From Oscillospiraceae bacterium (GTDB lineage Bacteria; Bacillota; Clostridia; Oscillospirales; CAG-272), in NCBI GenBank assembly GCA_015064855.1, contig SVRK01000005.1:33747-97746 (forward strand): 64,000 nucleotides of DNA. The letters run 5' to 3'. Numbering within the stretch: position 1 is the stretch's first letter; each line of letters begins with the position of its first letter. The translations under genes and the position numbers were made by a program. Shown here piece after piece: positions 1 through 64,000 of this stretch. The notes beneath the pieces are model-generated. The model saw only the letters and a list, made by a program, of their open reading frames with translations. It was not told the origin of the DNA and ran no database searches.

Positions 1-96
1 TAATCATATCATAAAATACAAAAAAATCAAGCCTATCAATTAAAAAAATGTTTATTTCTTTTAGATAATATGATAAAATAAATAGGAGGTGATATT

Positions 97-504
97 GTGA
101 AAAAGAAGAGACTGGAATATTATATTCTAATCCATTTTATATTTGTTCTTTTGCTTGCTTGCTTTTTTCTTGGAACAAATCTTTTAAGGGCATTTGATTT
201 AACAAAATGCTCTTTTTATGAGATGACTAATTTATATTGTCCCGGGTGTGGTGGAACGCGTGCGGTGTCGTCCCTTTTAAAGCTTAATGTTTTAAGCTCA
301 TTCAAATATAATGCTATTGTACCTATTGGATTTTCTATATTTCTATTCTATGATGTTAAAATTTTAAAATCAATATTAAAAAACGATATGAGCTTTTTTG
401 ATAATCATAAATATATTCCCGTTTTGTTTTTCGTTTTTTTCTTGGTTTTATATTTCATTGTAAGAAACGTATTTTTAATATTTGGTATAGATTTTATGGT
501 GTAG
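97..504 (+). CDS. DUF2752-like small membrane protein
   Basis: 135-aa ORF with a GTG start downstream of GGAGG. It has several hydrophobic segments and the CPGCGGTRA motif typical of the DUF2752 family. Confidence 0.6.
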   Translation: MKKKRLEYYILIHFIFVLLLACFFLGTNLLRAFDLTKCSFYEMTNLYCPGCGGTRAVSSLLKLNVLSSFKYNAIVPIGFSIFLFYDVKILKSILKNDMSFFDNHKYIPVLFFVFFLVLYFIVRNVFLIFGIDFMV

Positions 505-539
505 CCAAAAACCACCAAGGTTATAAATAATTAAACAAC

Positions 540-568
540 TTGACAGAATAATAGTTCTATGCTATAAT
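540..568 (+). promoter_or_regulatory. sigma-A-like promoter for the 605-1903 gene
   Basis: TTGACA (540-545), 17-nt spacer, TATAAT (563-568), about 35 nt upstream of the ATG at 605. Confidence 0.5.
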
Positions 569-604
569 ATATACAATTTATTTTTTGGAGGATTATTTTT
601 TAAA

Positions 605-1903
605 ATGGACCCTGACCCTGATACTACTAATATTATTTTCCCTATTGTAATGATAGTTTTGCTATTTATGTCGGCATTCTTTTCGTCAACTGAAACAGCA
701 TTTACATCATTTAACAAGATTAGAATGAAAAATTTAGCACAAGGTGGAAACAAAAGAGCACAGCTTGTTACTAAAATTGAAAGCAAGTACGATAGATTTT
801 TGACTAGTGTTCTAATCGGAAATAATATAGTAAACATTGCACTTTCATCAATCGCAACTCTTTTCTTTATTGGACTTTTTGCTAACAATCCTGATTCCGA
901 GAGCATAGGTACAACTGTTTCAACAGTAGTTATTACTGTTGCAGTGCTTATTTTTGGAGAAATCACACCAAAGGTTGTAGCGCGCCAAAACGCAGATAAA
1001 ATGGCGATGCTTATAGCGCCGTTTATAAATGCGATTATAATAATTTTAATGCCCCTTAGCCTTATTTTTGGTGGCTGGAGTAAGCTTTTAGGTGTTATTT
1101 TCCGTTCAAAGGAGCAATTAACTATCACGGAAGATGAGCTAATTACTATTGTAGATGAGGCGGAGGAGGATGGTACTCTTGAATCAGAGGAGGGCAACCT
1201 TATTCGTTCTGCTATTGAGTTCAATGATGTTTGTGCAGGCGATATTTTGACACCACGTGTCGATATTTGTGCAATTTCAAAGGATGAAAGCGTTCCAAAT
1301 ATAGCAAAAATATTTATCGAAAACGCATATTCACGTCTTCCTGTTTATGATGAGGACCTAGACGATATTATTGGTATTTTACACGAGAAGGATTTCTTTA
1401 TTGCTTACCACAATAATAATAAAACCATTACAAAGCATCTGAAAAAGCCCGTACACGTATCTGAACACATAAAAATTGCAGATCTTCTTCAAGTTTTAAA
1501 GTCGAAAAAATGTCATATGGCAGTTGTTGTTGACGAGTTTGGCGGCACTATGGGTATCGTTACTATGGAGGATATTATTGAGGAGCTTATTGGTGACGTT
1601 TTTGACGAGCACGACGAGATTTCCGAGGATTATAAGCTACTTGATGACGGTAGTTACATAGTAAAATGCTCAACCGAGCTCGATAATTTTATTGAGAAAT
1701 TTGGACTTGAGGTTAGTGATGAGGAGGATTTACCTCAAACCCTAAACGGATTTATTATGAGGGAGCTTGGCTCTTTCCCGCACGTTGGCGACACCTTTGA
1801 ATACTCACATCTTAAATTTGAAATTAAGAAAATCGGAACAAAGCGTTTAGAAGAGGTTAGAGTGATTACTCTTACTGATGAAGAAATAACAGAAGAAAAA
1901 TAA
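605..1903 (+). CDS. hemolysin-family / CNNM-type transporter-associated protein (DUF21 - CBS pair - CorC_HlyC)
   Basis: 432-aa ORF. N-terminal multi-TM DUF21 region (SSTETAF, IGNNIVN), then a CBS pair (ILTPRVD..., LPVYDEDLDDIIGILHEKD) and a C-terminal CorC/HlyC-like domain. Confidence 0.85.
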   Translation: MDPDPDTTNIIFPIVMIVLLFMSAFFSSTETAFTSFNKIRMKNLAQGGNKRAQLVTKIESKYDRFLTSVLIGNNIVNIALSSIATLFFIGLFANNPDSESIGTTVSTVVITVAVLIFGEITPKVVARQNADKMAMLIAPFINAIIIILMPLSLIFGGWSKLLGVIFRSKEQLTITEDELITIVDEAEEDGTLESEEGNLIRSAIEFNDVCAGDILTPRVDICAISKDESVPNIAKIFIENAYSRLPVYDEDLDDIIGILHEKDFFIAYHNNNKTITKHLKKPVHVSEHIKIADLLQVLKSKKCHMAVVVDEFGGTMGIVTMEDIIEELIGDVFDEHDEISEDYKLLDDGSYIVKCSTELDNFIEKFGLEVSDEEDLPQTLNGFIMRELGSFPHVGDTFEYSHLKFEIKKIGTKRLEEVRVITLTDEEITEEK

Positions 1904-1961
1904 CAAGGTGCGGGTGCATTGCGCACTCGCATTTTTACTCACAAGAAAGAAAGGACATTTA

Positions 1962-2534
1962 ATGAACGTATTTGACTGGGATGGTACAATATATCACGGT
2001 GACAGCTCAAAGGACTTTGTCTTTTACTGCTTTAAAAAATATAAAAAAGCAAGAAAAAACATCCCCAAGTGTCTGTTTTTTGGCTTTTTATATGGAATTA
2101 GAATTGTAAAAAAGCTTACGTTTAAGCAAAAGCTATTTTCATTTGTAAAGGACATCGAGGATATAGATAAGGCTGTTTTGGAGTTTTGGGATATACACGA
2201 GAAAAACATACATATGTGGTATCTAAATATGAAAAAGCCTGATGATGTCGTTATCTCCGCATCTCCTGAATTTCTGCTTGAGCCGATATGTAAAAAGCTT
2301 GGAATTGGTACAATGATGGCATCAAAGACCGACAAGCATACAGGTAAATTTGACGGTAAAAACTGCCACGGAGAAGAAAAGGTACGTAGATTTAGGGAGC
2401 TAATGCCCGATGCAGAGGTCGATGAGTTTTATTCTGACCTTTATTGTGATACTCCAATGGCTAGACTTGCAAAGCGCGCATATATTGTTAAGGGCGAAAA
2501 TTTAACGCCCTGGAAGGAATCAAAATTAAAATAA
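1962..2534 (+). CDS. HAD-superfamily (subfamily IB-like) hydrolase
   Basis: The ORF spans 1908-2534. The likely start is ATG 1962 (MNVFDWDGTIY), which gives the HAD motif I DxDxT at the N-terminus. Confidence 0.7.
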   Translation: MNVFDWDGTIYHGDSSKDFVFYCFKKYKKARKNIPKCLFFGFLYGIRIVKKLTFKQKLFSFVKDIEDIDKAVLEFWDIHEKNIHMWYLNMKKPDDVVISASPEFLLEPICKKLGIGTMMASKTDKHTGKFDGKNCHGEEKVRRFRELMPDAEVDEFYSDLYCDTPMARLAKRAYIVKGENLTPWKESKLK

Positions 2535-2560
2535 TTTGGCACTCAGTGTCTAAAAAACAA

Positions 2561-2590
2561 AAAAGACGGATGAAAAATCCGTCTTTTTTT
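2561..2590. terminator. bidirectional intrinsic terminator between convergent genes
   Basis: A-run, stem GACGGA / TCCGTC with a 7-nt loop, then a T-run (aaaagacggatgaaaaatccgtcttttttt). Confidence 0.7.
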
Positions 2591-3098
2591 ACGCTATCTT
2601 TTTTATAATTTTATAAAGCGGAATAATAAGGAACGACATTGCAAAATTTCCACACATATGGATAATATCGAACGGAAATCCAACCGCTATCCAAGTAATC
2701 ATTCCTTTAAATGAAAGTCCAAACATAAGGGCTTGTAATGGGGCATATAAAATTCCAAACAAAAGTCCATGTAAGGAACAAAAGATTATTGATAAAACAA
2801 ATTTTGTTTTTATCGACGCTTTTTCGGGAATTAGCATTATTAGCACCCACAAAATTGTCCATATGTATAAATAGGGTATCCACCATTGTGCAAAGCCGGC
2901 ATATACTCCGTTTAGAAAAACAAAAACATATATAGGAATTAATGCTTTGCTACGATAAATAAGCGTGAATAACGCAATAAACATAGCAACGCCATGCACG
3001 TTGGGAAGAGCTTCCATAAGTAAATCCGACAGGAAAATAATAGCGCCAAGCATAGAGAACACTATTAGCTCCTTTGTCGTTATTCTTTTTTGCTTCAT
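2589..3098 (-). CDS. small polytopic membrane protein, possibly an ECF-transporter S (substrate-capture) component
   Basis: 169-aa ORF with 5-6 hydrophobic helices. N-terminal pattern (ITTKELIVFSMLGAIIFLS) and size resemble ECF S components. It lies immediately downstream of ppiB, and the ECF A1/A2/T module is at 19.2-21.8 kb. Confidence 0.4.
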   Translation of the reverse strand: MKQKRITTKELIVFSMLGAIIFLSDLLMEALPNVHGVAMFIALFTLIYRSKALIPIYVFVFLNGVYAGFAQWWIPYLYIWTILWVLIMLIPEKASIKTKFVLSIIFCSLHGLLFGILYAPLQALMFGLSFKGMITWIAVGFPFDIIHMCGNFAMSFLIIPLYKIIKKIA

Positions 3099-3099
3099 T

Positions 3100-3579
3100 T
3101 TAGATTAAGCTTACCTTTTTCATTCTCATATCAATCACGGGTCTGTCGCGGAAATCAGTTTTAACTCCTGCAATTTCGTCAACAACCTCAATACCGGAAA
3201 CGACCTTGCCAAATGCAGCATACTGACCGTCAAGGAACTTGCCATCTGCGTGCATAATAAAGAACTGGCTAGATGCGGAGTTCGGATTTTGGCTTCTTGC
3301 CATTGAAATAACACCGCGCACGTGGGATATGTCGTTTTTAATGCCGTTAGCTAAAAACTCACCCTTAATACATTCATCACTGCCGCCACAACCGGTAGCT
3401 GTTGGGTCACCGCCTTGAACCATAAAGCCGGCAATTACGCGATGAAAAATAAGACCATCGTAAAAACCGCTTGATACAAGCTTTTTAAAGTTAGCACAGG
3501 TTATAGGAGCCTTGTCCTCGTAAAGCTCAAGCTCAATAATCCCGCCATTTTCCATTTCAATACGTACCATAAAAGTCAC
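3100..3579 (-). CDS. ppiB: peptidyl-prolyl cis-trans isomerase, cyclophilin type
   Basis: 159-aa ORF with cyclophilin signatures FHRVIAGFMVQGGDP and SQFFI. Confidence 0.9.
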   Translation of the reverse strand: MTFMVRIEMENGGIIELELYEDKAPITCANFKKLVSSGFYDGLIFHRVIAGFMVQGGDPTATGCGGSDECIKGEFLANGIKNDISHVRGVISMARSQNPNSASSQFFIMHADGKFLDGQYAAFGKVVSGIEVVDEIAGVKTDFRDRPVIDMRMKKVSLI

Positions 3580-3719
3580 CTCGTTAATTAATATACTTTA
3601 ATTTTAACAGAGAAGACTGAAAAAGTCAAATAAAAAAGATAATATTTTCTACTTTATTTAATAATTTTTGCATTTTAGAAATATAACTAAAATAAGTAAT
3701 TATTTTTAGGAGAAATAAA

Positions 3720-4808
3720 GTGGAAAAATATAAAAAAATAATGTTTTGGGGACTCTGTGTCGTAGTTTTGCTTGTTTTAGGTTGGATTTTCTTTAAATAC
3801 GTGTTTGATATAATACTTCCTTTTTTGGTAGCCTTTTTGATTGTTGCTATGGCAAGACCGATAATTAATTCTCTTGCCAAAAGAACAAAGCTGCCAAAGC
3901 CTATAATTAGCGTGTTTGTAATCTTTATGATTTTTTTAGTTAGTGTCTTAGTTATAGGGATTATAGGTACAATTACTGTTATTCAAGTTGTAAATATTGT
4001 TGAAGGTTTAATAAGTAGCCTGTCGGGTGAAGCTGGATATATAAACGACTTTTTTGAGCTGGTAGATTCTTTTGAGGAGAAATTACCGTTTCTTGATAGC
4101 TTTTTAAAAGAGGGTGAAACGCTTTCCTCGTTAATAAGTGAGATGATTTTAGATGGTGCGAAGAGCTTAAGCGCTAGCTTCACCGAGCTTATAGGAGGCG
4201 TGATTTCGGCTCTTCCTAATATAGCCGTTACCTTGATAGTTGTAGGCTTATCTATCTTCTATTTCGCAAAGGATTACGACAAAATAGGCAACCAGGTGTT
4301 TAATTTTCTGCCGAAAAGAGTAGGAAATATAGCTTTGATATTTAAAAACGACGTATTGCACGTGGTCTCAAAATATCTAAAATCCTATCTCATACTTTTT
4401 ATCATTTGCTTTGCCGAGGTTTTTTCGGGCTTTCTTATCGTTAATCAAAAAAATGCGTTTGTTTTATCACTTATAATAGCGATTGTGGATTTTCTTCCCA
4501 TTTTGGGTGCAGGAACAGTGCTTGTCCCGTGGGGAGTGGTTATGCTGGCACTAGGTGACTATAAAATGGGGATAGCCCTGATAATTTTAGCAGGAGTGAC
4601 CTATTTTTCTCGTCAAATTTTAGAGCCCAAGATTTTAAGCGTTCAAATGAACATGCATCCGCTTTTTACACTTTTTGCAATGTTTTTGGGGCTTAAAATC
4701 GCAGGCTTTTTAGGTCTTGTCGTAGCACCAATCGTAGCTTTTATAATAAAAATCACCTACGATAGAATTAAATATCAAAAAAATGTTGAAAAGCCCGACA
4801 ATCTATGA
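3720..4808 (+). CDS. AI-2E family transporter (YtvI-like sporulation integral membrane protein)
   Basis: 362-aa polytopic ORF with a GTG start after AGGAG. AI-2E/PerM-like layout with a conserved C-terminal region (DFLPILGAGTVLVPW). Confidence 0.7.
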   Translation: MEKYKKIMFWGLCVVVLLVLGWIFFKYVFDIILPFLVAFLIVAMARPIINSLAKRTKLPKPIISVFVIFMIFLVSVLVIGIIGTITVIQVVNIVEGLISSLSGEAGYINDFFELVDSFEEKLPFLDSFLKEGETLSSLISEMILDGAKSLSASFTELIGGVISALPNIAVTLIVVGLSIFYFAKDYDKIGNQVFNFLPKRVGNIALIFKNDVLHVVSKYLKSYLILFIICFAEVFSGFLIVNQKNAFVLSLIIAIVDFLPILGAGTVLVPWGVVMLALGDYKMGIALIILAGVTYFSRQILEPKILSVQMNMHPLFTLFAMFLGLKIAGFLGLVVAPIVAFIIKITYDRIKYQKNVEKPDNL

Positions 4809-4844
4809 TATTATATACTATATAATTTTGAAAAGTAGAGGATT

Positions 4845-5852
4845 TTGACCGTGTATAATGATAAAAAGGTAGTTTTTTCTGGCGTACAGCCGTCAGGAAA
4901 TTTAACAATAGGAAATTATCTTGGAGCTATAAGAAATTTTAGTGCATTTTCCGAGGAGTATCATTGTTATTATTGCGTTGTTGATATGCACGCGATTACA
5001 GTAAGACAAGTTCCGGCGGACTTAAGACGTAGAACTTATGAAACACTTGCTCTATATATCGCATGTGGACTTGACCCACAAAAGAACACTTTGTTTGTGC
5101 AAAGCCATGTGCCAGGACACGCTGAGCTTGGCTGGATACTTGACTGCTATACTATGTTTGGTGAGCTTTCAAGAATGACACAATTCAAGGACAAGAGCGC
5201 AAAGAATGCAGATAATATCAACGCAGGGCTCTTTACCTACCCATCACTTATGGCTGCCGATATTTTGCTTTACCAAACCGAGCTTGTTCCTGTTGGCTCT
5301 GACCAAAAGCAACACCTAGAGCTTGCACGTGATATTGCAAACCGCTTCAACCAAGTGTATGGTGAAACCTTTGTTGTGCCCGACGGATATATCTCAAAGG
5401 GTGGAGCAAGAATCATGTCACTTCAAGAGCCTACAAAGAAAATGAGCAAGTCTGATGCAAACGAAAACGCCGTTGTTAGAATTCTTGACTCAAAGGACGA
5501 TATAATTAGAAAATTCAAAAGAGCAGTTACCGACTCCGGTAACGAAATTTGCGTAGGTGAGGGTAAGGACGGCATCACCAACCTACTTAATATCTACACT
5601 TGCTTTACAGGTAAAACTCTTGACGAGGCAATGAAGGAGTTTGAGGGCAAGGGCTATGGTGAATTTAAGCTTGCCGTAGGCGAAACCTGTGCCGATGCAC
5701 TCGCATCCGTAAGAGAAGAGTTTACCCGCCTAATGGCAGATAAAGCATACCTCGAGGAGGTAATGAAAGAGGGCGCAACAAATGCCTATCGCCATTCAAG
5801 AAAAACAATGTCCAAGGTGCGTAGAAAAATCGGCTTTACCGAGCTTAAGTAG
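4845..5852 (+). CDS. trpS: tryptophan--tRNA ligase
   Basis: Class I aaRS motifs (SGVQPSGNLTIGNYLGA, KMSKS). The track start is TTG 4845, but GTG 4851 is better spaced from the GAGGA SD. Confidence 0.95.
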   Translation: MTVYNDKKVVFSGVQPSGNLTIGNYLGAIRNFSAFSEEYHCYYCVVDMHAITVRQVPADLRRRTYETLALYIACGLDPQKNTLFVQSHVPGHAELGWILDCYTMFGELSRMTQFKDKSAKNADNINAGLFTYPSLMAADILLYQTELVPVGSDQKQHLELARDIANRFNQVYGETFVVPDGYISKGGARIMSLQEPTKKMSKSDANENAVVRILDSKDDIIRKFKRAVTDSGNEICVGEGKDGITNLLNIYTCFTGKTLDEAMKEFEGKGYGEFKLAVGETCADALASVREEFTRLMADKAYLEEVMKEGATNAYRHSRKTMSKVRRKIGFTELK

Positions 5853-5889
5853 AGGGCGCATTAATACGCATAGAACGAAAAGCACAAAA

Positions 5890-5958
5890 GGCTCCTTTGA
5901 AAAGGCACCCTTTAGGGCGTACCTTGTGTTGAGCTGTCACGTTAGTGACTGAGGGATT
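5890..5958 (+). repeat. dispersed GC-rich hairpin repeat, family A (GGCTCC..GGAGC / GTCA..TGAC ..TGAGGGATT), variant copy
   Basis: It shares GGCTCCTTTGAAAAGG and CTGTCAC..GTGACTGAGGGATT with the copies at 6109, 12955, 40157 and 53971. Confidence 0.7.
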
Positions 5959-5982
5959 TTCTTCTGTAGAACAAATAAGGTG

Positions 5983-6012
5983 GAAAACAGGCTTTTGCCT
6001 GTTTTCTTTTTT
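5983..6012 (+). terminator. intrinsic terminator downstream of trpS
   Basis: Stem GAAAACAGGC / GCCTGTTTTC, loop TTTT, followed by TTTTTT. Confidence 0.7.
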
Positions 6013-6108
6013 GTTGTATAACGAAAACCACGCGATAGTCGCGTGGTTCCAAAGAGGTTAACCGATGAGCAAAAAGTAAACAAGAGAGACAAGAAATATT
6101 TTGAGAAA

Positions 6109-6153
6109 GGCTCCTTTGAAAAGGGAGCTGTCAGCTTTGCTGACTGAGGGATT
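6109..6153 (+). repeat. family A dispersed hairpin repeat
   Basis: ggctcctttgaaaagggagctgtcagctttgctgactgagggatt. It forms two consecutive hairpins and is near-identical to 12955-12998 and 40157-40200. Confidence 0.8.
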
Positions 6154-6219
6154 ATCTGTTAAAATTCAAATATATTGAAAGGCAAAACTGTAAGAATTAG
6201 AATATAGTTTACATAAATA

Positions 6220-6323
6220 AATCCCTCCGCCGCCAGGGCGGTCCCCCCTCTTAGCGAGGCGCAACCCTTTTGTCGCGTTGCGACATTTCCCCTCACAGGG
6301 GAATCTCCCTTTACAAAGGAGGC
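6220..6323 (-). repeat. family B composite repeat (family A ends with a ~55-nt multi-hairpin insert), inverted orientation
   Basis: The reverse complement aligns along its length with 53971-54071 (ggctcctttgtaaagggagattcccctg.gaggggaaatgtcgcaacgcgacaaaagggttgcg.ctcgctaagagg...gagggatt). Confidence 0.8.
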
Positions 6324-6501
6324 ATGAAAGTCAAACCCGTTTACGGGTTGCAAGAAGCAAACGCAAGGCTGGCAGGCCAATTCTCAACGCACTTGTGCGT
6401 AGCTAGTAGTGTTTAGGGCTATGCCCGAAAATGAAATACCACCCGCTTGGCGGGTGGATATTTATTTTATCACATAAAAATTTCCAAGTCAATATATTAA
6501 A

Positions 6502-6528
6502 TAAAAAAGGACAGGCAAGTGCCTGTCC
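6502..6528 (-). terminator. intrinsic terminator of the response-regulator gene
   Basis: Stem GGACAGGC / GCCTGTCC, loop AAGT, with a T-run on the minus strand. Confidence 0.7.
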
Positions 6529-6543
6529 CAAAATGCTTAAATA

Positions 6544-7245
6544 TTAATCATTATTTTGAAAAACCTCGAATTTGTAGCCAACGCCCCAAATTGTACGAAG
6601 CTCCCATTTAGTGGATACGCCTGCAAGCTTTTCGCGTAGGCGCTTGATATGTACGTCAACAGTACGGGAATCTCCTAGGTAATCAAAGCTCCAAACCTTG
6701 TTTAAAAGCTGGTCTCTTGTGAAAACTCTGTTATAGTTTTTAGCAAGGAAGTGGAGAAGCATAAATTCCTTGTTTGGCAAGTCAATGCTTTCACCATTAA
6801 TTTTTAATTCGTGGTTTGATAAGCTGATTTCAAGGTTGTCGAACTTCAAGGTATCCTTGTCCACGTGTGACTCCATAGTGCTATATCTACGAAGAACCGC
6901 TTTAACACGTGCAAGAAGCTCTTGCATATCAAAGGGCTTAACAACGAAGTCGTCAGCACCTAATTCAAGACTGAGAACCTTGTCAAAAACGCCACCCTTT
7001 GCTGTAATCATAATCATCGGCTTGTTTGAGTTTGCTCTAATCTCACGGCAAACGTCTGTGCCGTCCTTTTTAGGAAGCATAAGGTCGAGAAGAACAATGT
7101 CAGGGTCATAGCTTTTGAACATTTGCATACCGCTAATGCCATCGTTAGCAATTTGCACCTCATATCCTTCATTTGTAAAATAAACCTTAATTAGCTCACA
7201 AATATTAACGTCATCATCAATAACAAGCATCTTTGTGCCGAGCAT
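6544..7245 (-). CDS. OmpR/PhoB-family response regulator (receiver + winged-helix)
   Basis: 233-aa ORF. Receiver motifs (LVIDDD, DLMLP, KPF) and a C-terminal trans_reg_C domain (RTVDVHIKRLREKL, WGVGYKF). GGAGG SD. Confidence 0.9.
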   Translation of the reverse strand: MLGTKMLVIDDDVNICELIKVYFTNEGYEVQIANDGISGMQMFKSYDPDIVLLDLMLPKKDGTDVCREIRANSNKPMIMITAKGGVFDKVLSLELGADDFVVKPFDMQELLARVKAVLRRYSTMESHVDKDTLKFDNLEISLSNHELKINGESIDLPNKEFMLLHFLAKNYNRVFTRDQLLNKVWSFDYLGDSRTVDVHIKRLREKLAGVSTKWELRTIWGVGYKFEVFQNND

Positions 7246-7284
7246 AAAATACCTCCGAATAGTTGAATTATTAAATCTTTATGA

Positions 7285-7313
7285 ATTATATCACATAAAA
7301 ATCAATTTGTAAA
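7285..7313 (-). promoter_or_regulatory. candidate sigma-A promoter of the response-regulator gene
   Basis: On the minus strand: TTTACA (7313-7308), 17-nt spacer, TATAAT (7290-7285), preceded by TGA (extended -10). Confidence 0.45.
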
Positions 7314-7379
7314 CAACTTTTTAACAAATAAAAACGAAAAATTAAAGATTAATTAATAAGTTATTCTTATTTTACAATG

Positions 7380-7400
7380 TTTTTGTGAAAATTAGGTGAA
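7380..7400 (-). promoter_or_regulatory. direct-repeat box TTCAC-N6-TTCAC (plus strand GTGAA-AATTAG-GTGAA), candidate response-regulator binding site, copy 1
   Basis: 21-nt exact match (tttttgtgaaaattaggtgaa) with 57953-57973. Both copies lie upstream of minus-strand genes in the same relative orientation, with half-sites 11 bp apart. Confidence 0.5.
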
Positions 7401-7456
7401 GAAATCGTGTGATAATAATAAAAATGTGGAGTTTTTTACTTTTTTTGCCTTTATAC

Positions 7457-7485
7457 TTGCACCTTTGACAAAAATAATGTATAAT
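7457..7485 (+). promoter_or_regulatory. candidate sigma-A promoter of ychF
   Basis: TTGCAC (7457-7462), 17-nt spacer, TATAAT (7480-7485). Confidence 0.45.
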
Positions 7486-7517
7486 TACAATGATAAAATA
7501 TTTTGACGAGGTAAAAA

Positions 7518-8609
7518 ATGAAATTAGGCATAGTTGGATTACCAAACGTAGGTAAAAGCACACTTTTTAATGCATTAACTAACGCAGGGGCACAAAGCGC
7601 GAACTACCCATTCTGTACGATTGAGCCAAACGTTGGCGTTGTCGCAGTTCCGGACTCACGTCTTGACGTTCTTGCAAAGATGTATAATCCCGAGCTCTAT
7701 ACTCCTGCGGTTATTGAGTTTGTTGATATTGCAGGCTTGGTTAAGGGCGCAAGCAAGGGAGAAGGACTTGGTAATAAGTTCCTATCCCATATTCGTGAGG
7801 TTGACGCTATCGTTCACGTTGTGCGTTGCTTTGAAAATAACGATATTATTCACGTTGATGGAAACATAAATCCTCTCCGTGACCTTGAAACTATAAATTT
7901 AGAGCTTATTTTCTCCGATATGGAAATTTTGGAGAGAAGAATAGACAACGTTAAAAAGGCAATGAAGGGTGACAAAACTCTAGCGCCGAAGGTTGAACTT
8001 TATGAAAGAGTTATGAAGACACTTGAGGAAGGCAAGAGCGCAAGAAGCCTTGATTTTAACGAAGAGGAAGCCGCTTGGATTAGTGAGGTTGCACTTCTTT
8101 CAATAAAGCCTGTTATTTATGCCGCAAATATTAGTGAAAGCGATATAGGAAACCTTGACAAAAACAATTTCTATCAAAGCGTACTTGAATTCGCAAAGAG
8201 TGAAAAGAGTGAGGTTATCCCTGTTTGCGCTGAAATTGAGGCAGAAATTGCAGAGCTTGACGACGAGGAAAAGGAAATGTTTTTATCCGACCTCGGTATT
8301 ACCGAAAGCGGTCTTGACCGTCTTATAAAGGCAAGCTATTCACTCCTTGGACTTATCAGCTATTTAACTGCAGGACCAAAAGAGGTTCGTGCTTGGACTA
8401 TTACCAAGGGTACAAAAGCGCCCGGTGCTGCCGGCAAAATCCACTCCGATTTTGAAAGAGGCTTTATCCGTGCAGAGATAGTTTCATTTGATGATTTAGT
8501 TGCTTGTGGCTCAATGAACCAAGCAAAGGAAAAGGGACTTGTTCGCTCCGAAGGCAAGGAGTACGTAATTAACGACGGAGATATAGTTCTATTTAGATTT
8601 AACGTATAA
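7518..8609 (+). CDS. ychF: redox-regulated ATPase YchF (Obg-family GTPase-like)
   Basis: 363-aa ORF. N-terminal [22 protein letters not shown]-domain motifs and a C-terminal TGS-like end ([13 protein letters not shown]). Confidence 0.95.
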
Positions 8610-8614
8610 TTTCC

Positions 8615-8648
8615 CGAAAAGTCCGTGCGCGGACTTTTCGATTATTTT
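8615..8648 (+). terminator. terminator-like hairpin after ychF
   Basis: Stem CGAAAAGTCCG / CGGACTTTTCG, loop TGCG, followed by a T-rich tail ATTATTTT. Confidence 0.55.
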
Positions 8649-8694
8649 GCTCACACTTACTTCCATACGGAAATAATTTAAGAAAGGAGAAGCT

Positions 8695-10290
8695 ATGAAA
8701 AAATATTTAAAAAGCATACATACAAGGTATATGCTCACCTTTATGGCTATAATGATTTTGACCGTTTTGATTTTGGGTATAATTATCACTAATATTATCA
8801 GTAGCTTTTCCCTCGATACAAAGCTCAAGGAGCTCTACGAAACAAATCTTCAGGTATCATCATATTTCAAGGTTCAAGAAACAGATGGTAGACTGCCACC
8901 TATCCAAACGGGTGAGGACAAAATTTTTGCTCCGCTTGACGAAACTTTAAATACGGTTTTGTTAATTTCACCACAGGTTGGTATTTTGGTTTTTGATGAG
9001 AATGGTGAGCTTTTGCTTTCCGCCTCAAAGCAAAATGACGAGGTCATAAAAACCAATAAATATGACGAATCAAAAATGGACGAAATTATTGAAAAACAGA
9101 CACTCCCCGACTCTTTTTTAACTAGAATACAAAGAGACAAGGTTGTTTCCTTAAGCGATACAGCTGACGGATATTTTAGTGAAACAGTTTATTTATATGC
9201 AAGTGCAATAACAACAAAGGTCATAAAGGAAGAGCCACCTAAGCTTGACACGGATGTCTCAAGTGATACTGACTTGGACGAAACAGAGTCTTTGCCTGTT
9301 TATGAGGAAAAGCTACTTGGCGCAATTATTTGTTATGACCCGGGAAATACTGAAAACGATAAAATGATGCGCGATATGATGATAGCGATAATTACAACTA
9401 TTTGTTGGATTACGCTGGCTTCACTCGTTGCAATTTATGGCGTTAGTTATTATACAATGAAGCCACTTCGCGAAATCGGTAGGGCAGCAAAAAGCTTCTC
9501 ACGCGGAAAATACGACGTGCGTGTTAAGGTGCGCGGAAACGACGAGCTTGCCGAGCTTGCCGAGTCATTTAACAAAATGGCAATAGCTATTCAGTCAAAG
9601 GACGAAATGCAAAAGAACTTTTTAAGTAACGTTTCTCACGACCTAAAAACTCCAATGACAACGATAGCGGGCTTTGTTGACGGAATTTTAGACGGTGCAA
9701 ATCCACCCGAAAAGGAAGAATATTACTTAAATATCATTAAAAATGAGGTTAAACGCTTGAGTCGTTTGGTTACCTCGCTTCTCGATATTTCAAGACTCCA
9801 GTCTGGAGAGCGCAAGTTTGAGTTTAAAGAATTTAATATGAGCGAGTTAGTTCGCCAAACAGTACTTTCCTTTGAAAAAGCGCTTGAAGAAAAGAAGCTT
9901 GACGTTGAGTTTGATATGGACGATTTTGATATGATGGCATACGGTGATAAGGATGCTATCAACCAAGTTGTATATAATTTCTGTCACAACGCGATTAAGT
10001 TCTCGAACGACGGTGCAAAATACAAGGTTAGCCTAAAATATCAGGACGAAAATACCATCGTATTTAAAATGTATAACGAGGGAATAGGTATTACCGAAGA
10101 AGATTTACCATTTGTATTTGACCGTTTCTTCAAGAGTGATAAATCAAGAGGTCTTGATAAAACTGGAACAGGCTTGGGTCTTTTTATTGCAAAGACTATT
10201 GTTGATGCACACGGGCAAAGCATAAAGGCTGACAGTGAGTTTGGCAAATGGTGTGAGATGTCGTTTACAATTGCCACGAAAGGAGAATAA
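8695..10290 (+). CDS. sensor histidine kinase (2 TM, extracytoplasmic loop, HAMP, HisKA, HATPase_c)
   Basis: 531-aa ORF. TM1 lies near residue 12-38 and TM2 near 225-250. HAMP region, H-box SHDLKTPMT, and N/G boxes (NAIKFS, GTGLGL). Confidence 0.9.
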   Translation: MKKYLKSIHTRYMLTFMAIMILTVLILGIIITNIISSFSLDTKLKELYETNLQVSSYFKVQETDGRLPPIQTGEDKIFAPLDETLNTVLLISPQVGILVFDENGELLLSASKQNDEVIKTNKYDESKMDEIIEKQTLPDSFLTRIQRDKVVSLSDTADGYFSETVYLYASAITTKVIKEEPPKLDTDVSSDTDLDETESLPVYEEKLLGAIICYDPGNTENDKMMRDMMIAIITTICWITLASLVAIYGVSYYTMKPLREIGRAAKSFSRGKYDVRVKVRGNDELAELAESFNKMAIAIQSKDEMQKNFLSNVSHDLKTPMTTIAGFVDGILDGANPPEKEEYYLNIIKNEVKRLSRLVTSLLDISRLQSGERKFEFKEFNMSELVRQTVLSFEKALEEKKLDVEFDMDDFDMMAYGDKDAINQVVYNFCHNAIKFSNDGAKYKVSLKYQDENTIVFKMYNEGIGITEEDLPFVFDRFFKSDKSRGLDKTGTGLGLFIAKTIVDAHGQSIKADSEFGKWCEMSFTIATKGE

Positions 10291-10291
10291 A

Positions 10292-11413
10292 ATGACAGTT
10301 GAATATGTCGCTACCTGTCTGTTTGGTCTTGAAGGACTTTTAGGTGAGGAAATAGATGCACTAGGATATAAGCGCACCGAAACTATGGACGGTAGAATTA
10401 GCTTTTTAGGGGACGAAAATGCCGTAGCAAGAGCAAGCATTAATCTTCGATTTGCCGAAAGACTTTATATAAAAATAGGCGAGTTTAACGCCACAACCTT
10501 TGACGAGCTCTTTGAGGGTACAAAAGGGCTACCGTGGCATGAGTGGATAGGAAAGGATGACCAGTTTCCTGTGCGTGGACACTCCATAAAAAGCACACTG
10601 TTTTCCGTTCCCGATTGCCAAAAAATCATAAAAAAAGCAGTGGCTTCCTCTCTTGGTAATAAATATGGTATTTCTTGGTTTTCTGAAACAGGCATAAAAT
10701 ACCAAATAGACTTTTTCTTGTTTAAAAACAGATGCACATTAATGATTGATACCTCGGGCACACCACTTCACAAAAGAGGGTATAGACCAAAGTCAAACGA
10801 AGCACCGATAAGAGAAACACTTGCGTGCGCTTTGGCAAAGCTATCGCGCCCACGTGAGGACGTGCTTTTTTGGGATCCATTTTGTGGCTCGGGTACTATC
10901 GCTATTGAGGCTTCAATGATAATGCTTGGTATTGCTCCTGGGCTTAACCGCAAGTTTGACGGGCAAGCCTTTCCACAATTTGAAAAGAAAATTTGGATAG
11001 AGGCAAGAGAAGAGGCAAAGGCGAAAATCATAACCGATAGTAAATTTGAAGCATACGCATCGGATATAAATCCCGAATGCGTAGAATTGGCTCGAGAAAA
11101 TGCCAAAAATGCAGGGGTTTCCTCTAATGTCAAAATATTTGTCAAGGACGCCCTAACGATAAAAACCGACGGTAGACGAGGAACAATTGTGTGCAATCCC
11201 CCATACGGTGAGCGCCTGTTTTCAATGAAGGAAACAGAGGATTTATATAAGAAAATGGGTAAGCACTTCCAAACCCTTGACAAGTGGCAACAGTATATAA
11301 TAACAAGCCACGAGGGCTTTCAAACACTCTTTGGCAGACGTGCTGATAAGGTGAGAAAGCTATATAATGGTATGATACCCTGCTATTTTTACCAATTTTT
11401 CAAAAATAAATGA
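10292..11413 (+). CDS. THUMP-domain class I SAM-dependent RNA methyltransferase (COG0116, RlmL/YpsC-like)
   Basis: The ORF spans 10235-11413. The likely start is ATG 10292 after GGAGA, one nt after the kinase stop. Motifs: DPFCGSGT (SAM motif I) and NPPYGERL (motif IV). Confidence 0.85.
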   Translation: MTVEYVATCLFGLEGLLGEEIDALGYKRTETMDGRISFLGDENAVARASINLRFAERLYIKIGEFNATTFDELFEGTKGLPWHEWIGKDDQFPVRGHSIKSTLFSVPDCQKIIKKAVASSLGNKYGISWFSETGIKYQIDFFLFKNRCTLMIDTSGTPLHKRGYRPKSNEAPIRETLACALAKLSRPREDVLFWDPFCGSGTIAIEASMIMLGIAPGLNRKFDGQAFPQFEKKIWIEAREEAKAKIITDSKFEAYASDINPECVELARENAKNAGVSSNVKIFVKDALTIKTDGRRGTIVCNPPYGERLFSMKETEDLYKKMGKHFQTLDKWQQYIITSHEGFQTLFGRRADKVRKLYNGMIPCYFYQFFKNK

Positions 11414-11422
11414 TTAAAAATC

Positions 11423-11478
11423 AAACCTCCGCAAATACTAGTAAAAGTAGAAATTTCTAGTATAAACGGAGGTTTTTT
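11423..11478 (+). terminator. long hairpin plus T-run between the methyltransferase and gerA-like genes; its 3' arm contains the SD of the downstream gene
   Basis: AAACCTCCG (11423-11431) pairs with CGGAGGTTT (11467-11475). An inner TACTAG/CTAGTA pairing is also present. TTTT follows, then ATG 11479. Confidence 0.5.
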
Positions 11479-12894
11479 ATGCGTGAATTTTCAAAAGAGC
11501 TTGAAGAAAACGTAAAAGAAATTGACGAAATTTTAAGAGTAAATGAAAATTTTGATATTATAAAGCGCGAAATGGAAATAAATTCACAAAGAGTAGTAAT
11601 GTATTACGTTGACGGCTTTGTTACAAGCGCCATTATGCAAAAGCTTATAATGCATCTAACAACAATAAAGGACTTTGGCGACTCAAGTGATACGGCAGTT
11701 ATAGATTTTGCTAAAAAAAGCGTACCCAGTGTCGAGGTTGACCCTATTTTTGATGTTGATATATTAGTTACAATGGTACTCTCGGGATGCTCGGCAATTT
11801 TGGCAGAGGGCTTTGGCAAGGGCGCAATAATAGTTGATGCACGTTCATATCCTGCGAGAACCACAGAGGAACCGGGAAACGACAGAGTAATGCGTGGTGC
11901 GCGCGACGGCTTTGTTGAAACCTTGATTTTTAATACCGCCATGATAAGGCGTAGAATCCGCGACCCAAAATTGACCTGCAAATATTTATGCGTGGGAGAA
12001 AACTCTAAAACCGACATTTCGGTTGTCTATCTTGATAAAAAAGCCGACCCTGTGTACGTAAATAAGTTAATAGAGAAGATTAAAAATATAAAGACGGATG
12101 CTTTGCCTATGGGGCATCAAAGCCTTATAGAATGTCTTATCAAGGGCAATTCCTATAATCCTTTTCCAAAGGTCAGATGCACAGAGCGCCCCGATTGTGC
12201 GTGTGCATCAATTTTAGAGGGAAACGTTGTAATTTTATGTGACACCTCACCCGAGGCAATTATTTTACCAACCTCAATATTTGACTTTTTACAGGACACT
12301 GATGATTACTATTTCACACCAATAACAGGTACGTATCTCAGGCTCGTTCGTCAGTTCGTTTTTTGGAGCGCGGTGGTCTTAACACCAATATGGTATTTTC
12401 TTATCACAAACTCACAAATAGTGCCCGAATGGCTTTATTTTATAGTGCCCGAGGACACGGGTGCTGTGCCGATTCTTATACAGCTTTTACTTGTTGAATT
12501 TGTAATAGACGGCTTAAAGCTTGCCTCGCTCAATACCCCAAGCGTAATGTCTAACTCCTTTGGAGTTATCGGTGGACTTTTGCTAGGTGATTTTGCCGTC
12601 GAGGTCGGATGGTTAAGCGCCGATGTTATTTTCTATATGGCAATAGTTTCAATGGCAAGCTTCACACAGTCAAATTACGAGCTTGGCTATGCCCTTAAAT
12701 TCGTCCGTATAATCACATTGTGCCTTGTTGCTCTGTTAGGCGGTTGGGGACTGCTCCTTGGCGCACTTATCGGCATTTTATTAATAGTCAATACCAAAAC
12801 AATAAATGGCAAACGCTCATACCTCTACCCTCTAATCCCCTTCAACCCAGTTGCTATGTCACGCCTTATCTTCCGCCGCCATAAACACAATTAA
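11479..12894 (+). CDS. GerA-family spore germination protein (stand-alone, SpoVAF-like)
   Basis: 471-aa ORF. GerA-family core (VMYYVDGF, RGARDGFVETLIFNTAMIRRRIRDPKL) and a C-terminal multi-TM domain. No adjacent GerB/GerC genes. Confidence 0.8.
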   Translation: MREFSKELEENVKEIDEILRVNENFDIIKREMEINSQRVVMYYVDGFVTSAIMQKLIMHLTTIKDFGDSSDTAVIDFAKKSVPSVEVDPIFDVDILVTMVLSGCSAILAEGFGKGAIIVDARSYPARTTEEPGNDRVMRGARDGFVETLIFNTAMIRRRIRDPKLTCKYLCVGENSKTDISVVYLDKKADPVYVNKLIEKIKNIKTDALPMGHQSLIECLIKGNSYNPFPKVRCTERPDCACASILEGNVVILCDTSPEAIILPTSIFDFLQDTDDYYFTPITGTYLRLVRQFVFWSAVVLTPIWYFLITNSQIVPEWLYFIVPEDTGAVPILIQLLLVEFVIDGLKLASLNTPSVMSNSFGVIGGLLLGDFAVEVGWLSADVIFYMAIVSMASFTQSNYELGYALKFVRIITLCLVALLGGWGLLLGALIGILLIVNTKTINGKRSYLYPLIPFNPVAMSRLIFRRHKHN

Positions 12895-12954
12895 AACAAT
12901 AAGCCACCCTAGAAATGATATCGCAAATCACCGATACTCCGTAGGGACAGACAA

Positions 12955-12998
12955 GGCTCCCTTGCAAAGGGAGCTGTCGCTTTAGCGACTGAGGGATT
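12955..12998 (+). repeat. family A dispersed hairpin repeat
   Basis: ggctcccttgcaaagggagctgtcgctttagcgactgagggatt. Confidence 0.8.
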
Positions 12999-13007
12999 CT
13001 AAAAAAC

Positions 13008-13030
13008 GGGAGCATACTATGCTCCCCTAC
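13008..13030 (-). repeat. family C palindromic repeat (GTAGGGGAGCATAGTATGCTCCC), inverted copy
   Basis: gggagcatactatgctcccctac is the reverse complement of 49309-49331. Confidence 0.8.
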
Positions 13031-13035
13031 AACGT

Positions 13036-13065
13036 AAAAAAGACCTCGAAAAACGAGGTCTTTTT
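13036..13065. terminator. bidirectional terminator hairpin
   Basis: A-run, stem GACCTCG / CGAGGTC with loop AAAAA, then a T-run. Confidence 0.65.
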
Positions 13066-13092
13066 GTCATTCCGAGCAACGTCGAAAAAATC
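13065..13092 (+). repeat. family D repeat (TGTCATTCCGAGCAACGTCGA...ATC)
   Basis: A 21-nt core (tgtcattccgagcaacgtcga) is identical to the reverse complement of 53861-53881. It is related to 49371-49397 and 53891-53918. Confidence 0.75.
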
Positions 13093-13133
13093 TATGGCGC
13101 ACATTCGCTTAGGACGATATAATGATTGCCCTT

Positions 13134-13174
13134 GGCGAGGCGCAACCCTTTTCCCCTCGCAGGGGAATTTCCCC
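13134..13174 (-). repeat. partial family B insert
   Basis: ggcgaggcgcaacccttttcccctcgcaggggaatttcccc matches part of 6250-6310. Confidence 0.6.
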
Positions 13175-13227
13175 GACTGTCCGCAAATTGTTAGGAACAA
13201 GTCTCCATTTGAAGCAAAGAGCACTAT

Positions 13228-13255
13228 AAAAAAGAGACCATTCGGTCTCTTTTTT
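13228..13255. terminator. bidirectional terminator just downstream of ruvB
   Basis: A-run, stem AGAGACC / GGTCTCT with loop ATTC, then a T-run. Confidence 0.7.
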
Positions 13256-13261
13256 GTATGA

Positions 13262-14311
13262 TTATTCAAACTTCATTTGATAAGCGCCACCGGGACTATA
13301 TGGTATCCCTAAATGGTCATACGCCAAGCGAGTAACACATCTACCCTTTGGGGTACGGCTCAAAAATCCTATTTGCATAAGGTACGGCTCGTAAACGTCC
13401 TCAATGGTGATTGACTCCTCGCCAATAGTCGCCGCCAAGGTTTCAAGACCCACAGGACCGCCGTTATAGAACTTAATAATTGTTTCAAGTATTTTTCTGT
13501 CGATATTGTCAAGTCCAAGATAGTCAATTTCAAGTGCTTCAAGAGCGGTTTTTGCAATTTCCAAGGTAATTGTTCCATCGCCCTTAACCTGTGCATAGTC
13601 GCGCACACGCTTTAAAAGCCTGTTCGCAATACGAGGTGTTCCGCGTGAGCGAGAAGCGATTTCAAGTGCGCCCTCATCATCAATAGCAACCTCTAAAAGT
13701 GAAGCACTGCGCTTAATAATTGTCGCAAGCTCCTCAGCCTTATAAAGCTCAAGGCGGAGCAAAACGCCAAATCTATCGCGTAAAGGAGTAGTAAGCTGTC
13801 CTGCGCGAGTTGTTGCACCAACCAAAGTAAATTTTGGTAGTGGCACACGGATGCTACGTGCTGCTGGTCCTTTACCTATAATAATATCAAGCACATAATC
13901 TTCCATCGCGGGATAAAGAATTTCTTCAATCGAGCGTGAAAGACGGTGTATTTCATCAATAAAAAGTACATCACCGGGGGCTAAATTAGTAAGAATAGCA
14001 GCCAAATCCCCTTGCTTTTCAATAGCAGGGCCCGAGGTTACTCTAAAATTAACGCCCATTTCAGTTGCAATAATGCCTGAAAGTGTTGTCTTACCAAGAC
14101 CTGGAGGGCCGTAGAGAAGCACGTGGTCAAGGGAGTCGCCTCTGCCTTTAGCCGCGTCGATATACACCTTTAGCATTTCCTTAACCTTTTCTTGTCCTAT
14201 GTAGTCCTCAAAAACTTTAGGACGAAGGCTTATTTCAACCTCGTTGTCCTCGCCTGTCATTTCGGTTGAAACTATTCTGTTTTCAAAGTCAAATTCTGTT
14301 TCTTCAATCAT
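13262..14311 (-). CDS. ruvB: Holliday junction branch-migration helicase RuvB
   Basis: 349-aa ORF. Walker [19 protein letters not shown], RuvB sensor regions and a C-terminal winged helix. Confidence 0.97.
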
Positions 14312-14326
14312 AGCTTAACCTCATTT

Positions 14327-14935
14327 CTACTTTATTAATTTAGCAAGGGCAAGAGGAATAATCTTTGCCACCTCTAATTTAGGGTCAATACCAGCCAAGG
14401 CTCTTTGTGCATCAGCCCTTGTATAGCCAAGAACAACAAGCGCTTCAAGTGCCTCTGATAGGTTGGAGTTCTTCGCCACACTAACGCTTGCAACCTGCAT
14501 AGCCTCGGGGCTTGATGTTGTAAATACTTGCTTTTGTATCTTATCCTTAAGCTCCAGAACAACACGTGCTGCGGTTTTAGGACCTACACCGTTTGCCTTT
14601 GCAATAGCCTTAATATCCTCACTTGATATTGCCATACTAAGTCTATCGGGAGTCAAAAGAGAGAGAATAGCCATAGCCGCCTTTGGTCCAACGCCCGAAA
14701 CTGTAATAAGCAGCTTAAAAGCACTTAATTCATCATTAGTTTTGAAGCCAAAAAGCTCCACACCGTCCTCACTTACCTTTAAATAAGTAAGAAGCTTTGT
14801 TTTTTCATTTACATGACCGACAATGCTTGAATAGGTATTGTCGCTGATTGATAGCTTGTAGCCAACGCCCATGCAGTCAACAACGCAAAAGCTTGGCTCA
14901 CAATATTCAAGAGTGCCGTTTACGTGATATATCAT
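14327..14935 (-). CDS. ruvA: Holliday junction DNA-binding protein RuvA
   Basis: 202-aa ORF. N-terminal OB fold (MIYHVNGTL), HhH motifs (SVSGVGPKAAMAILS, ANGVGPKTAARVVLELK) and a C-terminal domain III. Confidence 0.95.
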   Translation of the reverse strand: MIYHVNGTLEYCEPSFCVVDCMGVGYKLSISDNTYSSIVGHVNEKTKLLTYLKVSEDGVELFGFKTNDELSAFKLLITVSGVGPKAAMAILSLLTPDRLSMAISSEDIKAIAKANGVGPKTAARVVLELKDKIQKQVFTTSSPEAMQVASVSVAKNSNLSEALEALVVLGYTRADAQRALAGIDPKLEVAKIIPLALAKLIK

Positions 14936-17394
14936 AAAATTCCCTCGTTATTAATTGGTTCTTCAATAATTTCTTCGTACAATTTATCTTGCGTTTCTTT
15001 AATAGAAACAACAACCATCTTTTTTCTTGTTGAGTCCCAAATGCAAAGACCGATAAATCCAAGCACTCCGATAAAGGAAGCACCAAGACCTACGTACCAT
15101 TGCATAGGAACGTATTTCATTTCGACAACGTGTTCGCCCTCGCTAATATCAAACGCTATAAGAGCATCAACGCATTTATATGTGTCAACACGTTCACCGT
15201 CAATATAAACACGCCAATTTTCATCGTACGGAATAGTGGTAAACACGACGGGCTTTTCCTTCACCGCGTTAATTGTACCTTTTATATAAGTGTCAGAATG
15301 CTTCGTCACGTTTAAGCTGTTATTTCTTAATTCGTTTGTGATTTGCTGTAAGCTTTGTTCTGTTACTCGTCCACCAAACGATTTATCAAGCATACACTCG
15401 GCAAGAGCAAGAGCATACCTTTCTCCTCTTAATTTTTTCTCAATTTGTGATGCGTTTTTAATAGTATCCTTAACTGTGTATGCAAATGGGAGAGCGAATT
15501 CGTTTTTATAAATTATATATTCATTATCAAGAATTGCTTCCACTTTGTAAATTTCACTCTTTTCAAGGTTGGCAGTGGTTTTGTTTACCTTTTCGTCGGA
15601 AATAATGTACTTAATACCAACGAGTGCATCCGATAGCTCATTATCAAAAACGTAAAGAGAGCTTTGAGATTTTGTTTGGTATCCAAGCTTCTTTAAAAAT
15701 TCCTTTGAGTCCTTGTTAAAGGTAGAGGTAAACTCCGAAACACCATTGATGTTGTGAACCAAATTGTCGTTTGATTTGCGTGATTTGTAGCTTTCCACAC
15801 GGAAAAGACCGTTGTCGTTTTTCTTTATAAAATACGCTTGTATATATTCCGAGTTGCTAGTAAAATTAGCGTAATTTTTACGTGTTGACGAGCCTGCGTC
15901 TAAATATGAATCCTTCCAACTGAGCGAAGCACCTATGAATGCTTCAAAGCAAACAATACCGCAAAGAATTGAGGTTATAAGCACTTTTTTTGACGGCTTT
16001 TTCTTTATAAAATAGAAAATTACCAAATAAGCCGCAAGTAGTATAAACGTTAGCCAAACAGTTTGCAAGCCGATATTAAGCTCAATAGCCTCGTCACCAT
16101 CATATTGAATAAGCTTGACTGATTTTTGAAGAATTAAAAGTATAACAGCAATAGCACCGGTAGAAATAGCAAAAAACTTGAATTTGAAATCGCCTAACTT
16201 TTCGTAGCCCTTGTATGCCATAACAAGCAAAATAAAGGTAAAAATAAAGCTAAAGCGGTGGCTGAGCCAAATAGGCTCACTAAATCCGTGCCAAGCAAGA
16301 TTCAAGGTGCTTATTGTGAAGCTGGCAAGAAATACCGCCGATAAAACACCATATCCTATTTTTTCACGCGCCTTGATTTTTTTAGATGCGAAGAAAAGAG
16401 GGAGCATAAGAACAAGCAGAGTGCCTGCATATAAATGAGGGAAGCCCTCGGGTCTGAACGTACCGAACGTGCCAATAAACATTTTTGCTAAAATATCAAG
16501 GAAGTCAACCATTATAGTCGGTTCAAGCTTCTTGATATCAAAGCCACCCGCTTTTCCAAATTGCAAGGCGTAAATAGCACTTAAAAGTACTGCGCTTGTA
16601 ATGATAACGGCAACAGCAGTATACACAATGTATCGAATTATGCATTTTAGGGTGTGTAGCTTAACCGAATTTGGATTTCTTATATCCTTTGAATGAGAAC
16701 ATAGATAGAAAACAAAATAGAGAAGCGTAAAAATGCAGAGCATATATCCAATATAATAATTGCTCCAAATCGCAATAGCAAGAGATATGATGTAAAGCTT
16801 AAATCTACCTTCCTTTATCATAGCTTCTATTCCAAGAGTGATAAGAGGCAACCAAATAAGTGCGTCAATCCACATTATATTTGATTGGTAAGCTATTGCA
16901 TATGCACAAAGTGCATACATAACGGAAAACATACTAAATCCTAAAGGATTTAAACGATGGGTTTTCTTTAAATAAAGCGAAAACGTAAGACCGGAGCAGC
17001 CAGCCTTAAGCATCATAATGGTTGCAATAGCTTCAGGAATCATACGCTTTGGGAAAATCGCTACCAAAAGAGAAAATGGAGATGCCAAATAGTAGGTATA
17101 GTATCCGAAAAATTCTCCGCCAAGGGCACGCTCAAAGGTGTAGAAAAATGATTCTTGACCTAGCAAAACGTCACGAATCTGCTCAAAGAAATAAATATAT
17201 TGAGCGTTTAAATCGAGTATTAAAAAGCTTAATTTGCCCTTTGAAAATACACTGATAAGTGTTAGAGTAATTGCAATAATTATAGCCGGTACAAAGAATG
17301 AAAAAAGCAAGTACCATTTATTTTTTAAGAAGTTAATTAATGGGATGTTATCAGTTCGTTTTTTTATATTAATCGTATTATCCATTTTCTCCAC
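14932..17394 (-). CDS. YfhO-family polytopic membrane protein (GT-C-like glycosyltransferase family)
   Basis: 820-aa ORF with many TM helices and a C-terminal extracytoplasmic domain plus a final TM. The N-terminal region (AQYIYFFEQIRDVLLGQESFFYTFERALGGEFFGYYTYYLASPF) is typical of YfhO. Its stop overlaps the ruvA start by 4 nt. Confidence 0.8.
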   Translation of the reverse strand: MEKMDNTINIKKRTDNIPLINFLKNKWYLLFSFFVPAIIIAITLTLISVFSKGKLSFLILDLNAQYIYFFEQIRDVLLGQESFFYTFERALGGEFFGYYTYYLASPFSLLVAIFPKRMIPEAIATIMMLKAGCSGLTFSLYLKKTHRLNPLGFSMFSVMYALCAYAIAYQSNIMWIDALIWLPLITLGIEAMIKEGRFKLYIISLAIAIWSNYYIGYMLCIFTLLYFVFYLCSHSKDIRNPNSVKLHTLKCIIRYIVYTAVAVIITSAVLLSAIYALQFGKAGGFDIKKLEPTIMVDFLDILAKMFIGTFGTFRPEGFPHLYAGTLLVLMLPLFFASKKIKAREKIGYGVLSAVFLASFTISTLNLAWHGFSEPIWLSHRFSFIFTFILLVMAYKGYEKLGDFKFKFFAISTGAIAVILLILQKSVKLIQYDGDEAIELNIGLQTVWLTFILLAAYLVIFYFIKKKPSKKVLITSILCGIVCFEAFIGASLSWKDSYLDAGSSTRKNYANFTSNSEYIQAYFIKKNDNGLFRVESYKSRKSNDNLVHNINGVSEFTSTFNKDSKEFLKKLGYQTKSQSSLYVFDNELSDALVGIKYIISDEKVNKTTANLEKSEIYKVEAILDNEYIIYKNEFALPFAYTVKDTIKNASQIEKKLRGERYALALAECMLDKSFGGRVTEQSLQQITNELRNNSLNVTKHSDTYIKGTINAVKEKPVVFTTIPYDENWRVYIDGERVDTYKCVDALIAFDISEGEHVVEMKYVPMQWYVGLGASFIGVLGFIGLCIWDSTRKKMVVVSIKETQDKLYEEIIEEPINNEGIL

Positions 17395-17578
17395 CCGAGT
17401 GAATTTTTTTTATCATTTTTTCGACCTTGATTCTGTCAAGGGTTAAGGCTCTTGCACAGCTTGTACACGATATTTTTATATCAGCACCGACGCGCAATAC
17501 CTTGAATTCCTTGCCACCACATGGGTGAGGCTTTTTCATTTCCAGTATATCACCAACGTTTATGATAGGAATATTACC
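17378..17578 (-). CDS. DUF951-family small protein
   Basis: The ORF spans 17378-17650. The likely start is ATG 17578 after GGAGG. Motif GDILEMKKPHPCGG...CTSCAR is typical of DUF951. Confidence 0.7.
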   Translation of the reverse strand, partial: GNIPIINVGDILEMKKPHPCGGKEFKVLRVGADIKISCTSCARALTLDRIKVEKMIKKIHSGGENG

Positions 17579-17681
17579 CATAAAACCTCCAAATTTCCAA
17601 AAAAGTCTAGTTACAATCATTCTAACATAAATGATAGCAAAATTCAACATAAAAATTATTTATATTTTATATAATATGTAT

Positions 17682-17710
17682 TTGACATAATTAAAAAAAT
17701 ATGGTAAAAT
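17682..17710 (+). promoter_or_regulatory. candidate sigma-A promoter of ruvC
   Basis: TTGACA (17682-17687), 17-nt spacer, TAAAAT (17705-17710), preceded by TGG (extended -10). Confidence 0.5.
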
Positions 17711-17761
17711 AAAATTTAAGGTTTTTGTAAAAGACAACTGTTTTGGTTAGGAGGCACGCTT

Positions 17762-18259
17762 ATGGTTATTTTGGGAATTGACCCCGGCTTTGCTATTGTC
17801 GGTTGGGGAGTGCTTGAATGTGTTAACGGTAAATTTCGCGTTATGGGATATGGCTCTATTCAAACTCAAGCCGGCTTGCCTATTGAGGAGCGTCTTTCGC
17901 AAATATACGATGGAATGAACGCAATAATTGATAAATATAAGCCCGACACAATGGCTATCGAGGAGCTCTTTTGGAACACAAATCAAAAAACAGGTATTTG
18001 CGTTGCCGAGGCGAGAGGTACAATTCTTTTAAGTGCCTACAAGAGAGGGCTGAAAATATTTGAATATACACCACTTCAAGTAAAGCAGTCGGTTGTTGGA
18101 TATGGTAGGGCGGAAAAGAAGCAGGTTATTGCAATGGTTACAACGCTTCTTAATTTACCTAAGCCACCAAAGCCAGATGATACGGCTGATGCGTTAGCAT
18201 TGGCTATATGTCATGGACACGTTGGATCAAACGTGCTAGGAAAATATTATAAAATGTGA
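17762..18259 (+). CDS. ruvC: crossover junction endodeoxyribonuclease RuvC
   Basis: 165-aa ORF. MVILGIDPG (catalytic Asp), AIEELF, and the DDTADALALAICH C-terminal motif. Confidence 0.95.
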   Translation: MVILGIDPGFAIVGWGVLECVNGKFRVMGYGSIQTQAGLPIEERLSQIYDGMNAIIDKYKPDTMAIEELFWNTNQKTGICVAEARGTILLSAYKRGLKIFEYTPLQVKQSVVGYGRAEKKQVIAMVTTLLNLPKPPKPDDTADALALAICHGHVGSNVLGKYYKM

Positions 18260-18267
18260 GGAAGAAT

Positions 18268-19146
18268 ATGTATTTAGCAGAGAATTGGAAGGACTATGAG
18301 CTTTTGGATACCTCGGATGGTGAAAGACTTGAACGCTGGGGAAAATATATTCTTATTCGTCCCGACCCACAGGTTATTTGGAAGGGAAAAAGGGCACACA
18401 AGCTTTGGAACAAAGCGGACGGAATATACCGCCGTTCAAAAAGCGGTGGCGGTGCGTGGATAAAAAATGACGTGCCCGAAAAATGGACGATAAATTATAA
18501 TGGTATGACCTTTAATCTTAAGCCTATGGGCTTTAAGCACACAGGACTTTTTCCTGAACAGGCAGCGAATTGGGATTGGTTTTCTGAGCTTATAAAAGAA
18601 AGAAAAAAAGAAGGCAAGGAAACAAAGGTTCTTAATTTGTTTGCATACACAGGAGGAGCAACAGCGGCGGCTGCAAAAGCAGGCGCATCAGTTGTTCACG
18701 TTGATGCCTCAAAGGGTATGGTTCAGTGTGCAAAGGAAAATTTAGCATCAAGCGGACTCGAAAACGCTCCTGTTAGGTATATAGTTGACGACTGCCGTAA
18801 GTTCGTAGAGCGTGAAATTCGTCGTGGGAATAAATACGATGGTATAATTATGGATCCACCGTCGTATGGAAGAGGACCCGGTGGCGAGGTTTGGAAGCTT
18901 GAGGATGCGGTTTGCGATTTCGTAAGCCTTTGTGAAAAAATCTTGTCAGACGACCCATTGTTTATGCTTATAAATTCATATACAACAGGCTTAAGCGCTT
19001 TGACTATGGGGTACGTCTTAAACGTTGAAATCGTTAGTAAGCACGGTGGCAGAGCAGAAACTGCCGAGCTTGCATTACCTGTTACAGAAACAAAAGGCTT
19101 TTTACCTTGTGGTGCTAGTGCACGATGGGTCGCGGACAAAAAATAA
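18268..19146 (+). CDS. class I SAM-dependent methyltransferase (RlmI/YccW-like C-terminal type)
   Basis: The ORF spans 18256-19146. The likely start is ATG 18268 after GAGGAAG. Motifs: LNLFAYTGGATAAAA (motif I) and IIMDPPSYGRG (motif IV). Confidence 0.7.
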   Translation: MYLAENWKDYELLDTSDGERLERWGKYILIRPDPQVIWKGKRAHKLWNKADGIYRRSKSGGGAWIKNDVPEKWTINYNGMTFNLKPMGFKHTGLFPEQAANWDWFSELIKERKKEGKETKVLNLFAYTGGATAAAAKAGASVVHVDASKGMVQCAKENLASSGLENAPVRYIVDDCRKFVEREIRRGNKYDGIIMDPPSYGRGPGGEVWKLEDAVCDFVSLCEKILSDDPLFMLINSYTTGLSALTMGYVLNVEIVSKHGGRAETAELALPVTETKGFLPCGASARWVADKK

Positions 19147-19166
19147 CATAAAATAAAGGAGATAAT

Positions 19167-20036
19167 ATGAATCCTTTAATTAAATTGGAAAACGTATCGT
19201 TTAAATATCCCGATACCGATAATTTTGAAAATAACTTCGCTCTAAACGACTTTTCTTTAGAGGTAAACGAGGGTGAATTTGTTGCACTTCTCGGGCACAA
19301 CGGCTCGGGTAAATCAACAGCTGCAAAGCTAATAAATATGATACTGACAGCGGATAGCGGAAATATATATATTGACGGCAAAAACATCGCAACCGATGAT
19401 ATTTCTGAAAATGAAATTTACGATATTAGAAAAAACGTTGGTATGGTCTTTCAAAACCCAGATAACCAAATAGTTGCTACTATTGTTGAGGAGGATGTTG
19501 CCTTTGGACCTGAAAATCTGGGAGTTGAGCCGAGTCAAATTAGAGAAAGGGTAGACGAGGCACTAAAGATTGTAGGAATGCAGGAATATGCACGTCACGC
19601 ACCTCACCGCTTGTCAGGCGGACAAAAGCAGAGGGTTGCAATAGCGGGGGTTATCGCTATGAAGCCACGCTGTATAATATTCGATGAATCAACTGCAATG
19701 CTTGATCCTCTTGGTAGAAAAGAGGTTATGAACACTATTTTGCGCTTGAACAAAGAAGAAAATATCACAATTATTCTAATAACGCACTATATGAATGAGG
19801 CGATTTTGGCTGACAAGGTTGTCGTTATGAAAAATGGCTCTAAATATTTGGAGGGAACGCCAAACGAGGTCTTTTCAAATCCTGAAAGGCTTTGGAGAGC
19901 AGGACTTGAGGTTCCACAGTCGGTAGAGCTTATGTATGCTTTAAATAAGGAGTTGAATACGGAAATTCCGCTAGGAGTGTACGATTTTGACACTTGTGCA
20001 GAGCTAATAAAAGAAAAATTGAAAAAAAACAGGTAG
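19167..20036 (+). CDS. ecfA1: ECF transporter ATPase component EcfA1
   Basis: Walker [10 protein letters not shown], signature LSGGQKQR, Walker B IIFDE. First gene of the conserved ecfA1-ecfA2-ecfT-truA arrangement. Confidence 0.9.
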
Positions 20037-20040
20037 AAAA

Positions 20041-20922
20041 ATGTCTATAATTGAGCTAAAGGACGTGTCTTTTATATATGGCAAAAAAACGCCGTATGAA
20101 ATAAAAGCGCTTGACAATGTAAACTTGAATATTGAAGAAAATTTAATAACAGGTCTTATCGGACATACAGGATCGGGCAAATCGACCTTGGTTCAGCTTC
20201 TCAACGGACTTTTAAAGCCTTCCTTTGGTACGGTTTTCGTTGATGGCGAGGACATTTGGAAAAAGCCGAAGAAAATAGGACAGGTGCGCTTTAAGGTTGG
20301 TATGGTAATGCAGTATCCGGAATATCAGCTTTTCGCTGATACTGTGTGGGAGGATATTGCATATGGACCTAAAAATATGAAGCTTTCAAACGAAGAAATT
20401 GAAATCAGAGTTCAAAAAAGCATAGAGTTTTGTGGTCTTGATAAGGAAATTTTGTCGAAATCCCCGTTTGATTTATCCGGTGGACAAAAGCGTCGTGTAG
20501 CTTTGGCAGGCGTTATGGCTATGAACCCTAAAATCTTGATTTTAGATGAGCCGGCAGCGGGACTTGACCCCAAGGGCAGACGTGAAATTCTTGGCGGTAT
20601 AAAAAGATATCGTGAGGAAAGCGGAACAACTGTAATCATTGTCAGCCATAGTATGGAGGATATGGCAATGTATTGCGATAGAGTTGTCGTTATGTCAAAA
20701 TCCAAGCTTCTTTTGAATGGAACCTGCAAAGAGGTGTTTTCACAGCATCAGCTTCTAAAGGAAAACGGACTCGACGTGCCTGAAATTACAAATATAGTTT
20801 TGAAGCTTCGTGAAAAGGGAATAAATATACCGAGCGATATTTACACCGTTGAAGGTGCCATAGAGGCTATATGCAAAAGCCTTACCTCTAATGCGGAAAA
20901 GGAGGTAAAAAATGGGATTTGA
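20041..20922 (+). CDS. ecfA2: ECF transporter ATPase component EcfA2
   Basis: Walker A GHTGSGKST, signature LSGGQKRR, Walker B LILDEP. Confidence 0.9.
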   Translation: MSIIELKDVSFIYGKKTPYEIKALDNVNLNIEENLITGLIGHTGSGKSTLVQLLNGLLKPSFGTVFVDGEDIWKKPKKIGQVRFKVGMVMQYPEYQLFADTVWEDIAYGPKNMKLSNEEIEIRVQKSIEFCGLDKEILSKSPFDLSGGQKRRVALAGVMAMNPKILILDEPAAGLDPKGRREILGGIKRYREESGTTVIIVSHSMEDMAMYCDRVVVMSKSKLLLNGTCKEVFSQHQLLKENGLDVPEITNIVLKLREKGINIPSDIYTVEGAIEAICKSLTSNAEKEVKNGI

Positions 20923-21751
20923 CGTTTCTTTAGGACAATATTATGAAGCAAAGTCCTTGATTCATAAGCTAGACCCAAGAACAAAGCTCCTTTTTGTTCT
21001 AACGTTTATGATATCAACCTTCATTGCGAAGGATATATATGCATTTCTATTTTTGCTCGGCGTGGTTTTACTTTCTATTATTGTAAGCCGAGTGCCAATG
21101 AGAGTGATACTTAAAGGTCTTCGCGGACTAGCTATTATAATTCTTTTTACTGCAGTATTAAATATTTTTTGGACAAAGGGCGAAGGAGATCCTTTGGTAT
21201 CTTGGAGATTGATTCCAAACGTTTTTACGGTAAATATTTATAAGGTGGGCTTAATCAATGCAGGTATTTTAGCGCTGAGAATAGTAATGCTTTTAATAGG
21301 CACAACGTTATTTTTATCATATACAACTACGCCTATTGAATTGACAGACGGAATTGAAACCGCTTTATCACCACTTAAAAAAATCAAGCTTCCGGTGCAT
21401 GAGTTTTCTATGCTTATGACAATAGCATTGCGTTTTATTCCTACTTTAACGGAGGAAATGGGAAAAATAATCAATGCACAAAAGGCAAGGGGCGGAGATT
21501 TTTCAAGTGGCGGACTTATCAAAAAGGTAAAAGCGTTAATTCCTATAATAATTCCACTTTTTGTTTCGGCGTTCAGACGTGCTGACGAGCTAGCTACTGC
21601 TATGGAATGTCGTTGCTATCGTGGAGGCACAGGAAGAACACGAATGAAAAAATTAAAATTCAAGGTTAAGGACTTTTTCGGAATGGCAATTTCACTGGCT
21701 TTGCCGGTTGCTGTGCTATTTATGAATAGTCTTCCCGGATATGAGATTTAA
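20912..21751 (+). CDS. ecfT: ECF transporter transmembrane component EcfT
   Basis: 279-aa polytopic ORF (CbiQ family) with the conserved ARG (QKARG) region. It overlaps ecfA2 by 11 nt. Confidence 0.9.
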   Translation: MGFDVSLGQYYEAKSLIHKLDPRTKLLFVLTFMISTFIAKDIYAFLFLLGVVLLSIIVSRVPMRVILKGLRGLAIIILFTAVLNIFWTKGEGDPLVSWRLIPNVFTVNIYKVGLINAGILALRIVMLLIGTTLFLSYTTTPIELTDGIETALSPLKKIKLPVHEFSMLMTIALRFIPTLTEEMGKIINAQKARGGDFSSGGLIKKVKALIPIIIPLFVSAFRRADELATAMECRCYRGGTGRTRMKKLKFKVKDFFGMAISLALPVAVLFMNSLPGYEI

Positions 21752-21753
21752 TA

Positions 21754-22518
21754 ATGAAAAAGGTTTTACTTACTATCACATACAATGGGCACAATTATTG
21801 TGGATATCAGCTTCAAAACGATAAGCCTACTATCGCTCTTGAAATCAACAGAGCCACAAAGGAGGCTTTTGGATTTGATTGCGACGTAAAGGGGTGCAGT
21901 CGTACAGATAGTGGAGTTCACGCACTCGGCTTTTGCGTTACTGTTGAGCCAAAAAACGAGTGTGATGAAATTACTGTCCCACTTGATAAAATTCCAATAG
22001 CTATGAATATTAAATTGCCTAGCGATATATCGGTTTTGTCGGCAAAAGAGGTGGAGAAGAATTTTCATCCTCGTTATGATGCCAAGAAAAAGGAATATGT
22101 TTATAAGATTCACGCAAGCAAAATTAGAAATCCGTTTTACTCCAATTTGGCTCTTGAATATGGCCGTGAAATAAGCGACGAAAGCCTTGAAAAAATGACA
22201 CGTGCCGCAGCGTTTTTCAAAGGAACTCATAAATTTGATGCATTTATGTCAGTGGGGTCTAAAATAGAAGACACCGAGCGTACAGTATATGAAAGCCGTG
22301 TTGAAAGAAACGGAGATTTAGTTGAATTTACAGTAATTGCCGATGGATTTCTATACAATATGGTTAGAATAATGGTAGGCACGTTACTTTTTGTTGAGTC
22401 GGGGAAAATTTTACCTGCGGAGATACCATCAATTATCGAATCAAGAAAAAGAGATAATGCGGGCTTTACTGCTAAGCCTGAGGGCCTATACCTCAAAAAA
22501 ATTTATTACGATTGTTGA
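21754..22518 (+). CDS. truA: tRNA pseudouridine(38-40) synthase TruA
   Basis: 254-aa ORF with the catalytic region GCSRTDSGVHA and the MVRIMVGTL motif. Confidence 0.93.
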   Translation: MKKVLLTITYNGHNYCGYQLQNDKPTIALEINRATKEAFGFDCDVKGCSRTDSGVHALGFCVTVEPKNECDEITVPLDKIPIAMNIKLPSDISVLSAKEVEKNFHPRYDAKKKEYVYKIHASKIRNPFYSNLALEYGREISDESLEKMTRAAAFFKGTHKFDAFMSVGSKIEDTERTVYESRVERNGDLVEFTVIADGFLYNMVRIMVGTLLFVESGKILPAEIPSIIESRKRDNAGFTAKPEGLYLKKIYYDC

Positions 22519-22543
22519 CATAATTACAATATAATGGTATAAT
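22515..22543 (+). promoter_or_regulatory. candidate sigma-A promoter of the first cvpA-like gene
   Basis: TTGACA (22515-22520, overlapping the truA stop), 17-nt spacer, TATAAT (22538-22543), preceded by TGG. Confidence 0.45.
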
Positions 22544-22578
22544 ATAATGAGATAAAATTTAGGAAAAGGAGGAATGTT

Positions 22579-23367
22579 ATGGCGGAACATATCATTAGCT
22601 TTGTTTTAGACGCTTTCTTGGTCGGACTTATAGCATTTATTGTTATAAGACACGCAATACGTGGCTTTTTAAATTCATTCATTTCTGTCATTAAAACTCT
22701 CCTTGCACCATTTCTTGCTGTTGTTTTCAATTTGCCTCTGGCAAGACTGATAAGTGGTTGGTTCTTTGCTACTCCCGCAAAGGGATGGATAAAGGATTGG
22801 CTTTTATCAACCGAGCAGGTCACACTTGAAAACGGCGATATTGCATATGAGGTTCACTCGTTCTTTGATGGTATTCCTAAGTTTGTAGTTGACTTTATTC
22901 TTCAGTCGGGTGAAGAGGATTATAGTGGCAGACATATGATGAGTGAGCATTTTTCCGGCTTGGAGGAGGGCATAGACCCAATACCTGCTACGCTTGAGGA
23001 AATTGATATCATTTCTGATTTTCTAGGTAATCGCTTAGCACTGGGAATATCCATAGTTGTTTCATTTATCATAATTTTTGTGGTTTTGGAAATATTCTTC
23101 TTGATTTTTGGAAAAGTTTTAAACAAAATTTTGAATAAAGCAACAATAGTTAAAAGAATCAATATTGCACTGGGTGCACTTGTCGGTCTTTTGTTAGGAG
23201 CTTTAGTTATTTGGGTAATTTCATTTGGAATTGGAAGACTGTTTATGTTCGGTTCTCACTATTATGCAAACGTCTTTAAAAATTCCATAATAGAAAACAC
23301 GCTAGTGCTTAATTTCTTTGTCAAGAACGACCTTTGGGAAGCAATAAAGATAGTCGCTATAAATTAA
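22579..23367 (+). CDS. CvpA-family membrane protein
   Basis: 262-aa ORF with an N-terminal CvpA-like pattern (VLDAFLVGLIAFIVIRHAIRGFLNSF) and 4 or more TM segments. Confidence 0.6.
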   Translation: MAEHIISFVLDAFLVGLIAFIVIRHAIRGFLNSFISVIKTLLAPFLAVVFNLPLARLISGWFFATPAKGWIKDWLLSTEQVTLENGDIAYEVHSFFDGIPKFVVDFILQSGEEDYSGRHMMSEHFSGLEEGIDPIPATLEEIDIISDFLGNRLALGISIVVSFIIIFVVLEIFFLIFGKVLNKILNKATIVKRINIALGALVGLLLGALVIWVISFGIGRLFMFGSHYYANVFKNSIIENTLVLNFFVKNDLWEAIKIVAIN

Positions 23368-23427
23368 TATACAGAAATTTATACAGTCCCATATTATTAA
23401 TATACTAGTATAGAAAAGGAGAGAATT

Positions 23428-24156
23428 ATGAACGTAAGCACAATTGTAGACATAGTTTTATGCTCATTAGCTGTGCTGATTGTGTTAAAATTCAGCATAA
23501 AAGGCTTCGTTTGTAGCTTGCTAGATTTGGCGAAAGCAATTCTTTCCTTGGCAATCGCTTTTCTTTTGCGTATTCCTCTTGCAAATCTGTTTAATGATTT
23601 GTTTATGGAAAATGCAATAATCGGTGTGCTAAAGGACTCCTTAAAAGCCTTTTCGGAAAACGACCCTGCAAAAATTAAAATTGATTTGAGCGTGCTTAAT
23701 AATACTCCGCAATTCTTTGAAAAGTTTCTAACGCATTTCGGTTTGGATTTTGAAAAATTCAAACAGGAGCTTGAGCTTTTCTATAATCAAGACGATATTA
23801 GCGTTATTGACTCACTTGCCGAAAACGTGGGAGGAGCTATGGCAACGGTGTTGTCAACGATAATAGCCTTTGTTGCTCTTCTTTTAGGTTCTTACATAGC
23901 GCTTACAATAATTTTTGCTTTTATATCTCACTTGAGAAGATTTGATGGCGTTAAAACAGTGGATAGGATTTTAGGTGTTGCGTTAGGAATGGTAATTGCA
24001 ATAACTGTTTTGTGGGGGTGCACACAGGGGATTCTATTTGCGGGAAGGCTATTGCCCGACTATATAAATGAGGATACAATGGGTAAATCAATGGTTGTAT
24101 CTATTTTTAAAAATTTAGATTTGGTAGATTTTATTATGGATAGGTTTTATTCATAA
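23428..24156 (+). CDS. CvpA-family membrane protein (paralog)
   Basis: 242-aa ORF with the same N-terminal pattern (IVDIVLCSLAVLIVLKFSIKGFVCSL). Confidence 0.6.
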   Translation: MNVSTIVDIVLCSLAVLIVLKFSIKGFVCSLLDLAKAILSLAIAFLLRIPLANLFNDLFMENAIIGVLKDSLKAFSENDPAKIKIDLSVLNNTPQFFEKFLTHFGLDFEKFKQELELFYNQDDISVIDSLAENVGGAMATVLSTIIAFVALLLGSYIALTIIFAFISHLRRFDGVKTVDRILGVALGMVIAITVLWGCTQGILFAGRLLPDYINEDTMGKSMVVSIFKNLDLVDFIMDRFYS

Positions 24157-24182
24157 TCGGCATAGATAAAGAGGAAACAATT

Positions 24183-26462
24183 ATGGAAATGTGTACTAGA
24201 TGCAAAAAAAGACCGGCTACGGTTTATATAATGAAGCTTGAAAATGGTGTGCAAAAGCAAGAGGGGCTTTGCCTTGTTTGTGCAAAGGAGCTTGGAATTA
24301 AGCCTGTCAATGATATGATGACAAAAATGGGCATAACAGAGGAAGAGCTTGAAAATATGGAAAAAATGTTTGCCGAAATGCTTCCGGTTGCAAGCGAAGA
24401 TGATGGAGAAGACGAAACCGAAGGTGATGATTCTCCAACGATGGATTTTTCAAAAATAATGAAAAACTTTGGCATGGCTGAAAATTCAAAAGAGGAAAAG
24501 GGCAAGAAAAAGGATAAAAAGAAGGACGAAAGAAAGCATCTTAATACCTTCTGCACCAACTTAACACAAAGTGCATTAAACGGTAAGCTGGATAGAATCA
24601 TTGGCAGAAAAAGAGAGCTTGAAAGAGTAATCCAAATTCTTTCTCGCCGCCAAAAGAACAACCCTTGCCTAATTGGTGAGCCCGGTGTCGGTAAAACTGC
24701 TATTGCAGAGGCGTTAGCGCAAAGAATTGTTGATGGTGACGTTCCCCATAAGCTAAAAAAGTGCGAGGTCTATCTTGTTGACTTAACTGCACTTGTTGCA
24801 GGCACACAGTTTAGAGGTCAGTTTGAAGCAAGAATTAACGGACTTTTAAAAGAGGTTAAGGAAGCGGGCAATATTATCCTCGTTATTGACGAGATCCATA
24901 ATATAGTAGGCACAGGTAACTCCGAGGGCAGCATGAATGCTGCTAACATCTTAAAGCCGGCTCTTTCTAGAGGAGAAATTCAGGTTATAGGTGCTACTAC
25001 CTTGAAGGAATATCGCAAATATATTGAGAAGGATTCAGCTCTTGAAAGACGTTTCCAGCCTGTCAAGGTTGAGGAGCCGTCAATAGAGGAATCTATCGAA
25101 ATGATAAAGGGAATTAAGCACTACTATGAAATTTATCACGGTGTTAAAATTTCCGACGAGATGGCAAAAAGCGCAGTGGTTATGAGTGAAAGATATATCA
25201 CGGATAGATTTTTGCCTGATAAAGCAATAGACTTAATTGACGAGGCTTGCTCGCATATTATTCTCCACGCTCCACATATTAATGAGCGCCATAGAGTTAT
25301 AGAAAAGCTTGCCGAGGTTGACACAAAAACAGAGGCGTTAAACGCGAAAATCGCAGAGGGCGGAAAAGAGCCGAATCATAGCGAATATAAACAGCTTGCA
25401 GAGCTTAAAACCGAGCGTTCAATGCTTCTTCTTGACAAGGAAAGACTTGACAAGGAATGCGAAAACACTGTAATGACAAAGCAAGACCTAGCCGGTGTCA
25501 TCGAGATTTGGACAGGTATACCTGCAAGCAATATTTCCGAGGAGGAGTTTGAAATGCTCGCTTCTCTTGAGGATAAAATCAAATCAAGAATTGTTGGTCA
25601 AGATGAGGCTGTTAAATCTCTTTGTGCCGCAATTAGAAGAAATAGAGCAGGAGTTAGCATCAAAAAGCGCCCTGCATCCTTCATTTTTGCAGGTCCTACC
25701 GGCGTTGGAAAAACCGAGCTTGTAAAAACTCTTGCAAACGAGCTGTTTAACACCCCTGATTCACTTATACGTCTTGATATGACCGAGTTTATGGAAAAGC
25801 ATTCCGTGTCCAAAATTATTGGCTCTCCTCCCGGATATGTTGGATATGATGAGGCAGGACAACTGACTGAAAAAATCAGACGCTCACCATATTCGGTGGT
25901 TCTTTTTGACGAGATTGAAAAGGCGCATCCTGACGTATTAAATATCCTTCTTCAAATTCTTGACGAGGGTAAAATTGCCGATTCGCAAGGAAGAACGATA
26001 AACTTTGAGAACACTGTTATAATTATGACTACAAACGCAGGTGCAACCTTGACCTCATCACAAGCGGGATTTGGCTCTAGCTCACAAGAGGTTGCAAAGG
26101 AGAAGACCGAAAAGGCACTTTCTTCTTTCTTGCGTCCCGAATTTATTAACAGAATAGATGAGATTATAACCTTCCGTTCGCTTGAGGAAGAGGATTTTGT
26201 TGAAATTGCAAAGATTATGCTCAATGATATGAAGGTGGCATTGGCTGAAAGAAATATCAAGTTCACATATACACCTAAAACCTGCAAATTTATTGCAAAG
26301 GAATCCTTTAGTAAAAAATTCGGTGCAAGAAATATGCGTAGATATATTCAAACCGAGATTGAGGATAAGCTTGCACACGCAATTATATTTGAAATTAAGG
26401 GCAATATAATCGGCGCAAGCGTGGACGTTAAGGATCAAAAAATTGTTGTAGAATGCATTTAA
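24183..26462 (+). CDS. ClpA/B/C-class double AAA+ ATPase (ClpC-like) with an N-terminal C4 zinc-ribbon-like segment
   Basis: 759-aa ORF. CTRC...CLVC at the N-terminus. Two Walker A motifs (GEPGVGKTA, GPTGVGKTE), a short middle coiled-coil, and an AGFG loop at the position of the ClpP-docking tripeptide. Confidence 0.88.
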   Translation: MEMCTRCKKRPATVYIMKLENGVQKQEGLCLVCAKELGIKPVNDMMTKMGITEEELENMEKMFAEMLPVASEDDGEDETEGDDSPTMDFSKIMKNFGMAENSKEEKGKKKDKKKDERKHLNTFCTNLTQSALNGKLDRIIGRKRELERVIQILSRRQKNNPCLIGEPGVGKTAIAEALAQRIVDGDVPHKLKKCEVYLVDLTALVAGTQFRGQFEARINGLLKEVKEAGNIILVIDEIHNIVGTGNSEGSMNAANILKPALSRGEIQVIGATTLKEYRKYIEKDSALERRFQPVKVEEPSIEESIEMIKGIKHYYEIYHGVKISDEMAKSAVVMSERYITDRFLPDKAIDLIDEACSHIILHAPHINERHRVIEKLAEVDTKTEALNAKIAEGGKEPNHSEYKQLAELKTERSMLLLDKERLDKECENTVMTKQDLAGVIEIWTGIPASNISEEEFEMLASLEDKIKSRIVGQDEAVKSLCAAIRRNRAGVSIKKRPASFIFAGPTGVGKTELVKTLANELFNTPDSLIRLDMTEFMEKHSVSKIIGSPPGYVGYDEAGQLTEKIRRSPYSVVLFDEIEKAHPDVLNILLQILDEGKIADSQGRTINFENTVIIMTTNAGATLTSSQAGFGSSSQEVAKEKTEKALSSFLRPEFINRIDEIITFRSLEEEDFVEIAKIMLNDMKVALAERNIKFTYTPKTCKFIAKESFSKKFGARNMRRYIQTEIEDKLAHAIIFEIKGNIIGASVDVKDQKIVVECI

Positions 26463-26469
26463 TTTAATA

Positions 26470-26507
26470 AAAACCGCCTGTTTTTTTAAAAATAGGTGGT
26501 TTTTTTA
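26470..26507 (+). terminator. terminator-like hairpin after the Clp ATPase gene
   Basis: AAACCGCCT ... AGGTGGTTT followed by TTTTTT. The loop is rather long. Confidence 0.5.
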
Positions 26508-26599
26508 TAATTTTTTTTACTTTAGTTTAATAAAGTACTTGAAATTGTTTTTTGCGTGTGATATTATATTTTATATTGTTTATCATTCGAGAGGTAAAA

Positions 26600-28036
26600 A
26601 TGGCTAACGATAAGAAAATGGTAGAGCAAATCACCTCAATGGAAGAGGATTTTGCTAAATGGTATACCGATGTAGTTAAAAAGGCTGACTTGATTGACTA
26701 CTCAAGTGTAAAAGGATGTATGATTATTCGTCCTTACGGATATGCAATTTGGGAAAACATTCAAAAGCTACTCGATGCCAGATTTAAAAAGACAGGCGTT
26801 GAGAATATTTATATGCCGATGTTTATTCCTGAATCACTTTTAAATAAGGAAAAGGATCACGTTGAGGGCTTTGCTCCCGAGGTTGCTTGGGTAACACACG
26901 GCGGCAGTGAAAGACTTACAGAGCGCCTTTGTGTTCGTCCAACGTCCGAAACCCTTTTCTGTGAGCATTATGCAAACATCATTCGTTCATATAGAGATCT
27001 TCCAAAGCTTTATAACCAATGGTGTAGCGTAGTAAGATGGGAAAAAACAACACGTCCATTCTTACGCTCACGTGAGTTCTTGTGGCAAGAGGGACATACA
27101 ATGCACGCAACAGCCGAGGATGCAGAAAACGAAACGCTTCAAATGCTTAACGTTTACGCGGACTTCTTTGAAAAGGACCTTGGAATTCCTGTTTTAAAGG
27201 GTAAAAAGACAGACAAGGAAAAGTTTGCAGGCGCGAAGGCTACGTATACTGTCGAGGCTCTTATGCACGACGGTAAAGCACTTCAAGGCGGTACTAGCCA
27301 TAACTTTGGTGATGGCTTTGCAAAGGCATTTAATATTCAATATCTTGATAAGGATAACACACTTAAATATTGTCACCAAACATCTTGGGGTGTTTCAACA
27401 AGAATTATCGGTGCTATTATTATGACTCACGGCGATGACAATGGTCTTGTTTTGCCACCGCAGGTTGCGCCAATTCAAGTTGTTGTTATTCCTTGTGCTC
27501 AGCATAAGCCCGGCGTTATTGAAAAGGCAACCGAGGTTATGGAAAGAGTAAACAATTTTGCAAGAGCAAAGATTGATATTTCTGACAACTCACCCGGATG
27601 GAAGTATGCGGAATATGAGATGAAGGGCGTTCCGCTTCGTCTTGAAATCGGTCCTCGTGACATTGAAAATAACCAATGCGTTTTGGTTCGTCGTGATAAT
27701 AGAGAAAAGATTTTCGTTTCCCTTGACGAGCTTGAAACAAAAATTCCAGAGCTTCTTGCAGACATTACTTTGGGACTATATAATAAAGCGTCAGAAAATA
27801 GAAAAAATCGCACTTATACCGAAACAGAGCTTGACAGCTTCATTAAAACTGCAAGCGAAAAATCGGGATACATCAAAGCACATTGGTGTGGAAATCTTGA
27901 GTGTGAATTAAAGCTCAAAGAGGTTGCAGATGTTACATCACGCTGTATGCCACTTGACGAGCAAGGAACAACCGGTAAATGCGTATGCTGTGGAAAAGAA
28001 ACAGATAAGCTTGTTTACTGGGGCAAAGCATATTAA
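26600..28036 (+). CDS. proS: proline--tRNA ligase (archaeal/eukaryote-like type without the INS editing domain)
   Basis: The ORF spans 26552-28036. The likely start is ATG 26600 after GAGG. Class II aaRS motifs and a C-terminal zinc-binding end (CVCCGKE...YWGKAY). Confidence 0.95.
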
Positions 28037-28076
28037 TTAATTTTAAATTGAAATTTATTTTTGGAGGAAACCAATT

Positions 28077-29426
28077 ATGTTTAAAAATCAATATCTTAAC
28101 GAGCTCATGGAAAGAGTTATCAAAAGAAACCAAAACGAGCCTGAGTTCCATCAAACAGTAGAAGAGGTTCTTGCATCAATCGAACCAGTTGTTGAAGCGC
28201 GTCCTGAGTACATAACAAGCGGCGTTCTTGAAAGAATGGTTGAGCCTGAAAGAATTATCAAGTTCAGAGTTCCGTGGGTTGATGACAATGGCAAGGTTCA
28301 AGTTAACCGTGGCTTCAGAATCCAATTCAACAGTGCAATCGGTCCATACAAGGGCGGACTTCGTTTCCACCCATCCGTATATGAAGGAATTATCAAGTTC
28401 CTCGGCTTTGAGCAAACATTTAAGAACAGCTTGACATCACTCCCAATGGGCGGTGGTAAGGGTGGCTCTGACTTTGACCCACAAGGCAAGAGCGATGCAG
28501 AGGTTATGCGCTTCTGCCAAAGCTTTATGACAGAGCTTTATAGACACATTGGAGCAGATCTTGACGTTCCGGCAGGCGATATCGGTGTTGGCGCAAGAGA
28601 GGTTGGCTATATGTTCGGTCAATACAAAAGACTTAAGAACGAATTTACAGGCGTTTTGACAGGTAAGGGTATCTCATATGGCGGTTCACTTATTCGTCCT
28701 GAGGCTACCGGCTTCGGTGCTGTTTACTACACAGAAAATATGCTAAGCTACTTCAAGGATTCAATAAAGGGTAAGACATTTGCAATTTCAGGCTTCGGTA
28801 ACGTTGCTTGGGGCGCAGTAAAGAAGGTTACAGAGCTTGGTGGTAAGGTTGTTACTATCTCCGGTCCTGACGGCTATATCTACGATGAGGATGGCATTTC
28901 AACAGAAGAAAAGATTAACTTTATGCTTGAAATGCGTGCTTCCTGCCGTAACAAGGTTCAAGACTATGCTGATAAGTTTGGTGTTCCATTCTTTGCAGGT
29001 CAAAAGCCATGGGGCGTAAAGGCAGATATTTTAATGCCTTGTGCTACTCAAAACGAGGTTGGCATGAAAGAGGCTGAGGCTATCGTTGCCAACGGTGTTA
29101 AGTACTACGTTGAGGTTTCAAATATGCCTACAACAAACGAGGCGGTTGCTTACTTGAAGGCTAATGGCGTTATAGTTGCTCCTTCAAAGGCGGTTAATGC
29201 TGGTGGTGTTGCTGTTTCAGGTCTTGAAATGTCACAAAACTCAATGCGTTACAGCTGGACAGCTGAAGAGGTTGACGAAAAGCTTAAGGGCATTATGAAG
29301 AATATCTTTAATAACTCAATCAAAGCGGCTAACCAATATGGACTTGGCGATGACCTCGTTGCAGGTGCTAACATTGCAGGCTTTATTAAGGTTGCAGATG
29401 CTATGCTTGCACAAGGTGTGGTATAA
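28077..29426 (+). CDS. gdhA: NADP-specific glutamate dehydrogenase
   Basis: 449-aa ORF with KGGLRFHPSV and GGGKGGSDFDP motifs. Confidence 0.95.
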   Translation: MFKNQYLNELMERVIKRNQNEPEFHQTVEEVLASIEPVVEARPEYITSGVLERMVEPERIIKFRVPWVDDNGKVQVNRGFRIQFNSAIGPYKGGLRFHPSVYEGIIKFLGFEQTFKNSLTSLPMGGGKGGSDFDPQGKSDAEVMRFCQSFMTELYRHIGADLDVPAGDIGVGAREVGYMFGQYKRLKNEFTGVLTGKGISYGGSLIRPEATGFGAVYYTENMLSYFKDSIKGKTFAISGFGNVAWGAVKKVTELGGKVVTISGPDGYIYDEDGISTEEKINFMLEMRASCRNKVQDYADKFGVPFFAGQKPWGVKADILMPCATQNEVGMKEAEAIVANGVKYYVEVSNMPTTNEAVAYLKANGVIVAPSKAVNAGGVAVSGLEMSQNSMRYSWTAEEVDEKLKGIMKNIFNNSIKAANQYGLGDDLVAGANIAGFIKVADAMLAQGVV

Positions 29427-29443
29427 TAAAATGATATAAAAAG

Positions 29444-29469
29444 GAGATGCGTTATGCATCTCTTTTTTT
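29444..29469 (+). terminator. intrinsic terminator of gdhA
   Basis: Stem GAGATGC / GCATCTC, loop GTTAT, then TTTTTTT. Confidence 0.75.
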
Positions 29470-29553
29470 GCCTTTAAAAGACAAAAAATAGTATAATAAC
29501 AAATAATTTACAAATAATTTATTAATATATAACAAAAAAGTTATATAACTATA

Positions 29554-29582
29554 TTGATTTTTGTGCAAGATTAGTGTATAAT
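29554..29582 (+). promoter_or_regulatory. candidate sigma-A promoter of the 29622 lipoprotein gene
   Basis: TTGATT (29554-29559), 17-nt spacer, TATAAT (29577-29582). Confidence 0.45.
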
Positions 29583-29621
29583 ATATGCAGCGAAATATGT
29601 ATTTTTTATAGGAGGTAAATA

Positions 29622-31385
29622 ATGAAAAAGAAAATTTTCGCATTATTGCTCGCTGTATTAATGCTTGTTCCTTTCATTGTTGCTTGTGGTGGTGGACGCG
29701 ACACAAACACTGAAACAGAAACGAACACTCAAACAAATACAGAGACAGAAACGGAAACAGAAACCAATACTGAAACGGAAACAGAAACAAACACTGAAAC
29801 TGAAACCGAAACAGAAACGGAAACAGAAACCAATACTGAAACAGAAACGGAAACAGAAACAGAAACAGAAACAGAAACGGAAACAGAAACAGAAACAGAA
29901 ACAGAAACTGAAGTGGATACCAGTACAGACACAGGTAACACACCAGTTGAAAAGGTTAGCACAAAGGAAAACCCATCAACTAAGTGGAGTGGTAAAACAC
30001 TTGACGTTTTGGCTGCTCGTTGGTATGGTGTTCCTTCAAAAGAAGAAGCAGGTACTTGGTCACAACCTGAGTTTTATGTAAAGGGTTATTTACAAACCGA
30101 AAAGTATGGTCAAAAGGTAAATGATGCTGTATGGGCAAGACAAGAGCTTATCCAAAGCATGTATGGCGTTACACTTAAATGGCACGATGGAAAGAACGAC
30201 GGCGTTCTTCAAAATGAGCTTCAAAGTGGTCTTGAGGCAGGATATGCGAAATATCACATAGCTCTTCCACGTATGTTTGAGGTACACTCACTCCTTTCTG
30301 TTGATTCAGTATACGACCTTGCTAACAGCAAATATATTGACTTAACACAATCATACTACAATCAAGCGTCTGTTGAATCATTCACAGTATATGGACACAC
30401 CTTCTTTACAGCAGGTGGCTCCAGTATTGTCGACGATACAACTTCAACATTGATTTTCTACAATCAAGCTATTTCAGAGAGCAACAAGATGTTCCCTAAC
30501 CTTTACAAGAAGGTTGACAATTATGAATGGACAATTGCTGAGCTTGCTAAATGGGCAAAAACCGTTGGTAAGGATGACGATGGCGTAAATGGTTACCAAG
30601 ATACCGATACATATGGCTTTGGTACAACATCATTCTCAAGCTTCTTCCAAACAAGTGGCTTCCAACAGGTTTCAACTAAGCTTATTCCTGGAACAAACTA
30701 TAAACAATACTATATTTCTTTAAATGACGATCCTGAAGGCATAGGACAATTAATTACAGAGCTTTCTAATATTAAGGCTTCAACTTGGGCAAGAACATCT
30801 TGGGATGGCGGCTATGGAAAGATGGAAGATTCATTCTTGAATGGTAAGCTTCTTTTCTATCATGAGGTTATCGAGAAGATGGATCACTTTGCACAAAAGG
30901 GACAAAATGATAACTTTAAGGTTGGTGTTCTTCCAATGCCAATGCTTAACGAGGATCAAGGAAAGTACTACACACCTCTTTGCTCACAAACAACATTGAT
31001 GTGTATTCCTAAGGCAACAACCGATAAGGAAATGTCCGAATATTTCTACGATGTTCTTTCATGGACAGGTGAGGAATATGTTGTAAAGGCATATTACGAT
31101 ACACTTGAGCTCAAGCTTTACGACGATGGTAAGACATCTCGTGAGGATGCATTAAGAATGCTCACAGATCATATCTTCCCAGGCATGTGCTACGACCAAG
31201 GTTATATGTACGGCGCTATGGGTGGTGACTTTATGACTGAGTCAGTTCAAATTGCAGTTCTTGACAATTCAGCTGCTGCATCAACGTTTACAGAGTACTA
31301 TGGTCAAGCATATGTAGCTGCAAACAAGATTTTGAACGATCCAAAGACCGGTTGGAACACAATAGCAAAGAATTACAAAGACTAA
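29622..31385 (+). CDS. lipoprotein, probable extracellular solute-binding protein (sugar ABC type) with a long Thr/Glu/Asn repeat linker
   Basis: 587-aa ORF. Lipobox LVPFIVACGG, about 70 residues of TETETN repeats, then a large globular domain resembling large family-1-type SBPs. No permease or ATPase genes are adjacent. Confidence 0.5.
   Translation: MKKKIFALLLAVLMLVPFIVACGGGRDTNTETETNTQTNTETETETETNTETETETNTETETETETETETNTETETETETETETETETETETETETEVDTSTDTGNTPVEKVSTKENPSTKWSGKTLDVLAARWYGVPSKEEAGTWSQPEFYVKGYLQTEKYGQKVNDAVWARQELIQSMYGVTLKWHDGKNDGVLQNELQSGLEAGYAKYHIALPRMFEVHSLLSVDSVYDLANSKYIDLTQSYYNQASVESFTVYGHTFFTAGGSSIVDDTTSTLIFYNQAISESNKMFPNLYKKVDNYEWTIAELAKWAKTVGKDDDGVNGYQDTDTYGFGTTSFSSFFQTSGFQQVSTKLIPGTNYKQYYISLNDDPEGIGQLITELSNIKASTWARTSWDGGYGKMEDSFLNGKLLFYHEVIEKMDHFAQKGQNDNFKVGVLPMPMLNEDQGKYYTPLCSQTTLMCIPKATTDKEMSEYFYDVLSWTGEEYVVKAYYDTLELKLYDDGKTSREDALRMLTDHIFPGMCYDQGYMYGAMGGDFMTESVQIAVLDNSAAASTFTEYYGQAYVAANKILNDPKTGWNTIAKNYKD
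29700..29911 (+). repeat. coding hexanucleotide tandem repeat (GAAACN ACN)n encoding (TE)n/TETN
   Basis: Run of gaaaca/gaaacg/gaaacc/aatact units. All six frames are open, which produces spurious overlapping ORFs. Confidence 0.9.
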
Positions 31386-31392
31386 TTTAAAA

Positions 31393-31425
31393 AGAGTGTT
31401 GCATTGCAACACTCTTTACTTTTTA
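31393..31425 (+). terminator. intrinsic terminator after the lipoprotein gene
   Basis: Stem AGAGTGTTGC / GCAACACTCT, loop ATT, T-rich tail. Confidence 0.7.
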
Positions 31426-31514
31426 TATTTAAATAAAATGATACTTTATTTATTGAAATAATCTATATTATATGATAAAATATATATGATAATAAAACAT
31501 TTAAAGAGGTAAAA

Positions 31515-33698
31515 ATGGCAATTACTGTAAACGAAGGTAAAATATTTACTATCAATACAAAAAATACTATGTATCAAATGTATGTAAATGAAGAAGGGGT
31601 TCTTTTTCATTCATATTATGGTGCGAAGATAGGATATTCCGATCTTTCCTATTTATCATATAAAAGGAACTGGATTGCGGCATTTTCCCCAAACCCAAGG
31701 GGGAAAGACTATTCTCACAATCAAACTAAGGATGAGCTTTCCGTCTTTGGCAATGGTGATTTTAGGTTAACGGCACTTTCCCTTGTTAATCACGATGGCA
31801 CAACCGCTTGTGAGCCTGTGTATTATAGCCACCAGATATTAAATGGAAAATATTCATTAGAAGGGCTTCCTGCCTTTTATGGTGACGAGGGCGAAACATT
31901 GGTTATCACCTTAAAGGATAAAGCGTATGATATCTATTTCCATATGTATTATGGTGTTTTCTCTGAATATGATTTAATAACAAAGGCGCTAGTTATAGAG
32001 AATAAAACAGATAAGCAAATAAAGCTTAACAAGGCGCTTTCCTTGACCTTGGATTTGTCAAAGGGCACATATGATATAATACATTTTCATGGAGCACACG
32101 CACGTGAAAGAATGTATGAAAGAACAAGGATAACTCATCTTAAATCAACAGTTTCAAGTAATCGAGGAGCATCAAGCCATCTTCAAAATCCTTTTGTTAT
32201 TGTTTGCGATAAGGATGCAAATGAGGAGCACGGAAACGCGTATGGTGTAGGACTTGTTTATAGTGGAAACTTTGTAATTTCTGCCGAGCGTGACCAATAT
32301 GATCTAACAAGAGTTGTTGCGGGAATCAACCCCGAGGGCTTTGAATTTACAATCGAGCCAAATGATAGCTTCACAACCCCCGAGGTTGCATTGGTTTACA
32401 GTAATGAGGGCTTTGGAAAGCTTTCAAATTGTTATCACAAGGCGGTAAGAAACAACCTTTGCCGTGGGAAATTCAAGAATGCCAGACGTCCGGTGCTTAT
32501 AAATAACTGGGAGGGCACTTATTTTGATTTCAACGCAGACAAGCTCGTTAATATGGCAAGAGATGCATCAAAAATAGGTGTTGAGCTTTTTGTTATGGAC
32601 GATGGCTGGTTTGGCCATAGAGATGACGATTTTACCTCTCTTGGTGATTGGTTTGTTAATGAAGAAAAGCTACAAGGTACACTTGAAAATCTTGTCAAAA
32701 GAATAAATGCTGAAGGGCTTGATTTTGGTATTTGGTTTGAGCCGGAATGTATATCCGAGGATAGCGTATTGTATCGTGAGCATCCTGATTATTGCTTTAA
32801 AATTCCAAATCGTGACCCTCAAATGTCTAGAAATCAGCTCGTTCTCGATATGTCAAGAAAGGAAGTACGCGATAATATATATAATCAAATGGTGAAGGTA
32901 TTAAACAGCGCGAATATAACCTACGTTAAGTGGGATTTCAACAGAAACCTTTGCGATTTATATAGCGTAGAGCTTCCAAGGGAGCGACAAGGTGAAATAT
33001 ATCATAGATATATGCTAGGCGTTTATGAGCTACTTGAAAGAATTACATCTTCATTCCCCGACATATTGTTTGAGAGCTGCTCTGGCGGTGGCGGACGCTT
33101 TGACCTTGGAATGCTTTACTATATGCCACAGGTTTGGACTAGTGATAATAGTGACGCAATAGATAGACTAAAAATTCAATATGGTACGTCGTTCGCATAT
33201 CCGGTAAGAACTATGGGCGCACACGTTTCAGTTTGTCCGAATCACGGTAATGCAAGAGTTACACCTCTAAGTACAAGAGGAAATGTTGCTTATTTCGGTA
33301 CATATGGTCTTGAGCTTGATATTACTAAAATGACGGAAGAAGAAAAAGAAGAGGTCAAACGTCAAATAGTTGAGTTCAAACAATATTATGACCTAATTCA
33401 ATATGGTGATTATTATAGACTTTTATCCCCGTATACACCAGATGAAAGCCGTTACTGTGCTTGGGAAGTGGTCAAGGAGGATAAAAGTGAAGCACTTGTT
33501 TGCACAGTTGCGTACGAGGCAAAGTGCACAGTGCCACCGGAAACATTAAAGGTTAGAGGATTAGACCCGGATAAATTTTACAGAATCAATGGTTCTAGCG
33601 AAGCTTATCTTGGCGGAGCATTAATGAACGGAGGATTTTGGCTCGATTACGACCACGTATCTTACGCTTCGAGGCTTTATCATATAACACAAATATAA
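31515..33698 (+). CDS. alpha-galactosidase, glycoside hydrolase family 36
   Basis: 727-aa ORF with GH36 motifs (DDGWFG, KWDFNR, CSGGGGRFD). Confidence 0.92.
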   Translation: MAITVNEGKIFTINTKNTMYQMYVNEEGVLFHSYYGAKIGYSDLSYLSYKRNWIAAFSPNPRGKDYSHNQTKDELSVFGNGDFRLTALSLVNHDGTTACEPVYYSHQILNGKYSLEGLPAFYGDEGETLVITLKDKAYDIYFHMYYGVFSEYDLITKALVIENKTDKQIKLNKALSLTLDLSKGTYDIIHFHGAHARERMYERTRITHLKSTVSSNRGASSHLQNPFVIVCDKDANEEHGNAYGVGLVYSGNFVISAERDQYDLTRVVAGINPEGFEFTIEPNDSFTTPEVALVYSNEGFGKLSNCYHKAVRNNLCRGKFKNARRPVLINNWEGTYFDFNADKLVNMARDASKIGVELFVMDDGWFGHRDDDFTSLGDWFVNEEKLQGTLENLVKRINAEGLDFGIWFEPECISEDSVLYREHPDYCFKIPNRDPQMSRNQLVLDMSRKEVRDNIYNQMVKVLNSANITYVKWDFNRNLCDLYSVELPRERQGEIYHRYMLGVYELLERITSSFPDILFESCSGGGGRFDLGMLYYMPQVWTSDNSDAIDRLKIQYGTSFAYPVRTMGAHVSVCPNHGNARVTPLSTRGNVAYFGTYGLELDITKMTEEEKEEVKRQIVEFKQYYDLIQYGDYYRLLSPYTPDESRYCAWEVVKEDKSEALVCTVAYEAKCTVPPETLKVRGLDPDKFYRINGSSEAYLGGALMNGGFWLDYDHVSYASRLYHITQI

Positions 33699-33722
33699 AA
33701 AAGACGCCTTTGGCGTCTTTCA
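33697..33722 (+). terminator. intrinsic terminator of the alpha-galactosidase gene
   Basis: Stem AAGACGCC / GGCGTCTT, loop TTT. Confidence 0.65.
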
Positions 33723-33821
33723 CTTATGTTGTATGTGCAAGAAGTATGACAAGACTTTTTGGAACTTATATTTTAGGCATAACTAATTTATACTATACTT
33801 AATAAACATAGGCGGTGGGTA

Positions 33822-34049
33822 ATGCAAGAATACGGAACTATTAGAATAAAGCTTAAAGAATTATTAGATAAGCGAGGCTTAAGCAAAAACAAATTAAGCC
33901 ACAAGGCAGAAATGCAACGCACTCAAATAAACAACTATTGTAATAATAAGATTACAAGACTTGACACAGATGTTTTAGCGAGAATATGCACTGCGCTTGA
34001 GTGTGAACTTTCAGATCTTTTAGAGTTCGTTCCACTTAATAAAAAATAA
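33822..34049 (+). CDS. small XRE/Cro-C1-type HTH transcriptional regulator (YozG/COG3655-like)
   Basis: 75-aa ORF. HTH (LSKNKLSHKAEMQRTQINNYCNNK) and a C-terminal LECELSDLLEF motif typical of the family. Confidence 0.75.
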   Translation: MQEYGTIRIKLKELLDKRGLSKNKLSHKAEMQRTQINNYCNNKITRLDTDVLARICTALECELSDLLEFVPLNKK

Positions 34050-34075
34050 AAGAGTGTTGAAAAACACTCTTTTTA
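34047..34075. terminator. bidirectional terminator between the XRE gene and hprK
   Basis: A-run, stem AGAGTGTT / AACACTCT, then a T-run. Confidence 0.7.
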
Positions 34076-34080
34076 ATATT

Positions 34081-35040
34081 TTAGTTGTTCATATACATTT
34101 GTTCGAGTCTTTTGTTAAATTCCTCTGCGGTGTTGTAACCCATACGCTTCATACGCGAGTTCATAGCAGCAATTTCAAGAACAACTGATAGGTTTCGTCC
34201 CGGGCTAACAGGAATGGTGATAGAAGGAATTTCAATTCCTAAAATTGAAACCGTTTCGTTGTCAAGTCCCATTCTATCATACGCCTTTCCGTCAATCCAA
34301 CGCTCTAGATTAATGACAAGCTGAATTTTTTCAGTTTCCTTAACCGCGCCCATACCGAAAATACGGCGCACGTCGATTAGACCTATACCACGCAGCTCGG
34401 AATAGTGCTTTATAACAGCGGGAGCGCGTCCTACAAGCGTTTTTTCAGATACCTTGCTTATTTCTACAGCATCGTCGGCAATTAGACGGTGACCTCTTTT
34501 GATAAGCTCAATAGCGGTTTCACTTTTACCGATACCGCTTTCGCCTAGGATAAGCACACCCTCACCATAAACCTCAACCAATACGCCGTGGCGAGTAATA
34601 GTCGGAGCTAATTCAACGTTTAAGGTAGAGATAATATTAGAAACAAAGCTATTGGTTGAAATTTTTGTATTGAGAAGAGGAATTGAGAATTCCTTTGCTA
34701 ACTCAAGCATCTCAGGAAAAGGCTCAATATCTCTTGCTAAAACGATACAAACAGGACGTTTTTCCATAAAAGCGCGGATTCTTTCGTATCGCGTTTGAGG
34801 GTCAAGCTTTTGGAGGTAAATTGATTCAACAAGTCCGATAATTTGCAATCTTAGAGGGTCAAAATAGTCAAAAAAGCCTGTCAGAGGCAAGCCCGGACGG
34901 TGTATTTCTGCACGCGTTAGTACAATTTTGTCAATGTTATCAGGTGCATATATAGTTGTAAGGTTGAAATCCTTTATGATTTTAGTCAATAAAACAGTTC
35001 TTTTAGTTGTTGCTATATTGTTATCCATAATATCCTCCAA
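34081..35040 (-). CDS. hprK: HPr kinase/phosphorylase
   Basis: 319-aa ORF. P-loop GESGIGKSE, and the GVLVEVYG and LRGIGLIDV motifs. Confidence 0.95.
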   Translation of the reverse strand: MEDIMDNNIATTKRTVLLTKIIKDFNLTTIYAPDNIDKIVLTRAEIHRPGLPLTGFFDYFDPLRLQIIGLVESIYLQKLDPQTRYERIRAFMEKRPVCIVLARDIEPFPEMLELAKEFSIPLLNTKISTNSFVSNIISTLNVELAPTITRHGVLVEVYGEGVLILGESGIGKSETAIELIKRGHRLIADDAVEISKVSEKTLVGRAPAVIKHYSELRGIGLIDVRRIFGMGAVKETEKIQLVINLERWIDGKAYDRMGLDNETVSILGIEIPSITIPVSPGRNLSVVLEIAAMNSRMKRMGYNTAEEFNKRLEQMYMNN

Positions 35041-35102
35041 GAATATGATAAAATAATTTTATCATACAGTAGAAGAAAATTCAAGTGAAGGAGTCAAATA
35101 TC

Positions 35103-35915
35103 ATGAAAATAATAAAAAACGATACACAAAACAAGCTTTTAAAGCGCGTATATGGACATTCGTTATTCCAAAATGTAGATAAGTCCATTTCAGCATCGTC
35201 TGAAGTCCTTATGAATAAAGAATTTATAAATGCCACAAAAATTTCTCTTGTAAGAGCAAGCGACTCGGATGAAATAAAAATCACTCTTAATGAAAACGGC
35301 AGAGAAGGGATAAAGATTGTAAAATCTATGTTCAAAAGAAATGAAGAGGAATTTAAAAATGATAGCTCTATTTTAGCATCGTATCAAGAGGCGATTTCTA
35401 AAAAGCAAACAAAAGAAATCAAAAGCGAGGATTTTCTTTTAGATATAAAGGCTCGTTTGAAAAACAATGTCAGATATGCATATAAAAGATTTTGCGTTGA
35501 TTCAAATAATAATAAAAGACACAATGTTTATATTTATCATCTATATACTGTGATGATTGCAAGCTTGGCTGTTTTAAATGAAATAGATTTCAAGCCCTGT
35601 GTTCATATTAATTTCAATAGTGGGAGCTCGCTCCTTTTAACTATTGAAATGAAGGCTGGTGAAAAACAAAGAGAAATAAATCTTTCGAGCAGTGCAGAGG
35701 CGAAGATTCTTTATTTAAGAACCTTGTGTGAACAAGGCAATATGGACTATACCTTTGAAATTATAAATGACAGAGTAGTATTAAAATATGTTATTTTTGA
35801 AGCTGAAAGGGTGGGTGAAAAAGTCTTTTCTACACCTTGCGAAGAGGACGAATTCTTTGAAAGATATTTGAATTTATTTAACGGTAAAGAAATAGACATA
35901 GAAGAGGAAGAATAA
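35103..35915 (+). CDS. hypothetical protein (no recognised family)
   Basis: The ORF spans 35085-35915. The likely start is ATG 35103, 9 nt after GAAGGAG. Acidic C-terminus. It overlaps the convergent gene 35878-36369 by 38 nt. Confidence 0.5.
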   Translation: MKIIKNDTQNKLLKRVYGHSLFQNVDKSISASSEVLMNKEFINATKISLVRASDSDEIKITLNENGREGIKIVKSMFKRNEEEFKNDSSILASYQEAISKKQTKEIKSEDFLLDIKARLKNNVRYAYKRFCVDSNNNKRHNVYIYHLYTVMIASLAVLNEIDFKPCVHINFNSGSSLLLTIEMKAGEKQREINLSSSAEAKILYLRTLCEQGNMDYTFEIINDRVVLKYVIFEAERVGEKVFSTPCEEDEFFERYLNLFNGKEIDIEEEE

Positions 35916-36369
35916 GCTCGCTTGATTCCTCACCACCGTCACCGAATAATAAAAGCACCAAGGAAAGAAGTAACAAATCATCACTGGTTATATTTTTAAG
36001 AAATTTATTGACAAATGGCTTAAATTCCTCAAAAACACTGTTACTTTTGCTCGACTCTTGATCTTTTTTGCTTTGAATATCATATTCGCTCAACTCTTCG
36101 CTAGAGTCACTGTAATCGTCGCTTTGATTATAGGTGCTTTCGTAGCTTTCATCCTCTATTTCGTACACGTTGTCGGGGATTTCTTCAATTTGAGAGGGCG
36201 CACTTAATGCATCTAAGCTCGCTTGAAACGTGGGTGAAATTGATGTTTTGCTTGGAGTATAAACTGTACTTGGTCTGTGCGTTTTCATTCCTGTTTCGGG
36301 AGGAGGCGCGCTGAACCTACTACCACTATAATTTTGCGGTATTTCTATACCTCTGTACTTGGTAAACAT
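35878..36369 (-). CDS. hypothetical low-complexity protein with a Pro/Ser-rich N-half, an acidic middle and a hydrophobic Leu-rich C-terminus
   Basis: 163-aa ORF, last gene of a tightly spaced three-gene minus-strand unit. Confidence 0.5.
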   Translation of the reverse strand: MFTKYRGIEIPQNYSGSRFSAPPPETGMKTHRPSTVYTPSKTSISPTFQASLDALSAPSQIEEIPDNVYEIEDESYESTYNQSDDYSDSSEELSEYDIQSKKDQESSKSNSVFEEFKPFVNKFLKNITSDDLLLLSLVLLLFGDGGEESSELILPLLCLFLYR

Positions 36370-36379
36370 ATAGCTAACC

Positions 36380-36814
36380 TCACTTTGCTAAATTCATTAT
36401 ACTTGCAATCTTTGATATTCTGACAACGTTGTCAATAATTTCCTTTCTCTCCTTATTTAAATAGGGCTTTAAAGCAAGTAAAAAATCGGAGTTTTTAGAA
36501 ATGCTGTTTGCAAAAGTATTAAGAAATGATAACTGATTTTTGTCGTACAAATTTTCTTTGTTATCATTTTTTTCAAGGAGAGTATCTGAATTTCGACTAA
36601 AATCTTCGTGTTTTTCTTTCATGGGAGCTATATTTTCACTCTCTGAGTCAATGCTTTTGGTATTTGATTGTGTACCTGAAATTAAAGAAATTACGCTTGA
36701 TAATGTCTTTTCCATATCCCCCGAGCCACTATTCACAGTTGTTGATATTTTCTCTATAAGCTCGGGATTTGAGGTGATTCCCGCTAGAATTTTTTCAAGA
36801 GAATTATCGCTCAT
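36380..36814 (-). CDS. hypothetical protein
   Basis: 144-aa ORF that overlaps the upstream gene by 11 nt. It has a conserved-looking C-terminus (LLALKPYLNKERKEIIDNVVRISKI). Confidence 0.5.
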   Translation of the reverse strand: MSDNSLEKILAGITSNPELIEKISTTVNSGSGDMEKTLSSVISLISGTQSNTKSIDSESENIAPMKEKHEDFSRNSDTLLEKNDNKENLYDKNQLSFLNTFANSISKNSDFLLALKPYLNKERKEIIDNVVRISKIASIMNLAK

Positions 36815-37028
36815 TTTTCTTTCCTCTTTTCATCATATCTACTGCCTTTTGTATGTCCTCCTCACTTAACATTGATAATGCTTGGCGCACCTTTGACATG
36901 TCAGTTGGACGCTCCATATTTGAAAACTCCTGTTGCCCGCTTTTTTTTGCAACGTACTGTATGGTTTTCCAAAGCTGCTCGTCGTTCATATTTAATACTC
37001 TTTCAATGGTGTTTTTGTCAATTTTCAT
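36804..37028 (-). CDS. hypothetical small protein
   Basis: 74-aa ORF with an AAGGAG SD, first gene of the three-gene unit. Confidence 0.5.
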   Translation of the reverse strand: MKIDKNTIERVLNMNDEQLWKTIQYVAKKSGQQEFSNMERPTDMSKVRQALSMLSEEDIQKAVDMMKRGKKNER

Positions 37029-37049
37029 ATAAAACTCCTTTTCAATTTC

Positions 37050-37078
37050 TTTACATTAGTGTAATAATATGGTATGAT
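37050..37078 (+). promoter_or_regulatory. candidate sigma-A promoter of the phosphoesterase gene
   Basis: TTTACA (37050-37055), 17-nt spacer, TATGAT (37073-37078), preceded by TGG. Confidence 0.45.
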
Positions 37079-37114
37079 TAAATAAAAATCCGGTTACTTA
37101 ACGAAAGGAATAAA

Positions 37115-37597
37115 ATGAAAATTCTTGTTTTTTCGGACTCCCACTCACATTCTAAATATATTGAGAACGCACTTCAAATTCATAAAAGCTGTGCCGATCT
37201 TGTCATTTTTTTAGGTGATGGGATTAGAGATATAGAATATGTAAAAAGCAGATACCCGCAGCTTCCTTTTGTTGCTGTGAAGGGAAATTGCGACGTTTTT
37301 TCATCGGCTGATTATAAGGATTATGCTGTGCTTGATTTGGATGGGATAAGAGTTCTTATTACACATGGACATTTGTTTGGTGTGAAAAGCGGATACGATA
37401 GAATTTTATATAGAGCAGAGGAGCTCGGTCTAGATGCCGTTTTCTTTGGGCATACCCATCAGCCACTTGATTTCCCAACATATGTTGGGGAGAAGAGAAT
37501 TCACTTATTTAACCCCGGTTCAATAGCCTATGGTGGCACGTATGGAGTAATAAACACGGCAAATGGAGTTTTAGTAGCTTCTCATGGAAAAATTTAG
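37115..37597 (+). CDS. YfcE/MJ0936-family metallophosphoesterase
   Basis: 160-aa ORF with motifs MKILVFSDSHS, GDG, GNCD, THGH and GHTH. Confidence 0.85.
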   Translation: MKILVFSDSHSHSKYIENALQIHKSCADLVIFLGDGIRDIEYVKSRYPQLPFVAVKGNCDVFSSADYKDYAVLDLDGIRVLITHGHLFGVKSGYDRILYRAEELGLDAVFFGHTHQPLDFPTYVGEKRIHLFNPGSIAYGGTYGVINTANGVLVASHGKI

Positions 37598-37698
37598 TTA
37601 AAAACACCAAAAAAATCAAGTTAAATGCTTGAACTTTTAAACAATATATGGTATACTCAATTTAATAATAAAAATATTTGTTCGGAGGAATAATTTTT

Positions 37699-38787
37699 AT
37701 GGAAAAGAAAGTAAGAATTGGTATCATCGGTTGCGGTGGTATCGCAAACGGCAAGCATATGCCATCACTCAAAACCGTTAAAGAGGCAGAAATGGTTGCA
37801 TTTTGTGATATTGTTGAAGAAAGAGCAATTGATGCCGCAAAGAAATATGGTGTTGAGGGTGCAAAGACCTACACTGATTATAAGGAGCTCTTGAAGGACG
37901 AAACAATTGATGTTGTTCACGTTTGTACTCCTAACAGAAGCCATAGCTTCATTACAGTTGACGCACTTGAGGCTGGAAAGCACGTAATGTGTGAAAAGCC
38001 AATGGCAATCAACGCTGAAGAAGCAAAGAAGATGGTTGATGCAGCAAACCGCACAGGCAAAATGCTTACAATCGGTTATCAAAACAGACAAAGAAAAGAC
38101 GCTATCTATCTAAAGAAGGAAGCAGATGAAGGCGTATTTGGTGATATCTACTACGCAAAGGCAACAGCTCTCCGTCGCCGTGCAGTTCCTACTTGGGGTG
38201 TATTTATTAATGAATACGAGCAAGGTGGAGGTCCACTTATCGACATCGGTACTCATGCTCTTGACCTTACCCTTTGGACAATGAACAACTATAAACCAAA
38301 ATACTGTGTTGGTACTACATATCACAAGCTCAACGACCAAAAGGAATCCGCAAACGTATTCGGTCAATGGAAGCCTGAAGAGTTTACTGTTGAAGACAGC
38401 GCATTTGGATTTATCGTTATGGAAAACGGTGCAACAATCGTTCTCGAGTCCTCTTGGGCTATCAATATGACTGAAACAAAAGAGGCTTGCACAACAATTT
38501 GTGGTACAAAGGCAGGCGCTAAGATGGTTGACCAAGGAATTCTTGAAATCAACGGTGTTAAGCACAACCAAATGTACGAAACAAGACCTAACCTTGATGG
38601 TAAGGGCGTTGCATTCTATGATGCAGGCGGATATAGTGCAGGCGCTGTTGAAGCTCAACAATGGATTAATGCAGTTATCAACGGTACAAAACCAACAGTT
38701 CTTCCTGAGCAAGCATACTGCGTAACACAAATTCTTGAGGGTATTTACGAGTCAGCAAAGACAGGTATGCCTTACTACTTCAACTAA
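37699..38787 (+). CDS. Gfo/Idh/MocA-family oxidoreductase
   Basis: The ORF spans 37678-38787. The likely start is ATG 37699 (MEKKVRIGIIGCGGIA, Rossmann motif). EKP motif (CEKPMA). Confidence 0.9.
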   Translation: MEKKVRIGIIGCGGIANGKHMPSLKTVKEAEMVAFCDIVEERAIDAAKKYGVEGAKTYTDYKELLKDETIDVVHVCTPNRSHSFITVDALEAGKHVMCEKPMAINAEEAKKMVDAANRTGKMLTIGYQNRQRKDAIYLKKEADEGVFGDIYYAKATALRRRAVPTWGVFINEYEQGGGPLIDIGTHALDLTLWTMNNYKPKYCVGTTYHKLNDQKESANVFGQWKPEEFTVEDSAFGFIVMENGATIVLESSWAINMTETKEACTTICGTKAGAKMVDQGILEINGVKHNQMYETRPNLDGKGVAFYDAGGYSAGAVEAQQWINAVINGTKPTVLPEQAYCVTQILEGIYESAKTGMPYYFN

Positions 38788-39075
38788 TAGTAAAGAGGCT
38801 GCAACGAGCACAGAACAAAAATAGACATACTTTTTCACTAAATATGTAGTCTTACATTGTTTTTGGCAAAATAATGTTGAGAACTTGCAATTTTTGCAAG
38901 TTCTCTTCGTTCTATTTGTCTATTTTTTAGGCGTGACCGCTTGCACTGTCGTACCAAGTACGCCTACGGCTTCGCGTTCACGTCTTCTGCACTCATTTCG
39001 CACTCTTTAAAAAGCTTGCGACGCTGAGCGTCGCGTATGCAAATAAAATATGCCCAAAGGGCAAAGGAGAATAAT

Positions 39076-40044
39076 ATGAAACTTAGTGTTTTAGCTAACC
39101 TTTACGGTTCAAAATCACTTGATGAGGCGCTTAAGATTATTTCATCCCTAGGCGTTCACTCGGTTGAAATCGGTGCAGGCGGATATCCGGGCAAGGACCA
39201 CTGCGACCCTGAAAAATTACTTGCAGATGAAAAGGCACTTGAGGAGTTCAAGGCTACCTTTAAAAAATATGATGTTGAGATTTGTGCGCTTGCAACTCAC
39301 GGCAACCCAATTCACCCAAACAAGGAAATTGCGGCTGCATTTGATAAGGATATGAGAAATACTATCCTTCTTGCTGAAAAGCTCGGAATTGATACAATCA
39401 TCACATTCTCAGGTTGCCCCGGCTCAGATCCTGATGCAAAATTGCCATCTTGGGTTACTTGCCCATGGCCAGACGACTTCCTTGATACATTAAACTATCA
39501 ATGGAACGATGTTATGATTCCTTATTGGAAGGAAGCAACAGAGTTTGCAAAGGCTCATGGCGTAACAAAAATTGCTCTTGAAATGCACCCAGGCTTCTGT
39601 GTATATAATCCTGAAACACTTCTTAAATTACGTGCAGCAGTTGGCGACGTAATTGGTGCTAACCTTGACCCATCACACTTAATTTGGCAAGGCATTGACC
39701 CTGTAATGGCAATCAGAGCTTTAGCCGGTGCTATCTATCACGTACATGCCAAGGACACAAAGGTTGATAAATATAACACAGCAGTTAATGGTGTTCTTGA
39801 TACAAAGCACTATGGTGACGAAATCAATCGTTCTTGGATTTTCCGTACCGTAGGCTACGGAAATGGTGAAACCTTCTGGAGAGACTTCGTTTCAAATCTT
39901 CGCCTCTGCGGTTACGACAAGGTTCTTTCAATCGAGCACGAGGATAGCCTAATGACTATTGACGAGGGATTAAAGAAAGCAGTCGAATTCCTTGACAAGG
40001 TTATGATTAAGGAAGAAAAGCCGACGGGTATGCGTTGGGCTTGA
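39076..40044 (+). CDS. sugar phosphate isomerase/epimerase (xylose-isomerase-like TIM barrel)
   Basis: The ORF spans 39037-40044. The likely start is ATG 39076 after GGAGA. AP-endonuclease-2/TIM-barrel pattern (ALEMHPG, HVHAKD, SIEHED). Confidence 0.85.
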   Translation: MKLSVLANLYGSKSLDEALKIISSLGVHSVEIGAGGYPGKDHCDPEKLLADEKALEEFKATFKKYDVEICALATHGNPIHPNKEIAAAFDKDMRNTILLAEKLGIDTIITFSGCPGSDPDAKLPSWVTCPWPDDFLDTLNYQWNDVMIPYWKEATEFAKAHGVTKIALEMHPGFCVYNPETLLKLRAAVGDVIGANLDPSHLIWQGIDPVMAIRALAGAIYHVHAKDTKVDKYNTAVNGVLDTKHYGDEINRSWIFRTVGYGNGETFWRDFVSNLRLCGYDKVLSIEHEDSLMTIDEGLKKAVEFLDKVMIKEEKPTGMRWA

Positions 40045-40156
40045 GTATCGTTTAGCGCAAATATGCTCCGTTTTTCTAGCTGACGTACGTTTATGTATGC
40101 CGACACTCAAAAAACGAACCATCTTTATCGCTAATCAATTACTCAAACAAAACTAT

Positions 40157-40200
40157 GGCTCCTTTGTGCAAGGGAGCTGTCGCAAAGCGACTGAGGGATT
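40157..40200 (+). repeat. family A dispersed hairpin repeat
   Basis: ggctcctttgtgcaagggagctgtcgcaaagcgactgagggatt. Confidence 0.8.
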
Positions 40201-40230
40201 GTTAATTTCTTGAACAGACAATTAAAACAC

Positions 40231-40259
40231 AAAAAACGGACACCCTGTGTCCGTTTTTT
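40231..40259. terminator. bidirectional terminator hairpin (repeat copy 1)
   Basis: aaaaaacggacaccctgtgtccgtttttt. The same stem is present at 43494-43521 with the loop reverse-complemented. Confidence 0.7.
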
Positions 40260-40307
40260 GCTGTTTTTCGCCATTTATTTGTATGGAGGCAATTAGCCTC
40301 TCGCCTT

Positions 40308-40508
40308 TCATTTGTAATATTCCTCAAATAAGTCATTTGGAGTGCATTCTAAAATGTCGCAAATCGCCTTTAGATTGTCAAATTTGATACTTTTTGTTTC
40401 GTTGTTTACTATTTTGTTAAAGTTCTGATAGCTGAGCCCAAGCTGAATATATAACCAATATTTTGTCTTGCCTTTTTCATTTAAAATTTCAAGGATTCTA
40501 AGCTTCAT
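40308..40508 (-). CDS. small XRE/Cro-C1-type HTH transcriptional regulator (YozG/COG3655-like)
   Basis: 66-aa ORF with a GGAGGTG SD. HTH (KTKYWLYIQLGLSYQNFNKIVNN) and LECTPNDLFE at the C-terminus. It is divergent from the LRR lipoprotein gene. Confidence 0.75.
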   Translation of the reverse strand: MKLRILEILNEKGKTKYWLYIQLGLSYQNFNKIVNNETKSIKFDNLKAICDILECTPNDLFEEYYK

Positions 40509-40520
40509 TATATCACCTCC

Positions 40521-40534
40521 ACATTATATAATGT
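40521..40534. promoter_or_regulatory. perfect 14-bp palindrome ACATTATATAATGT, candidate operator 1
   Basis: Self-complementary. It lies in the leader of the XRE gene, just upstream of its SD. Confidence 0.5.
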
Positions 40535-40558
40535 AACAATTATATTGCAAAAATACTC

Positions 40559-40587
40559 TTGACAAATAGACTTTTGCATTATATAAT
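40559..40587 (+). promoter_or_regulatory. consensus sigma-A promoter of the 910-aa LRR lipoprotein gene
   Basis: TTGACA (40559-40564), 17-nt spacer, TATAAT (40582-40587). Confidence 0.55.
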
Positions 40588-40589
40588 GT
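40576..40589. promoter_or_regulatory. second copy of the palindrome (GCATTATATAATGT; 12-bp perfect core), candidate operator 2
   Basis: 13 of 14 positions identical to 40521-40534. It overlaps the -10 hexamer, and its centre is 55 bp from operator 1. Confidence 0.5.
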
Positions 40590-40620
40590 ATACATAAGAT
40601 AGTGAATCCTGGAGGAAATT

Positions 40621-43353
40621 ATGAAAAAATTATTCACATTTTTAATTCTTGTAATGTGCTTGCTATTCTTTGTAAGCTGTGGTGGTAGTGGAAATAACAA
40701 TTCAAGTGTTGATAGTGTCATCAATGGAGAAACAAGTGGTGACTCTACCACAGAGTCAGATACGGGCGCAGAAAATGATTCAAATGCAGATAACGAAATT
40801 GAAACAGAAATCAATTCTGATGCAGACACAGAATCAAACAGTTCAAATACGGATATATCAAGCGACATCGCTTCTGATGTACCAGTGCATGTTCATATCG
40901 AGCAAATTATTCCTGCAGTAGCACCCACCTGCACCGAAACAGGACTTACCGCGGGTAAAAAATGCTCCACTTGTGGTGAAGTTTTAGTTGCACAAGAGAT
41001 TGTAAATGTTTTTGGACACACATATGAGAATAATTATACTTGTACAATTTGTCAAGAAACTCTAACAACAAGTGAGGGGCTTGAGTTTTCATTAAGTGAT
41101 GATGGTACATATTATTCAATAACAGGTATAGGCGATTGTACCGATTTAAATATTATTATTCCATATACATATAACGATTTACCAGTAACATCTATAGGAT
41201 CTAACGCCTTCCTTGATTGTGAATCATTAACAAATATAACAATGCCGAATGCTATAACTACAATAGGAAACAAAGCATTCTCTGGTTGTAGTTCGATTAC
41301 AAGTATAACAATACCTAACAGTGTAATATCTATAGGAAATGAGCCGTTCAATAATTGCATAGCATTAGAGCAGGTAAACTTTAAAGCTCGTGCTATGAAC
41401 GATTTGAGTTTAAATAATTATGCATTCTATAATGTAGGAAAGACTGGAGAAGGAATAAAGGTAATAATAGGTAAAGAAGTAACGAAAATACCCGCTTATT
41501 TATTTTATAAATCTAATCTAGCGAACGTGGTGTTTGAAGATGAAACAACTTGCGAAAGCATAGGTGACTATGCGTTCTATGGTTGTTACTTACTTGCGAG
41601 TATAACAATACCTGATAGTATAACATCCATAGGAAACTATGCGTTCTATGAATGTACGGCAATTACCGAAATTAATTTTAATGCTACAGAAATGAACGAC
41701 TTAAGAGAAAGCAATCAAATATTTACCTATGCAGGAGTTGACGAAGAGGGAATAAAAGTATCGATAGGCAACAATGTAACAAAAATACCTAATTTTTTGT
41801 TTTGGTCTAATAGTCTTAACGCCTTATATTTGCCAAAAATAACAAGCGTGGTGTTTGAAGAAGGTAGTGCGTGCAAAAGTATAGGGAATTATGCGTTTAG
41901 ATTTAGCAAATCACTAGAGAGTATAACATTACCTGACAGTATAACATCTATAGGATATTCTGCATTCTATGGTTGCGAATCTCTTGTAAGCATAACTATA
42001 GGCGAAGGCGTAGTGAGTATAGAAGACTATGCATTCCATAATTGTACGGCACTAACTGAAATCAATATAAATGCTATATCTTTAAGTGATTTAACTTCAA
42101 CTTCATACAGCTCAAACAACTTATATAACTATGCATTCTCTTTTGCAGGACAAAATGGAGAAGGAGTGACAGTAACAATAGGTAAAAAAGTAACAAAAAT
42201 ACCTGCTTATTTGTTCTATCCTTATTATGATTCTTCATATTCACCAAAGATAACAAGCGTAGAGTTTGAAGAAGGTAGCATTTGCAAAAGTATAGGAAAC
42301 TATGCATTCTATAGTTGCAAATCACTTACAGATGTAACAATACCAAATGTAACGTATATAGGTAATGACGCATTCTATGGTTGCGAATCACTTGTATGTA
42401 ACGAATATGATAATGCATACTATTTAGGAAACGAAGAGAATCCGTATGTAGCACTAATAAAAGCAAAGGATACATCTATCACCTCTTGTATCATTAACGA
42501 AAACACAAAGGTTATATGTTGCGGAGCATTGTCTAGTTGCGCTGCAATTACAAGTATAACAATACCAGATAATGTAACATGTATAGGCGAATATGCGTTC
42601 TCTAATTGTGGAGCACTTACAAGCGTAACAATACCTAATAACGTAATGTCCATGGGCAAAAAAGCATTCTATGGTTGTACTTCACTTTTATATAATGAGT
42701 ATGATAATGCATGTTATTTAGGAAATGAAGAAAATCCATATTTTATACTAATAAAAGCAAAGGATACAACTATTATTTCTTGCAATATTAATGAAAACAC
42801 GGAATTTATACACAGTTCGGCGTTCTGTGATTGTATTTCTCTTACGAGTATAGTAATACCAAATAAAATAACATATATAGATGAAGAAACATTTCGAAAT
42901 TGCACCTCACTCACGAGCATAACACTACCCAATAGTCTAACATTAATAGGCGAATATGCGTTTAGCGAGTGCTGTTCTCTTGCAAGTGTAACAATACCTG
43001 ATAGTGTTACAACTATAGGATTTTCTGCATTTTCTGGTTGTACTGCACTAAAAAATATAACTATACCTGAGAGTATAACCTGTATAGATGGCTATGCGTT
43101 CTCTAGGTGCACAGGATTAAGAAATATAATAATACCTGACAATGTAATTTGCATGGGTGCTTATGCGTTCTATAAATGTACAAAACTTACCATTTATTGT
43201 GAAGCAACAAGTGAGCCTGACGGTTGGGCTAGTTATGTTTATGATCATTGGAATTATTCAAGCTGTCCAGTATACTGGTACAGGGAAAACGAACCTACCA
43301 CCGGTGGCGATTACTGGCACTACATCGACGGAGTGGTTACCATTTGGGAGTAA
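40621..43353 (+). CDS. surface lipoprotein with acidic Ser/Thr/Asp/Asn linker, one Cys3-His repeat unit and a BspA-type leucine-rich repeat (LRR_5-like) array
   Basis: 910-aa ORF. Lipobox LLFFVSCGG. Unit HIEQIIPAVAPTCTETGLTAGKKCSTCGEVLVAQEIV. Many ~23-aa units of the form C.SL.SITIPDSVTSIG..AF..C. Paralog of 49431-53450. Confidence 0.8.
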   Translation: MKKLFTFLILVMCLLFFVSCGGSGNNNSSVDSVINGETSGDSTTESDTGAENDSNADNEIETEINSDADTESNSSNTDISSDIASDVPVHVHIEQIIPAVAPTCTETGLTAGKKCSTCGEVLVAQEIVNVFGHTYENNYTCTICQETLTTSEGLEFSLSDDGTYYSITGIGDCTDLNIIIPYTYNDLPVTSIGSNAFLDCESLTNITMPNAITTIGNKAFSGCSSITSITIPNSVISIGNEPFNNCIALEQVNFKARAMNDLSLNNYAFYNVGKTGEGIKVIIGKEVTKIPAYLFYKSNLANVVFEDETTCESIGDYAFYGCYLLASITIPDSITSIGNYAFYECTAITEINFNATEMNDLRESNQIFTYAGVDEEGIKVSIGNNVTKIPNFLFWSNSLNALYLPKITSVVFEEGSACKSIGNYAFRFSKSLESITLPDSITSIGYSAFYGCESLVSITIGEGVVSIEDYAFHNCTALTEININAISLSDLTSTSYSSNNLYNYAFSFAGQNGEGVTVTIGKKVTKIPAYLFYPYYDSSYSPKITSVEFEEGSICKSIGNYAFYSCKSLTDVTIPNVTYIGNDAFYGCESLVCNEYDNAYYLGNEENPYVALIKAKDTSITSCIINENTKVICCGALSSCAAITSITIPDNVTCIGEYAFSNCGALTSVTIPNNVMSMGKKAFYGCTSLLYNEYDNACYLGNEENPYFILIKAKDTTIISCNINENTEFIHSSAFCDCISLTSIVIPNKITYIDEETFRNCTSLTSITLPNSLTLIGEYAFSECCSLASVTIPDSVTTIGFSAFSGCTALKNITIPESITCIDGYAFSRCTGLRNIIIPDNVICMGAYAFYKCTKLTIYCEATSEPDGWASYVYDHWNYSSCPVYWYRENEPTTGGDYWHYIDGVVTIWE

Positions 43354-43493
43354 TTAGATTCATTCAACCACATTCCGTTGAACTTAGGTAACGTAGAGAG
43401 GTGTTAACATACGTTATTTCGAGCTTGTTGTGAAATCTAAAAATAGCCCATTCGACTTCGTTTAGAATGTGATGCGACAGTAACACAAAAAAC

Positions 43494-43521
43494 AAAAAAC
43501 GGACACAGGGTGTCCGTTTTT
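43494..43521. terminator. bidirectional terminator hairpin (repeat copy 2)
   Basis: aaaaaacggacacagggtgtccgttttt. Confidence 0.7.
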
Positions 43522-43545
43522 GCTTCTTTTAGGGACGTAATTTCC

Positions 43546-43577
43546 CTAAAAATGTAGGGGAGGCTATCAGCCTCCCG
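43546..43577 (-). terminator. terminator of the M23 peptidase gene
   Basis: Stem GGGAGGCT / AGCCTCCC with a T-rich tail on the minus strand. It resembles the hairpin at 40286-40301. Confidence 0.55.
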
Positions 43578-43587
43578 CTTTTATAAA

Positions 43588-44244
43588 TTATTGATTGCTT
43601 TCAGTTGAGCTATCTGTGCTTTCGTCCTTTTGACCTGGGAACTTGAAGTGCTTCTTTGGGTCAACATGTGTGCCATTAACCTTTAATTCATAGTGTAGGT
43701 GTGGCTCCTCTGCAATTTCGTTCATTGCGCTTTCGCCAACAGCACCAATGATGTCGCCACTCTTTACGCTTGCGCCTATAATAATTCCGTCATTAACCTC
43801 TGGGTCAAGGTTTTTATAAATGCTTACCGCATTACCCGAGTGCTCAATGGAGACGCATTTGCCCATGAATGGGTCATCCCAAACATTTGTAACGACTCCG
43901 TCAGCAACTGCTAAAACCTCGTCACCTAAATTAGCTGAAAGGTCAACGCCAAGATGGGTTCTGTAATCGTTCATTGTTTGTGAAAAAACAGGTACGCTAT
44001 CGCTAAAGTCCATACTAATATTTCCACTTACAGGGAGCGAAAATGTGGGGAGAGTGTCTGAATTTGGCAAATTTGTTTGTTCGTCGTCAGTGGCGGTGTC
44101 GCTTGATGTGTCGATAGGCTCGTTAGGGGATTTATTTGCTACTGTTGTCGCAATGATAATTATCGCAATAACAGCCAGAGCTACTGCAACGCTCAAATAA
44201 ATTATCCTTTGTTTTCTTTTGGTTTCAATTTCGTTTTCTTCCAT
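43588..44244 (-). CDS. M23-family metallopeptidase (LytM-like) with an N-terminal membrane anchor
   Basis: 218-aa ORF. TM near residues 15-35. Motifs HLGVDL and HLHYELKVNGTHVDP. Confidence 0.88.
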   Translation of the reverse strand: MEENEIETKRKQRIIYLSVAVALAVIAIIIIATTVANKSPNEPIDTSSDTATDDEQTNLPNSDTLPTFSLPVSGNISMDFSDSVPVFSQTMNDYRTHLGVDLSANLGDEVLAVADGVVTNVWDDPFMGKCVSIEHSGNAVSIYKNLDPEVNDGIIIGASVKSGDIIGAVGESAMNEIAEEPHLHYELKVNGTHVDPKKHFKFPGQKDESTDSSTESNQ

Positions 44245-44400
44245 TTTGTAAAAATCCTTTCAAAAATTTATTGCAAGACTATTATTTGCCACCAAATTTA
44301 CATTTATGCACAAAAAACTTTTTTATACGTTTTTAGTGATTGACTTTATTTTGCACGTGTGGTATTATTATATATAGATAACCATATCTTGGAGGAAAAT

Positions 44401-45030
44401 ATGATTAAAATTGAACGCGTTAGCGTAATGAATTTTGAAAATGCAATTAGAGGAGCAAGAAACCCACTAAATTCTTGGGCGAAAAGCGATAGCTACTATA
44501 ATGAGGATGGAGAATACGTTTTAGGCGATAACGACCTTTCTTTGGCAAAAAAGCTTGCTAAAGCTGGCTCTGACCACAGAAAATACCTTCGTCAAGTCTT
44601 CGTTTCTATGGATATAACAGCCCCGCTTTATTGGTGGAAGGAGTTCGACACATATAAGGTTGCAACCGTTGCAAATTCGACCTCAACTATGCACAAAATT
44701 CAAGCAAAAAAGTTTGAGCGCGATGATTTCAGCCACGATAGAATGAGCGAGGGTGCTTTAAAGGTGCTTGATATTACTATCGACTACCTAGAAGAGGTGC
44801 GCTTGAAGTTTATTGAAACCAAGGAGAGATGCTATTGGCACGATATGATTCAATTGTTGCCATCTAGCTACAACCAATTAAGAACAGTTACAATGAACTA
44901 CGAGACCTTAATCAACATATACTATGCAAGAAGAACTCACAAGCTTGCTGAATGGCATACGCTTTGTGACCTTATTATGTCCTTGCCATATGCAAAGGAT
45001 ATTATCGCAGTGAAAGAGGATAACGAATAA
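44401..45030 (+). CDS. ThyX-fold (Thy1-like) protein lacking the canonical ThyX RHR..S....S.R signature
   Basis: The ORF spans 44359-45030. The likely start is ATG 44401 after GGAGGA. By-eye collinearity with ThyX (NAIRGARNP.., ITAPLYWWKEF, LRTVTMNYETLINIYYAR), but EFDTYKVATVANSTSTMH sits where ThyX has RHR...S....S.RY. Confidence 0.45.
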   Translation: MIKIERVSVMNFENAIRGARNPLNSWAKSDSYYNEDGEYVLGDNDLSLAKKLAKAGSDHRKYLRQVFVSMDITAPLYWWKEFDTYKVATVANSTSTMHKIQAKKFERDDFSHDRMSEGALKVLDITIDYLEEVRLKFIETKERCYWHDMIQLLPSSYNQLRTVTMNYETLINIYYARRTHKLAEWHTLCDLIMSLPYAKDIIAVKEDNE

Positions 45031-45033
45031 TCA

Positions 45034-46224
45034 ATGCTAAACAAATTAATCAAGGATTATAGTTGCCCGCAAAAGCCCGAGGTCCGCATACGTGTTGGGC
45101 GCTTTGCGGGCTTTGTTGGTATCTTTTCCAACCTGTTTTTATTTGTCGTTAAGCTTACAATAGGCATTTTAACCGGTGCAATTTCAATAATTGCCGATTC
45201 TCTTAACAATTTGTCAGATTGTGGTTCAAACATTTTGACAGTTGTCGGATATACAATATCAGGTAAGCCTGCCGATAAGGACCACCCCTATGGTCATGCT
45301 AGAATGGAATATCTTTGCTCACTTTTTATTTCAATGATTATTTCATTCCTCGGCTTTGAAATGCTCGTTACATCTATTGAAAAGATTATAGCTAACGAGC
45401 CAAGCGACGGGGCAGAGCTTCCGCTTATTATAATTATGGCTTCAACTATAATTGTAAAGGCATTAATAGCAGTATTTTACCGCAAGCTCGGTAAGCATAT
45501 TTCGTCAGATGCACTAAAGGCTTCTGCTATTGATAGTATCGGCGACGTTATTGCTACAAGTGCGGTTGTTGTTGGTATGATTTTGTCTGAATATGCTTCA
45601 TTGCCATTTGATATAGATGCCGTTATAGGTATTTTAGTTGCAATCTATATCATTATTATGGGAATTAAGCTTGTTATTGAGTCCTCAAGCACACTAATCG
45701 GCAAAGCCCCAGACCCAGAGTTTACCCACTCAATGATTGAGAAAATCAAAAGCTATGAGGGGGTTCTTGGCATACACGACTTGGTTATTCACTCGTACGG
45801 CGCGAATAGATATTTCGCATCTGTTCACGTTGAGGTTGATGCTGATGCTGAAATTATGCACAGCCATGATTTAATGGACATTATCGAGGCGGATTTTTTA
45901 AAGGACGGCATAAATCTTGTTATCCATATGGATCCAATTTCCGTTTCCGACTCTGAAACTAACGAGGTGCGCGCACGTTGCCTCGAGATGATATCTGGTA
46001 TTTCCGCGGAATATTCTCAACCGATGTCAATGCACGATTTCCGCATAGTGAAGGGCATTACGCATACAAACGTGCTTTTCGATGTTAGTATAACAGATGA
46101 TTTCCCACTTAAAAATAAGGAAATTTCCGAGCTTCTGTCGGTGAAAATCAAGGAAATTAATCCTTTGTATAATCTAGTTTTAACAATAGACAGGGATTAT
46201 TTTTCTGAGCGTTATGGAGAGTAA
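45034..46224 (+). CDS. cation diffusion facilitator (CDF) family transporter
   Basis: 396-aa ORF with six TM helices, a DHPYGHARMEY motif, and a C-terminal cytoplasmic domain (VHVEVDA..). Confidence 0.9.
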   Translation: MLNKLIKDYSCPQKPEVRIRVGRFAGFVGIFSNLFLFVVKLTIGILTGAISIIADSLNNLSDCGSNILTVVGYTISGKPADKDHPYGHARMEYLCSLFISMIISFLGFEMLVTSIEKIIANEPSDGAELPLIIIMASTIIVKALIAVFYRKLGKHISSDALKASAIDSIGDVIATSAVVVGMILSEYASLPFDIDAVIGILVAIYIIIMGIKLVIESSSTLIGKAPDPEFTHSMIEKIKSYEGVLGIHDLVIHSYGANRYFASVHVEVDADAEIMHSHDLMDIIEADFLKDGINLVIHMDPISVSDSETNEVRARCLEMISGISAEYSQPMSMHDFRIVKGITHTNVLFDVSITDDFPLKNKEISELLSVKIKEINPLYNLVLTIDRDYFSERYGE

Positions 46225-46227
46225 AAA

Positions 46228-48297
46228 ATGAAGAAAATCTATTTTGCGCTGTTCGTTGTCTTTGCACTTTTTATCGGTGCGGTGTCGGTAAATGCTTACG
46301 ATATAGCGGTTCAAGATGAAAACGGTAATGTCTATAACCACGATAACTATCAGTTTTATCTTCCATCGCATATTTCACCCACCGAGGTTGAATTGCTAGT
46401 CGATAGTGACACTACCTTTAGCTATTTAAATAATGGAGAATTTTTATCCGTCGGTAGCGGTCAAAAAATCGACGTAACGCCGTTTGATATTGGCACAAAA
46501 GAAGCACCCAATTATATGATGCAAATAAAAATCAATGATCTTGACGGATTTTTGCTTTTCCGCTTTGCATCTAACTTGCCAAGCGTTTACGTTGAAACAA
46601 GCGTAGGTAGCCAAAGTATAATTGAAAATGAATATAAGGACACAGGCGCAAAAGCAACTATAACCGACCAAAATGGTGTAATTGAATATGAGGACCCCGC
46701 CACAGGTAATAGTGAATTTAAAATACGTGGTAATACAACAAGAGATTATGCAAAAAAGCCGTTTCAGCTAAAGCTCTCTGAAAAGAGTGACCTTTTTGGG
46801 ATGGGCAGAGCGAAAACGTGGATACTTTTAGCCAATTATCTTGATCAATCACTTTTGCGAAATAGCGTGATGTATGAGATCGGTGAGTATCTCGGTATGC
46901 AAGCAAGTGATTTTACAAGCGTTGACCTCTATATCGACGGTTATTATCACGGCATTTATCTGCTTTGTGAAAAGGTACAAATTTCAAGCACACGCCTAAA
47001 TATTTACGAGCTTGAAAAGGATAACGACCTTCTGAACACCACCTACAAGCAGTATGCAACGCACGTAACAAGCGGTGAACTGATTGATTCAACCATTTTG
47101 ACTGAATATTGCTATATTGAAGGCGTTACAAACCCCAGCGATATAACAGGCGGATATCTTATTGAGCTCGACAATAACTACTACAAGGACGAGCTTTGTT
47201 ATTTTACAACTGAAAACGGTAATCACTACGTTATAAAATCTCCTGAATATGCCTCTTGTCAAGAGGTTGAGTATATAGCTCGCCTTTTTGCCGAAATGGA
47301 AGAGGCAATTATGTCGTATAACGGATATAATTCCCTTGGAAAGCATTATTCTGAATATATAGATATTGATTCATTTGCTGCGGCATATATTGTTGCTGAG
47401 CTTGGTAGAAACTACGATGCTGGCTCGTCGAGTATGTATTTCTATAAGGATAGAGATATTGACGGACAAACCTCGAAGATTTTCAAGGGACCATTATGGG
47501 ACTGTGATAATACCCTTGGCAACATTCATAAAAACAGTGCCTCAAGCACCGAGGGATACTGGGCGCAAGGGCGTAGCATTTGGGCTGGACTTACCTCGAA
47601 AAGTGAGTTTAACGCTTTAGTAACTCAAAAATTTGAAAACGCCTATGATTATATCTTTGATATGATTTCAAAGGATGGCTTCATTGACGAGGAGATTGAA
47701 AAAATAGGTACATCTATCTATATGGAACAAAAGCTTTGGGGTACAAATAGCTACGATAGATGGCCGCTTTATTATGATGGTACGCATTATGATAGATGGC
47801 AAAATATGCAGGTGTTTAATTTCGTTTCGGTTTATTCCCAAGGAAATAATGAGGATAGCACAACAGTGATCGGCTATCTTTGTGAGCATATTGAAGCGCG
47901 CACAAACTGGCTAGCTGACGAGTGGGGCTGTGATGTTACATTGCGTGAAAGAGATTTTATACCGAAAAAGCCTGTAACTCCTGAAACTGACACGAATATT
48001 GATACTGATACTGATGCAGAATTCGACTCTAACATTGATTCAAGCACGGAATCAAATACAGATACAAATACCAATACTGGCACGGATAGTGATATAAAAG
48101 ATTCCGATTTTGAAACGGATATTTCAACGAATACAGATAAGGACGTTGAAAATGACGCATCAACGGATATGACACCGGATTTTGAAGAGCCACCTGTGAT
48201 TGATGAGCAGCCTAAAAAAATGAGCTTTTTTGAGAGGCTTATCCAAAACATAATCACATTCTTTAAAAATATACTTCATTTTTTAGGGATAATATGA
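46228..48297 (+). CDS. secreted CotH-family (atypical kinase fold) protein with an acidic Thr/Asp-rich tail and a hydrophobic C-terminus
   Basis: 689-aa ORF. Signal peptide (..GAVSVNA). CotH-type motif KIRGNTTRDYAKKPFQLKL. TD-rich region near residue 590-650. Terminal hydrophobic segment. Confidence 0.8.
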   Translation: MKKIYFALFVVFALFIGAVSVNAYDIAVQDENGNVYNHDNYQFYLPSHISPTEVELLVDSDTTFSYLNNGEFLSVGSGQKIDVTPFDIGTKEAPNYMMQIKINDLDGFLLFRFASNLPSVYVETSVGSQSIIENEYKDTGAKATITDQNGVIEYEDPATGNSEFKIRGNTTRDYAKKPFQLKLSEKSDLFGMGRAKTWILLANYLDQSLLRNSVMYEIGEYLGMQASDFTSVDLYIDGYYHGIYLLCEKVQISSTRLNIYELEKDNDLLNTTYKQYATHVTSGELIDSTILTEYCYIEGVTNPSDITGGYLIELDNNYYKDELCYFTTENGNHYVIKSPEYASCQEVEYIARLFAEMEEAIMSYNGYNSLGKHYSEYIDIDSFAAAYIVAELGRNYDAGSSSMYFYKDRDIDGQTSKIFKGPLWDCDNTLGNIHKNSASSTEGYWAQGRSIWAGLTSKSEFNALVTQKFENAYDYIFDMISKDGFIDEEIEKIGTSIYMEQKLWGTNSYDRWPLYYDGTHYDRWQNMQVFNFVSVYSQGNNEDSTTVIGYLCEHIEARTNWLADEWGCDVTLRERDFIPKKPVTPETDTNIDTDTDAEFDSNIDSSTESNTDTNTNTGTDSDIKDSDFETDISTNTDKDVENDASTDMTPDFEEPPVIDEQPKKMSFFERLIQNIITFFKNILHFLGII

Positions 48298-48322
48298 AAA
48301 TGGGCGTTTCGCCCATTTTTTC
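48297..48322 (+). terminator. intrinsic terminator of the cotH-like gene
   Basis: Stem ATGGGCG / CGCCCAT, loop TTT, then TTTTT. Confidence 0.75.
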
Positions 48323-48421
48323 TTTCACTTTATGGTAAATATATTCACATATGAACAAGTAATAATGTAAAAAAGAGGTGTAAATTCTCGATTTTGGGTA
48401 ACAATAAAAGAAAACTACAAA

Positions 48422-48904
48422 ATGGGAGAATTTATGAAAGCAATAATTAAGCTAAAAAATCCATCAAAGGAAAGACTTTTAAAAGCCATTAATCACCTTT
48501 TAAAATATGGGTATAACGATTTAATCGTTTTTTCTACCTTTTTTAGGGATATTGAAAATGAAATTCGCGAAGAAATGTGGCAAAAGGACGCAAAAATTGT
48601 GTTTCTAAAATCCTATAACCAAAGCACCGAGGATTGCCTTTTGAACATCAAGGGAAGCCTAACAGATAGATTTTTGCTTGTTTATAATGATGAAATTTGT
48701 CAGTTTGATTTAAAAAATGCCTTAAATTCACATCACAATAGCACAATGACCGCCACCATTTTATATGCCGAAAATAAAACCACCGCCGTCTTTTTTGAAA
48801 CCGAAATTTTCGATTATATCCCACTCGCTGGTAACTTTGAAAGAGAAGTAATCCCACGAATCTTTGAAGACCATGAGGTGCAAATTTACCCTTGCATTTT
48901 ATAG
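48422..48904 (+). CDS. degenerate nucleotidyltransferase-like protein (NTP_transferase fold lacking the N-terminal G-x-G-T-R loop)
   Basis: 160-aa ORF. The MKAII start and the LLVYNDEICQFDLKNALNSHHNSTMTATIL region resemble sugar-1-phosphate nucleotidyltransferases, but the signature loop is absent and the protein is short. Confidence 0.35.
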   Translation: MGEFMKAIIKLKNPSKERLLKAINHLLKYGYNDLIVFSTFFRDIENEIREEMWQKDAKIVFLKSYNQSTEDCLLNIKGSLTDRFLLVYNDEICQFDLKNALNSHHNSTMTATILYAENKTTAVFFETEIFDYIPLAGNFEREVIPRIFEDHEVQIYPCIL

Positions 48905-48947
48905 AATTTAGTGTTATAATATTATAAATAAATTTTCAAAAAAGGTA

Positions 48948-48976
48948 TTGACAAAAATGAAAGAAAGCGCGATAAT
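48948..48976 (+). promoter_or_regulatory. near-consensus sigma-A promoter firing into the (ACAG)19 tract
   Basis: TTGACA (48948-48953), 17-nt spacer, GATAAT (48971-48976). Confidence 0.55.
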
Positions 48977-48981
48977 CTCTT

Positions 48982-49058
<77 letters not shown>

Positions 49059-49115
49059 GTCTAGCTCTGTAGTTTTTGCGCGCCATTTTTCAAATCAAGC
49101 ACTAACTTAATAAAT

Positions 49116-49170
49116 AAAGCCGTTTGACGAGGACGAATTTTTTCGCCCCCGACAAACGGCTTTTGTATTT
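49116..49170 (+). terminator. terminator-like or attenuator hairpin between the (ACAG)19 tract and the LRR gene
   Basis: AAAGCCGTTTG...CAAACGGCTTT outer stem with an inner CGAA/TTCG stem, followed by TTTTGTATTT. Confidence 0.5.
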
Positions 49171-49186
49171 GCCTTTCCCTTGAGGT

Positions 49187-49232
49187 GATTCCCCAGCGAT
49201 GGGAAATGTCGCAAGACGATAAAAGGGTTGCT
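49187..49232 (+). repeat. partial family B insert
   Basis: gattccccagcgatgggaaatgtcgcaagacgataaaagggttgc is related to 53990-54036. Confidence 0.6.
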
Positions 49233-49308
49233 GTCCTGCAAGGAAGGCATCAACATAGTTGACGGACGAGGTGTATTGTAGGGACAGGCGCCTTCGATGC
49301 CCCGTCTT

Positions 49309-49331
49309 GTAGGGGAGCATAGTATGCTCCC
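49309..49331 (+). repeat. family C palindromic repeat
   Basis: gtaggggagcatagtatgctccc, with its reverse complement at 13008-13030. The preceding gtagggacagg (49278-49288) also recurs at 12941-12950. Confidence 0.8.
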
Positions 49332-49370
49332 GTTAGACGATATTGGAACGACCATTGCTCGTCAACTCAT

Positions 49371-49397
49371 TGTCATCCTGAGCATAGCCGAAGGAAC
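49371..49397 (+). repeat. family D repeat variant
   Basis: tgtcatcctgagcatagccgaaggaac. Confidence 0.6.
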
Positions 49398-49430
49398 TAA
49401 AAACGATTATTATTTTAAAGGAGAAATAAA

Positions 49431-52400
49431 ATGAAAAACAGACTAACACTTTTGCTTGCATTGGCACTTGTTTTGTCAATTGTGTTTGCTTTTACCTCGT
49501 GTGGCGGTAACACCGACACCGATACAAGCACAAATACCGAAACGAATACCGAAACGAGCACACAAACCGAGTCCGATACGGACACCGAAACGGAAGAAAA
49601 CGTGTCTACAAGCACCGAGTCAGATACCAACGCTGATACCGAATCGGATACTAACTCCACTACTGAAAGTGACACTGACAGTGAAACGGAAACTGACAAA
49701 AGCACTGATGGTGAAACCGACACGGAAACCGAAACAAATACAGATACAGACACTGACACGGATACCGAAACCGAGCCGGACGAGCCTGAGCACGTACATA
49801 CCGAGGAAATCATCCCTGCTGTAGAGCCAACATGTACTGAAACAGGCTTAACCGAGGGCAAAAAGTGTTCCGAGTGCGGTGAAATTTTAGTCGCTCGCAA
49901 GGAGCTTTTTGCAACCGGACATAAGTCCGAAGTGGTTAAAGGCAAAGCTCCGACTTGTACACAAGCAGGACTTACCGATGGTGAAAAGTGCTCCGAGTGT
50001 GATAAAATTTTAGTTAAGCAGACAGTAATTGATGCAAGACACACCGAGGAAATTATCGCAGGCGTTGCACCTACCTGTACCGAAGCAGGTCTTACAGATG
50101 GTAAAAAGTGTTCTGAGTGCGGCGACATTTTGGTTCAGCAAAAGGTAATTGATGCTTTAGATCATGATTATATTAACCATGAAACAAAACTGCCTACTTG
50201 TACAAACGAAGGATATTTAGAATACCAAACTTGTTCAAGATGTGATTTTTCCAACTTTGAAAAATTAAACGCTTTAGGTCATACCGAGGAAACTATTGCA
50301 GGCGTTGAACCTACTTGTATCGAAACAGGTCTTACTAAAGGTAAGAAATGCTCCGTGTGCGGTGACATTTTGGTTCAGCAAAAGGTGATTGATGCTTTAG
50401 GTCATACTGAGGAAATTATTGCCGGTGTTGCACCAACCTGTACTAAAACAGGCTTAACAGAGGGTAAGAAATGTTCTACCTGTGGAGAAATTTTAGTTAA
50501 GCAAACGGTAATTAATGCTTTGGGGCACACCAATGAAGTTATCTCAGGCATTGAGCCAACTTGTACAGAACCAGGTTTTACAGACGGTGCAAAATGTTCT
50601 GTTTGTGGTATTACAATTTTGGTGCAACAAACAATCAACGCTAAAGGACACAACTATGTTGATGGCGAATGCAAAAATTGTGATGAACAAAATTGTTTAA
50701 AATTCAAAATGAATGACACAGGAACGGCATATATTGTCCAAGGAATAGGAAGTTATAAAGAAACAGATATTGTAATTCCGGATCGGTATAAAGGTAAGCT
50801 AGTGTTAGAGATAGGAGGAGCCGCCTTTGCGTCTTGCACAAGCTTAACAAGTATAACAATCCCTGATAGCGTAACAAGTATAGGAAACCGTGCATTCTAC
50901 GATTGCACAAGCTTGACAAGTGTAACTATTGGGGATAGTGTAACAAGTATAGGAGACGAAGCGTTCTATCAATGCACAAGCTTGACAAGCATAACTATAC
51001 CAGACAGTGTAGAAACTATAGGAGAATATGCGTTCTCTGATTGCACAAGCTTGAGAAGTGTAACCATTGGTGATAGTGTAACAAGTATAGGAGGCTATGC
51101 GTTCGATGGTTGTTCAGCATATATTTATAATGAATATGATAACGCATATTATTTGGGAAATGAAGATAACCCATATTTGTGGTTAATAGAAGCAAAGGAT
51201 AAATTTATTACCTCTTGTACTATAAATGGAAATACTAAATTTATATATGAATATGCGTTCTCGGAATGCAAAGGCTTGACAAGTATCAATATACCGAATA
51301 GCGTAACAAGTATAGGATACCGTGCGTTCTATGATTGCACAAGCATAAAAAGTGTACATATAAATGATATAGCAAGCTGGTGTAATATAGAGTTTGGTGT
51401 TTCTGATGCAAACCCACTAGGTTATGCAAATAATCTATATATAAACGGAGAACTTTTAACCGAGCTTGTAATACCTGACACTATAACTGAAATAAAAGAT
51501 TATGCGTTCTCTAATTGCACAAGCTTGAAAAGTATAAATATACCGAGTAGCGTAACAAGTATAGGATACCGTGCATTCTACGATTGCACAGGCTTGACAA
51601 GTGTAACTATACCGAGTAGCGTAACAAGTATAGGAGACTGTGCGTTCTTATGGTGCGTAAACTTGACAAGTGTAACAATAGGAGAAGGCGTAACAAGTAT
51701 AGGAAGAATTGCGTTCGGTTACTGCACAAGCTTGACAAGCATAACTATACCTGATAGTGTAACAAGTATAGGAGAATCTGCGTTCGAGGGTTGCACAATC
51801 TTGACAAGTGTAAATTATTTAGGCGCAATAGAACAGTGGTGTAATATAGAGTTTGGTGGTTCTGATGCAAACCCAGTATATTATACAAAGAAGCTATGCA
51901 TCAATGGAGAGCTTTTAGAAGAGCTTACAATACCAAATACAGTAACTGAAATAAAAAATTATACATTCCATGGTTGCACAAGCTTAACAAGTATAACAAT
52001 ACCCGATAGCGTAACAAGTATAGGAGACTGTGCGTTCTTATGGTGCGTAAACTTGACAAGTGTAACAATAGGAGAAGGCGTAACAAGTATAGGAAACTCT
52101 GCGTTCTCTGGTTGCACATTAATTACCTATAATGAATATGATAATGCATATTATATAGGAAATAAAGATAATCCATACGTAGTATTAATAAAAGCAAAGA
52201 ATACAGCCATTACCTCTTGTACTATAAATGAAAATACTAAAGTTATATATGGAGGTGCGTTCCTTGATTGCACAAGCTTGAAAAGTATAACTATACCAGA
52301 TAGTGTAACAAGTATAGGAGGCTCTGCGTTCCTTGATTGCACAAGCTTGAAAAGTATAACTATACCAAATAACGTAACAAGCATAGGACGGTATGCGTTC

Positions 52401-53450
52401 GATGGTTGCACCGCACTTACTGAAATCAACTTTAATGCAAAAGCTATGGATAATTTAAGCGAAGATGACAATGTATTCTCTTATGCAGGAAATAATGGAG
52501 TGGGAATAAAGGTAACAATAGGTAAAGATGTAACAAAAATACCTGCTTATTTGTTCTATTCGAATAGTTATACTTCTTCATATTTACCAAATATAACAAG
52601 CGTAGTATTTGAAGAAGATAGCGTTTGTGAAAGTATAGGAGGCTGTGCGTTCTATCGTTGCACAAGGTTGAAAAGTATAACTATACCCGATAGTGTAACA
52701 AGCATAGGAGGCTCTGCGTTTTACGGGTGTACAAGCTTGACAAGCATAACTATCCCCGATAGTGTAACAAGTATAGGAGAATCTGCGTTCGAGGGTTGCA
52801 CAAGCTTGACAAGTGTAACTATTGGAGATAGCGTAACAACTATAGGAGTCAATGCGTTCCGAGATTGCGACAACTTGACAAGTATAACTATACCGAATAG
52901 TGTAACGAGTATAGGAGGCACTGCGTTCTACGGTTGCACAAAATTGACAAGTGTAAACTATTTAGGAACAATAGAACAGTGGTGTAATATTCAGTTTGAT
53001 AATTCTTATGCAACCCCACTATGTTATGCAAATAATCTATATATAAACGGAGAGCTTTTAACCGAGCTTGTAATACCTGATACCGTAACTAAAATCAATG
53101 ATTATGCGTTCTATCGTTGCACAAGGTTGAAAAGTATAACTATACCCGATAGTGTAACAAGCATAGGAGGCTCTGCGTTTTACGGGTGTACAAGCTTGAC
53201 AAGCATAACTATCCCCGATAGCGTAACAAGTATAGGAGACTTTATGTTCGGTTACTGCACAAGCTTGACAAGTATAACTATACCCGATAGCGTAACAAGT
53301 ATAGGGAAATATGCGTTCTATAATTGCAAAAGCTTAAAAACAATCTACTACTCCGGTAGTAGATCCCTGTGGAAATCTTTGCCTAAAGGAGACAATTGGA
53401 GTGCAGGTGTCGAAAATTTAACAATAATTTATGATTACACAGGCGAATAA
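49431..53450 (+). CDS. giant surface lipoprotein: Thr/Asp/Glu-rich linker, seven Cys3-His ~35-aa repeats, long BspA-type LRR (LRR_5-like) array
   Basis: 1339-aa ORF with an AAGGAG SD. Lipobox FAFTSCGG, an acidic TDTETN linker of about 100 aa, repeats of H.EEII.GV.PTCTE.GLT.GKKCS.CG.ILV.Q.VI.ALG, then dozens of ~23-aa LRR units. Confidence 0.85.
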   Translation: MKNRLTLLLALALVLSIVFAFTSCGGNTDTDTSTNTETNTETSTQTESDTDTETEENVSTSTESDTNADTESDTNSTTESDTDSETETDKSTDGETDTETETNTDTDTDTDTETEPDEPEHVHTEEIIPAVEPTCTETGLTEGKKCSECGEILVARKELFATGHKSEVVKGKAPTCTQAGLTDGEKCSECDKILVKQTVIDARHTEEIIAGVAPTCTEAGLTDGKKCSECGDILVQQKVIDALDHDYINHETKLPTCTNEGYLEYQTCSRCDFSNFEKLNALGHTEETIAGVEPTCIETGLTKGKKCSVCGDILVQQKVIDALGHTEEIIAGVAPTCTKTGLTEGKKCSTCGEILVKQTVINALGHTNEVISGIEPTCTEPGFTDGAKCSVCGITILVQQTINAKGHNYVDGECKNCDEQNCLKFKMNDTGTAYIVQGIGSYKETDIVIPDRYKGKLVLEIGGAAFASCTSLTSITIPDSVTSIGNRAFYDCTSLTSVTIGDSVTSIGDEAFYQCTSLTSITIPDSVETIGEYAFSDCTSLRSVTIGDSVTSIGGYAFDGCSAYIYNEYDNAYYLGNEDNPYLWLIEAKDKFITSCTINGNTKFIYEYAFSECKGLTSINIPNSVTSIGYRAFYDCTSIKSVHINDIASWCNIEFGVSDANPLGYANNLYINGELLTELVIPDTITEIKDYAFSNCTSLKSINIPSSVTSIGYRAFYDCTGLTSVTIPSSVTSIGDCAFLWCVNLTSVTIGEGVTSIGRIAFGYCTSLTSITIPDSVTSIGESAFEGCTILTSVNYLGAIEQWCNIEFGGSDANPVYYTKKLCINGELLEELTIPNTVTEIKNYTFHGCTSLTSITIPDSVTSIGDCAFLWCVNLTSVTIGEGVTSIGNSAFSGCTLITYNEYDNAYYIGNKDNPYVVLIKAKNTAITSCTINENTKVIYGGAFLDCTSLKSITIPDSVTSIGGSAFLDCTSLKSITIPNNVTSIGRYAFDGCTALTEINFNAKAMDNLSEDDNVFSYAGNNGVGIKVTIGKDVTKIPAYLFYSNSYTSSYLPNITSVVFEEDSVCESIGGCAFYRCTRLKSITIPDSVTSIGGSAFYGCTSLTSITIPDSVTSIGESAFEGCTSLTSVTIGDSVTTIGVNAFRDCDNLTSITIPNSVTSIGGTAFYGCTKLTSVNYLGTIEQWCNIQFDNSYATPLCYANNLYINGELLTELVIPDTVTKINDYAFYRCTRLKSITIPDSVTSIGGSAFYGCTSLTSITIPDSVTSIGDFMFGYCTSLTSITIPDSVTSIGKYAFYNCKSLKTIYYSGSRSLWKSLPKGDNWSAGVENLTIIYDYTGE
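49791..50690 (+). repeat. tandem coding repeats (~105-120 bp) encoding the Cys3-His units
   Basis: Seven consecutive related units plus a terminal partial unit (HNYVDGECKNCDEQ). Confidence 0.85.
51617..51705 (+). repeat. 89-bp perfect direct repeat, copy 1 (copy 2 at 52007-52095; offset 390 bp, in frame)
   Basis: Base-by-base comparison of tagcgtaacaagtataggagactgtgcgttcttatggtgcgtaaacttgacaagtgtaacaataggagaaggcgtaacaagtataggaa. Confidence 0.9.
52007..52095 (+). repeat. 89-bp perfect direct repeat, copy 2
   Basis: Identical to 51617-51705. Confidence 0.9.
52646..52762 (+). repeat. 117-bp perfect direct repeat, copy 1 (copy 2 at 53105-53221; offset 459 bp, in frame)
   Basis: Identical string tgcgttctatcgttgcacaaggttgaaaag...aagcataactatccccgatag read in both places. 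Confidence 0.9.
53105..53221 (+). repeat. 117-bp perfect direct repeat, copy 2
   Basis: Identical to 52646-52762. Confidence 0.9.
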
Positions 53451-53534
53451 TAAAACAAAGGATAACCCAAGCGAGCGTAACACCTCGCTTGGCGATGAAT
53501 AAAAACAAAATTAGTAAAAACAAGGGAAATAAAT

Positions 53535-53834
53535 ATGAAAAATCACGATTATAATTTCAGTGGTGGAAATCATTTAAGAAGAATTGGAGCAACATATTAT
53601 GTTTGCTATTTGCATTCTCTAAACAAAGATTCTAATGAGAAAAGATGGCAAAAAATTAAAACTAAGGATCAAAGGAACAAAGTTATTATTAAACATTCAA
53701 GCTTTTGCAAATTGTGGTTGACTGAAATTTCCAAAATGAAAAAGGTAAGTACCAATTCTATGGGTTTAACTGTTTCTGAAGTTAATAATTACGCAGACGA
53801 ATTGCTTAAAATACCAAGCGTTAAATTTAAATAA
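53535..53834 (+). CDS. hypothetical small basic protein
   Basis: 99-aa ORF with a weak SD, AT-rich, no recognisable motif. Confidence 0.3.
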   Translation: MKNHDYNFSGGNHLRRIGATYYVCYLHSLNKDSNEKRWQKIKTKDQRNKVIIKHSSFCKLWLTEISKMKKVSTNSMGLTVSEVNNYADELLKIPSVKFK

Positions 53835-53854
53835 GAGGAAAGATTAAGAGGAGA

Positions 53855-53918
53855 GATTCCTCGACGTTGCTCGGAATGACAGTGTAGTGAGATTCTATCG
53901 CTGCGCTCCAGAATGACA
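53855..53918 (-). repeat. two tandem family D repeats in inverted orientation
   Basis: gattcctcgacgttgctcggaatgaca (53855-53881) and gattctatcgctgcgctccagaatgaca (53891-53918). Confidence 0.75.
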
Positions 53919-53970
53919 AAAAACCACGATTTCAAATCGTGGTTTTTCTCTTTTATTCAAGTTTCTTCAA

Positions 53971-54071
53971 GGCTCCTTTGTAAAGGGAGATTCCCCTGAG
54001 AGGGGAAATGTCGCAACGCGACAAAAGGGTTGCGACTCGCTAAGAGGCTCCGCCAAAGGCGGTGAGGGATT
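53971..54071 (+). repeat. family B composite repeat
   Basis: ggctcctttgtaaagggagattcccctgagaggggaaatgtcgcaacgcgacaaaagggttgcgactcgctaagaggctccgccaaaggcggtgagggatt. It matches the reverse complement of 6220-6323. Confidence 0.85.
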
Positions 54072-54084
54072 GTTGAAATATATT

Positions 54085-56055
54085 TTATTCCAATTCAAAC
54101 GCGCCTGTATAAAGCTGATAATATTTACCCCTTTGGGCTATCAAGCTTTCGTGTGAGCCGCGCTCGATAATGCGTCCTTGCTCAAGCACCATAATAACGT
54201 CGGAGTTTTGAATGGTAGATAAGCGGTGCGCTATAACAAATACAGTTCTGCCCTTCATAAGCGAGTCCATACCCGCTTGTACTATTGCCTCGGTTCTTGT
54301 ATCGATGGATGAGGTAGCCTCGTCCATTATCATAACAGGTGGGTCGGCAACTGCTGCGCGTGCAATAGAAATAAGCTGTCTTTGTCCTTGCGAAAGCCCC
54401 GAGCCGTCGCCCTTTAGCATTGTGTTATATCCGTCAGGTAGCATCTCGATAAACGAGTGTGCGTTTGCCAATTTTGCAGCCGCTATACATTCTTCATCGG
54501 TTGCATCAAGCTTACCGTAACGAATATTATCCATTACAGTGCCTGTAAAGAGGTTAACGTCCTGTAATATCACACCCAAGGAGCGCCTTAAATCGTCCTT
54601 CTTAATCTTGTTGATATTGATGCCGTCATATCTTATCTTTCCGTCTGCAATGTCGTAAAAACGGTTTATTAGGTTGGTTATAGTTGTCTTACCCGCACCG
54701 GTAGCACCTACAAATGCAATCTTTTGACCGGGCTCGGCATAAATTGAAACGTCGTGTAGTACAATCTTTTCGGGAACGTAGCCAAAGTCAACCTCGTTTA
54801 AGCGAACATCACCGCGAACACGTGTATAGGTAACAGTACCATCACCGTGTGGATGCTTCCAAGCCCAAATGCCTGTGCGCTTGCCAGCCTCACGAAGCTC
54901 GCCGTTCTCGTCATATTCTGCATCAACCAAGGTAACGTATCCCTCGTCAACCTCGTCCTTCTCGTCAAGCATATCAAATATACGCTCCGCACCTGCAAGC
55001 GCCATTGTAATTGCGTTTGCTTGTTGTGATAGCTGGGAAACGTTGTTTGTAAATTGCTTGGAAAGACCAAGGAATGCAACTGCTGTACCGATAGTAAATA
55101 CAGAGTCCTCAATGCCAAGGAATGTAGCAAATGCAGGGTTATATTTACCAACAAGCATAGTGCCAACGAACACCAAAACAACGTATAAAACGTGTCCAAT
55201 GTTATTCATAATAGGCATAAGAGTGTTAGCTCTTGTATTTGCCTTTGTTGCATGCTCACAGAGCTTTGTATTTAATTCGTTAAATCTCTTTTTGCTCTTT
55301 GGCTCGTAGTTAAATACCTTAACTACCTTTTGACCGTTAATCATTTCCTCAATATATCCCTCGGTTTCACCTAAGGAGATTTGTTGACGGCGGAAGTGCT
55401 TAGCACCCGAGCCACCGATTGTCTTTGCCACAAAGCTCATAACAAGCATACCGCCAATAATCACAAGAGCCATATAGAAGCTCATATAGAACATATAGCA
55501 GGTGACTGTCACAAGAATAATAACCGTCGTTATAATTTGTGGTAGCGATTGAGAAATTAGCTGTCTTAACGAGTCAATATCGTTTGTATAGTGGGACATA
55601 ATATCGCCACGCGTGTTTCTGTCAAAATAACTAATAGGAAGCTTCTGCATCTTTTTAAACATCTTTGTGCGTAGCTTGTGTAGGCAACCCTGAGTTACCA
55701 CAGCCATTGTCCTTGCTTGAACGAAGTTTGAGATTAATCCAATAAGATAAATAGTAGCAAGAAGTCCGACGGCGATAGCAACCTTGGGGAAATATTCATC
55801 CATAGCATCAGACACCGAAAGTCCTTCACGGATAGCATTTATCGCAGTTGATGCGTTATCAATAACAAATCTTTGGAAAAGAGAAGGGGACGCCGCCGCC
55901 AAAGCACTTAAGCAAATGCATATAAACACAATAATAAATGGAACACGATAGAAGGAAAGAAGCATTTTTAAAAGTCTTGTAAACGTGCCCTTTTTAACCT
56001 TCTTTAAGGGTCTGCCCATCATGGGCTGGCGAGGATTTTTTACCGTTTTATTCAT
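54085..56055 (-). CDS. ABC transporter ATP-binding/permease fusion protein (type I exporter half-transporter)
   Basis: 656-aa ORF. Six-TM domain plus NBD (Walker A GATGAGKTT, LSQGQRQL, IMDEATS). It contains an insertion before the NBD. Confidence 0.92.
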   Translation of the reverse strand: MNKTVKNPRQPMMGRPLKKVKKGTFTRLLKMLLSFYRVPFIIVFICICLSALAAASPSLFQRFVIDNASTAINAIREGLSVSDAMDEYFPKVAIAVGLLATIYLIGLISNFVQARTMAVVTQGCLHKLRTKMFKKMQKLPISYFDRNTRGDIMSHYTNDIDSLRQLISQSLPQIITTVIILVTVTCYMFYMSFYMALVIIGGMLVMSFVAKTIGGSGAKHFRRQQISLGETEGYIEEMINGQKVVKVFNYEPKSKKRFNELNTKLCEHATKANTRANTLMPIMNNIGHVLYVVLVFVGTMLVGKYNPAFATFLGIEDSVFTIGTAVAFLGLSKQFTNNVSQLSQQANAITMALAGAERIFDMLDEKDEVDEGYVTLVDAEYDENGELREAGKRTGIWAWKHPHGDGTVTYTRVRGDVRLNEVDFGYVPEKIVLHDVSIYAEPGQKIAFVGATGAGKTTITNLINRFYDIADGKIRYDGININKIKKDDLRRSLGVILQDVNLFTGTVMDNIRYGKLDATDEECIAAAKLANAHSFIEMLPDGYNTMLKGDGSGLSQGQRQLISIARAAVADPPVMIMDEATSSIDTRTEAIVQAGMDSLMKGRTVFVIAHRLSTIQNSDVIMVLEQGRIIERGSHESLIAQRGKYYQLYTGAFELE

Positions 56056-57872
56056 TGCAGGCTCGCCCCCTTTATTTGTGAGTTATATATCTCGCGATAG
56101 ATATCGTTATTCTCTAAAAGCGAATCGTGGTTGCCGATAGCGTTGATTTGTCCATCATCCAAAATAATGATGACGTCAGCATCCTCAACGCTTGAAATTC
56201 TTTGCGCGATAATGATTTTTGTGGTGTTTGGAATTTCCTCACGCATAGCCTTGCGAATTAAAGCGTCAGTTCTTGTGTCAACCGCGCTTGTTGAGTCGTC
56301 AAGAATAAGTATTTTAGGCTTTTTAAGTAATGCCCTTGCAATACAAAGACGTTGCTTTTGTCCGCCTGATACGTTTGTTCCGCCTTGCTCAATGTAAGTA
56401 TCGTATTTTTCTGGGAACTTTTCAATAAATTCGCTAGCACACGCAAGCTTGCAAGCGTGTGCAATTTCTTCGTCTGTTGCATTTTCGTTGCCCCAACGTA
56501 GGTTTTCATTTATAGTACCGGAGAAAAGCACGTTCTTTTGTAGAACAACGCTAACCGCATCACGTAAAGCCACCATATCATAGTCCTTTACGTTAATGCC
56601 ACCGACTAAAACCTCACCCTCTGTTGCATCATAAAGACGAGGGATAAGAGAAATCAAGGTTGATTTAGCACTACCGGTCGCCCCTATAATGCCAACCGTT
56701 TGACCCGATTCAATCTTTAGACTAACGTTGTTTAAAGCGTTTTTCTCGGCTCTTTTTGCGTATTTGAAGCTTACGTTTTTAAATTCAATAGATCCGTTTT
56801 TAATTGTATCAATAGGATTTTCGGAGTTTTTAATTGTCGTTTCCTCGTTGAGAACCTCACAAATACGGCGTGCACTTTCCGCTGACATTGTCACCATTAC
56901 AAAAATCATTGAAAGCATCATTAAGCTCATTAGCATTTGCATACCGTATGTAAGCAGGGTAGAGAAGTTACCTATGGCAAACGCCTTACCACCGGAGGAG
57001 ATAAGAAGAAACGAGCCGAAGAACAAAATGCCAACCATGAGCGAATACATACAAAATTGCATAATTGGAGAGTTAAAAGCAAGAATTTTTTCTGCGCGAA
57101 CGAAATCTGCACGTACATTATCGGATGATACCTCGAATTTTTCGGATTCGTGATTTTCGCGTACAAATGATTTTACAACGCGCATGCCCTGTACGTTTTC
57201 TTGAACTGAGTTATTTAATTTGTCGTATTTTTTAAATACCTTTTTAAAGATAGGCATAGCTTTTCTCGCTACCATAATAAGTGTAAATAGCAGAATCGGA
57301 ACGACTATAACAAAAATCCACGCCATTTTTCCACCAACAGAAAACGCCATAATTATTGAGAAAATAAACATAAATGGCGAACGAACAGCGGTTCTTATAA
57401 TCATCATAAATGACTGCTGTACGTTTGTAACGTCCGTTGTCATACGGGTAACTAGGCTGGAGGATGAGAAATTGTCAATATTTTCAAAAGAAAACTCTTG
57501 GGTTTTATTGAACATAGATGCTCTTAAATTCTTTGCAAATCCGCAAGAAGCACGTGAGCAGTGAACGCCTGCCAAAGCACCGAACATAAGAGAAAGAAGT
57601 GCAAAGCAGATAAGAATAGCAGAGAAAACCAAAATAACAGAGGTTGTTTCTCTCTCGCCTATTAAATTTATAAGCCATCTGGTCAAGGTTATTCTATCAA
57701 GAGAAGCCCCCTCGACACCATTTGATGCCTCAATAAATGTGATAAGCTCACCGGCTATTGCCGGAATCATGCACTCCATTACAACCTCAAAAAGAACCAG
57801 TAACGGAGAAAGAATAGCACTCAATTTATATTTGCCAACGTACTTAAACAATGTTTTAAAGTTTTTAAGCAC
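56052..57872 (-). CDS. ABC transporter ATP-binding/permease fusion protein (partner half-transporter)
   Basis: 606-aa ORF with a GTG start after AAGGGG. Walker A GATGSAKST, VSGGQKQR, ILDDSTS. It overlaps the downstream partner by 4 nt. Confidence 0.92.
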   Translation of the reverse strand: MLKNFKTLFKYVGKYKLSAILSPLLVLFEVVMECMIPAIAGELITFIEASNGVEGASLDRITLTRWLINLIGERETTSVILVFSAILICFALLSLMFGALAGVHCSRASCGFAKNLRASMFNKTQEFSFENIDNFSSSSLVTRMTTDVTNVQQSFMMIIRTAVRSPFMFIFSIIMAFSVGGKMAWIFVIVVPILLFTLIMVARKAMPIFKKVFKKYDKLNNSVQENVQGMRVVKSFVRENHESEKFEVSSDNVRADFVRAEKILAFNSPIMQFCMYSLMVGILFFGSFLLISSGGKAFAIGNFSTLLTYGMQMLMSLMMLSMIFVMVTMSAESARRICEVLNEETTIKNSENPIDTIKNGSIEFKNVSFKYAKRAEKNALNNVSLKIESGQTVGIIGATGSAKSTLISLIPRLYDATEGEVLVGGINVKDYDMVALRDAVSVVLQKNVLFSGTINENLRWGNENATDEEIAHACKLACASEFIEKFPEKYDTYIEQGGTNVSGGQKQRLCIARALLKKPKILILDDSTSAVDTRTDALIRKAMREEIPNTTKIIIAQRISSVEDADVIIILDDGQINAIGNHDSLLENNDIYREIYNSQIKGASLQ

Positions 57873-57907
57873 TAAATCACCCCTTAAAAGATAAAATTAA
57901 TGTAAAT

Positions 57908-57936
57908 ATTATAGCATTGTATAAATTTAATGTCAA
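57908..57936 (-). promoter_or_regulatory. consensus sigma-A promoter of the ABC exporter operon
   Basis: On the minus strand: TTGACA (57936-57931), 17-nt spacer, TATAAT (57913-57908). Confidence 0.55.
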
Positions 57937-57952
57937 TTAGATAGTCTAAACT

Positions 57953-57973
57953 TTTTTGTGAAAATTAGGTGAA
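57953..57973 (-). promoter_or_regulatory. direct-repeat box TTCAC-N6-TTCAC, candidate response-regulator binding site, copy 2
   Basis: 21-nt exact match with 7380-7400. It lies 17 nt upstream of the -35 of the ABC operon promoter. Confidence 0.5.
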
Positions 57974-57997
57974 AAGAAAAAGGAGCATAATGCTCCT
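57972..57997 (-). terminator. intrinsic terminator of mrnC
   Basis: Stem AGGAGCA / TGCTCCT followed by TTTTCTTTT on the minus strand. Confidence 0.65.
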
Positions 57998-58012
57998 TTC
58001 GGACAAGAAAAT

Positions 58013-58384
58013 CTATATTTCGGGATATGCTAAATGAAATAGCTCTAAAATTCTTTCCTCGTTCTTTTGCATACGCAAATATCCAAAAATCGCTTCAAAG
58101 CCTGTCGCTATTTTATATTCAAGAAGCGATGCACTCTTTGGTGCGTTTAGATGAGAGGAGTTTTTACCGCGACGGAAGACGCTTGCCTCATCCTCGCTTA
58201 ACGAATTTTCTATATTTTTAAAAGCTTCTGCTTGCTTTACCGCTGTTACGTAGTTAAGGGCTTCTTTGTTTAATTTTGCAGATTTTTCATATCCCTTTAA
58301 CACCAAGCATTCGCGTATTAATGTCTCTAAAACTGAGTCGCCAAGATAAGCAAGTGCTCCTGCACTAATTTGAGAAATGTCCAT
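58013..58384 (-). CDS. mrnC: mini-ribonuclease 3
   Basis: 123-aa ORF with the RNase III-like signature ALAYLGDSVLETLIRE and no dsRBD. Confidence 0.85.
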   Translation of the reverse strand: MDISQISAGALAYLGDSVLETLIRECLVLKGYEKSAKLNKEALNYVTAVKQAEAFKNIENSLSEDEASVFRRGKNSSHLNAPKSASLLEYKIATGFEAIFGYLRMQKNEERILELFHLAYPEI

Positions 58385-58550
58385 AAAAGCCCTCCCATAT
58401 TTTTTTATATTCTAGCATATAAATTTAGCATTATCAAGTAAGACTTGAAAAAAACGGTAAAATATGATAAAATAATCGTGTGCTTTTATAAAGCCTATGA
58501 ATTAATTCAAAACAAAAATGCTGTAATTTGGTATTTATGAGGTAATATTA

Positions 58551-60005
58551 ATGTCTATTAAATCTTATGATGTTGTCATTATAGGTGCAGGAATTACAGG
58601 CACAATGACAGCGTTTCAGATTGCTAAATATAGCTTAAAGGTTGCAGTTTTGGAGGCGGGTATTGACGTTGCCTCCGGTTCAACACGCGCCAATTCCGCC
58701 ATTGTTCACGCAGGCTATGATGCTAAAGAGGGTACTTTAAAGGCTCTTTTAAACGTTAAGGGCTGTGAGATGATGGAGAATATAACGTCCCAGCTGGGCG
58801 TTCACTATAAGAAAAACGGCTCACTTGTTATTGGCTTTAACGCTCGCGACCTCGAGGAATTAAAGAAACTCAAGGAGCGCGGTGAAACAAACGGAGTTAA
58901 GGGGCTTTGCATTTTAAACAGAAGCGAGCTTCAAAAAATGGAACCAAACGTTTCAAAGGATGCAAAATATGCATTATACGCTCCAAGTGCGGGCATTGTT
59001 TGTCCGTATGACCTTGCATATGCAGTTGCTGAAAACTCAAAAACAAACGGAACTGATTATTATTTTGAATTTAAGGTAGATAAAATTGATTACGATGGCG
59101 ATTATTATACCATTTGTGCAGGGGAGCAAAGAGTTAAGGCTAAATACGTTGTAAATGCCGCAGGCTGTTATGCCGACGAGATTGCAAAAATGATAAACGA
59201 TGATTTGCCGTTTGAAATTATTCCTCGTCGAGGAGAATATATGCTTCTTGATAAAAGTGAGGGCAAAGTGGCAAAGCATACCATCTTTGTTACTCCTAAC
59301 GAAAAGGGTAAGGGCATACTTGTTTCCCCCACGGTTGACGGCAATATTATTGTTGGACCTAATGCAAATATCGTTGATTCAAAGGCGGATACCAGTGTTA
59401 CCGAGGACGGTCTTGACGAGATTGCCAAGGGCGCTAGAATAATTATGCCGGGAATAAATCTAGGCGCGGTAATTACTACCTTTGCGGGCGTTCGTCCCAC
59501 TCCAACAAGCGGAGATTTTTATATTAAAGAATCGGAAAAATGCAAAAATTTTGTTCACGCTGCGGGGATTGAATCCCCCGGTCTTGCATCAGCTCCTGCG
59601 GTTAGCGAATATATTGTTGAAATTCTGAAAAATGCAGGTCTTTCCTTGCGTAAAAAAAGAAAGTATATAGAAACAAGAACGCCGAAGGGCAACTGTAAGA
59701 TTTTCTATGAAATGACCGAAGAGGAAAGAAAAGAAGCAATCAAAAATGACCCAAGATATGCAAAAATGATTTGTCGCTGCGAAATGGTTACCGAGGGCGA
59801 TATTGTAGACGCAATCAATCGACCTATAAGAGCCAAAACCATTGATATGGTTAAGCGTCGCACCCGTGCGGGGATGGGTAGATGTCAAGGAGCGCACTGT
59901 CGTACAAAGGTGGCTGAAATTATCGCACGTGAGCTTAATATTGATATTTCCGAGGTTAAAAAATTCTCCTCAAATTCCAATTTACTTTTAGGAAAAACCA
60001 AGTGA
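58551..60005 (+). CDS. FAD-dependent oxidoreductase (GlpA/glycerol-3-phosphate dehydrogenase-like) with a C-terminal BFD-like [2Fe-2S] domain
   Basis: 484-aa ORF. N-terminal YDVVIIGAGITG dinucleotide fold and a C-terminal CRCEMVTEGDI...GRCQGAHC. Confidence 0.85.
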   Translation: MSIKSYDVVIIGAGITGTMTAFQIAKYSLKVAVLEAGIDVASGSTRANSAIVHAGYDAKEGTLKALLNVKGCEMMENITSQLGVHYKKNGSLVIGFNARDLEELKKLKERGETNGVKGLCILNRSELQKMEPNVSKDAKYALYAPSAGIVCPYDLAYAVAENSKTNGTDYYFEFKVDKIDYDGDYYTICAGEQRVKAKYVVNAAGCYADEIAKMINDDLPFEIIPRRGEYMLLDKSEGKVAKHTIFVTPNEKGKGILVSPTVDGNIIVGPNANIVDSKADTSVTEDGLDEIAKGARIIMPGINLGAVITTFAGVRPTPTSGDFYIKESEKCKNFVHAAGIESPGLASAPAVSEYIVEILKNAGLSLRKKRKYIETRTPKGNCKIFYEMTEEERKEAIKNDPRYAKMICRCEMVTEGDIVDAINRPIRAKTIDMVKRRTRAGMGRCQGAHCRTKVAEIIARELNIDISEVKKFSSNSNLLLGKTK

Positions 60006-60012
60006 GGCAAAA

Positions 60013-61038
60013 ATGAAGAAAAAGCTTGTAATCATAGGCTCAGGTCCTAGTGGCTTGGTCTCAGCTATGACCGCTGTGAAATCTGGCATTTCTGCTTCTG
60101 ACATATTAGTGCTTGAAAGAGAAAATGAGCTTGGTGGAACGTTAAATCAATGCATTCATACGGGATTTATGAAAAATTTAACAGGCACAGAGTTGGCTTC
60201 TAACCTAATAAAAGCGGTTAAAAAGCTTGGTATTGAATGTAGAACAGAGTCGTGTGTTTTGTCTTTGACACCTGAAAAGATTCTGACCGTTATTTCACCT
60301 AAGCAGGGGTATCAAAAAATTCAAGCAGAGGCAGTTATTTTGGCTATGGGCTGCCGCGAGCAATCACGCGGAGTGCTTTCAATAGGAGGAACTCGTCCGG
60401 CTGGAGTTTTGTCGGCAGGTGCGGCACAAAAATATATAAATATTGACGGCTATATGCCCGGTAAAAAAACAGTAGTTATCGGCTCAACCGATATCGCTTT
60501 TATAATCGCTCGACGATTGGCTATTGAGGGTGGAAGGGTTATAACGGTTGTAGAGCCAAAGGGCGCACCACTCAGCGATAAGAAAAATATTAAGGAATAC
60601 TTACATCCATTTAATATTCCTTTTGAATTAAACCATAACGTTACAAAAATTTATGGCAAAGAGCGAATAGAGGCGGTTGATATTTGTCAGCTTGACAAAA
60701 AAGGTAAGCCGATAAAGAAAACCAAGCGAAAATTAGAGTGCGATTCTCTTGTTTATTCGTGCGGATATACTCCCGATGTTGATATTGCAGTTGGTGCAGG
60801 GGCAAGAATAAAAAGAGATACAAAGGGACCTTACACAAAGCGAAATTATGAAACTACAATTTCGGGCGTTTTTGTAACGGGCAACGCGCATTATATCCAT
60901 AAAAATATTGATAAAATATTGAAGGAATCCGTCGCCGTTGCCGAGGCGGTTGCAAAATTCCTGCAAAAACCAAATCAGCAAAAAAAGGAGAAGAAAAATG
61001 AGGATAATGCTCACATCAACAGTGAAAATCAAGAGTGA
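60013..61038 (+). CDS. NAD(P)/FAD-dependent (pyridine nucleotide-disulfide type) oxidoreductase
   Basis: 341-aa ORF. VIIGSGPSG and a second GS.DIA motif. It is the usual partner of the GlpA-like gene in Firmicutes, and has a Lys-rich C-terminal tail. Confidence 0.8.
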   Translation: MKKKLVIIGSGPSGLVSAMTAVKSGISASDILVLERENELGGTLNQCIHTGFMKNLTGTELASNLIKAVKKLGIECRTESCVLSLTPEKILTVISPKQGYQKIQAEAVILAMGCREQSRGVLSIGGTRPAGVLSAGAAQKYINIDGYMPGKKTVVIGSTDIAFIIARRLAIEGGRVITVVEPKGAPLSDKKNIKEYLHPFNIPFELNHNVTKIYGKERIEAVDICQLDKKGKPIKKTKRKLECDSLVYSCGYTPDVDIAVGAGARIKRDTKGPYTKRNYETTISGVFVTGNAHYIHKNIDKILKESVAVAEAVAKFLQKPNQQKKEKKNEDNAHINSENQE

Positions 61039-61219
61039 AACCTCGTCGCTTCTTCCTGTAAGAACTGACAAGCCAATACTCAAAAGCTATCTAAAAACGG
61101 CAATGAAAAAAATCAACTCGATAGAGCTGACCCCACCGGTATATATTGGCGATATAATCGAAGAGGGCTTTATTGAGGATGATATAAACTTGATTGCCAC
61201 AAAGACTGTGGAAAAATAG
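60998..61219 (+). CDS. DUF1667-like protein, C-terminal half only
   Basis: The ORF spans 60938-61219. ATG 60998 follows AAGGAG. LLPVRTDKPI and PPVYIGDII..INLIATKTV resemble the DUF1667 C-terminal region. The N-terminal Cys-rich part is absent. It overlaps the preceding gene by 41 nt. Confidence 0.5.
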   Translation: MRIMLTSTVKIKSETSSLLPVRTDKPILKSYLKTAMKKINSIELTPPVYIGDIIEEGFIEDDINLIATKTVEK

Positions 61220-61323
61220 ATTTTATTTAACAAATTAATGGGAGAAGTCAGTCTCACTTGTGGAGGGATTGTGGCTTCTCTCACTTATTTCAAATAAAAA
61301 TCATAAAAAAATTAAAAAACCTC

Positions 61324-61352
61324 TTGCAAAGTTAAAAAAACTATGGTAGAAT
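61324..61352 (+). promoter_or_regulatory. candidate sigma-A promoter of tRNA-Leu
   Basis: TTGCAA (61324-61329), 17-nt spacer, TAGAAT (61347-61352), preceded by TGG. Confidence 0.5.
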
Positions 61353-61376
61353 AATCAAGCATTAAAAATCACACAT

Positions 61377-61463
61377 GCCGGTGTGATGGAATTGGCAGAC
61401 GTGTCGGACTCAAAATCCGGTGGTAGCGATACCGTATCGGTTCGACCCCGATCACCGGCACCA
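61377..61463 (+). tRNA. tRNA-Leu (anticodon CAA), class II with long variable arm, CCA encoded
   Basis: Manual fold. Acceptor GCCGGTG/CACCGGC. Anticodon stem TCGGA/TCCGG with loop CTCAAAA. Variable arm. T-arm ATCGG-TTCGACC-CCGAT. Discriminator A plus CCA. Close to the Bacillus tRNA-Leu(CAA) pattern. Confidence 0.9.
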
Positions 61464-61464
61464 A

Positions 61465-61495
61465 ACGCGCTCAATCGAGCGCGTTTTTCTTTTTA
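61465..61495 (+). terminator. intrinsic terminator after tRNA-Leu
   Basis: Stem ACGCGCTC / GAGCGCGT, loop AATC, then TTTTTCTTTT. Confidence 0.75.
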
Positions 61496-61601
61496 TTAAA
61501 TTATTAAATAATACTAAAAATATAAAAGAAACTCTATTTACTTTCCAGATTATTTATGCTATACTTACAATGATATATTATGCAAAGAAACGGAAAGACA
61601 A

Positions 61602-63977
61602 ATGACTGAACAAGAAAACAGAAGATATTTAAGGGCGAAAAGAGCTCTTTTTGATAAATATTATTCCAATTTAAATGAGAAACAGAGGGAAGCGGTATAC
61701 ACGGTAAAAGGCCCTGTTCTTATTTTGGCTGGAGCCGGCTCGGGCAAGACAACGGTTTTAACCAATCGTATCGCTCACATTATCAAATACGGCGATGCTT
61801 ACTATTCAAGCGACGTTCCGGAATTTTTAACTCCCGATGCAATAGAGGATCTTGAAAATGCAATATCCTTACCGAGCGAGCAAATTGGAATGTATCTCGG
61901 GGCACTCGCAAAAAATCCGTGCAAGCCTTGGGACATTTTGGCAATTACCTTTACAAACAAGGCGGCAAACGAAATAAAGGCGCGTCTATCAAGGATTTTA
62001 GACGAGGATGCCAGCGATATTTGGGCAGGAACATTTCACTCGGTTTGTATGAGAATCTTGCGCTCACACGGCACTCTTATCGGTTATCGCCCCGCATTTG
62101 GTATTTGTGATACAGACGACGCCAAAAAGCTTATATCCAAATGTATGAAGGATTTAAACATAGACGAAAAGCGCCTCTCAATCAAAGCAATTATGAATGA
62201 AATCAGCAGAGCTAAGGATAGACTTAAAACTCCCGAGGACTATGCCTTTGAGGTAGGCAACGATGCAAAATATAAGGATGTAGCTCGCACATATGAGCTT
62301 TACCAAAAACGCCTAATGGACTCAAACCTTCTCGACTTTGATGATATCATTATGAAAACGGTTGAGCTTTTCTGTGAGCACGAGGATGTTTTAGAGTACT
62401 ACCAAAAGAAATTCAAATACGTTTTGGTTGACGAGTACCAAGACACCAACCACGCACAATTTGTGCTTGTTTCCAAGCTTGGCGCACACTATAAAAACGT
62501 AATGGTAGTAGGTGATGATGACCAAAGCATTTATAAATTCCGTGGTGCTACCATTGAAAATATTCTCAATTTTGACGCGCTATATAGCGATGCAACTATT
62601 GTTAAGCTAGAGCAGAACTACCGTTCAACCTCAAATATTCTTAACGCCGCAAACTGCGTTATTAAAAACAACCCTCACAAGCACGAAAAATCACTTTGGT
62701 GCAAGAGCGAGGAGGGTGATAAGATAACGGTTAAAGAGGTTTACACTCAAAATGACGAGTCGAAATACATAATAGATAAAATAATTGAGCTTCGAGGCGA
62801 AAGAAATCTTGAATATAAAGACTTTGCTATTCTTTATCGTATGAACGCACAGTCAATGAACCTTGAAACCATGTTTGCAAAAAGCGGTATCCCTTACCGT
62901 ATGCTCGGTGCACTCAGGTTCTACGACCGTAAAGAGGTAAAGGATATTATCGCATATCTTTCAATTATAAATAACCCAAGCGACAATGTACGCCTACGCC
63001 GTATAGTAAACGAGCCGAAGCGTAAAATCGGTGACGCTTCATTTGATACCGCGTCAAAAATTGCCGAGGAATTAGGCGTTCCAACACTAGAAATTCTAGA
63101 AAAGGCAACCGATTATTTGGCAATACCCAAAATGGCGGCAAACGCAATGGTCGCATTTGCAAAAACAATTTCAGAGCTTCGTGACGAGAGCGAAATGATG
63201 CCGTTAAATGCATTTGTTCGTAACGTTATGAAAAAGACAGGCTACGAGGCATCAATTGTGGCTCTTGGTCAAGCTGAAGCCGAGCGACTTGAAAACCTTG
63301 ATGCCTTATGCGTTGCCGTAAAGGAATATGAGGAGCGCAATGAGGACGCATCATTATCCGGATTTTTAGAGGAGGTTACGTTGATTTCCGACGTAGACCG
63401 ATACGACGAAAATGCGGATGCAGTAACGCTTATGACTATTCATAGCGCAAAGGGACTGGAGTTCCCGATTGTTTTCCTACCCGGTATGGAGGAGGGCGTT
63501 TTCCCCGGTCAACAATCAATGGGGATGCCGTCTGAAATTGAAGAGGAACGTCGCCTTGCATACGTTGCAATAACTCGCGCAAAGAAAACACTTATTATTA
63601 CACACGCAAAGGAAAGAATGCTCTATGGTATGACCCAAAGGAATCCTTTGTCAAGATTTGTAAAAGAAATTAACCCTATGTATTTAGATATGAAGAAGGA
63701 AAGAGTTTCTTCATATGGTGGCTTCGAGGCAACTGCAATACAAAGACCGAAGCCACAAAATTTAAACAGCTTCTTTGCTCCAACCAAAAAGGTAGAGAAG
63801 CCAAAGGTTGAACCATATTCAATAGGTGACAGAGTAAGACATATCACCTTTGGTGAGGGAACGGTTTTAAACGTATCCCCTATGAGCAATGATTTTATGT
63901 ATGAAATTGCCTTCGACAATGTTGGCACTAAAAAATTAATGGCTACTTACGTGGCAAAACTAATGAAAAAGATTTAA
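61602..63977 (+). CDS. pcrA: ATP-dependent DNA helicase PcrA (UvrD/Rep superfamily 1)
   Basis: 791-aa ORF with helicase motifs AGAGSGKTT, TFTNKAA, VDEYQDTN, QNYRS, TIHSAKGLEF and VAITRAK. Confidence 0.95.
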   Translation: MTEQENRRYLRAKRALFDKYYSNLNEKQREAVYTVKGPVLILAGAGSGKTTVLTNRIAHIIKYGDAYYSSDVPEFLTPDAIEDLENAISLPSEQIGMYLGALAKNPCKPWDILAITFTNKAANEIKARLSRILDEDASDIWAGTFHSVCMRILRSHGTLIGYRPAFGICDTDDAKKLISKCMKDLNIDEKRLSIKAIMNEISRAKDRLKTPEDYAFEVGNDAKYKDVARTYELYQKRLMDSNLLDFDDIIMKTVELFCEHEDVLEYYQKKFKYVLVDEYQDTNHAQFVLVSKLGAHYKNVMVVGDDDQSIYKFRGATIENILNFDALYSDATIVKLEQNYRSTSNILNAANCVIKNNPHKHEKSLWCKSEEGDKITVKEVYTQNDESKYIIDKIIELRGERNLEYKDFAILYRMNAQSMNLETMFAKSGIPYRMLGALRFYDRKEVKDIIAYLSIINNPSDNVRLRRIVNEPKRKIGDASFDTASKIAEELGVPTLEILEKATDYLAIPKMAANAMVAFAKTISELRDESEMMPLNAFVRNVMKKTGYEASIVALGQAEAERLENLDALCVAVKEYEERNEDASLSGFLEEVTLISDVDRYDENADAVTLMTIHSAKGLEFPIVFLPGMEEGVFPGQQSMGMPSEIEEERRLAYVAITRAKKTLIITHAKERMLYGMTQRNPLSRFVKEINPMYLDMKKERVSSYGGFEATAIQRPKPQNLNSFFAPTKKVEKPKVEPYSIGDRVRHITFGEGTVLNVSPMSNDFMYEIAFDNVGTKKLMATYVAKLMKKI

Positions 63978-64000
63978 GGAGAAAAAATTATGATTATTCC

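Follow-up and report, generated by a model that had tools for sequence, protein, structure and literature searches.

A conserved TTCACA direct repeat as a candidate operator linking an OmpR/PhoB-family regulator gene to a distant ABC exporter operon in Oscillospirales

INTRODUCTION

A 21-nt sequence, TTTTTGTGAAAATTAGGTGAA on the plus strand, occurs at positions 7380-7400 and 57953-57973 of a 64-kb stretch of DNA from an uncultured Oscillospiraceae bacterium. This stretch, referred to here as the window, comprises 64,000 nt (C38:33747-97746) of an assembly of 2,024,137 bp in 38 contigs, with 38.9% G+C. One copy precedes the gene of an OmpR/PhoB-family response regulator, RR1; the other precedes a two-gene ABC exporter operon 50 kb away. 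The arrangement raises the question of whether the two copies act as one operator and, if so, which protein binds it. An earlier note on this DNA had proposed that RR1, together with the sensor kinase HK1, controls the exporter. To our knowledge, the natural substrates and the regulation of exporters of this kind, the TM287/288 type, are mostly unknown.

MATERIALS AND METHODS

RR1 orthologue loci were taken from 40 related genomes, and exporter loci from the same genome set; RR1 relatives were confirmed in at least 593 of 599 matched stretches. A site matrix was built from the RR1 and exporter sites; as the null, the highest score within 250 nt upstream was taken for each of 1,563 genes of the source genome. 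Sixty further motif sites from the genus were fetched to identify the downstream genes. The handles G, C and L denote genomes (G000 being the source), contigs and loci.

RESULTS

The 21-mer occurs twice in the genome

As the earlier note had stated, the 21-mer was found exactly twice in the window, both times in intergenic DNA, and the minus strand of both copies reads TTCAC-CTAATT-TTCAC, in the same orientation relative to the genes downstream. No third copy was present in the window, even at three mismatches, and none of 100 dinucleotide shuffles of the window contained two matches. A search of the whole genome had been named beforehand as the test that could expose the 21-mer as a generic repeat. 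It returned, again, exactly two copies, and comparison of 60 nt on each side showed their flanks to be unrelated. With two copies in 2.02 Mb and no similarity beyond the core, a dispersed or mobile-element repeat was ruled out.

The match by itself is nevertheless of limited weight. The probability of an exact 21-mer pair arising by chance in 64 kb is about 0.003 by our rough estimate (well below 0.01 by that of the earlier note); over a 2-Mb AT-rich genome, however, roughly 2-3 such pairs would be expected. The argument therefore rests on comparative evidence and not on the identity of the 21-mer alone. Only in the source genome do the two boxes share both spacer and A-tail. The closest relatives carry other spacers at the RR1 site, and in genome G016 the spacers differ between the loci (ACGTTT at RR1, AAAATT at the exporter). 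Identity at 21 of 21 positions exceeds what shared half-sites require, at roughly 1 in 1,000 by the matrix, and may reflect chance favoured by the way in which the finding was selected, or recent conversion. The alignments indicate that 11-12 of the 21 bases are under selection, and that identity of the others is peculiar to the source genome.

Repeats of a different kind were observed elsewhere in the assembly. Near-identical 17-mers, TTCACAAAAA(G/A/C)TTAACA, occur about 200 nt from several contig ends (G000 C1:200, C10:204, C21:8460, C36:4191, C29:205, C17:2017, C19:20620, C5:156452). Their probable origin is a multi-copy element, for instance an rRNA operon or insertion sequence, at which the assembly broke.

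A direct repeat is conserved at both loci within the genus

Comparison across the genus reduced the 21-mer to a functional core, the direct repeat TTCACA-N5-TTCACA with 11-nt phasing, within which the spacer between half-sites drifts. Co-conservation of the box in related genomes had been put forward as a check, and the sites scored beyond the 99th percentile of the null at 19 of 21 RR1 loci and 16 of 22 exporter loci in the genus. Outside it, matrix scoring of the related loci showed the exporter site to be absent and the RR1 box mostly gone; the two sites share this distribution. Positions of the core and its surroundings are collected in Table 1.

Table 1. Features of the regulator and exporter loci (window positions, unless a contig is given)
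Feature	Position	Strand	Remarks
RR1, OmpR/PhoB-family response regulator, WalR-like, phospho-acceptor Asp54	6544..7245	-	Pfam Response_reg + Trans_reg_C
Predicted proximal sigma-A promoter of RR1, TTTACA-17-TATAAT + TG motif	7285..7313	-	11/12 match; conserved in genus alignment
-10-like TAAAAT with no -35; candidate box-dependent RR1 promoter	7369..7374	-	9 nt after box; promoter predicted
Operator core (predicted) at regulator locus	7384..7400	-	Inside 21-mer 7380-7400; kept at 19/21 genus loci, p<0.01 each
Third, weaker half-site CACAC	7407..7411	-	11 nt upstream of distal TTCAC; YACAC/CACAC in phase in genus alignment
ychF, divergent from RR1, now upstream of kinase gene	7518..8609	+	TIGR00092, 505 bits
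HK1 sensor kinase	8695..10290	+	TM, ~190-aa outer domain, TM, HAMP, HisKA, HATPase; no cytoplasmic PAS
ABC half-transporter 2, TM288-like	54085..56055	-	4-nt overlap with half-transporter 1 gene
ABC half-transporter 1, TM287-like	56052..57872	-	GTG start at 57872; Pfam ABC_membrane + ABC_tran
Predicted sigma-A promoter of exporter operon, TTGACA-17-TATAAT + TG motif	57908..57936	-	12/12 match; conserved in orthologues
Operator core (predicted) at exporter, TTCACC-TAATT-TTCACA	57957..57973	-	Inside 21-mer 57953-57973; kept at 16/22 genus orthologue loci, p<0.01 each
Intrinsic terminator of mini-RNase III gene	57978..58000	-	Directly 5' of box; 10-pair stem, then T run
RR2, of htrA-RR2-HK2 operon	G000 C4:221753-222454		Resembles CssRS secretion-stress system

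Upstream of RR1, the half-sites TTCAC and TTCACA, at -124 to -167, were retained across a six-base interval that varied freely, and a weaker third repeat, YACAC, was found one helical turn further upstream. Conservation of this third element in the form CACAC may have another cause, because the plus strand there overlaps TGTGATAAT. An A following TTCAC was no part of the search pattern, yet was present at 21 of 31 and 29 of 31 collected sites in the two half-sites; the repeat unit is therefore the hexamer TTCACA.

In 15 species, the -35 element at the exporter comes 24-26 nt after the start of the proximal TTCAC; in two, the distance is 36-37 nt. The longer class has one helical turn more, and the sequence between box and -35 is unconserved. 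A factor that has to keep to one helical face with respect to RNA polymerase would be expected to give such spacing. Across 26 genus genomes there were 88 occurrences of the 17-nt pattern TTCAC-N6-TTCACA and 14 of its reversal.

These observations bear directly on the possibility that the two copies match by chance and share no function. Besides the 2-3 pairs expected per genome, the number of TTCAC-N6-TTCAC sites in the source genome (5) equals the expectation from base composition (~4.7), as such a view would have it. It does not account for half-sites kept at both loci across some 20 species, for a fixed phasing to the promoter, or for a motif that is six-fold over its reversed control and whose sites are biased to intergenic DNA. 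On conservation, phasing and the reversed-control count, we regard a chance match as effectively refuted.

Several features of an OmpR/PhoB-type operator are represented here. TTCAC(A) appears twice, 11 nt apart, with the weaker third repeat at RR1; the site lies at or upstream of the -35 or -10 of predicted promoters with conserved phase; and a regulator of the family, RR1, is encoded beside one site. Taken together, the alignments argue that the 21-mer is a real, evolutionarily conserved response-regulator operator of OmpR/PhoB architecture.

The exporter locus

Analysis of the exporter locus largely reproduced the layout described earlier: on the minus strand, the terminator of the mini-RNase III gene, the box, TTGACA-17-TATAAT and a GTG start are followed by the two-gene exporter. 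One detail required correction, the gap between 21-mer and -35 being 16 nt and not 17. The box reads TTCACC-TAATT-TTCACA-AAAA (57973-57953). The GTG start is preceded by a ribosome-binding site and aligns with ATG starts in the orthologues. All gene calls stood: RR1 as an OmpR-family regulator, HK1 as a HAMP-HisKA-HATPase kinase, the exporter genes as fused ABC half-transporters, and YchF and mini-RNase III. For half-transporter 1 the best prokaryotic solved structure was TM287 (3qf4_A, 414 bits), and for half-transporter 2 it was TM288 (3qf4_B, 422 bits); eukaryotic chains scored above both (ABCB1/ABCB4, up to 463 bits, and ABCB, up to 450 bits, respectively). Among sequencing runs matching the source sequence there were only DNA metagenomes and no RNA run.

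The exporter promoter, with its perfect consensus elements and TG motif, may need no activator. This would suit a reading in which RR1 binds the box but represses or modulates the exporter promoter instead of activating it, and WalR-type regulators are reported to do both (PMC9210968). Against this, the site lies wholly upstream of the -35, overlapping neither -35, -10 nor start, and a phase that is kept after insertion of one helical turn is the signature of contact with RNA polymerase, not of occlusion. A repressor or modulator mode thus appears quite unlikely, and activation is retained in the model below.

The regulator locus and its rearrangements

At the regulator locus, the box is situated in the 272-nt divergent spacer between RR1 and ychF, 139 nt before the RR1 start. 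A position just upstream of a -35, which the earlier note gave as frequent for such sites, does not hold at the regulator gene, where about 70 nt separate the box from the predicted sigma-A -35 downstream. A TA(A/G)AAT element does, however, occur at a fixed distance of exactly 9 nt from the RR1 box in 14 genus sequences, and it looks as if the box serves a separate promoter that has no -35.

The only neighbours of RR1 and HK1 are trpS, ychF and rlmL. The listed rlmL frame opens with a GTG at 10235, so that the last 56 nt of the kinase gene (10235-10290) lie within it; the true rlmL start is probably further downstream.

Three arrangements were found in the genus: canonical, with the ychF-RR1 pair inverted, and with HK1 missing. 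Relatives with RR1 at 86-88% identity show the canonical order trpS> <ychF RR1> HK1> rlmL>. The window has trpS> <RR1 ychF> HK1> rlmL> (6544-8609, compared with loci L068, L016-L022 and L023-L028), and inversion of the ychF-RR1 pair alone explains the separation of RR1 from HK1. The kinase encoded at 8695-10290 had been named as the partner of RR1. An HK1 orthologue directly follows RR1 in 59 of 80 related loci in public genomes, among the matches listed, often with ychF divergent upstream. This conserved adjacency indicates that RR1 and HK1 are a true cognate pair.

In one clade of the genus (G021, G013, G023, G022 and G011; loci L023-L028), HK1 is missing and RR1 is followed directly by rlmL. 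The best kinase match in these genomes is a paralogue, HK2, with 30-36% identity in the catalytic half only. RR1 persists there, as do its unchanged DNA-binding domain and the upstream box, while the receiver pocket is eroding: D11 is replaced by S or N in three species, and D54 by E in one (L028). Within the genus and beyond it, the recognition helix of RR1 does not vary, whereas the upstream box is mostly gone outside the genus.

Further genes preceded by the motif

In the source genome, TTCAC-N6-TTCAC showed no enrichment by count; only the placement of the sites is non-random. All five are intergenic, sense-oriented and 47-139 nt before a gene, in a genome of which by a crude measure 9% is non-coding. 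The five downstream genes encode RR1, the exporter, a polysaccharide deacetylase-domain lipoprotein, an M20 peptidase and a membrane Zn-metallopeptidase (PF04298). The deacetylase lipoprotein was the top site, with a box in eight genomes (the source and seven others), followed by the M20 peptidase in six (the source and five others). A box was also present before citrate synthase in five other genomes of the genus, and both citrate synthase genes of the source genome have weaker variants. All these citrate synthase promoters repeat the arrangement seen at RR1, of box, 9 nt and -10. Since the same motif precedes the deacetylase lipoprotein, M20 peptidase and citrate synthase genes, it would define a small regulon that extends beyond the exporter. 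No autolysin or other cell-wall hydrolase was found among the predicted targets.

The box stands 12-19 nt from the -35 at the deacetylase, compared with 24-26 nt at the exporter. This lack of uniformity among targets counts against the scheme set out below.

Other conserved elements were seen near these boxes. TGTCAA (TTGACA on the other strand) is kept 20-22 nt upstream of the box at the deacetylase and citrate synthase promoters (G000 C5:106118-106123; L169, L180, L188, L215, L176-L217), and may represent either an additional half-site in inverted orientation or the -35 of a divergent promoter. Directly 5' of the M20 peptidase box, GTCTCA-N6-TTTTCGG is conserved and is followed by a long unconserved leader (G000 C4:119588-119617; L194, L198, L208, L212, L218).

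Candidate binding proteins

The source genome encodes five OmpR-family regulators. RR1 had the highest score of the five against the YycF/WalR model, its best NCBIfam match (237.7 bits, cut-off 340); its paralogue RR2 scored 193.3 and the others 151.7 or less, and neither RR1 nor RR2 reached the curated equivalog level. The best NCBIfam match of HK1 was WalK (244.5 bits, cut-off 725), to which the catalytic half alone matched. RR1 and RR2 are both present in all genomes of the genus. RR2 is encoded on another contig, in an operon with an htrA-like protease and HK2 (G000 C4:219995-223893; L147-L166) that looks CssRS-like.

RR2 has to be considered as the binder of a real operator, either in a cascade over the exporter and the RR1 gene or through sites that both regulators share. 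The htrA-like gene is preceded, at a distance of 46-121 nt, by a related box, TTCA(T/A)-N6-(T/G)TCACA, which reaches at least the 99th null percentile at 17 of 19 genus loci. At the exporter, the minus strand of the 21-mer reads TTTTCACC-TAA-TTTTCACA, in which TTTTCACA is the canonical Bacillus subtilis CssR box as quoted in PMC6749698. At the regulator locus there is the proximal TTTTCACA octamer alone, the base 5' of the distal half-site being C (CTTCACC); both copies contain TTTTCAC. The related htrA box and these octamers mean that RR2 could be the binder, and HK2 is the nearest kinase paralogue in the clade that lacks HK1.

Other features separate the two proteins. In 17 of 19 species, the htrA sites have T or A as fifth base of the distal half-site; all 31 RR1 and exporter sites, a collection biased by the search pattern, have C. 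This split suggests two classes of site for two proteins. In the recognition helix, RR2 is changed at three positions that PhoB-type helices keep (HIKILRKSL, compared with HIKRLREKL in RR1). Finally, a site conserved before a regulator gene usually belongs to that regulator. RR2 is on these grounds an unlikely binder, though one to be kept in mind, and RR1 remains preferred.

A half-site of this type may not be confined to these two regulators. In three genomes of the genus (G004, G016 and G006; L187, L207 and L211), a triple repeat, TTCACAAACAA-TTCACAA-TTCACAAACAA, precedes an RR3-like regulator gene, so a third regulator may use TTCACA-type half-sites.

The box could also belong to an unrelated factor of the CodY, Rex or Spo0A type, or be a promoter element such as a UP-like A/T tract. 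TTCACAA is also the Rex half-site, and AATTTTCACAAAA resembles the CodY motif; the motif matches include citrate synthase and a pyruvate formate-lyase gene. The repeat is direct and not inverted, however, with no TGTGAA partner on the same strand. The position of the CodY G is occupied by C at 31 of 31 sites, the extra G of Spo0A boxes (TTCGACA) was never seen here, and the conserved distal TTCAC is unexplained by the CodY, Rex or Spo0A motifs. Explanations of this group are, overall, highly improbable. Sites for Rex, CRP/FNR, CodY and Spo0A in particular were ruled out by the symmetry of the repeat and its invariant bases.

We consider RR1, with its cognate kinase HK1, to be the most likely binder, and it is probable, though well short of assured, that the box links RR1 to the exporter and a small regulon. 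Dimers of an OmpR/PhoB-family response regulator would bind TTCACA-N5-TTCACA head-to-tail with 11-bp phasing. At RR1, the box would take the place of a -35 in a distal promoter with the order box, 9 nt and TAAAAT, and phosphorylated RR1 would thereby switch on its own gene above the basal level given by the downstream sigma-A promoter. At the exporter, it would span roughly -72 to -56, counted from the start that TTGACA-17-TATAAT predicts, on a fixed face of the helix, as an upstream activator site of the class I type. In this scheme, the identity of the binding protein, the sign of its effect and the points at which transcription begins are predictions from sequence. The link between regulator and exporter that was proposed at the outset thus gains support from a box conserved at both loci and from phase-preserving spacing at the exporter, with RR1 as its putative mediator. 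Two further observations count against the scheme: one clade retains RR1 and its box although HK1 is missing, and RR1 scores below the curated WalR cut-off.

DISCUSSION

The analysis provides a regulon that can be put to the test, for a two-component system that uncultured Clostridia of gut and rumen have widely conserved, and names a TM287/288-type exporter as a candidate for control by a signal. The genus also offers a natural series for the rewiring of regulator and operator, with the operon intact, split by inversion, or deprived of its kinase. The kind of control envisaged, an OmpR/PhoB-family regulator acting on a direct-repeat operator in a small regulon, is sound but ordinary for bacteria, and the finding leaves concepts of gene regulation unchanged.

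Several known systems share parts of this arrangement. In HssRS-HrtAB, an OmpR-family regulator acts at a direct repeat, GTTCATATT-N2-GTTCATATT, with 11-nt phasing, and its target is an ABC efflux operon. The likeness extends to the family of the regulator, the 11-nt direct repeat and an ABC exporter as target. HrtAB, however, is of the FtsX type and adjoins its regulator genes, whereas the exporter here is a TM287/288-type heterodimer encoded 50 kb away.

Pho systems resemble the present one in their direct repeats and 11-nt phasing. TTCACA fits the B. subtilis PhoP hexamer, TT(A/T/C)ACA, and PhoB-dependent promoters have the layout of box, about 10 nt and -10, with no -35. The predicted distal promoter of RR1 and those of citrate synthase share this layout, with 9 nt between box and -10. 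Among solved structures, RegX3 is closest to RR1 and MtrA comes next. The pho boxes of Streptomyces likewise consist of 11-nt direct repeat units (PMC2275107). Unlike in pho systems, no phosphate-transport gene was found beside RR1 and HK1 or among the top motif matches, and RR1 scored 217 bits against the PhoB model, below the cut-off of 296.

CssR of B. subtilis activates htrA and htrB from just upstream of the -35 (PMC6749698). The exporter-locus 21-mer contains the CssR box, TTTTCACA, exactly once, plus TTTTCACC, and CssRS is autoregulated, as is predicted here for RR1. The differences are that RR1 and HK1 have no protease neighbour, the linkage to htrA and a related box of its own being found with RR2, and that the targets predicted here are not quality-control proteases.

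The broadest likeness is to WalRK, whose models were the best NCBIfam matches of RR1 and HK1. The WalR consensus is TGTWAH-N5-TGTWAH (PMC9210968). Read on the other strand, the window box is TGTGAA-N5-GGTGAA and the genus consensus TGTGAA-N5-TGTGAA, again two hexamers separated by N5. The fourth position of the hexamer is G, and not A or T, so that the window box matches the WalR hexamers at 5/6 and 4/6 positions, and the genus consensus at 5/6 in both. HK1 consists of an outer sensor domain followed by HAMP, HisKA and HATPase, and resembles Clostridioides difficile WalK in having no cytoplasmic PAS (PMC9210968). The C. difficile Wal operon ends in an RNA-modification gene (PMC9210968), and such a gene follows the kinase in both cases, truA2 there and rlmL here. 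When the Wal system is switched on in C. difficile, the peptidoglycan deacetylase gene pgdA is induced (PMC9210968); a peptidoglycan or polysaccharide deacetylase is thus a prime target in both systems, by prediction in the present one. The regulator, moreover, is kept throughout the order.

The two systems differ in that RR1 and HK1 fall below the curated cut-offs, and there is neither a walA gene, as in C. difficile, nor a yycHIJ accessory gene. A heterodimeric ABC exporter and citrate synthase are among the predicted targets, no cell-wall hydrolase was found there, and the kinase has been lost in one clade of the genus. Neither citrate synthase nor the M20 peptidase suits a regulon centred on remodelling of the cell wall. 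We put forward, as a tentative proposal that is more doubtful than the operator itself, that RR1-HK1 may correspond in Oscillospirales to WalRK, the essential envelope system, with a plastic wiring. The kinase would have come to lie behind ychF through the inversion in the present lineage, and in a sister clade it would be lost while regulator, operator and regulon persist and the receiver pocket degenerates. The operator would be shifted to TGTGAA-N5-TGTGAA, and the regulon would couple a peptidoglycan deacetylase and a TM287/288-type exporter to citrate synthase.
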